Made by a program: the position numbers and the translations under genes. The notes under the pieces are model-generated. The model did no database searches. It was not told the DNA's origin and was given only the letters and a program-made list of their open reading frames with translations. DNA of 61,676 nt, filler included, from Sluysia triapertura (lineage: Eukaryota): assembly GCA_046118255.1 (NCBI GenBank). It is 4 parts of 4 records of this genome, joined end to end, with 100 filler letters (N's around TTAATTAATTAA, not from the genome) between each part and the next. Parts side by side here need not be neighbours in the genome. Positions count along the whole stretch, not along the records: positions 13,979 to 30,999 come from JBJNIA010193714.1; 3 more parts are not named here. One strand, written 5' to 3'. Shown one piece after another: positions 1 to 61,676 of the stretch; positions within the stretch are counted from its first letter, which is position 1; each line of letters begins with the position of its first letter.

Positions 1-27
1 ATATATTGAAAATGAAATTGTTAGACG

Positions 28-97
28 GGGCTGATAGCTCAGTGGTAGAGCATCGACTGCGCAGACGATGGTCCCGGTTCGATCCCCGGTCAGTCCA
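28..97 (+). tRNA. tRNA gene or pseudogene with Ala-type acceptor arm and aberrant, Cys-like anticodon arm
   Basis: Acceptor stem GGGCTGA(28-34)/TCAGTCC(90-96) and discriminator A97. D arm GCTC-AGTGGTA-GAGC. T arm CCCGG-TTCGATC-CCCGG has one C-C mismatch. A box TAGCTCAGTGG and B box GGTTCGATCC are intact, and TTTT follows directly. The anticodon arm ATCGA-CTGCGCAGA-CGAT does not form a canonical 5-bp stem/7-nt loop. Confidence 0.8.
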
Positions 98-899
98 TTT
101 TACGAAGTCTAACAGAAGGAAGAATCGCAAAATACAATGAATAATAGAGAAGTTTATGCAATCATTTCATTTTTGAAGAGTGTATTACGTCTCCTCCAAC
201 AAGCATTTTATTTCTTATTTCAACAATACCGTACTATGTTTAAGAATCTTTAAGATTATTTTTAAAATAAATTTCAAAAGAAAAGAATTTATGCGTTTTT
301 AAATCTTTTTATTTTCNNNNNNNNNNNNNNNNNNNNNNNNNNNNNNNNNNNNNNNNNNNNNNNNNNNNNNNNNNNNNNNNNNNNNNNNNNNNNNNNNNNN
401 NNNNNNNNNNNNNNNNNNNNNNNNNNNNNNNNNNNNNNNNNNNNNNNNNNNNNNNNNNNNNNNNNNNNNNNNNNNNTAGTAGTACATCTTTCTCATTATC
501 ATTATCAATTTTCATCATCATTTTGACCATTATTTAACTAAAGGCGCTCAATTATATCAACTGTCATTCTAGACATACTGGAATTACTCGGAAACAAAAT
601 TTGTTACGGTACTGCTGTCAATAAATGTTAAATACACCTTTCATTGGTTAGCCAATAAAACATTTTTAAAAACCACAATTATTAGTACAACCATTTTTTA
701 ATCCTAATTAGAGTAACCTCATAAATAATTATAAATCTTGTTTTTTTAGTATATAATAGAATGAAATTAATTTAAAGTTAACAATGATGAATTCGTATTA
801 TGTGAATATATTAGAAAATATATTTTTTCAAGCACTTAGAAGAAATGAAGAAACAAGTACACAGTAGTTGCACCTCATGAAATTTCATTTAAAAACGCT

Positions 900-3300
900 T
901 ATAATGAATCTGATTATTTTAGTCACCTACTTGTACCTACATGCGTAGAAGAAATTGTAGATGATACCATGTCAAGTGAAAAGGAAACGCAGTTTAAAAT
1001 TATGATGAATCATAAAGCTGTATTAAAAGGAACAGTGATGTTCATAACTTCTGAAGCTGATCATAATAAAAGACAGATCGAATTATTTATAGCTATAAAA
1101 AATACGACATAAGAGACTGCCATAAAGAAGCACGAGATACCAATAATATAGGATAAAAATCCCTATAGGATTCCCATTGCAATTAAAAAGAAATGCAGAA
1201 TCAAATAGATACAATGAAGAAGGCAGGTGTGATAAGACCTAGCTTTTCTCCTTTTTCTTCACCTATTAGTTAAAAGGAAAGACGGTTCCACGAGATTCTG
1301 CATAGACTTTTGATAACCAGAAAAGTTATTTTTCCCTTTCCTAGAAATGTTGGACAATTTAGGAAATGCCAATTACTTTACAACTCTCGATTGGCAAAGC
1401 GGATATTGACAGAAAAAGATCTCAGAAAAGGATAATAACAAAACAACATTTATTTGTGGCGATGAATAATACGGATGTGATAAAATGTCATTCGGATTAA
1501 CAGAAGCTCCAGCAATTTTCCAACAATGCATGAATTTTGTCCTCTCCGGATGTAAAAATGTTATGGTACACATAGATGATACAATAATTTTCTGTAAAGA
1601 TTTTGATACACAATTAAAAGATATTGATAATATATTAAAAAAACTTGAAGTAGCAAGATTGAAGATAAAACATACGAAATGTGTATGGGAGAAGAAGAAG
1701 TGGAATTTTTAGGACACATAATATCAAAAGGTGGAATCAAACCCAATCCAAAAAAGTGGTTAAATTTCCTCAGACAGATAATGTTAAGAAAGTACAAAGT
1801 TTTTTAGGATTGACAAACTATTATAGAATATTTGTCAAAAACATTGCCAAAATAGTACAATCCTTAAAACAATAAACAAAAAGGATGTTGAATTTAAATG
1901 GACTGAAGCTCAAACAAATACATTTAATCACCTTAAAGAAAGATTAACTACTACACCAATATTGATTTTCCGGATGTTTGTAAACCTTTCATTCGAACAA
2001 TAGATGCTAGCAATTATGATGTCGGACAATTCTACGAAAAAAAGATAAGAATAATCTAAAAGCAGTTATTGCCTACTCTAATAGCCGTTTAAATAAAGCC
2101 GAGATGAATTACTTTACAATTGAAATGGTGTGTTTAGCTATTATTTATGCTTGGAAATTATTTAGGAATTATTTATTAAGAAAAAATATATCCATACACT
2201 GATCATACTTACATAACCACAGAGATGAAGTGGGTAGATTAAATAGATGGTTCAATAGGTTATCGGAATTTGACTTAGAAATTATTTATAAACCTGGTAT
2301 TTAAGATAACAGCGCCGTTTGTATGTCCAAACTGACCAACATAGACGAAGAATGCAAAACTCGAAGACATAAAAGCACTTATAAAACATTAAAGGGAAGA
2401 TATTATAAATACATTTGCAAAAGGAACTTTAAACGAAAATCAATCGAAAAGACAGAATTTTACTATCCCAAAGATGAATAGAAAAAATAGTCATACAATC
2501 TTTAATTACACATAAATTAATATACTTCCATGATGGGCAAATAGGTGGACAGCTCCCTAGAAGGAAAACATTATCTCGAATAAAAGATAAATGTCATTGG
2601 GAATATATGGAAAACGATGTCAGAAAATTGTTTAAAAATTTTACACAGAAGAAAATTGTATAACACAAAAGTAAAAGCAAAAGTATAATTAAAGCCTATG
2701 CCTGTACCATTGTCACTAATGAGTTCATGGAAATTGACATTACCCGAAACAATTAGTGGAAATAAATGTGTTATTTTTTGCGGATTACCTGACAAAGTGG
2801 CCAGAGGTATATCCGATGCCAAATCAAAAGCCCGAAACAGTCATACGAATTTTAATAGAAAATATTATTTATCGTTACGGTAGCCCTAGAAAATTTCTTA
2901 CGGATCAAGGTACTAATTTCACTAGCAACGTAATAAAGTTAATTGCAAAAATTTCAATATATTATGGATCAACACTCGCCGTACCATCCTGAAACCGATG
3001 GACTAGAGGAAATTTTCAATAGGACGTCAAAACGATTTGGATCTACATATTGTTCCGTGTTTATTTGATTACCGAAATCTAACTACGAATTTTCCGCCAT
3101 TTTATTAATTTACGGAAGATATTCGAATATGCCAGTGGATTTAGAATGGAGACACCTGAATACGTAACAATAATGAGACAAAATTTACGAGACGCATGGA
3201 AAATATTCTCAGATAAAATATTTTCAGGAATCTTATGATAAAACGACTAAAGAACACAATTTTCAGATTGGAGACAAGGTATTGATAGAATACCAGGTCA
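900..3300 (+). mobile_element. Decayed Ty3/gypsy LTR-retrotransposon pol (RT, RNase H, integrase)
   Basis: Motifs in gypsy order across frameshifts and stops. RT: PYRIP, GVIRPSFSPFSSP, KDGSTRFCIDF, YFTTLDWQSGY, MSFGLTEAPAIFQ, VHIDD, KVQSFLGLTNYYRIF. RNase H: DASNY, HTDH. Integrase: ADYLTKWPEVYP, TDQGTNFTS, YHPETDG, FNRT, then FQIGDKVL. Confidence 0.92.
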
Positions 3301-4549
3301 CTTTTGACACGTAGTTTAAGTAACTGTTTATATAATTTAACATCCTGATAGGACGCCATTTTTATAGAAATAAGTCGTGAATTTGACCTCTAGGTATTTT
3401 TTAAGTAATTCAATATAAAAAATATTGCACTCGTATATCTTTAGGAGCCAGTATATATACTCAATTTTTCGAAATTAACCTGACTAACTTTACAATTCAA
3501 TGTTGTCTACTAAAAGTGGTGTTTAAATCAGTCTTCTATTGGTAAGTATGCCTTTTACTGGACCATAGTTTGTCACATTCTTTTTGAATATGGAATTTTA
3601 ATATGGACTGAAACAAACTTCAAAAATTATTTTAGTGCAGAACCACAAAATTAATGCGAAAGTTTTACTTTTTACGAATCACCTTTCCAATATTAATTTT
3701 CCGTTATTCCAATGTAACTGTCGATATTATTAACCCTTTAAGAAACCATACTTTTATTATAGACTGCTATTTAATTAACAGCATTCATTATGTATTTATG
3801 ATATCCATTTGAAACAGTCGATTTTATTCGCTACGGACAGAATGGTTACGGAAGTGCACAATGCAACTGAGTTTTGACCATATAGCAGAATGTACGACAT
3901 AAGGATACCATTTAATTTTTATTAAATTAATTTGTATTAATTTAATTTTAGATTCAAATATGACAGACAATAAGCCGAATAGGATACTATATATCATAAC
4001 TCTTAAGAATCCTAACAATTTTATCATTTGGTTATTATAATAGTCATTTTTCCAATTGCATTTTTTAAATTATTGATCTAACTTGTTTCTTTGTTTGACT
4101 TCAAATTTGTATTGACCGAGAATTAAATACTAGGGCTCTCATTAGGCAGTTAAGTGCTGTAATAACTGACATTTCGTACTAGTGTATAATTTGTTTTCAG
4201 AATACTCAACTTTATAACTTTTAATTGTCGCTTTTTCAATGTGTTGACCAAAAAAAAGAATATCATGCTAATAGTGTGAAGATATTTTTTAACAAGAATA
4301 CTATAAAAATTTAACTAAATTGTGATTGCAGATAAATATAAAAACTAAAAAAATTATTAACTAATACACTAAAATAGCAATATCAATAATAAATATGGAA
4401 TAAATGTTGTTTTCTTACATTTACTTTAATATATTATTTCTGTTTATTTTTAAATATATAGTGTAATTTTTTGTTACATATTATCATTAATATTTTATTT
4501 ATTACGAAAAGGTTCATTAACATTAACACATCTTTATAAATACTAAATA

Positions 4550-4850
4550 ATTGGCGTTATTTCTGCTTCTTAATATGAATAAAAGTGGTGTTCATGAAGA
4601 GTACGTTCGTTATGATGAAACTGTTTTTGTATAATGTGAAATATACTTATGGCAAAAATATCAAAATTGATTTTATATTATTTACATATGGCAACTTATA
4701 TGTACGAAGTGCAAATTAGTGTGTTACTAGAAAATAAAATTTATGACAATATACTTCATTATGCTTCAAAATCAATAATGAATTATATAGTACATGCTTC
4801 CATGCTCTTCTGATTTAAATATAATAGAAACACTGGGAAATAAAATTCAC
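4550..4850 (+). mobile_element. Highly decayed Tc1/mariner DDE transposase fragment
   Basis: Pieces translate to GVISAS, YDNILHYASKSIMNY and PCSSDLNIIE, which resemble the QDNAPxH and PxSPDLNPIE motifs. Confidence 0.45.
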
Positions 4851-6699
4851 CAAGAAAGAAGAAGTAGAAGAGCTTATAAATGTTTCAGTAATACAAAATT
4901 TTTGAAACTTCTAAATCAAAAAAACAACATAAAATGATAAATACGTGTTTCACGATTTCTTTAATAGTATGTTTTGTCGATTTGTGATGTATGTTTTTTG
5001 GAGAATAAGGAAGTAATGTTGAAAATTTATATTTGTTGCATTTGTTATCAGCACAACAATCTTCATGTCTATCTGATGTTTCAAAATTAGAAGAAGAAGA
5101 TTTTTATGATGTAGTCATGTTGTGTGAAAAAGTATGAGAAATAGCAGATAAAGTTAGAGTATTATTATTCTGCGGCAAAATGAGGAATCCCTAGATATGA
5201 TAATCATAAAGATACTTTGCTAACTATCGGCATGTCACCCTTAGGGGAAAGGATATAATAATTTCATCACTTTCCTAGTTTCAGAAATCGGGTTCAGCGA
5301 AGTTTGCGCTATTAAATTGGTATTTGAGTGTTTGCGAAAACTGGGGCAGAATCTTTGCTTCGAATATTGCAATTTGTGAACCTTACTTTAAATCTACAAA
5401 ACAAACGAAAGGCATATTTATATAGGATTTTAAGGCATATTAATGGATGATTATAAGTACACAGCTTTTATCTTATTAATTAATACCTATATGCAAAATT
5501 GTTTTAGCGCACGAGTTCAGCTACAGTATAAGAAAAGGACTTATAAGATTTCGAGAACAAGCAAATGCGGAGAAACTTCCTAGTTCTTAATGATCAGAAG
5601 ATGCTAATTATATCTTTCAAGAACAAAAGGTTTACCACTATTAATATTAAAGTAAAATCAAATTATTAACCCTTAAAATGTTCGTAAACCACTCGTAATT
5701 TTATCAATTAAAAACTTCTTTGTTTTAATCTTTTTACTCAAAAAATATTTCCAAAAACAAAACAAATACTAAGCGTAATGGAAGCTTTGTTACAAACGGT
5801 AAATTTACAACGTCAAAACCAATAATAATAATAATTATTATTATAATTGTTTATTGTTCCTAATGCGTTTTGAAATGAAAATTTTGATAATTATTTTATT
5901 ATTGGCTTAAGTCAGCGTATAGATTTTACCTGCAGTTTATCCCGTACTTAAGTAATAAAATCTTATCAAATATAAACTTACAAGTTTGGTACACAAGTAA
6001 TGAAAATGGAAAGAACCAGGAATTCTCGAGACTTGAATGGATAATAATGGAAATGATTCTAAGACATGGTTGCAAGAAATAGTAATTGTTGAATTAATTA
6101 TCAAATCTACCACTTGCAAGACTAATTGTGCCAAGTAATTGTCAAATTGATTAAGAATCGATCATTGTATACCAGATTGAAAAATCTCAAATTAAATGAA
6201 TAATCATTGAAATCCAATAATGACAAGTTGCTCCATGGTAAACAAACTCGAAATCATTTTATAACCTTTTTTGAAAAATGCGCTTATTTATATTATTTTT
6301 GTTGAAAATCCATTAGTCGAGAACATATTAAAAATCCACTTACATGAAAACATATCAATTAAAAATGCATTAATTTTCATCAAAAAACCAATAATAAAAC
6401 TGAACATTATATACTAAATTTGATATCATTATATCAAAAACAAACATTTTTATTAAGTTATCAAATTAAATAATTTTTAATTAAGTTAATTAACAAATGT
6501 ACTTTAACACTTCAACAAACAAAACCTTATAAAAGGTTATTTCTTTGTATCTCTCATTGTCTTATCTTGATTCGAGTATCTCATATGATTATATTATATC
6601 AAGTATATCATTACAATTCATTATAATCCCCTATTTCAATTCCTCAATATCGTTTACCTTATCTGTTATCCTGAATATTGAACCTTTATATCTACCTTT

Positions 6700-6930
6700 A
6701 CTAATCCCAACAAATGGATAAAAGTTATACTTCTGCTCATCATCTCGAAACTGATGGTTTGATTGAAAGGTTCAATAGAACATTAATCCAAATGTTGACA
6801 GCATTCACAAATGATTATCAAAACAATTGCACCATGTTTATATACTTATAGAAATGTAATTCATGATGCAACTATAAAAACTCTTTTTATCTAATGTATT
6901 TACGAGAATCACGATTACCAGTAACCACTG
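6700..6930 (+). mobile_element. Gypsy integrase core fragment
   Basis: Translates to QMDKSYTSAHHLETDGLIERFNRTLIQMLTAFTNDYQNN, matching the TxxYHPQTDGxxERFNRTL motif. Confidence 0.8.
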
Positions 6931-9051
6931 TAGTAAGAATCGACTGTTACGAATTCCGTATTTGTTAAAAATTTTTGTTGAGTGTTTTATGTGAAAATGC
7001 GTAACTACTTATATTTGTTTTAGATTGATCTTGGCAACCTTTTTTTTCCAAAATTTTAAATTTAAATATTAAATTCAAACAAAAATATTAAATTAAATAT
7101 AATATTCATATTTAAAAACAAATATTAAATTAAAAATATTAAATATTACCTATATTTAAGATTTGTATTATTTCCAAAATTAAATAATAGAATAACAATC
7201 GATAATGACAATTCCAAAAATTAACAATTATTATATTCAAAATCAATAATAATAATATAAGTCAAAATAAAAATCAATGATCATGAATGTATGTAAAAAT
7301 CAATAATCATCACATAAATTATAAAGTCACAATGTTATCTACTATATCAATGATCATGAAGGTCGCATAAATCATAAAGTTAATGTTATTTAAACTATAA
7401 GTTAATGTTATATAAACTATCACAACTTTTACTTATTAAAACTAAGTTTTATTAACTATTAACTAAGCAACTTTCACAATACTTTTATCTTACCATTATA
7501 ATTCATCAAAATACCCTATCTTAATTCTTCAATGACGTACACCTTATTCTGTTTTCCTGACTCTTATATCTACCTTTATCTTTCACTAATCTCAACAGTA
7601 TTTTCAAAATTTCTGAGAACAACACTTCTAATTCTCCCAGTGATGTTTTCCGAACTCCTCTTTTAAATCGTTTCATAAGATTTGACTGCGTTTCAATTGC
7701 CTTTTTATTCATATGCCATTTCCTAAATATTGAATTGCAATATTCACAGCGATCCTTTGTCCAAAGTGTTTCACCGCTTTATATAAACTATTTTAATAAT
7801 ATTAAGATTAATGAAAGGTATAACAATGACAATCAGTATTTTTCTAATGACTCTCGACGTAGAGATAATGATCATAATTATTGCATGTTAAATAGACGAA
7901 AATTTACTCGTACAGCTGCTGCATCCAGCTCTTACTGATATTAATAGTATCTGCTTATTGCGTGATTGTACTACAGATGCACTCATTCTGTTCACGAGTT
8001 GAAGAGCAGCAAAGAAAATCAAGCAACTTTCCACTTACACTTGTAACGAATTACAACTGAATAATATTGCAGTTGTTTCCAGCATTTGAGGCGGCAGTAG
8101 TTTATTAGACAACAACGTTAAGGTAAATAATATTTACTTCTATTCATTATTATTTTTTATTAATAGGTGAAAGAAGTATCATACATAGCAGTCAAATATC
8201 AAATTAAAATTTTTCAAAAATCTTTACGTTTTCATTTTCAATTTTCGTATAAGGAAGATATTACAACTAGTTTAGAACTAAAAAATTTGAACGAAGAATT
8301 TTTAATAAAAGTTAATTTTAAATTTTATAAAGTTACAAATAATTTAAATTAAAACTTTAAAAATTACTATAATCAATCAATCATAATCATCATCAACCAT
8401 CCACAACAAATTTAATAAGAACATAACTAGTTAATCTTTTATCAGATTTCAACTTAAAAATCTAACAATTATAAATTTATTCTTAACGGGTTCGCCTATA
8501 ATTTAAGATTTATTTCCAACGGAAGACTTAATTATAGGTAATTAGAAGTTTTTTACGAAAAGTATTCCTTATGTCTTAGATAGAGGGTCTTTAATTATGC
8601 TTACGAAATTCAATGTGAACCTTTAAAAATAAATTCTTAACTTAACTCAATTAGTTTCTTTTAATAAATAACAAACAAATGATACGTGTAGTATCCTATG
8701 AAATTTTATTATCAAATGGTAAAAAATTAGACTAAGTATACAAATAATCCAAGAATATTATAACACAAAAAATTAAAGCAATAATAATAATAATAATTTA
8801 ATCGAATTTAGGATTTCTCCTAATTTTCAAATTGATAATTTTAAAATAGATTTTAACTCAGGTATAATACTTGAGTGTAAAGTTTGTGTGATTTTAAGTG
8901 TAGTTTAACACAACTATTTTTGTGATAACTTAAAATAAATAGCTTACGAAATCTCCACTGAATATATTCTCAAGTGTTTTCCAAAAATGGATCGGAATTT
9001 TATCCACAACAATCCAAGCGGACCAGTACCAAGTAATAATACCAATTGAAT

Positions 9052-9226
9052 AATATTCTCCACGAAAATCTTTGAATACCAACAACAATATTCTCCACGA
9101 ATAACTTTGAATACTATTCTCCACGAATAACTTTGAATTCCAATAATAATATTCTCCACGAACAACTTTGAATATCAACAATAATGTTCTCCACGAATAT
9201 CTTTGAACTCCAACAAAAATATTCTT
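9052..9226. repeat. ~35-bp minisatellite, about 5 copies
   Basis: Units such as AATATTCTCCACGAAAATCTTTGAATACCAACAAC, AATATTCTCCACGAACAACTTTGAATATCAACAAT and AATGTTCTCCACGAATATCTTTGAACTCCAACAAA. One unit is shortened. Confidence 0.9.
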
Positions 9227-9993
9227 TACAAAAAACTTTTTAAATAAACTGTTATGTGTTTGTGTGAGATTTCTTAAGACTACTTATACTAATTTTTAAA
9301 AGATAATTTAAGATAATGTTTTAAATGTAGACATTAATTTTTTACAAATTTATTAATTTTTAGATATTAAGATAAAATTATAGACATTTTTTTACAAATT
9401 TGTTAATTTTTAAAGATTATTAATTTTTTTAAAGATTAATAGATTATTATTGAATAGATATTTTAATTTAAAGTAATTATTATCAAATTGTACTTTTTAA
9501 TTAAATAGACTTATAAAGTAATTATTATCAATTTGTACTTTTTAATTAAATAAAATAACGTTTTTATCTAATTATAATACATGAAATATCTAATTATTTT
9601 TTAGCTTATAATATATTATAACATGAAATTTAATATCTACAGCTAGTTCAATTTTTATATCAATATGTTCATTGTTTTTGCGATTTTTATAAATTTTATG
9701 GCGTATTCCTAGTTAATACAGTATTTTTTAAATGTTTTGACTGTCCTTAAATGTTTTGTGAAATATAAAACAGTCCTTAAGACTCAAATTTGTAAATATT
9801 TTGTACTATTAAAAGAATTTTGTAAAATTATATTAAATGGTAATAATTTGTTTAATTTTCAATTAAATTTTAAATGTAATAATTTTAATTTAATAAAATT
9901 GTTATCCAACTTCAAAAATTAATAATATAGTTGTAAATAATTAACACAAATTAATTCCATAATTTTTAATTTTTTAAAAAAATAGAGTAAATG

Positions 9994-10860
9994 CGTTGTG
10001 ATTGTCCAACTGTGGATTAGAAGATGTGTGAGAAACACAGAACCATAGAATGAAGGGAAAACTGATGCGAATTGATGGATTGTCGGAATAAGAATCACGA
10101 AAGTAAAAACATCTATAATAATGGTAACAGCTGAAATATACGTTAGAGTTCCAAAGATCTATATAAGGTGCTGAGACATTAAGAAAGCTCGAAATGGACT
10201 TGAAAAACCTTTGAAGGTATTAGAGAACCTTTGTGCGTGTGAACATTGAGATCATCTGAGGCTTTATTAATCTTTAAGCATTCTTGAACCCTTGATAAGC
10301 ATCTAAGATCTTCAAGTAATATTATAAAGTGTATAGAATCTTTAAAATATCTGAGAAATAAAATCATTGTTCAAAATAATAAAGATAAGTTTAGTATACT
10401 AATAATTAACACGAAGAAGTAGAAAAAGGAATCAGAGAGGTGAAGGTGAAAACATCAGAGCCTCCTGAATACCTCATAAACTACTAAGTGATTTTGAAAC
10501 CTAAATAAAATCTTTAAACATAAAATAAAATTAAGTTTAAAAATAAGTTAATTAATTAAAATCTTAATTAACTTAATTAAGAAAAACTACGTTTTCGTGA
10601 ATAACTTTTGACTGCGGAATGCTATGTTGAATGTGAAATTGTGTATGTATTTGTTTTGAAAAGACCTTTCGATGAAGGTATGGTTTGACCGAGTTCATGC
10701 AAGGAAAGCCTTAATATTGAGCAAGGTCAAATTTTAATTAATTTTTAATTATGGAATGTTGAATTTTTTATACTTAGAGTGATGCAATGTGATGAATGGA
10801 AGGAGAATCTATAAGTGAGTTCGAAATGTTGTAGTTATGTTTATTGATTATAAAAATATC
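9994..10860 (+). mobile_element. Family A LTR-like dispersed repeat, 5' part
   Basis: Starts CGTTGTGATTGTCC (other copies TGTTGGGATTGTC). TATA-like CTATATAAGG near 10160. Shares GTAGAAAAAGGAATCAGAG..GTGAAGGTGAAAACATC and GAATAACTTTTGA.TGCGGAATGCTATGTT blocks with other copies. Confidence 0.7.
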
Positions 10861-11577
10861 GAAACATATTGGTTGCTTAATATTAGCTCTGTAGTTTCCA
10901 AAAAAGAATTTCATTAGTTTAATTCGATGAGATTTATTAAATTGTCAAGTCACGTTCCAATAATATATCAAGGTTATATAATAACAAATTAAACATTTTT
11001 TCTAATAATTAATCAATTTAAAAGAAAAGTTCCTTTATCCAAATTTTGTTAACTAAAAAAAACATTTTATTACATAATGTTATTGCATAATAATTCAATG
11101 ATAAAAATTTTGTTAAAAAACAAATTTTTAATGGTTTAATATAATATTTAATTATAAATTTTTAGTGCATTACAATTTTTTGTTAAAATTTTTATGTTTG
11201 CCATAAAATATTTCTGAATACTAGTTATTATTACTGACGTGTTTGTTATTATTAGTTATTTTTTAATCACAAATTAAATACAAGTGTATATCTTACACAA
11301 TCATCTAACAAAATAAAATGCTCATAATTCAGACATGGCACAACCCACATTTAACATCTACTAAACATGGATAAATTAACCACAACAATAATAAAAAGAT
11401 CACTAAAAACGCAAAGCATCAATCACAATGATTACCAAATTGTTATCTTACTAATTTATTCTGCTACTTATTTAACAAAAATTCGATCGCCTATGTAGTA
11501 GTTAGATAATTGCTGAGTAGAAAAATTGAAAGTCGAAGTAATTAATTTGTGTAATTACTTATTCTTTTGAGTCGGTT

Positions 11578-12105
11578 TGTTGGGATTGTCTAAGTTATGT
11601 ATAGAATTTAAAAAAATATATAAGAAAAAATTATATAAAATAGTTGAAATATGACCATATAAACGTAATTAGTGAGTAGTGAAATATTTATAATAATTTT
11701 GAAACCGAAGAATACCTTGGCGTTCGAAAGACCTTTATAGGGTATTGAGACCCTTGTGAAGACTTAAGTAAGGTTTGGAAAAATGTCTTGAGGTATGAAG
11801 ATGCCTTTGAACCTCGGAACCTTTGGATCGTTTTAGACCTTGTTGAATGATCTTGTTGATCTTCCGGAATCCTTGAAGACACTTAAGATCTTAATAAACT
11901 TTTGAGACCTTCGAGTAACCTTGTAAAAAGTTTGGAACCTTTGAAATGTTCAAAGATCAAAATTATGGTTAATGATATTAAAGACAAATCTAATATATTA
12001 ATAATTAAACTAAAAAAAGTAGAAAAAGGAATCAGAGTGGTGAAGGTGAAAACATCTAGAGCCTCCTGAGTGCCTTATAAAGTATCTAACAACTTTATAA
12101 CCATG
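11578..12105 (+). mobile_element. Family A LTR-like repeat, 5' part
   Basis: Begins TGTTGGGATTGTC. Collinear with 32136-32640 through the ACCTT-rich block and GGAATCAGAGTGGTGAAGGTGAAAACATCTAGAGCCTCCTG. Confidence 0.75.
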
Positions 12106-12204
12106 AAAAAACAAATTCTTTTAGTGAGAAGTATTTCAATTTTTTAAAATTACACAATATCCATTAGTTAATAATTAAATGGATTTTTCTGTTTATTTAT
12201 CACA

Positions 12205-12266
<62 letters not shown>
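12205..12266. repeat. (TAT/AAT)n microsatellite. Similar tracts near 14932-14994, 20731-20790, 33053-33105, 40250-40303, 40921-40966 and 42243-42292; (TA)n near 20002-20040.
   Basis: Directly visible perfect repeats. Confidence 0.95.
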
Positions 12267-12267
<1 letters not shown>

Positions 12268-12683
12268 AAAACATTTGTATAGAATAAAGTAAAACATAAA
12301 AGTGTGTACAACTCAACAATTTTAATTAATTAAATTAATATTAAATAGTTTGCAAATGAGAAAGCACCACAGATAACGTAGATACCTTAAATAATTAATT
12401 TTCTTCATAAAGTTAAATTGCTGCGTTATGATGATCATACATAGTAAAAGTATATATTAAATTAATGCTCAGGAGATTATTTTATGTATGTTATTAAAAT
12501 TGACTTGTGACATACCACTGATGTGCTGAGAATTGCATCAAAAATTATTATTTGAAATAAGTCTTATATTTGATTAGATTTATATTCAATTTAAGTTGAT
12601 GCATTATTGAGTCACCGTACCTTCTTAACACATTTTAAATAATAATTTATAAATCTAACAATAATAATTATTATTTTTATTAT

Positions 12684-13878
12684 TGTCGCCTCTTTAAATA
12701 TTATTAGTTATGATAACTCAATATTATATCATGATTAGCTTAAAAATCTTAATAATTTAATTAGTCACTATATCAAATATAATTTTGCAGCAGTTCTTAA
12801 TATTAATAACTATAAAAAATATTAATAACTTAATATTAATAACTATTCCCTAAAAATTATACTTTTAAAAATTAAATAAAAAATAAGACAATAATTTACT
12901 ATTAAACAAAAATCAAATTAGAATTTATTGTTATTAGTATGACTCTCCACTAAAAAATACTAAAAATAACTAAAATGACAAAATCAACAGTAGCGTTTAT
13001 TATAATATTAAGAACACTGCAATCTAACTAAAAAGAACCAGGAGTACGCCACAAACACTAGCAATATCAATATTTAGAAAGTTAATAATAATTATGCTAC
13101 TTAAATATTTTTAGTTAACATAACCAAGAGTAATCACGATTATAATAAAATTTTTCGGCAGAGATCCTTTCTAAAATGTAACAGTAATATCTAAATTAGA
13201 AATATTTAGTGTTTCGATAAAATATATTGAGTAGGGTGTTTCCCACAAAACTACTTTAAAAATAGCTGAAAACAAAATGAAACAACTTACAATAAAAGTA
13301 TCACAATATTAACTTATTAAAATTATCTTCCCTTTAATAAAATCATAAATCAAGTTAAAATAAGATCAATTAATTACCTTATTTTAATTTTAAAATAATT
13401 AAATAACAAAATAAAAAATAAACAAGAACGTTACCCTATGCATGGATCTTCACTGGATAATTGCATGATTGTGTCATTGTTGATATTGTGTGTTAAAAAT
13501 TTAGAAATCTTTATTTTATATTCTCTCATCATCCAATCAATTCCCAATCTCACAACCAAACACTCTCACAAAAATCATCCAAACCTCTTTGAGAATCAGA
13601 TCGACAACAACTTTGACAATTACATGGTACGGTCTGTCAAACCTCATTAGGTACAAAAGATAGAAATCTGATTTATTATTAACCATCATTTCCTTTTACT
13701 CTACTAAATTCATTTTAACTTAATTACTTCTCACATTAAAATAATAATCAATAATACTATTAACATACATTAAAATAATGAATTTTATTTCACTTTTTAG
13801 GATTTAATTGATTTTCGATTTTTCACACCCAATTTTCTAATGAAAAATATTTTAAGGTTCTTATTCTCAAACGAACCA
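12684..13878 (-). mobile_element. Family A LTR-like repeat, 3' part, inverted
   Basis: Reverse complement aligns with ~29725-30680 (e.g. GGTTCGTTTGAGAATAAGAA, GAAAATTGGGTGTGAAAA, TGGGAATTGATTGGATGATGAGA). On its own strand it ends ...AAGAGGCGACA. The other end is cut by an assembly gap. Confidence 0.75.
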
Positions 13879-26856: not shown

Positions 26857-27489
26857 AATTATATCCGTCTATAATTATACTTCAAATACGATATTAGATT
26901 ACAGTTTATTGCATCTAATGCATTAAATCATATTAGTACACTTAAATGCTGTCTCTATTGCGTATTGCAAATGTATTTATAAAATTGATTTGGTTTTTAT
27001 TTTATTATGTTGCAATTATATATAGTACATTTACACTGCATAAAAAAGCAATAAGTTTGGTTTCATTGATCATTGAATTAATCAAACATTTTAAACCGTT
27101 AAATTTATATCAAGTTACAAAAATTTAAGAATATAAAGTGTAATTTTAAATACGCAATAAATAATTGAAAAATGAAACACTTACACAATAAGTGGTTGTC
27201 ATAAACCATGTTTTATGAAATGCTTTTTTAAACAAATGATATCATATAAAAATAATTATGTTTATTATTTGTTCTTGTCGTATTTTAATCTATTTTAAAA
27301 TCGATATATACTTTGTTTTTTTCAAATATGAAATAAGAAGTGTTAAGAAAACGTATATGGTTGATTTTCTATTTGCTGCTTTTTCTCAAAATTAAGCTTT
27401 ATATGTGCACAAAATACAAAAGGAGTGGTTCGCCTATAATTGATGTCTAATAACTTGCTGTGATTTTTTCTTAACCTAATAGGATACAG

Positions 27490-27860
27490 CAAACTTAAGG
27501 TAAGTCCACCAACGTACTAGGCTTACTGGTTAGGGCTAGCCGTTGGATTTAAAGTAAAAATATAAAATCTATGGAGGTTAATTAAATTTATGCTACTTTT
27601 CTGAATGTAAAAAAGAAATGAATTTATAATAGTCAGTATTTTAATCAGGTTCTTAAATTGAACCTTTTTTCAGATTTAATTATTTTAATGAGGTTCCAAA
27701 ATGAACCTTAAATTTTATCTTCAATGAATTTAATTAGGTTTTGAAACCGAACCTTGAAAAAATTTAAATCACAATTTGGTATTAGATATTTAATGTGCTT
27801 CTAAATTGAATCTTAAGATTTTACTGAGATGTTAATGAGGTTCTAAATGGAACCTATTTA
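27490..27860 (+). repeat. Family B structured repeat with five AGGTTC-N6-7-GAACCT palindromes
   Basis: Hairpin core at 27500-27546. Palindrome units start at 27641, 27685, 27730, 27790 and 27832. Confidence 0.75.
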
Positions 27861-29229
27861 AAAATTTATTTAAGTGATAATAACTGAAATTAGAAAATAA
27901 TTTTTTACTAAATAATACAATCTATAAATATGTACAAGTTTAATAAAAACGAAAATAAAACTTTAAAATTGGATTAATTTATAATTAGTCCTATCCTTGT
28001 ATTGTAAATAAAGTAGTTTAATCAGCTACTTCTAAATAGTACGTAATTCTAGTAAAAATTTAAGTAAAAATTTACAAATGCAATGATAAAAATTGCAAAA
28101 ATCTTCTAAGTAATTGTCTCCAAAGATATATTTGCTCAAATAACTGGTGAAGTACAAACGAATTAATGTTGTGTCAAAATTGTGTGAAATGGTTGATAAT
28201 TTTGGTATTTTTATATTAAAAAGATGACCTTGAGGTCAAGCGATTAAACCAATTATTTAAAATAAATAATTTAAAAATTTTAACAATAAAATTAATAATT
28301 TAACAATAATAATCAATAAAAATAATATTAGTACTCCCTTACTTTATAGAATTATTCCAATTAAGTAATTATATATTTCCAATTAAATGTAAATATGTAA
28401 ATTTTCCAATTAATTAAATTAAATATAAGTTTACAAAAATCTCGATAGTTATGAATATAAATTTACAAAATCAATAATTACGTATATTTATGCACAAATT
28501 CAGTATTAAACGTAAACACATTAAACATCTTATAAACATAACAAACTTAATTGTAGGTATAGGATGTTAATGCTAATTGAATGCTTCTGAGGCTATTTAA
28601 GAAATACAAGTTTTAGTTGTCCCTACTTAAAATTTTGTGCAGTGCGCGATCCTTACTAAATTTAAATCAATCAACTGTCGTGCACTCTAGATTTACGGTA
28701 CTTATGGGCGAAATTCATATATTTTTAAAATGGTAAATTATACATACAATTATAATTTTGTGCAACAACTTTATTAATTGCTTTAAAACAATAATGGCAA
28801 TTTACTCAATCTTAAAGTTATCTTAGATCTAATATTAATTATTCTGCGAGGATTTTAACTATCTTATGATACAGAAAATATGAATCTGGAGACGAATCCA
28901 CCTAATAGATGCGGCTTATATCTGACCAAAGGTGATCTACTAGGATTTTCAATATGCTTAAAAAACTAAACTAAGCAAGCAAGAAAGTAATCTTACTTTT
29001 AATCAATTATCGACTTAACAATTAATGTATAATTTCACATCTTAATTAGTTATATTATTCAGTTATATTTTAATTCAGATTATCGTTAAACTAGCCAGAT
29101 TATGGCTAGACAGTCTAAGCAATTAAGCTAGCCTGGTATGGTCTATCGTATCTAGTGAAATATTTTATGTAGTTTAAACGTTGAACTAGCCTTAGTAAGG
29201 TCTAGTAAATCTTTCTAACGATTTTAAAT

Positions 29230-30680
29230 ACTAAATAACTTTAGAACTTCAATAAAACCTTTAAACATAAAATAAGATTAAGTCTAAAAATAGAATTAAT
29301 TAACTTAATTAAGGAAAAGTACGTTTTTGTGAATAACTTTTGAATGCGGAATGCTATGTTAACTCATTACAGACCGTTGACGTAGTAATATGTCATAGTA
29401 ATGCGTCCGAAATCCAGTAGCTACTGACGTAGTAGTACGTTTTTTGGCAGAATAACTTTGTTTATGTTGCCATCAAACAGTCGATAAAGAATTTTTAGAG
29501 ACCAGTTATGAGTTAAATTTGAAAATGGCGTATTTGTTTTAAAAAGACCTTTCGATGAAAGTTCATGCAAGAAGGCCTTAATATTAAGCAAAGTCAAATT
29601 TTAATTAATTTTTAATTATGTAATGTTGAATTTTTTATACTTAGAATGATGCAAATGTAATGAATGGAATATGAGATGATTTCTATGAAAGACGAGAATC
29701 TAGAACTGAGTGTGAAAAATTTCTAGAGTGGTTTGTTTGAGAATAAGAAGCTTAAAACATTTTTCATTAGAAAATTGGGTGTGAAAACCAGAAATCAATT
29801 AAATTCTGAAAACTAAAATTAAATTACTTAATTTTTATATAAGTTAACAATAATAATGATTGTTATATTAATGTGAGAATTAATTTAAATAAAAGTAGAT
29901 TGAGTAGAGTAAAGGAAAATAATAGATATTCGTAAATCAAATTTTTGTGTCTTGTATCTAAAAACGTTTGACAGTATGTACCATGTAACTGTCGAAGTTA
30001 TTATTGTCTGATTAATTCTCAAAGAATGTTTCAGTGATTTGTGCGAGAGAATGTTTAATCAAAAATTTGGGAATGATTGGATGATGAGAAAATATAAAAA
30101 GGAATACCAAAAAAATTTACTTCACATATTTTTACGGCAGTAACAACAATTAATAATGCAAATGAGAAAATCCATGATTTAATTAATTTTTGAATTTATT
30201 TTATAATTAAAAATATTATTTTGGAGGCTTTTATTAAAATAGTTTTAGTTTTTGTGTTGCTTTGGAAATTTATATTTAATTATTATTAATGAATAATAGT
30301 TTAAATAATAGTTAATATTTTTCTTAGTGTTGCATCACCTCTGGTTTCTTTGGATAGATTATTGTGTCTTTAATATTGTTATAAACACTATTGTTAATTT
30401 TGAGACTTATTCATTTTTATTTAAATTACTCGTATTATTGTTAAATCAGAGACTTATAACAGTAATTTATATTTTATTTTTTAATTATTAAATTTTTGAG
30501 TTATTCTTCTTAAATGGAATTAAAAACTTAATTGTCGGGATGAATAAATATCATTATTAAAATAAGAAAATTTGTGACAATTTATACTTGATCTATTGAA
30601 TATTGAAATTATTCAGAATCTATTTAAGTTAAGTAAACTGATATTGACTTATTGTTACTAATAATTTCTAAGATGCAACA
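29230..30680 (+). mobile_element. Family A LTR-like repeat, middle and 3' part, containing a 150-bp insertion
   Basis: Aligns with ~10480-10830, ~32630-33050 and the reverse complement of 12684-13878. Ends ...AAGATGCAACA at 30680. Confidence 0.75.
29363..29512. mobile_element. 150-bp TTAA-site (piggyBac-like) MITE inserted in family A
   Basis: TTAA on both sides (29359-29362, 29513-29516). Imperfect TIR CTCATTAC / GTTATGAG. Absent from the paralogous copy near 10620, which shows the empty site. Confidence 0.75.
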
Positions 30681-31099
30681 TGATGTTGGACTGCGAATGA
30701 TGACAATGTTGTTATTGTTGAATAAATAACTTGACCAACTAATAGCTGCAAGAAAGAATTTCAAAAATTTTCAATGTGGCGAATGTAATATTAGGATGCA
30801 GACCTAAAGTATCATTTAACCATTTAACTGCCGGTGAGCGCATTTTTGCGAGCATAAATTTATTTGAGAGATTATATGAAATATATTTGAGAAAAGCCAT
30901 TAAAAATCTGGCTTGCGTTAGGGTTAATTTCAAAATTAATAAAAAATGTATAAATTTTCATGAATTTTCAATAAAATAGCATAAAATATGAAAATTGGTN
31001 NNNNNNNNNNNNNNNNNNNNNNNNNNNNNNNNNNNNNNNNNNNTTAATTAATTAANNNNNNNNNNNNNNNNNNNNNNNNNNNNNNNNNNNNNNNNNNNN

Positions 31100-31278
31100 C
31101 CCTTATATAGGTCTTTGGAACTCTAAGATATTCTTTAATTGTTAGGATCATTATAAATGTTTTCTCTATCATGATTTTTATAATGTTCAATCCATCAATT
31201 TGTATAAGTTATTCCTTGATTTTATAGTTCTATATGTTTCTTACTCATTTCCTGATCTACAATTTGGCATTCCCAACA
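31100..31278 (-). mobile_element. Family A LTR-like repeat, 5' end, inverted
   Basis: Reverse complement begins TGTTGGGAATGCC and contains TTAGAGTTCCAAAGACCTATATAAGG, as at 10143-10168. Cut by a gap. Confidence 0.7.
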
Positions 31279-32135
31279 ACTTGATACGTACTATCACTTG
31301 ATACTTTAAGATTCGAAGATGAAATTATCGTTTCTTCGATAAAACTCATAAATATATTTGACTTAATTGTTAAAACTTTCGAATTAAATAATTCTAAATT
31401 TTGTGTTTTCCATTAAACTAATAATTGCATTATCATCCAAAACATTAGTACCATAAACTAATCTTTAACTTTAACATCATTATTATAATGGAACTCCATA
31501 AAATAAAACAATTTTAAATGCCCAACATAAAAAAATTTGAAAAAATTTGTTACTTAAAATTTCTATACTAAATTTTATAATAATGCATAATCACAATACA
31601 TTGACAATTGTAAACGGCAAATGAAATAACAATAATTAACTGAATATACTAGCTATTTATTAAACCGGTTTTGTTACAATGAAATGTGATTAATAAAAGC
31701 TTCACATAATTTAAAATATTACGTCTAAATAGTTATTTAAATTAAAAATAAAAAGATCAAGTTTAACAGCTTAATTTTTAAATTGCATGTACATGGGTAT
31801 TATTGTTAGTAATTTTTATTTTGTCTTATTCGAATTTTTTATGATTAGTATGTTTCATCAATCTTTCCATATTCGTATTTGTCGTCTAGTTACTTCATTT
31901 TAAGATATATTGTTAGTAAAGTTAAAATAGGCAAAGTATTAGAATAAGACCCTTAGATTTAACCTTTCGTTAACAGTGTAACATATGAAGATCTAATTTT
32001 TCTTGCCTGAGCTCAGCATCACAAATACATGACGAGTGTTCATTATCAGTTTATGATAACTGTGTACCAGATCATGTCGTACACAAATATGTTATGTTGT
32101 AAAACAATAAAATAGATTCATGATGTTATTGGAAG

Positions 32136-33050
32136 TGTTGGGATTGTCCAGTTAGTCTAAGAAAGTAGATAAAAAGGCAAAAGAATTTTAAATATATATA
32201 ATGAGAAGTAATATAAAATATCTGAAATATGATGATATAAATATAACTAAATATTCCTAGAGCAAGAATAATGAACATTAAAATGTTTATAATCGTTTTG
32301 AAGCCGAAGAACACATTGAAGACTTAATTAAGGTTTGGAAAGATGTCTTGAAGTGTAAAGATACCTTTGAACTTCTGAACCTAGGGATCATTTGAGACCT
32401 TGTTGATCTGTTGGAACATTTTAAAACTCTTGAGACCTTTTGAGAACTTCGAATAACCTTGTAAACGGTTTGGAACCTTTGAAATGTTCCAAGATTAAAA
32501 TTATGGTTAATGACATTAAAGACAAATTTAATACATTAATAATTAAAATAAAAAAGTAAAAAAGGAATCAGAGTAGTCAAGGTGATAACACCTAGAGCCT
32601 CCTGCGTACATTATAAGGTATTTAACAACTTAACCATAATAAAATCTTTAAACTTAAAATAAATAAGTTAAAATAATTAATTAATTAATTAAAATCTTAA
32701 ATAACTTAATTAAGGAAAATTACGTCTACTTTTGAATGAGGAATGCTATGTTAAAGAGACCTTCCGATGAAAATAAGGTTTGAGTGAGTTCATGCGAGGA
32801 AAGCCTCTATATTGAATTAAGTCGAATTTTAATTAAATTTTAATTTAAAAATGCTGAAATTTTCATATTTAGAATGACGAAGACATGATGAATTGGGTAT
32901 GGAGTGATTGCTATGAAATAAGAGAATCCGAAAATGAGGTTGAAATGATTGTGAAATGGTTTGTTTGGGAATGAGAATCTTAAACATTTTCCATTAAAAA
33001 ATTAATTAAAATGTTAAAACTAAAGTTAAATTCATTATTTTTAACTATGT
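32136..33050 (+). mobile_element. Family A LTR-like repeat, 5' half
   Basis: Begins TGTTGGGATTGTCC. Collinear with 11578-12105 and 29230-29850. Runs into an (AAT)n microsatellite. Confidence 0.75.
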
Positions 33051-33051
33051 C

Positions 33052-33106
<55 letters not shown>

Positions 33107-34344
33107 TTAGAAATAATTAACATTGTGTGAATCGTGTTTTGTGTATATGTTTCATATTTGTATTTTTATTTATTAATTATTTTTTGTATTTTAAATATTA
33201 TTTTATTAAATTTATATATGGAAAATAAAATTACGAAAATAAAAATAATTTAAAATAAATTAAATTAATAATTATTTTAAATTAATTAAACAAAAGTAGT
33301 AAGAATTAAAATATTTTTTAAATTTTTGTTTTATTAAATCAATTTAAATTTTTGTTTGAATCGAAAAAATCCAAGATGGAGAAAGTAATCAATTAGTATA
33401 AATAGGTAGGTAAAATTTCATTAAATCACAACTTGTTTTAGAGTCAAGAAATTTACGATTTTAAAAATTAGCATCTGGGGAAAATTAAAATTATCATTTG
33501 GAAAAATTTTAGTCAATTGTAAGATTCCTTCTCGATTTATCTAAACCATGCACAAGTAATTTTATTTTCATTTAAGGATTGATTCACCATACGGTAATCA
33601 AAAAATATACTCAAACTTCATTTTAATTTTAAGCAACACCATAAAAATGGTTGCGAAATTTTCATTAAAATTCTAAGTACCAACTTCGGTTGAGTGACTC
33701 AAAATCTTTAATTATTATATATATAAACCTCTGTAAACTATATGTCGATAATTTTTAAGTATATATTTGTTTAATAAATATTTAAGTAACATACCCTGTC
33801 TTTAATTAATTTAATATATCATTTTCAACGAGCAACACCATAAAAAGGGTTGCGTAAGTATAAAATCATAAAGTTATTTTAAGCAACGCCATAAATTCGA
33901 TTAATTTAATTAATTAATTTTAATTGGTTGTAAATAAGAGTGTTAGGTTAAGCAATAATTAAGAAATTATAGTAAATCCTAATAATACGTCTCCACTTTT
34001 GGTATAAAGCGTATATATTAGGCGAACCGACTCATCAGATAATTTGCAGTGAATAAGCTTAAGTATAAGAAAACACTAGCATAATTTATTATTTTCAATT
34101 TCTAATTTAATAACTATTTATTTATTTTATAATAAATATTCTCATTTAGTTTGATGTTTTTTATCTACAGAGAAGACAAATTAAAATTAATCTCGAATGC
34201 AAAAGTTTAGATAGAAAACAGTAAAATTACAAATTTATTGATTTACTTAAAACGTTACAGTGCATAAAAGAATAGTAAATAATAATAGAATTGTTAGTAT
34301 CTGTTGGTGTGTGATATCTGAGAAAAGTAAAGTAATAAAAGTAA

Positions 34345-34500
34345 TAGAATAAAAACTTAACTTGAAGTGAGTTCACAAAGATACTGGGCTCACCAGTTAG
34401 GGCCAGCCATTGGATTGTGTAAATCAAGGTAAAATCTCAAGATATGCTAAAAATTTCAATACTTAATCCTATCTGGAGGTGAACTTTATTTATGTTTACT
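34345..34500 (+). repeat. Family B structured repeat copy
   Basis: GTGAGTTCACAAAGATACTGGGCTCACCAGTTAGGGCCAGCCATTGGATT...TGGAGGTGAA aligns with 27500-27580. Confidence 0.7.
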
Positions 34501-37123
34501 GTAATGCTGAGATTCTTTAATAATTGTCAAATTGAAGTTCTCTATTATTTAAAATGTAAGTTAACCTGAAGGATTTATATCGTAATGTTAAAAGAATTAC
34601 TACAAACTTTGGTTCTCAAAAATATTTATTGAAATTTATTTAATGATATTCCGCAGATTCTGTTATATGGAATCGTTGTATTTGATTTTACGTCGCTAGA
34701 GTTAAATTCTAGCTTCTTGAAAACAGTTGCGACTCTGGATTTTAAAAGATTTTAAAGCTATAAAAATTAAATGATTAAATAATTACAAAAAACTTTATTA
34801 CTAAATTATACAAGAACTGAGAATATATAAATAGTTGATAAAGAAAATAATAAATTTACCAAAACTAACTATTTTGAGTTAGTTTAACGATAGGCGTAAT
34901 TTTAAAAAATAGATTTTGCAATTGATCTACTATATGATCCCAATACGTTTAATAAATTTAAGTCTATTTTACAAATGATATTTTATAAAAATATCAACCT
35001 TATTATAATTAAACTAACGTGATTATATATAAAAAATTTGAATCCAAATAAGTAAATATTTTCGTAAGAATTTTTCAAAATTGGTAACCAAAAAATTTTT
35101 TTCTGTTGTGTTGTGTTTTATATTGATTTTTATATAATTGTTTTCGTCGGACCTTGGTCAGACTAAAACAAATCATTTAAAAATATTAATAATTTAAAAG
35201 AAATTGAAATATTAATTTTGGAAATAATCACGTTAATAATCATGTTAATTATTGAAAAATATTAAAAAGGGTTTTTAAATCCTAATTTTAATAAAGTAGG
35301 ATAAATAAAATTGACTTAAAATCTCTCTTGAATTTCCTAGACACTAAAAAGGCTAGGTTAATTTGTAATATAAAATCTGAATTTTGATTTCCTAAGCCTT
35401 AAGCTGAAGGAAGAAAAATCATTATTGTTACTATATTTTATTTTTGAAGCTTGTATATAACTTCTTATATTTGCAAAAGCATTTCCGTTTTACATAATAA
35501 AAAGTTTATATAGTTGATTCATTGTTAGTTAAAATCATTTATCATTTGATCAGACCGTAAAAGGCTGATTTAATCTTTAAATTACTAAAATACTTAAAAG
35601 ACCGTAAAGTTAATTTTTGTTAAGAGCTATCTTAGCTAAAACAGATAACCTTGACACATTCTCCTTTGTCAAATTTAATAAGTCTAACTAGACCGTCGTC
35701 AGTTAGTGACGTAAATCGCATCTAATTAGCCGAAATTTCCTCCAGAGATTGTTTGTTTTGCTTTTAAGGTAGAAACTTTCTCAGAATCAAATTCTTATTT
35801 AGAATTAATCTAATGCCTATCGAAAGAAATAATTTGAGAATTAAGGGGTAATTTAGGGTTAGTTAAAAGGTATAGAAATGAAAAGAAGCATTAGCGCTAA
35901 TAAAGAATTTACATAACTTTCAAAATTCCAAAATTGAATTGTTAAGTGAGCACATGGATAACGATTGTTCTACATTACATCAAAATCTAATTTAATAAAA
36001 TAGAAAGAAAGTCCACACTCTATAGATGTTTAGTCATTACTATTTTGAAGTGAGTTTTATAAAAATACTTGCAAATAATATTTTATTATGTCACCATGAA
36101 TTTTTCTAATTCCACATCTTCAATTCTCATTTTTCTTCTGACGGTTTGGTGATTCCAACAATTTTTATTTATTTCTACTATAAATTTTCGACATTATTTC
36201 AGTGGATCCTACCCAGATTTAAACTTGTTGACATAACTTCTAACGATAAGATCTGATAATTCCTCTTGTAAAATTTTAGCTCCATTTGTTAGAGTTTTAC
36301 TTGATTTGTATATGAAACTAATGTTTTTTAATTAAAATTACTTCTTAAAACTAAAAAAATTAAAAAAAACATTCGTATTATTTCATATCATGACATACTT
36401 GCAGTATTTAAATTTGTATGATCACTTGCAGTAATTGAATTGAGTTAAAGTCAGACTGTAATTATAAATAAGTCCGTTATTCCAACAATTTATTTAATTC
36501 ATAGTAGATTGTTTTGTAAGATAACTTTCTCTTCTATTTTTTTGCATTGTGCCACTTTGGATTAATCAGATTCTACTGTACATTTCGAAACTTCTTAATT
36601 AATTTAGCATATGAGATTAAAGCTTCTTTAGTTAAAAATAGACCAAGAATAAATATATTAATAACTTCGAAAATATGTGGTACTAAAATGTAATTTACCG
36701 TAATTAATCAACACTACGTTTGCTTATTATCATCATTTTGTTATTTAATCATTTGAAAATTAATTTTTTGATATTTTTTAAAATAGATTTAATAAATGTA
36801 AATTTTTTTCATACGTTTCATTATTTTAATTAATCACGTTTTTGTGTTTTTCAAGAAAACGGATTAAAGATTTTAACATTATTTTTATATTTAAATTTAT
36901 GGAAACATTTTAAATTTCTTTTAAAATTATTTATTTACACATTTTTTAATTTAACAAAATTGCCTGATAAAAATCACAACTAGTTATTATTTTACACCTA
37001 ATATAAATATAAATATATATTTATATTTATATACTTAAGCATATGTAATTAACTTTTTACTCAAAAATCATTTGTACTATATATATCAACTATATTAATT
37101 GTTTTTTGTAATTATTTTATAAA

Positions 37124-37180
37124 ATGGGTGATAATGATGATTGGAAAAACTTACCGACTTTAGACAAAATAGAACATAAA
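37124..37180 (+). CDS. CKAP5: CKAP5 coding exon 1
   Basis: ATG to AAA|GTAAGT; 19 codons MGDNDDWKNLPTLDKIEHK. Confidence 0.9.
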
Positions 37181-40100
37181 GTAAGTTTAGTGTCAGTTAT
37201 AATTATGTGTAAAGGTTAAATTAAATAAATTTTGTAGCATTTTAAAATAATTATCTGATTAAAATTTGTTTGTCTTTAGAATTGGAAAGCTAGAGTTGAA
37301 GGTTATAATGCTGCCTTTACGGACATGGAAAAAGCAGATGATGGGAAAGATCCTATTTTTAATCCATATTTTAGCTTAGTTAAAAAAATGGTTGTGGATC
37401 CTAATGCTGCAGCTCAGGAAAAAGCATTAGAAGTCGTCGAACTTTATATTCAGACTTCTAATAATGGTTTTAAAGCAGCTTCTGATATATGTCCAGGAAT
37501 AATTGCAAAGTGTTTAAATGCTACTAGACCAAAGACTAAAGAAAAAGGCATTGAAATTTTGAAATTATTAATTGAAGCTGAAAAACACGATGTTGTTATA
37601 GAAGAATTATTCAAGGGATTAAGTATAAAAAATCCGAAAACAATTATTGGATGTGTTAATGTATTAAAAGAATGTTTATGTGATTTTGGTCCGAAAATTG
37701 TATCACCTAAAGAGCTTTTTAAGCATATTCCTAAATTACTGGAAGATCGTGATAAAAACATTCGAGAATCTGGTAAGGAACTCATTGTTGAAGTTTATCG
37801 CTGGATTGGTCGTCAATCTATGGAGCCAATGCTTAGTCAGTTGAAGCAAGTACAGGTCGCAGAAGTTAGTCAGGAGTTTGAAAAACACATTGGAGATAAA
37901 CCTGTTCCTACGAGGTATTTAAAATCGCAAAAACCAAAAGAACCACCAAAACTAGCGAAAGGTAATGGTGAAGTAAATGATCTACAAAATCAACCTGGTG
38001 TAACAGCTCAATATCCAATTTTTGATATATACGATACATTGGATCCTGTTGAAGTTATTAAAAATATTCCGTCCGATTTTTATCAAAAAATTGTAAGTTT
38101 ACCGTTTCAATAAATAATATAAGATTTAGGAAGAGAAAAAATGGACCGAAAGGAGAGATGCATTAGAAGCTGTTGATAAATTAACGAATTATCCAAAATT
38201 AATGCCTGGTGATTATGGTGATATAGTAAAAACGTTGCATAAGGTAATAAATATATGAAATATCATTTGTATTGTTAGGTAATTTCCAAAGATACAAATG
38301 TAATATTGGTCGCTCTTGCTGCCAAGATTTTAGCACAAATCGCACTGGGTTTGCGCAAAAAATTTAATGCTTATGGAATAGAAACGATAAAAATATGTCT
38401 AGAAAAATTTAAAGAGCGAAAAGCAAATGTTGTTAAAACTGTTAGAGATTGCATTGATGCGTCGTATGCTTCAGTGAGTGTTACGTATTTAAATGTATTT
38501 TTCGTAAAAAAACAATTAGTATTATATTTTCTGCAATTTAATTTATCTTTGGTCGTAAGCCTTTTATTTTCAACAATTTTTAATTAATTAACAGCTTTAT
38601 TTTTGTTAAATAAACTCATGATAAACTCATTTTTTAGTTGAATTATTCATTTTCAATATGGTAAAAAAATTCTGAACCAAAGCACGTATTACTGTTAACT
38701 ATTTAAAGCAATGATCTTTAAAAACAAGTAATTATTTTCATTATGCGGATTTCAACTTATTAATTTATATTTTTAAAAGTTAGTATTAGTGTTTAGTAAT
38801 ATTTAACTTTTATGCACATTCTCTAATAACTAATCATTTTAGTATTATAAGCTATTGCATGCATTTTCCGCAAGACAACTTGTAGATGCAAAATATTAAA
38901 TATAGATAGAAATCTTGATAAGCCTTTATTACTAAATTAAGTAAATTATTTTTATAAGGATTAATTTCAGCTTTTTTAAGGCATTCATTTATAAATATTG
39001 CTCAAGCTTTTTGTGAACAAATTCAATATAATTGTGGTACAATTTCATTCCAGTGTCTAATAATTAATGATATGTTTAAAAAATTTTGATTTTGAATTAT
39101 AGTAAAAATAGCTTTTTTTTAGCAATCTTAACTAATTAATTCCAAAGTACATATTCAAATGTTTTATGTTTTGCTGCCATTTTTGTACTTTCAAAATTTA
39201 GGGATTTGTGTGTTGATTACATTAGTGCTACTTTATCACTAATATAATTATTTATAATAAGCCTTTGATATGTGAATACATGTAATTAAAAAAATTATTT
39301 GAATTTATAATTTTTAATGGAAGAAAAACCGGAAACTTATTTTAAAACAATTTCATTTTTCAATCATACAATCCAAATATGACATCAAATTAATTACCTT
39401 CAAAAATTATATATGTACATAAATTATCCTAACAATTGAATACACAATAAATTATATCCTTCATTCACTTTATATTTATGCATTAAATATATACTTTTAA
39501 ATTTCAAAATTTGTCAAGTTTTCAATTTAATTTTTAAAGATTATATTTTCCTTATAATAAAGAAACAACGTAAAGGTATATGCAATGAAGAACTTCTGAC
39601 ATTTCTTGACGTATTTAAAATCAGCTTCTGCTAAATGTGATATGTGGAATCAAGGTTAGTAAATTCTAGTGTAACGTATAAAAATTCATTTTAAATTAAT
39701 TAATGTAATTTTAATAAGAAATACGTAAGAAAATGTTTAATAAGTGCAGTATTTAAAAAAATATTTCAAATGGTTTTAGTGAGGTTACAGATATTTTAAA
39801 TATCTTAACCATTACTGTTGATTATGTGGTACTATCAGATTACCAAGTCAAATTATATTAAATTGTTAAACATCAGTTATATCCAAACAGAATAAATGTA
39901 CGTGATTCCAAATTGCTTGAAACGAACAATTGTCAAATACGTTTCAAAATTATGAGATAACATTATGTTAGACTGGACTGTCTCTTTCACAATTCTAACG
40001 ATTAATGTTTGCAGTAAAACTGCAAACATATAGTAATTTCTGCTACTGAATTTTGTCCAATAGCTTATTCTTTAATTTCTCTGTAGTTATAATAGCCAAT

Positions 40101-40252
40101 TTATATTAAAACAGTAAGTATACTAAATACTACATAATCATACAATTATTTTTATTTTTCATTTAATTTTCATACAATTATAATATTATATTTACGTACA
40201 TAATTTTCACCTTGTTATGTTATTGTTTAGTAAATACATAATATGTTAATAT

Positions 40253-40304
<52 letters not shown>

Positions 40305-40920
40305 AGCGATTGAATTTTTTTTTGAAATGTACTGTATTGACTCACTTTGCAAACTACGAGATATTTCTTGGGTAGATGTTTGTATTTGTGTCGCTCGGCA
40401 GCGAAAGTCTTAATGAATATTTTTCGAAATATTTGTCTTTAAAAATGGTGTAAAAAGGAAAGTTGTCACAAATTAATAATTAAATATTTATTAGGTTACT
40501 CTTGATGCATGCCTGGATGATATACAAGCAGCTTTGGATCACAAGACTCCTTCTGTAAGAACTGAAACAGTTAATTTTATAAATCGAATAATCGAAAATA
40601 GTACAACAGAAACTTTACCTAAGAAACATCTACGAATATTAGCAACACAATTAGTTAAATATTGCATGGACAGTGTGCCAGAAGTGAGAGATGCATGTTT
40701 TCAAGCTCTTGGAACTGCTACTTATGTAATAGGAGAAAAGCCTTTAAAACCTTATTTGGAAGGCCTGGATGCGGTTAAAATGGTCAGAGTTAATGAATGT
40801 TTTGAGAAATATAAAGCTGAAAAGACCGAAGCTAAAGCTGCTTCTAAGATTTCTTCAACAGTTCCAGAAAATCCACCTGTTGCTGCTGCGCCAACCAGTA
40901 AAACGGATAAAAAATGTTAG

Positions 40921-40967
<47 letters not shown>

Positions 40968-42239
40968 TTAGCTAAAAGTATTTTTAGAAGGTGTTTACTT
41001 ATTAATTATTGTTTTGAGTTCGAAGTTTATGAATGTGATAAAATCGGGTTAAACATGTAGATAGTAGATTTATTTTAATGTGTGTTTGATTGTTTCTTAT
41101 GCTTTAGTAAGCATACGTTATATGTTTATATTTTTCGTTCCATTTTATTTATTTGTGAAGTCCACAATTCGAAATCCATAATGCTCGACAATATTTTATA
41201 TAGTGATTATGTCATTGAAGTCTTTTAAAGTGATTTCATTTTTATCAATAAACTTTATACATTTTTCTTTGTACTCAATATGTTAGTTTTATGCTTTATT
41301 AGTGTAGTTGAAAATCGCAAATAATAACGTATTAAAATATTTTTTATTTGATATTGAGTACTTTATTAAACATTGTTTTATTTTTTATAGCAACTGCAAA
41401 TGATACTGATAAGAAAACCAAACTTAAAACTACACTAGTTAAAAAGGGCCCGATTAAACTATCTGGCCAGAAAGACCATGAAAATAATAAAGGACAGACA
41501 ATACCAACTGAACCATTGATGTCAGAAGAAGATGCTATTATGAAAGTTACAGAGTTTGTTTTCATTTACGTTATATCCGATTTTTGTTTTGAGATTCTTT
41601 AAGTTATCTTTTATATTTCTGGAAAATTAAGAAGATTAGAGACATGTAACATATAATATTTTAAGAAATAAAAATGAATTATTTATAAAAATGTAGATTT
41701 ATATGTAGATTTTGGAGTTTGAAGTCAAAATTATTATGGATTATTCTTAAACATCATCGAATGTGTAAAATAAAATCAAATTATGAGTTTGATTAAAATT
41801 ACATGAAATTTTATTAAAATGAGAACTCGAATTATTTGTAGCGACAATAGCATGTTTTTGAAAAACTTGTTAATTTTAAATGAAATATATGGTAAATTTT
41901 TGTAGTTCTAATTTATAACAGTGATATTTTACTAAAGCATGCTCATTCGTTAAGTGATTATTTTAAATTAATTGTCATTTTGCGTTATTGACTAGTTTTT
42001 TAATTATATCACTTTCTAGAATATAAGTTCAACACAAACAATTCTGTGATAAAAGAATCGTTACGTGTTACTTACATTCGTAGTAATCACTAAAAGAAAA
42101 AAATATAATCAAATTATCTGCAATTTTTGTATTTCCAATTGGAAGAAACAGTCTTTATACTGTAATCATAACCAAACGTTTACGTTGTATTAATTCAGTA
42201 TACAAAAGTGCAAAAGCCGTCTTGAACACTTTGTAAGTA

Positions 42240-42295
<56 letters not shown>

Positions 42296-45200
42296 TTATA
42301 CAAATATTCATGTTAAAAATTGATTCAGAGATTCTTTATTGTGATACATTAAAATCGGAGCCTTCATGCATACATGCGATAGTTAGATCATTTCAATTTT
42401 AAAAATATTATTATTAATTATTATTAATATTAATTATTATTAATTATTATTAATATTATTAATTTGAACTAATTAATTTGGTTGAAGTGGAGCGTTTAAA
42501 TTTAAAAGGACAAATTTATATTTCTGATGCTTAAGACTTGTAAGTATCTGATTTAACCTATTAAATTCAAAATTAAAATATTCGTATTAAAAGATACCGA
42601 TTTGATAGATGGGATTAGGTTGTTCTGCTGATTATCAGAGTTGTTGCTGGTTTGAGATTGTACCGGTTGACGTCCTTGATTACCCACTTTGTTTATCTGG
42701 TTGCAATAAATTAGGATTTTCTAGTGATAATCAAACTTTGTCGCCTCCTTTGTAGGTTAGCATCGCATCGAGGTTGGAGAAATACTTTTGAAGATGCCTT
42801 GAGGCGTCTGCGCCAAATAGTTCATATGGCATAGGCGCATTGGTTCCGCAAACAATATTATTGGGAGTTTTCCAGAAGTTTCAGTAAATCTTTGAATAGT
42901 TCGGATTCTAACTGGCTTCCATGATCTGTAATAATTATTCTTTTAGTTATTCTAAATCTTACAATCCAAAGGATAAGTAATATTCTGGATTTACGTAGTA
43001 ATAAGTCGTAAGGGAATTGTCTCTGGTCAACAGCTGTGCTGATCTATAATTTTTAAATTTGGAAGACATACTAAGTTGGAAAGGATTTCCGGCTTAGTAT
43101 GTCTTACGATCTTAACGGACTGAGAAACTAAACAGGCTTTATACCAGTGTTTAATGTCATTACACAAAAGGCCGTACAACTTTTGAGCGCTTTTACTCTG
43201 GATGAGTTATATTGTGAATATATTCAAAGGCTTTTACGCAAAATGCCCGACGGTTGGTTTTCGGAGTAGATATCTTCATGGAGTATAGAATTTATGCTAA
43301 AGCGCGAGATATGTTAGAGATCTTCGATCGTAAACATTGGTAGGAAATCTATACTTTTTCTACCAAAAATAAAGCATCATCAAATACGTTTTAATGTTCC
43401 GGATGCGTTCAATGTCGAAAATGAATTGGGACAAATAATTAATGTGGTATTATGGTGATGGAATTTTCATGTCATTTTTTAACTTGTGGCTTGCTAAATT
43501 ATAAAGTTGTAAAACTCGCTAAGGTTTGCGATAGTCTGGACAAGAACCTGCAATAATTAATCAGGAAATTTCGCTTTTGGTTGTGGTTGTAGTTGTGATC
43601 AACAGTGACAGCAGAAATATTGTATTCTAGAAATGCCATTTATTTTATATAGAATTGGCATTTCTGCGGTTTAATGATTATCTGGAAGTCGTTAAAAAGT
43701 TTGATCCAGATATTTCTGATGTAATCTTGTATTTAGTGATTATGTTATGATGTCATCTATATAAAGCACCATTTCGGTGATTTATACTGATTAATTTTAT
43801 TAATTAATTTCTTTATTAATTCAGTCTATATTCATTATCGAAAACTTTATTATTGTGCTTAAGACACTTAACTTTACGTTGAAATTGAATTTTATTGTTA
43901 ATTAATTCATTAAACATGAATCACAAATTATAAATTTCGTAATTTACATTACTAAAAGTAAAATAACAAAAACAAGTTTTATTATGGTTATAAGTAAACA
44001 AATATGTTGAGGGTTTATAACAATGCCCGCGGATAAATTTTAAATCAAAATGAACTAAATGTTTTCTTAATGATACTAACACATCGACATGACCTCAAGG
44101 TGTTTCTGGTCGAATAGTCCAACAATGTTAAAGTAGATCAGATGGTAAGACTAACAGAAATACAGTTTTCTGAAGATTTTAAAATATATAAGACCATTAA
44201 CATGGAAACCATTAACTTACCGAATTACCTTAAAATAATTATCGACTTTATTACGAACGTCACAGTCTTTACAAAGATTAATATTAAAATTTATCGTTAT
44301 GAAAAATTGATTAATAATATTATAAAATTTAAAATTTTTATTTTAATACTCAGGATTATCAATGCATTTTTAAAATGCTAAAGAATAAGTGTAATGAAAT
44401 CCTTATCTTTAAATTTAAACGTAAATTCACACTTTAATTCATTTATGTAAGTCTGAGACAACTTCACTAATATCAAAAGCCTTATGAATACATACTAAAT
44501 TATCTAGTAGATAGTACGCGTCAGAAACAATACAAAAAGTAATTCTAATGTTAAAATCATTAATAATCTTAAAAAAATTAAATAACAAGTCATATTAATT
44601 ATCCAAACAAACTAAGTTCTGTGACTGTCTTGGCATAATCAGTACTTTATTCATGTGATTTGAAATGTAACTATGATTTCTGTAATGAAGCACAGTATTA
44701 TTAGATTGTGAATCGAGCGTAACTCGTTACATAAAATATAATATAATATAAAATAAAATATACATGGCGCTCCAAGATCCGAAATTCATTCCAAAAACTT
44801 TTGGACCGAAATAATTATTGTCATAATTTAAATTGTGTACCAGCATTAATTTTTCAATTTTTTTTAAAGATTCGCCATTTGATTGAATGATTAAAGTGTT
44901 GATAAAACGGTAAATATAATATAGGAAAATTTCTTTATGTAATTTATGTATGATTGGAATTAATATATTATTATTTTTTGGACTTCATTTTACTATACTA
45001 ATATTTATACATTTTTAATTATGTTTTCAGTTTATTTGGTGAATCATTTATAACGCAGTTAACTGACAAGAATTATAAACAACGTCTTGCAGCAATGGAA
45101 AAAATTCAACAATATGTTAATGAACAAGAACCAAGTGTATTACCATGTCAACTTATAACAAGGCTCACGAATATCAAGCCTGGTTTGAAGGACAATAATA

Positions 45201-48200
45201 TTATGGTTAGACGAAATCATTTTAAGTCAGTATTTGTTACATCATTCGATTTTCGCTTCATTTTGGCATTATTTTAGAGAATATTTCATCTATATTTATT
45301 TTTCGATTTATAAAGCTATTGCCTAGCCACTTTTTGTATTCATAAGAGCTACTTATTATAAGATCGACATATCAACAAGGAAGAGGTCAGTGTACAATAC
45401 ATATTGTTTACACTGTGTAACACATTAAGTCAAGATATTGCGAGTGATGGATTTGTTGGTCTAGATAACCTGAAATTCTATTTATTAGGAAGTTCAAATT
45501 TACTTCATACCTTTTGAACTTTGACATAGTTCTAAGCATTTAAGCAGATGGATTGGGTATATATACTTTTATGTTATGTACCGGTTTGTTCACTCATTCC
45601 TATTTCATTTTTTGACTAGAATTGTGGTTACTATTTGAACCATATAGCTCAAAATTTAAATTTGTAATAATAAAAATGAACTGTTAAATCATTAGATTTT
45701 CAAAAGTGTCCTATTCATTCACTATTCATTCACTATTCATTCCTATTCATTTATTACCACCTATACATAAAATATGTGATTCGTACAACATATAACATCA
45801 CAAGTTTATTGTCAATAATGCAGCTGCATATGTAGTATGAATTTGTAAAATAATTGCAAAAATAAGTCGATGTGAAAGGGCTAACATTTGTTGTTGAATA
45901 AATTTCCTTTTTAATGAATGTAATAGTACCATGTGAAGACGATAATATTTCTGCCTTTGTATACTATAACACTGACATGCTCGAATTTGGGCTAATGCCA
46001 TTTTTTAAAGATTATTAATTATAATGTTTTTGTCGATTTATAATTTTATAATTTTGTTTTTAAACAAATTTCACAAATTTCTGGGTTAAGGTATTTTATA
46101 AATCATTTTGTAATTTTGTTATAAGTACCTTCGTGTTTTGCGATATTAACTTAATTTAGTCTGATTTTAGCAAATTTTGAGAACACGGAGCTTCAGGATA
46201 AAAACTTTCTAGTGCTAGCAACGTAGTCCAAAAAATTTTTCCATGGTGTGATATAGTTTTCGCATGTTCGTGTAGGATACAAGAAAAGTAGGAATTGTCG
46301 TCTTTTATATATTTAATAATTTAATATGTTTTGTATATCATTTTGATGTACGTACATTTTATCACTCGTAAAATAAACCCAGAATTGGTTTTCTAAATTT
46401 AGATTTAGATAAAACCAGTTACCAATTGTATGGCAGCATTTTATGATCGGTAAAATAATAAAAATTAACATAAAATTAAATTAATAAATAAGTCAAAACA
46501 GAAATATAATTTATTTTTTACAAAACCTTTGAGAATATTTAATTAGTACTTACTGAAATATGTACTAAAATATATCAGAGTTATAATAAAAATGAGAAGG
46601 TTAAATACTTCGTCTGACATATGTATTATTTAGGCGAATTTTATTTACTACTTGAAATATTTCATTTTAATATCTAAATTACTTTTAGGTTTTAAAATTG
46701 AAAATAGACGTTATAAAAACTGTGGTATCTAAAGGTAAATTATCGTGGACAGCAATCGAATTTTGTATACCAGAACTAACAGACAAAATCGGAGATATAA
46801 AGAATTGCGTTCAAGTTAAAAATATTTTAACAGAAATAAGTGATGTTTTGGAATTAGAAATGGTAGCAGAACAGGTTATTAAGACAGCCAGTGAAAATGT
46901 TAATGTGAAAAATATTGTCGAAACTTTAAATTGGCTTAGTGATTCGTTACAAGACTTCGGTTTTCGAATTTCTCTCGATAAAATGTTACCTTTTATCAGA
47001 CAAACTTTGTCTCACACAACACCTGCAGTGCGCCAAGCCAGTATCAAGCTAGTTGGAGTGATTTCTTTATTCATTCGAGATTCAATTGCAAAAATGTTAG
47101 AAGCAGAGAAGCCCGCTATTAAGCAGTTGATTGATCAAGAAATAGAAAACATGCGGAATGCATCTCCTCCACAACCAACTCGAGGTATTAAAAAAGGTGA
47201 AAGTGTTACACTCAACGGGGAAGTTAGTGCTAGTGCTGATTATACCGACAAGAAAAGAGATGACCATATTACCTCGAATGATATCGATGATATGATTCCA
47301 CGAGATAATATTAGGTAAAATTTTTGATATATCTATTTTTGAAGTTTTTTTTATAAATATCTTAAGGGTTATACTTATTCTTTGATATAATTAAATTTTA
47401 TTAAATAAAATTTATAAAATTTAGTAGAAATTGCAGCATTCAATGTGCTTTAGTTTTGACTGCATATCTGAAACAGATTTTAATGATACATTAAATTTAG
47501 TTTTTCGCTTAAGTTGTTGGCGTTTTGGAAATTAGTTTATGTAAGTGTCCAGAATCTTCAAACCAAAATATACAAGATAGTCGAAATGTCATGAAATACA
47601 TTAGATAAAGTTTCTGGATGTGGTCCAGTGTCATCTTTAATTAACATTCCAGAAACTTAACATTAAAAAATCATGTACATAGCACATTACACAATTAAGA
47701 CCATTTATAATATAATTTTCGCACTTTTTGAAATACTTCAGACAAAACTAAGGCCAAACATGATGGTACTTTTTCTTAGCATCATTATCACATTCTAATT
47801 CCATTTCTTGCAAGAAAGGCATTTGAAACGCTTCTATGATTATTGTGGTAAATTTTAAATCAATTTTTAAATCAATAAGAAATTTGATATCAGTTTACTT
47901 TACAACCAGAACTAACGAGAACACCCTTCATATTATTCTACTTCAATTATGTGATCATTTAGTAATATATCCAGATATATTTTCACTTTGTGTACTATTC
48001 ATCATGGGTACAGCACTTTGGCTCCACAAATTCATTTACCAGAATCTTAGACACCATATAATTAAAGTCTTTAAGCTTTAAGTCAGACATTCCTAATTTA
48101 ATACCATTGAATTTAATAACATTTACCAATATAGTGATGAGACCTAACATCTAATTCATAAAATGTAGTGTTCACATTACCATTTATTAATACCTGGATT

Positions 48201-49751
48201 ATTTGATTTGGTTGGTATTCCTGACATAATCTTAATAAATTCATCTTCATTCAGTGTCTTTAATTCAAATTCATTTATTTTCTTTTAGATTTCTAATTCA
48301 ATATTTGACTTAACAGTATTTTTATTTTTTCAATTTTGGCAAAAAATTTAAGGTAATATAAGGCTTTTTCTTAAATGAAGTTGTGAATTATGATCATTTG
48401 TGTGAATGTTGAATTAACAAAGTAATAATACATTATATAATAATAATAATTATTATGCTCTGTAGTATCTACAAAATAAATTATTTTAATTATTTATAAG
48501 TGAACGTTAAAGTAGTTATTAAGGTGTTAAGCAAGATAAGAATAGTACATAATCTAGGCTTTTTGGTTTTTGTAATGTCATTAATGTTTTAAGCTAATGT
48601 AAAACAAAAGCTGTAAAAAGTATTAAGAAAATTCTTTATAATTTATACTTACATTAACTATTTTGATCCATACATTATAGTAATGAATAAAATAAAATGA
48701 ATAATTAACATAAAGAAATAGCATTTAAATAAGCATTTTCTAATTGATATCAAAAAATAATTAATAATTTGATCATAGTCAAAATATGAAGATAAACCAT
48801 ATATTATAACATAATCTTTATTGCATTTAGTGATAAAATAACAGAAAATCTTGTAGAAAAATTCAATGATAAAACTTGGAAAATAAAAAAAGAAGCATTT
48901 GATACTTTGTCGTCTATTTTAACTGGTCATGCTGGAATATCGGCTGAAGGTTTAAGTCAACTTTTAACTGCCCTGGCTAAAAATACAGGTGACTCATCTG
49001 CAATTGTGAAGAAGTTGGCCCTCGAAGCTTTATCTAACTTTTCGAAGTTATTCTCAAAACGTGATTGTGAAAAGTGTGCCAGAATCATTATTCCTAGTTT
49101 ACTCTCTAGTTGTGCTGATGCTAAACCGAAAAATCGTGAAGAATCATTAGCAACATTAAGTTTGTGGTGTGATAAAATCGGGTTTGGTCTTTGTTGTGAT
49201 GGTTCTATGATCACAGAAGCTATGAAAATAGATAATCCTTATCAACGTTCGTCCATACTAATTTGGATGACACCGTATTTGAAATCTATTGGTGCAAATC
49301 CAAAAGAAGCAAAGAAAGTACTACCTCCTGAATTTGGTAGTGAAATAATGCCATCATTTTTCGGATGTTTAGAAGACAGAAATCCAGATGTCAGAAAGGC
49401 TGCTCAAGATGCATTAGTATCCTTGATGTCAGTATTGGGTTTTGATCAAATGATGAAATTTCACAATGCTAACACTAAACTTGCTTCAAAAGAAAACATT
49501 AAACAATTTTTAGAAAAAGCAAAAGAACAGTTACCAAAACCGGTACCAACACATGCACCAAAGCAACAAAATCATACTGCAGAAAACAATGAGAATGCGG
49601 AGAAAAAACAATCAGAAGAAGCGTCACAAAAAAATATAAAAGATGACAAAAAGGTTTGTTTCGATATTACATGTATTTTATTTTGGCGTTAATCTTATTT
49701 TCATTTCTAAAGAAATCACGACAATCTGTACTCGGTAAAACTAAAGGAAAG
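37124..49751 (+). CDS. CKAP5: XMAP215/ch-TOG/Mini spindles microtubule polymerase: spliced gene span, 10 exons, 1142 codons, TOG1-TOG4, 3'-incomplete
   Basis: N-terminus MGDNDDWKNLPTLDKIEHK|NWKARVEGY. HEAT/TOG repeats KNPK, EEKKWTERRDALEA, KDTNV, KPGLKDNN, DKIGDIK, DKTWKIKKEA and CLEDRNPDVRKAAQ. All nine introns are GT-AG with consistent phases. Confidence 0.95.
37280..38092 (+). CDS. CKAP5: CKAP5 exon 2 (TOG1)
   Basis: TTTAG|AAT TGG AAA ... AAA ATT|GTAAGT; in frame with ORF 37325. Confidence 0.93.
38130..38243 (+). CDS. CKAP5: CKAP5 exon 3 (start of TOG2)
   Basis: EEKKWTERRDALEAVDKLTNYPKLMPGDYGDIVKTLHK, flanked by 37-nt and 35-nt introns. Confidence 0.9.
38279..38473 (+). CDS. CKAP5: CKAP5 exon 4
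   Basis: VISKDTNVILVALAAK...DASYAS|GTGAGT. Confidence 0.9.
40495..40915 (+). CDS. CKAP5: CKAP5 exon 5
   Basis: TTAG|GTT ACT CTT: VTLDACLDDIQAALDHKTPSVR...DSVPEVRDA. Phase-1 donor T|GTTAGA inferred from the phase of the next exon. Confidence 0.85.
41391..41553 (+). CDS. CKAP5: CKAP5 exon 6 (TOG2-3 linker)
   Basis: TTTTTTATAG|CA ACT ... PTEPLMSEEDAIMKVT GA|GTTTGT; phases 1 and 2 match the neighbouring exons. Confidence 0.8.
42590..43730 (-). mobile_element. Decayed gypsy pol remnant, antisense in CKAP5 intron 6
   Basis: Minus strand VLYIDDII (RT catalytic motif) and IIKPQKCQF..MAFLEYNIS, followed by degenerate downstream pol sequence. Confidence 0.7.
45031..45205 (+). CDS. CKAP5: CKAP5 exon 7 (start of TOG3)
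   Basis: TTTTCAG|T TTA: LFGESFITQLTDKNYKQRLAAMEKI...KPGLKDNNIM|GTTAGA. Confidence 0.88.
46689..47314 (+). CDS. CKAP5: CKAP5 exon 8 (TOG3)
   Basis: TTTTAG|GTT TTA AAA: VLKLKIDV...DKIGDIK...LNWLSDSLQDFGF...DDMIPRDNI AG|GTAAAA. Confidence 0.92.
47560..48330 (-). mobile_element. Decayed non-LTR (LINE) RT fragment in CKAP5 intron 8
   Basis: Minus-strand pieces EFIKIMSGIPTKSNNPGI, SNAFLARNGIR (region of the GVRQG motif) and VMCYVHD (YADD-like). Confidence 0.5.
48831..49653 (+). CDS. CKAP5: CKAP5 exon 9 (TOG4)
   Basis: TTTAG|T GAT AAA: DKITENLVEKFNDKTWKIKKEA...CLEDRNPDVRKAAQ...DDKK|GTTTGT. Confidence 0.92.
49713..49751 (+). CDS. CKAP5: CKAP5 exon 10 (39 nt)
   Basis: TTTCTAAAG|AAA TCA CGA...GGA AAG|GTGAGT. 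KSRQSVLGKTKGK is a basic linker, phase 0-0. Confidence 0.7.
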
Positions 49752-50182
49752 GTGAGTTTTTTCTTCATTCTTTTGTGCTTTTTATTGCATTTTTATTTGC
49801 TTGCTTTTTTGTCGTGCTTAGTAACAATTTATAATTATTACTATTATTAAGACACGCACTTTTTAAATTCAAATGATTTTCTGAACCTTTCACGGCGAAA
49901 ATTACATTTTGACAAAAAAATAAAATATATTTTTTGTTATAACTAAAGTAACAACACATTAATAAGTGCGTTAACATTAGGTTAAATTCTCTTATTTGTG
50001 AAAGAGATGATACTGCCACTACTGCTATTCCTACTGCTACTCAACTGCTACTACCATTACTGTTACTACTACTACTAATATANNNNNNNNNNNNNNNNNN
50101 NNNNNNNNNNNNNNNNNNNNNNNNNNTTAATTAATTAANNNNNNNNNNNNNNNNNNNNNNNNNNNNNNNNNNNNNNNNNNNN

Positions 50183-50480
50183 TAAACTGATTAAGAGGTT
50201 CACTTTCATTGAACCTAATTAAAATATTGACATTGAAAGGTTCGTATAAACGAATCTAAGTAAAATCATTTTATTATATTTTTTTTCTTTTTTAAAATAA
50301 CTAAAATTTATAAAATCCCATTAGACCTCTTAAAATATCAAGTATTAAATTATTAAATTTGATTTTTAATAAACAGTTTTAAAAATCCAAGGGTTGGCCA
50401 TTCATTTTGTAAATCCAATACGCTGGTGGACTCACCTTTTATAGTTTTTATTCACACGCAGATCTTACAGTTCTCTTGTT
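50183..50480 (-). repeat. Family B structured repeat, inverted copy, with two palindromes before the gap
   Basis: Reverse complement GTGAGTCCACCAGCGTATTGGATTTACAAAATGAATGGCCAACCCTTGGATT, followed by AGATTC-N8-GAACCT and AGGTTC-N9-GAACCT. Confidence 0.7.

Positions 50481-61676: not shown

What the first reader, a model, noticed from the sequence alone, without database searches (positions are those of the whole stretch)
27500..27546. Family B: dispersed element with two overlapping, mutually exclusive, covarying hairpins (candidate RNA switch)
Seen in four diverged copies: ~25183 (+), 27500 (+), 34367 (+) and 50435 (-). Hairpin 1 (9-bp stem, 9-nt loop) is GTAAGTCCA/TAGGCTTAC, GTGAGTTCA/TGGGCTCAC and GTGAGTCCA/TGGATTTAC. 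It shows a compensatory A-T to G-C change and five G-U pairs against one A-C mismatch, which favours this strand as RNA; it is weak in the 25183 copy. Hairpin 2 uses the loop and 3' strand of hairpin 1. Its outer pairs are CCAACG/CGTTGG versus CTACGA/TCGTAG, and its inner pairs are CTAG/CTAG, CTGG/CCAG and TTGG/CCAA, i.e. repeated compensatory changes. Hairpin 1 would bury a consensus 5' splice-site-like (AG|)GTRAGT and hairpin 2 would free it. Inference: a conserved bistable RNA element in a mobile-element leader/LTR or a small-RNA gene family, possibly controlling splicing or priming. I could not match it to hammerhead or HDV-like ribozyme cores, and saw no consistent Sm site as expected for an SL RNA.
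Basis: partly seen in the sequence, partly recalled or inferred. Interest (0 to 1): 0.75.

Follow-up and report, generated by a model that had tools for sequence, protein, structure and literature searches.

The report
Very abundant 50-base hairpin repeat
The supposed RNA switch is one copy of a roughly 50-base, hairpin-forming repeat scattered in what look like thousands of copies through a very AT-rich eukaryotic genome, so it is most likely part of a small mobile element and not a regulatory switch.

Summary
**The sequence is real.** Both copies inside my piece exist: A at 25182-25261 and B at 27500-27580, both on the + strand. Each has a G+C-rich hairpin, an A-rich linker of 17-21 nt and the box TGGAGGTTA.

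**The family is far larger than four copies.**
- Contigs of one public run pile up on 27503-27550 to a summed depth of about 190,000, against a single-copy depth of 14-26.
- At least 127 distinct contigs cover that place.
- The limits are sharp and the flanks are unrelated and AT-rich.
- The core is therefore a dispersed repeat, probably in thousands of copies. Copy A belongs to a diverged subfamily.

**Hairpin 2 is conserved.** All 14 pairs form in both copies. It is really one long imperfect palindrome.

**Hairpin 1 is not supported.**
- It scores -4.1 kcal/mol against -16.7 for hairpin 2.
- Its probability in the folding ensemble is about 0.
- Only 4 of its 9 pairs form in copy A.
- It does no better than a control with the partners slid by one column.

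**Other points.**
- The repeated compensatory changes in the outer stem shrink to one pair once the arms are aligned with a 1-nt shift.
- Sequence upstream of GTRAGT is not conserved, so this is not a spliced-leader RNA.
- No Rfam family matches.

**Best reading:** a module of a non-autonomous mobile element, either SINE-like or MITE/foldback; which class is unresolved. The bistable switch is not supported.

The parts
27500..27550 (+). Copy B of the core repeat, close to the family consensus (3 differences: 27502, 27527, 27528)
   Evidence: summed depth 193,674 in at least 127 contigs at 27527. Loose ends lie before 27495/27503/27517 and behind 27550/27551. Sequence.
27509..27546 (+). Hairpin 2: a 6-bp outer stem, a 2/1-nt internal loop, a 4-bp CTAG/CTAG stem, a G.G mismatch, a 4-bp stem with one G.U, and a 5-nt loop
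   Evidence: -16.7 kcal/mol; inner pair probability 0.97-0.99; all cells paired in both copies.
27500..27526 (+). Claimed hairpin 1 (GTAAGTCCA with TAGGCTTAC). It can form on paper but is not populated.
27551..27571 (+). A-rich linker (14 A of 21)
   Evidence: The flank consensus of 214 contigs is also A-rich.
27572..27580 (+). Box TGGAGGTTA, shared with copy A and with a third copy seen as a joint contig
   Evidence: table 5/5c: joint 25233 to 27564. Depth here is about 400-600.
25182..25235 (+). Copy A of the core, from a diverged subfamily. GTGAGT has decayed to TTGACT. Hairpin 2 is intact with a different outer stem.
   Evidence: depth about 1,700 in 67 contigs; majority letters differ at 25186, 25190, 25207 and 25212.
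25236..25252 (+). A-rich linker of copy A (11 A of 17)
25253..25261 (+). Box TGGAGGTTA of copy A
27630..27866 (+). Five hairpin units (consensus ATTTTAATGAGGTTC-N6-8-GAACCT) downstream of copy B. They may belong to the same longer composite repeat; this is uncertain.
   Evidence: the bin 27623-27700 has mean depth 7,162.

Best explanation
The finding is one copy of a very abundant interspersed repeat. Its conserved core is about 50 nt, runs from GT(G)AGTCCACC to CCGTTGGATT(T), has about 50% G+C in a genome of about 25% G+C, and folds into a single long imperfect hairpin.

It is most likely the conserved module of a non-autonomous mobile element. In a subset of copies an A-rich linker, the box TGGAGGTTA and further hairpin units follow the core. 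The palindrome is the part kept by whatever machinery copies the element, either as paired terminal repeats in DNA or as a hairpin in an RNA or single-stranded intermediate.

Shown here: very high copy number, sharp limits, subfamilies, conservation of hairpin 2, and lack of support for hairpin 1. Inferred: mobility. The class, SINE-like retroposon or MITE/foldback DNA element, is not settled. It is not a two-state RNA switch.
For: - **Copy number and limits.** 2,143 contigs were laid. Bin 27449-27535 has mean depth 67,060 and position 27527 has 193,674 in at least 127 contigs. Near-identical single-copy contigs have depth 14-26. Loose ends are sharp at 27495-27503 and 27550-27551, and the flank consensus agrees only about 0.5.
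- **Subfamily.** Copy A has its own majority letters and 67 contigs.
- **Third copy.** A joint contig shows core, 22-nt linker and box together.
- **Not chance.** The two local copies are significant and are the only ones in the piece.
- **Hairpin 2 kept.** 100% of 28 cells pair; slid controls give 54% or less.
- **Strand asymmetry.** The + strand folds 2.5-4.6 kcal/mol better than the - strand.
- **A-rich 3' flank.** Seen in A, B and the third copy. The consensus of 214 contigs has 24 A in 30 letters.
- **Transposon-rich setting.** A decayed piggyBac transposase lies in the same piece.
- **No known RNA family.**
Against: - No target-site duplication, empty site or autonomous partner was shown, so mobility is inferred from copy number and structure only.
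- The depth comes from one run of contigs that may be the assembly's own sample. The tool warns that summed depth is not a copy number.
- No tRNA-, 5S- or 7SL-like head was found, and the match to a pol III B box is poor.
- The ends are not the CCC...GGG usual for piggyBac.
- TTAA flanks copy B but not copy A.
- I could read only two copies base by base.
Confidence: 0.78

Rival explanations
1. SINE-like retroposon. The + strand is transcribed, the hairpin RNA with its A-rich tail is copied back into DNA by a LINE enzyme, and the core is the head shared by several subfamilies.
For: - The 3' flank is A-rich on the + strand in copies A and B, in the third copy and in the 214-contig consensus (24 A of 30).
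- A conserved G.U pair makes the + strand the better folder.
- The 5' limit is sharp.
Against: - No tRNA, 5S or 7SL match.
- The B-box resemblance of GGTTAGATT or GGTTAATTA is weak.
- A palindrome is unusual for a SINE head.
- No direct-repeat duplications are clear.
- The left flank consensus is also A-rich, so the A-richness may only reflect the kind of site it inserts into.
Confidence: 0.33
2. MITE or foldback DNA transposon, possibly moved by a piggyBac-type transposase. The two arms of the palindrome are the inverted repeats that the transposase binds.
For: - The whole core is one imperfect palindrome, including GAGTCCA with TGGATTT.
- TTAA sits on both sides of copy B (27495-27498 and 27549-27552). 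Only 0.7% of 50-nt windows in the piece show that by chance.
- The flank consensus strings begin or end with TTAA(A).
- A decayed piggyBac gene lies in the piece.
- The subfamilies keep their arms matched.
Against: - Copy A has no TTAA on either side.
- A consensus of A/T-only flanks contains TTAA often by chance.
- The ends are asymmetric, with three extra bases on the left, and lack CCC...GGG.
- A-richness of both flanks on one strand is not expected for a symmetric element.
Confidence: 0.3
3. One reading: a bistable RNA element in which hairpin 1 hides a 5' splice-site-like GURAGU and hairpin 2 frees it, controlling splicing or priming.
For: - Both hairpins can be drawn in copy B, and GTGAGT is the majority at the 5' edge of the core: 37,608 of 38,186 depth at 27502.
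I could not check them.
Against: - Hairpin 1 is 7 to 12 kcal/mol worse than hairpin 2 and has probability about 0.
- Only 4 of 9 pairs form in copy A, there is no covariation, and a control slid by +1 pairs 56% against 67%.
- No gene surrounds either copy.
- A copy number in the thousands does not fit a regulatory switch.
Confidence: 0.03
4. A spliced-leader RNA or other small-RNA gene family.
For: AAG|GTAAGT in copy B, with a stable hairpin downstream, recalls the layout of spliced-leader RNAs.
Against: - The would-be leader exon is not conserved. Depth falls to 1,269 at 27487, and the left flank consensus agrees only 0.53.
- There is no Sm-site-like match common to A and B.
- No SL1, SL2, SmY or snRNA match appears even at E of 10 or less on 161 nt.
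- Copy A lacks the GT.
Confidence: 0.02

Closest known systems
MITEs and foldback elements (non-autonomous DNA transposons), including piggyBac-type MITEs with TTAA duplications
   Same: Short, very high copy number, palindromic, dispersed in AT-rich non-coding DNA, with subfamilies whose arms stay matched. TTAA flanks copy B.
   Different: The core is only about 50 nt. The best-conserved inverted arms are internal rather than terminal. There are no CCC...GGG ends. The flanks are strand-asymmetric and A-rich. TTAA is missing at copy A.
Very short SINE-like retroposons (for example Maque of Anopheles, about 60 bp; recalled from memory, not checked here)
   Same: Tens of bases long, dispersed, a defined strand and an A-rich 3' side.
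   Different: No pol III head or 3' tandem repeat is recognisable. This one has a strongly palindromic core and a far higher apparent copy number.
Introners, transposons that create introns (PMC9860276: 5 to more than 2,000 copies, median length 30-654 nt; some families carry the 5' splice site and take the 3' site from the duplication)
   Same: A short, high-copy element whose 5' edge is a consensus GTGAGT. Copy B is bounded as TTAAG|GT...TTAAAG|T, so a GT-AG unit of 55 nt can be drawn.
   Different: Neither local copy lies in a recognisable gene. The AG is not part of the conserved core. No RNA evidence was available.
G+C-rich palindromic clusters of yeast mitochondrial DNA and bacterial REP elements (from general knowledge)
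   Same: Short G+C-rich imperfect palindromes strewn through AT-rich DNA. REPs also have a conserved GTAG-like head 5' of the hairpin.
   Different: Those belong to organelles or bacteria. This piece is nuclear-like eukaryotic DNA (piggyBac remnant, no long ORFs). No RAYT-like gene is known here.

Membership tests
Bistable RNA switch | Two mutually exclusive folds of comparable stability | tested here: not met
   Hairpin 1 is -4.1 kcal/mol (best fold containing it -9.3) against -16.7 for hairpin 2. Pair probability is about 0.
Bistable RNA switch | Both helices conserved, with covariation across copies | tested here: not met
   Hairpin 2 pairs in 100% of cells. Hairpin 1 pairs in 67%, forms 4 of 9 pairs in copy A, has no double changes and matches the slid control. 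Only two copies were readable.
Spliced-leader RNA | Conserved leader exon directly upstream of the GU | tested here: not met
   Similarity among copies begins at GTGAGT. Depth is 1,269 at 27487 against 193,674 in the core.
Spliced-leader RNA | Sm-binding site, or a match to a known spliced-leader model | tested here: not met
   No Rfam match at E of 10 or less. No motif of the AAUUUUGG kind is common to A and B.
Self-cleaving ribozymes (hammerhead, HDV-like, twister and others) | Match to the catalytic core model | tested here: not met
   Rfam 15 at E of 5 or less on the whole piece, and at E of 10 or less on 161-nt windows, gave none.
MITE (piggyBac type) | TTAA target-site duplication | tested here: inconclusive
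   Copy B is flanked by TTAA on both sides (chance 0.7% per window). Copy A is not. The consensus flanks are suggestive but consist of A and T only.
MITE (piggyBac type) | Terminal inverted repeats starting CCC...GGG | tested here: not met
   The ends read (A/G)GTGAG... and ...GGATT(T). No TTAACCC occurs in the piece.
MITE or foldback, generic | Short, high copy, inverted-repeat structure | tested here: met
SINE | Head derived from tRNA, 5S or 7SL with pol III A and B boxes | tested here: not met
   ARAGORN found none. There was no tRNA, 5S or 7SL hit in Rfam. The box resemblance seen by eye is weak.
SINE | A-rich or simple-repeat 3' tail, with flanking duplications | tested here: inconclusive
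   The 3' flank is A-rich in three copies and in the consensus. No clear duplications were seen.
Introner | Copies make up spliced introns of unrelated genes | not testable with these tools
Helitron 3' end | Hairpin followed about 10 nt later by a CTRR terminus inserted at A|T | tested here: not met
   The core ends GGATT(T), with no CTRR.

The most novel reading that the evidence does not exclude
The core is a strand-specific, hairpin-guided element that carries its own consensus 5' splice site (GTGAGT) at its 5' edge. That would make it an introner-type transposon in an AT-rich eukaryote. The hairpin, through GAGUCCA pairing with UGGAUUU, would mask the splice site in most contexts. Copies landing in genes would become short GT...AG introns by taking an AG from the duplicated target, as drawn for copy B: TTAAG|GT...TTAAAG|.
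Probability: 0.08. Interest if true: 0.7.

Novelty: new member of a known kind. Interest (0 to 1): 0.3.

Why it matters
As it stands this is genome-annotation knowledge. A very abundant short hairpin repeat breaks assemblies: contigs of the run end at it. It also needs masking, because it mimics structured-RNA signals and splice sites in scans like this one. It would matter more if the copies proved to be introns or small-RNA sources. A 50-nt unit with a perfect 5' splice site in thousands of copies could then be a live case of transposon-driven intron gain.

Tried and rejected
**Searches that found nothing useful**
- Rfam on the whole piece, and on 161-nt windows around each copy, gave only AT-rich chance hits far below the gathering scores.
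- The tRNA scan found none.
- Exact pattern scans gave 0 hits in viral and prokaryotic genome contigs. In metagenomes they gave 0, then one hit. That hit (L001) is a G+C-rich telomere-like palindrome, so it is a chance match.
- Full-text searches for 11 sub-strings of the core found only unrelated primers.

**Ideas tested and dropped**
- A larger tandem duplication joining A and B: no colinear similarity exists beyond about 90 nt.
- More copies in the piece: nhmmer and Smith-Waterman find none above the null level.
- Sequencing adapter or linker artefact: rejected, because diverged subfamilies and decayed copies sit inside unique sequence.
- CRESS-virus or Helitron origin hairpin: TAGGCTTAC matches the nonamer TAGTATTAC at only 7 of 9 places, and there is no CTRR end.
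- Derivation from 5S rRNA or telomere repeats: only short motif resemblances (TAGGCTTA, TTAGGG).

**Organism.** The protein-atlas look-ups gave no usable hit for the piggyBac piece. The 135-aa frame gave only a weak MATH-like lead.

Full report
**Setting**

The piece 13979-30999 has about 25% G+C. It has no ORF above 135 aa in the standard or bacterial code and no tRNA. It holds (ATT)n microsatellites and a decayed piggyBac transposase with stops and frameshifts at about 14929-16640 on the - strand (Pfam DDE_Tnp_1_7; translation). It therefore reads as transposon-rich, non-coding nuclear DNA of an AT-rich eukaryote.

**The observation**

Copy B (27500-27580) and copy A (25182-25261) are both real, and both lie on the + strand.
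- The motif CTAGGCTT-N5-14-GGGCTAG occurs twice, against none in 100 shuffles.
- A profile of the two copies recovers only them, at E about 1e-22.
- Both show the same layout: hairpin, then an A-rich linker of 17-21 nt, then TGGAGGTTA.

**Copy number**

I laid the contigs of the one public run that holds this DNA on 25100-27700 at 80% likeness.
- Near-identical contigs have a single-copy depth of 14-26.
- Bin 27449-27535 has mean depth 67,060.
- In all, 2,143 contigs were laid.
- Loose ends cluster before 27495, 27503 and 27517, and behind 27550 and 27551.
- The consensus of the loose flanks consists of A and T only and agrees about 0.5.

The unit shared by most copies is therefore about 48-51 nt, from GT(G)AGTCCACC to CCGTTGGATT(T). 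It sits in many different contexts. The copy number is probably in the thousands, though the tool warns that summed depth is not a copy number and the run may be the assembly's own sample.

The majority differs from copy B at three places: 27502 (G, giving GTGAGT) and 27527/27528 in the loop. Copy A belongs to a diverged subfamily with 67 contigs and depth of about 1,700, and it has its own majority letters. A joint contig running from 25233 to 27564 with 22 other letters between shows a third copy with core, linker and box.

Depth 13 nt upstream of the GT is only 1,269. Downstream of the core it is 400-1,700, so longer versions exist in tens of copies and the core alone in far more.

**Structure**

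Hairpin 2 forms in both copies and dominates.
- It scores -16.7 kcal/mol in B and -15.6 in A.
- Its inner pairs have probability 0.97-0.99.
- All 28 cells of its 14 pairs are standard pairs. Versions with the partners slid give 54% or less.

On the ungapped MAFFT alignment, five pairs change on both sides, four of them in the outer stem. A gap-allowing alignment of the arms prefers a 1-nt shift on both sides. CCAACG/CGTTGG then faces TCTACG/CGTAGG, leaving one compensatory pair plus one-base differences in the internal loop. Either way the pairing is kept although the sequence differs.

In B and in the family consensus, GAGUCCA also pairs with UGGAUUU. The outer stem therefore has two registers. 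With RNA parameters they hold about 75% and 25% of the ensemble. With DNA parameters the order is reversed. The whole core is thus one long imperfect palindrome.

Hairpin 1 is not supported.
- Alone it is -4.1 kcal/mol, and the best fold containing it is -9.3.
- Its diagnostic pair has probability about 0.
- In copy A only 4 of its 9 pairs form.
- It shows no double changes, and a control slid by +1 pairs nearly as well.

The + strand folds 2.5-4.6 kcal/mol better than the - strand in all four versions, because of a conserved G.U. This gives mild support to a + strand RNA or single-strand intermediate.

**What it is**

No Rfam family comes near, including spliced-leader RNAs, snRNAs, tRNA, 5S, 7SL and the ribozymes. 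The spliced-leader idea fails because the would-be exon is not conserved. The high copy number, sharp limits, subfamilies, composite longer versions and transposon-rich setting point to the conserved module of a non-autonomous mobile element.

Two classes remain open.
- **SINE-like retroposon.** The 3' flank is A-rich on the + strand in A, B and the third copy, and the 214-contig consensus has 24 A in 30 letters. The strand asymmetry of folding also fits.
- **MITE or foldback.** The palindrome itself fits. TTAA lies on both sides of B, which 0.7% of windows show by chance. A piggyBac remnant is nearby.

Against each:
- The SINE reading lacks a pol III-type head.
- The MITE reading lacks CCC...GGG ends, copy A has no TTAA, and TTAA is expected often in A/T-only consensus strings.

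I put the general reading (selfish dispersed repeat, not a switch) at about 0.78 and split it roughly evenly between the two classes.

**Comparison with known systems**

The element works like a MITE or a short SINE, but it fails or leaves open the defining tests of each named subclass (see the membership table). Introners are the most interesting neighbour. Published families have 5 to more than 2,000 copies and median lengths of 30-654 nt. [quoted passage not shown] Here GTGAGT is the 5' edge of the core in 98% of the depth at 27502, and copy B can be drawn as TTAAG|GT...TTAAAG|. Neither local copy is in a gene, the AG is not conserved, and no RNA data were available.

**Verdict**

The interpretation as a bistable switch is not supported. 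The family is an apparently undescribed but ordinary kind of short interspersed hairpin repeat, and its interest is low to moderate.

Noticed in passing
window 14929-16640 (-): Decayed piggyBac-type transposase (Pfam DDE_Tnp_1_7 on the piece 16419-16625) with in-frame stops and frameshifts. No TTAACCC-type ends were seen nearby.
   Followed up: partly
window 27630-27866 (+): Five units of consensus ATTTTAATGAGGTTC-N6-8-GAACCT, spaced 42-60 nt apart, each forming a 6-bp hairpin. The bin 27623-27700 has mean depth 7,162 in the public run, so this is a second abundant hairpin repeat, perhaps part of the same composite element as copy B.
   Followed up: partly
window 22640-22682 (-): A G+C-rich island that shares GAGTCC, CCAACG and CCGT(T)GG with the core, in the same order, but has a short loop in place of the inner CTAG hairpin. 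It folds at -19.1 kcal/mol (z = -2.4). It may be a short relative of the family. It lies 115 nt from the N gap at 22352-22525.
   Followed up: partly
window 29085-29206 (+): A stretch rich in CTAGCC/GGCTAG hairpins. The part 29176-29206 aligns weakly to the core (24 of 29 with two gaps), but the score is at the level of shuffled sequence.
   Followed up: partly
window 25453-25481 (+): A 10-bp-stem hairpin (AAACACCGA...TCGGTGTTT; -13 kcal/mol, z = -3.9) in moderately repeated DNA downstream of copy A. Joint contigs in the run skip between copy A and this place.
   Followed up: no
window 26449-26853 (+): The longest stop-free frame in the piece (135 aa) lies between the two copies. It has no Pfam hit. 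The protein atlas gave only a weak MATH-domain-like lead (score 0.88, clusters mostly from nematodes).
   Followed up: partly
window 14927-14995, 20733-20790, 23485-23545: Long (ATT)n and (AAT)n microsatellites. The stretch 23479-24978 has a strong C-over-G skew (-0.34).
   Followed up: no
L001 600-800: The only metagenome contig that matches the degenerate core pattern is a G+C-rich head-to-head telomere-like repeat (TTAGGG and CTAGGC variants facing CCCTAA). It is unrelated, but it shows that the inner core resembles telomere-repeat variants (TAGGCTTA, TTAGGG).
   Followed up: yes
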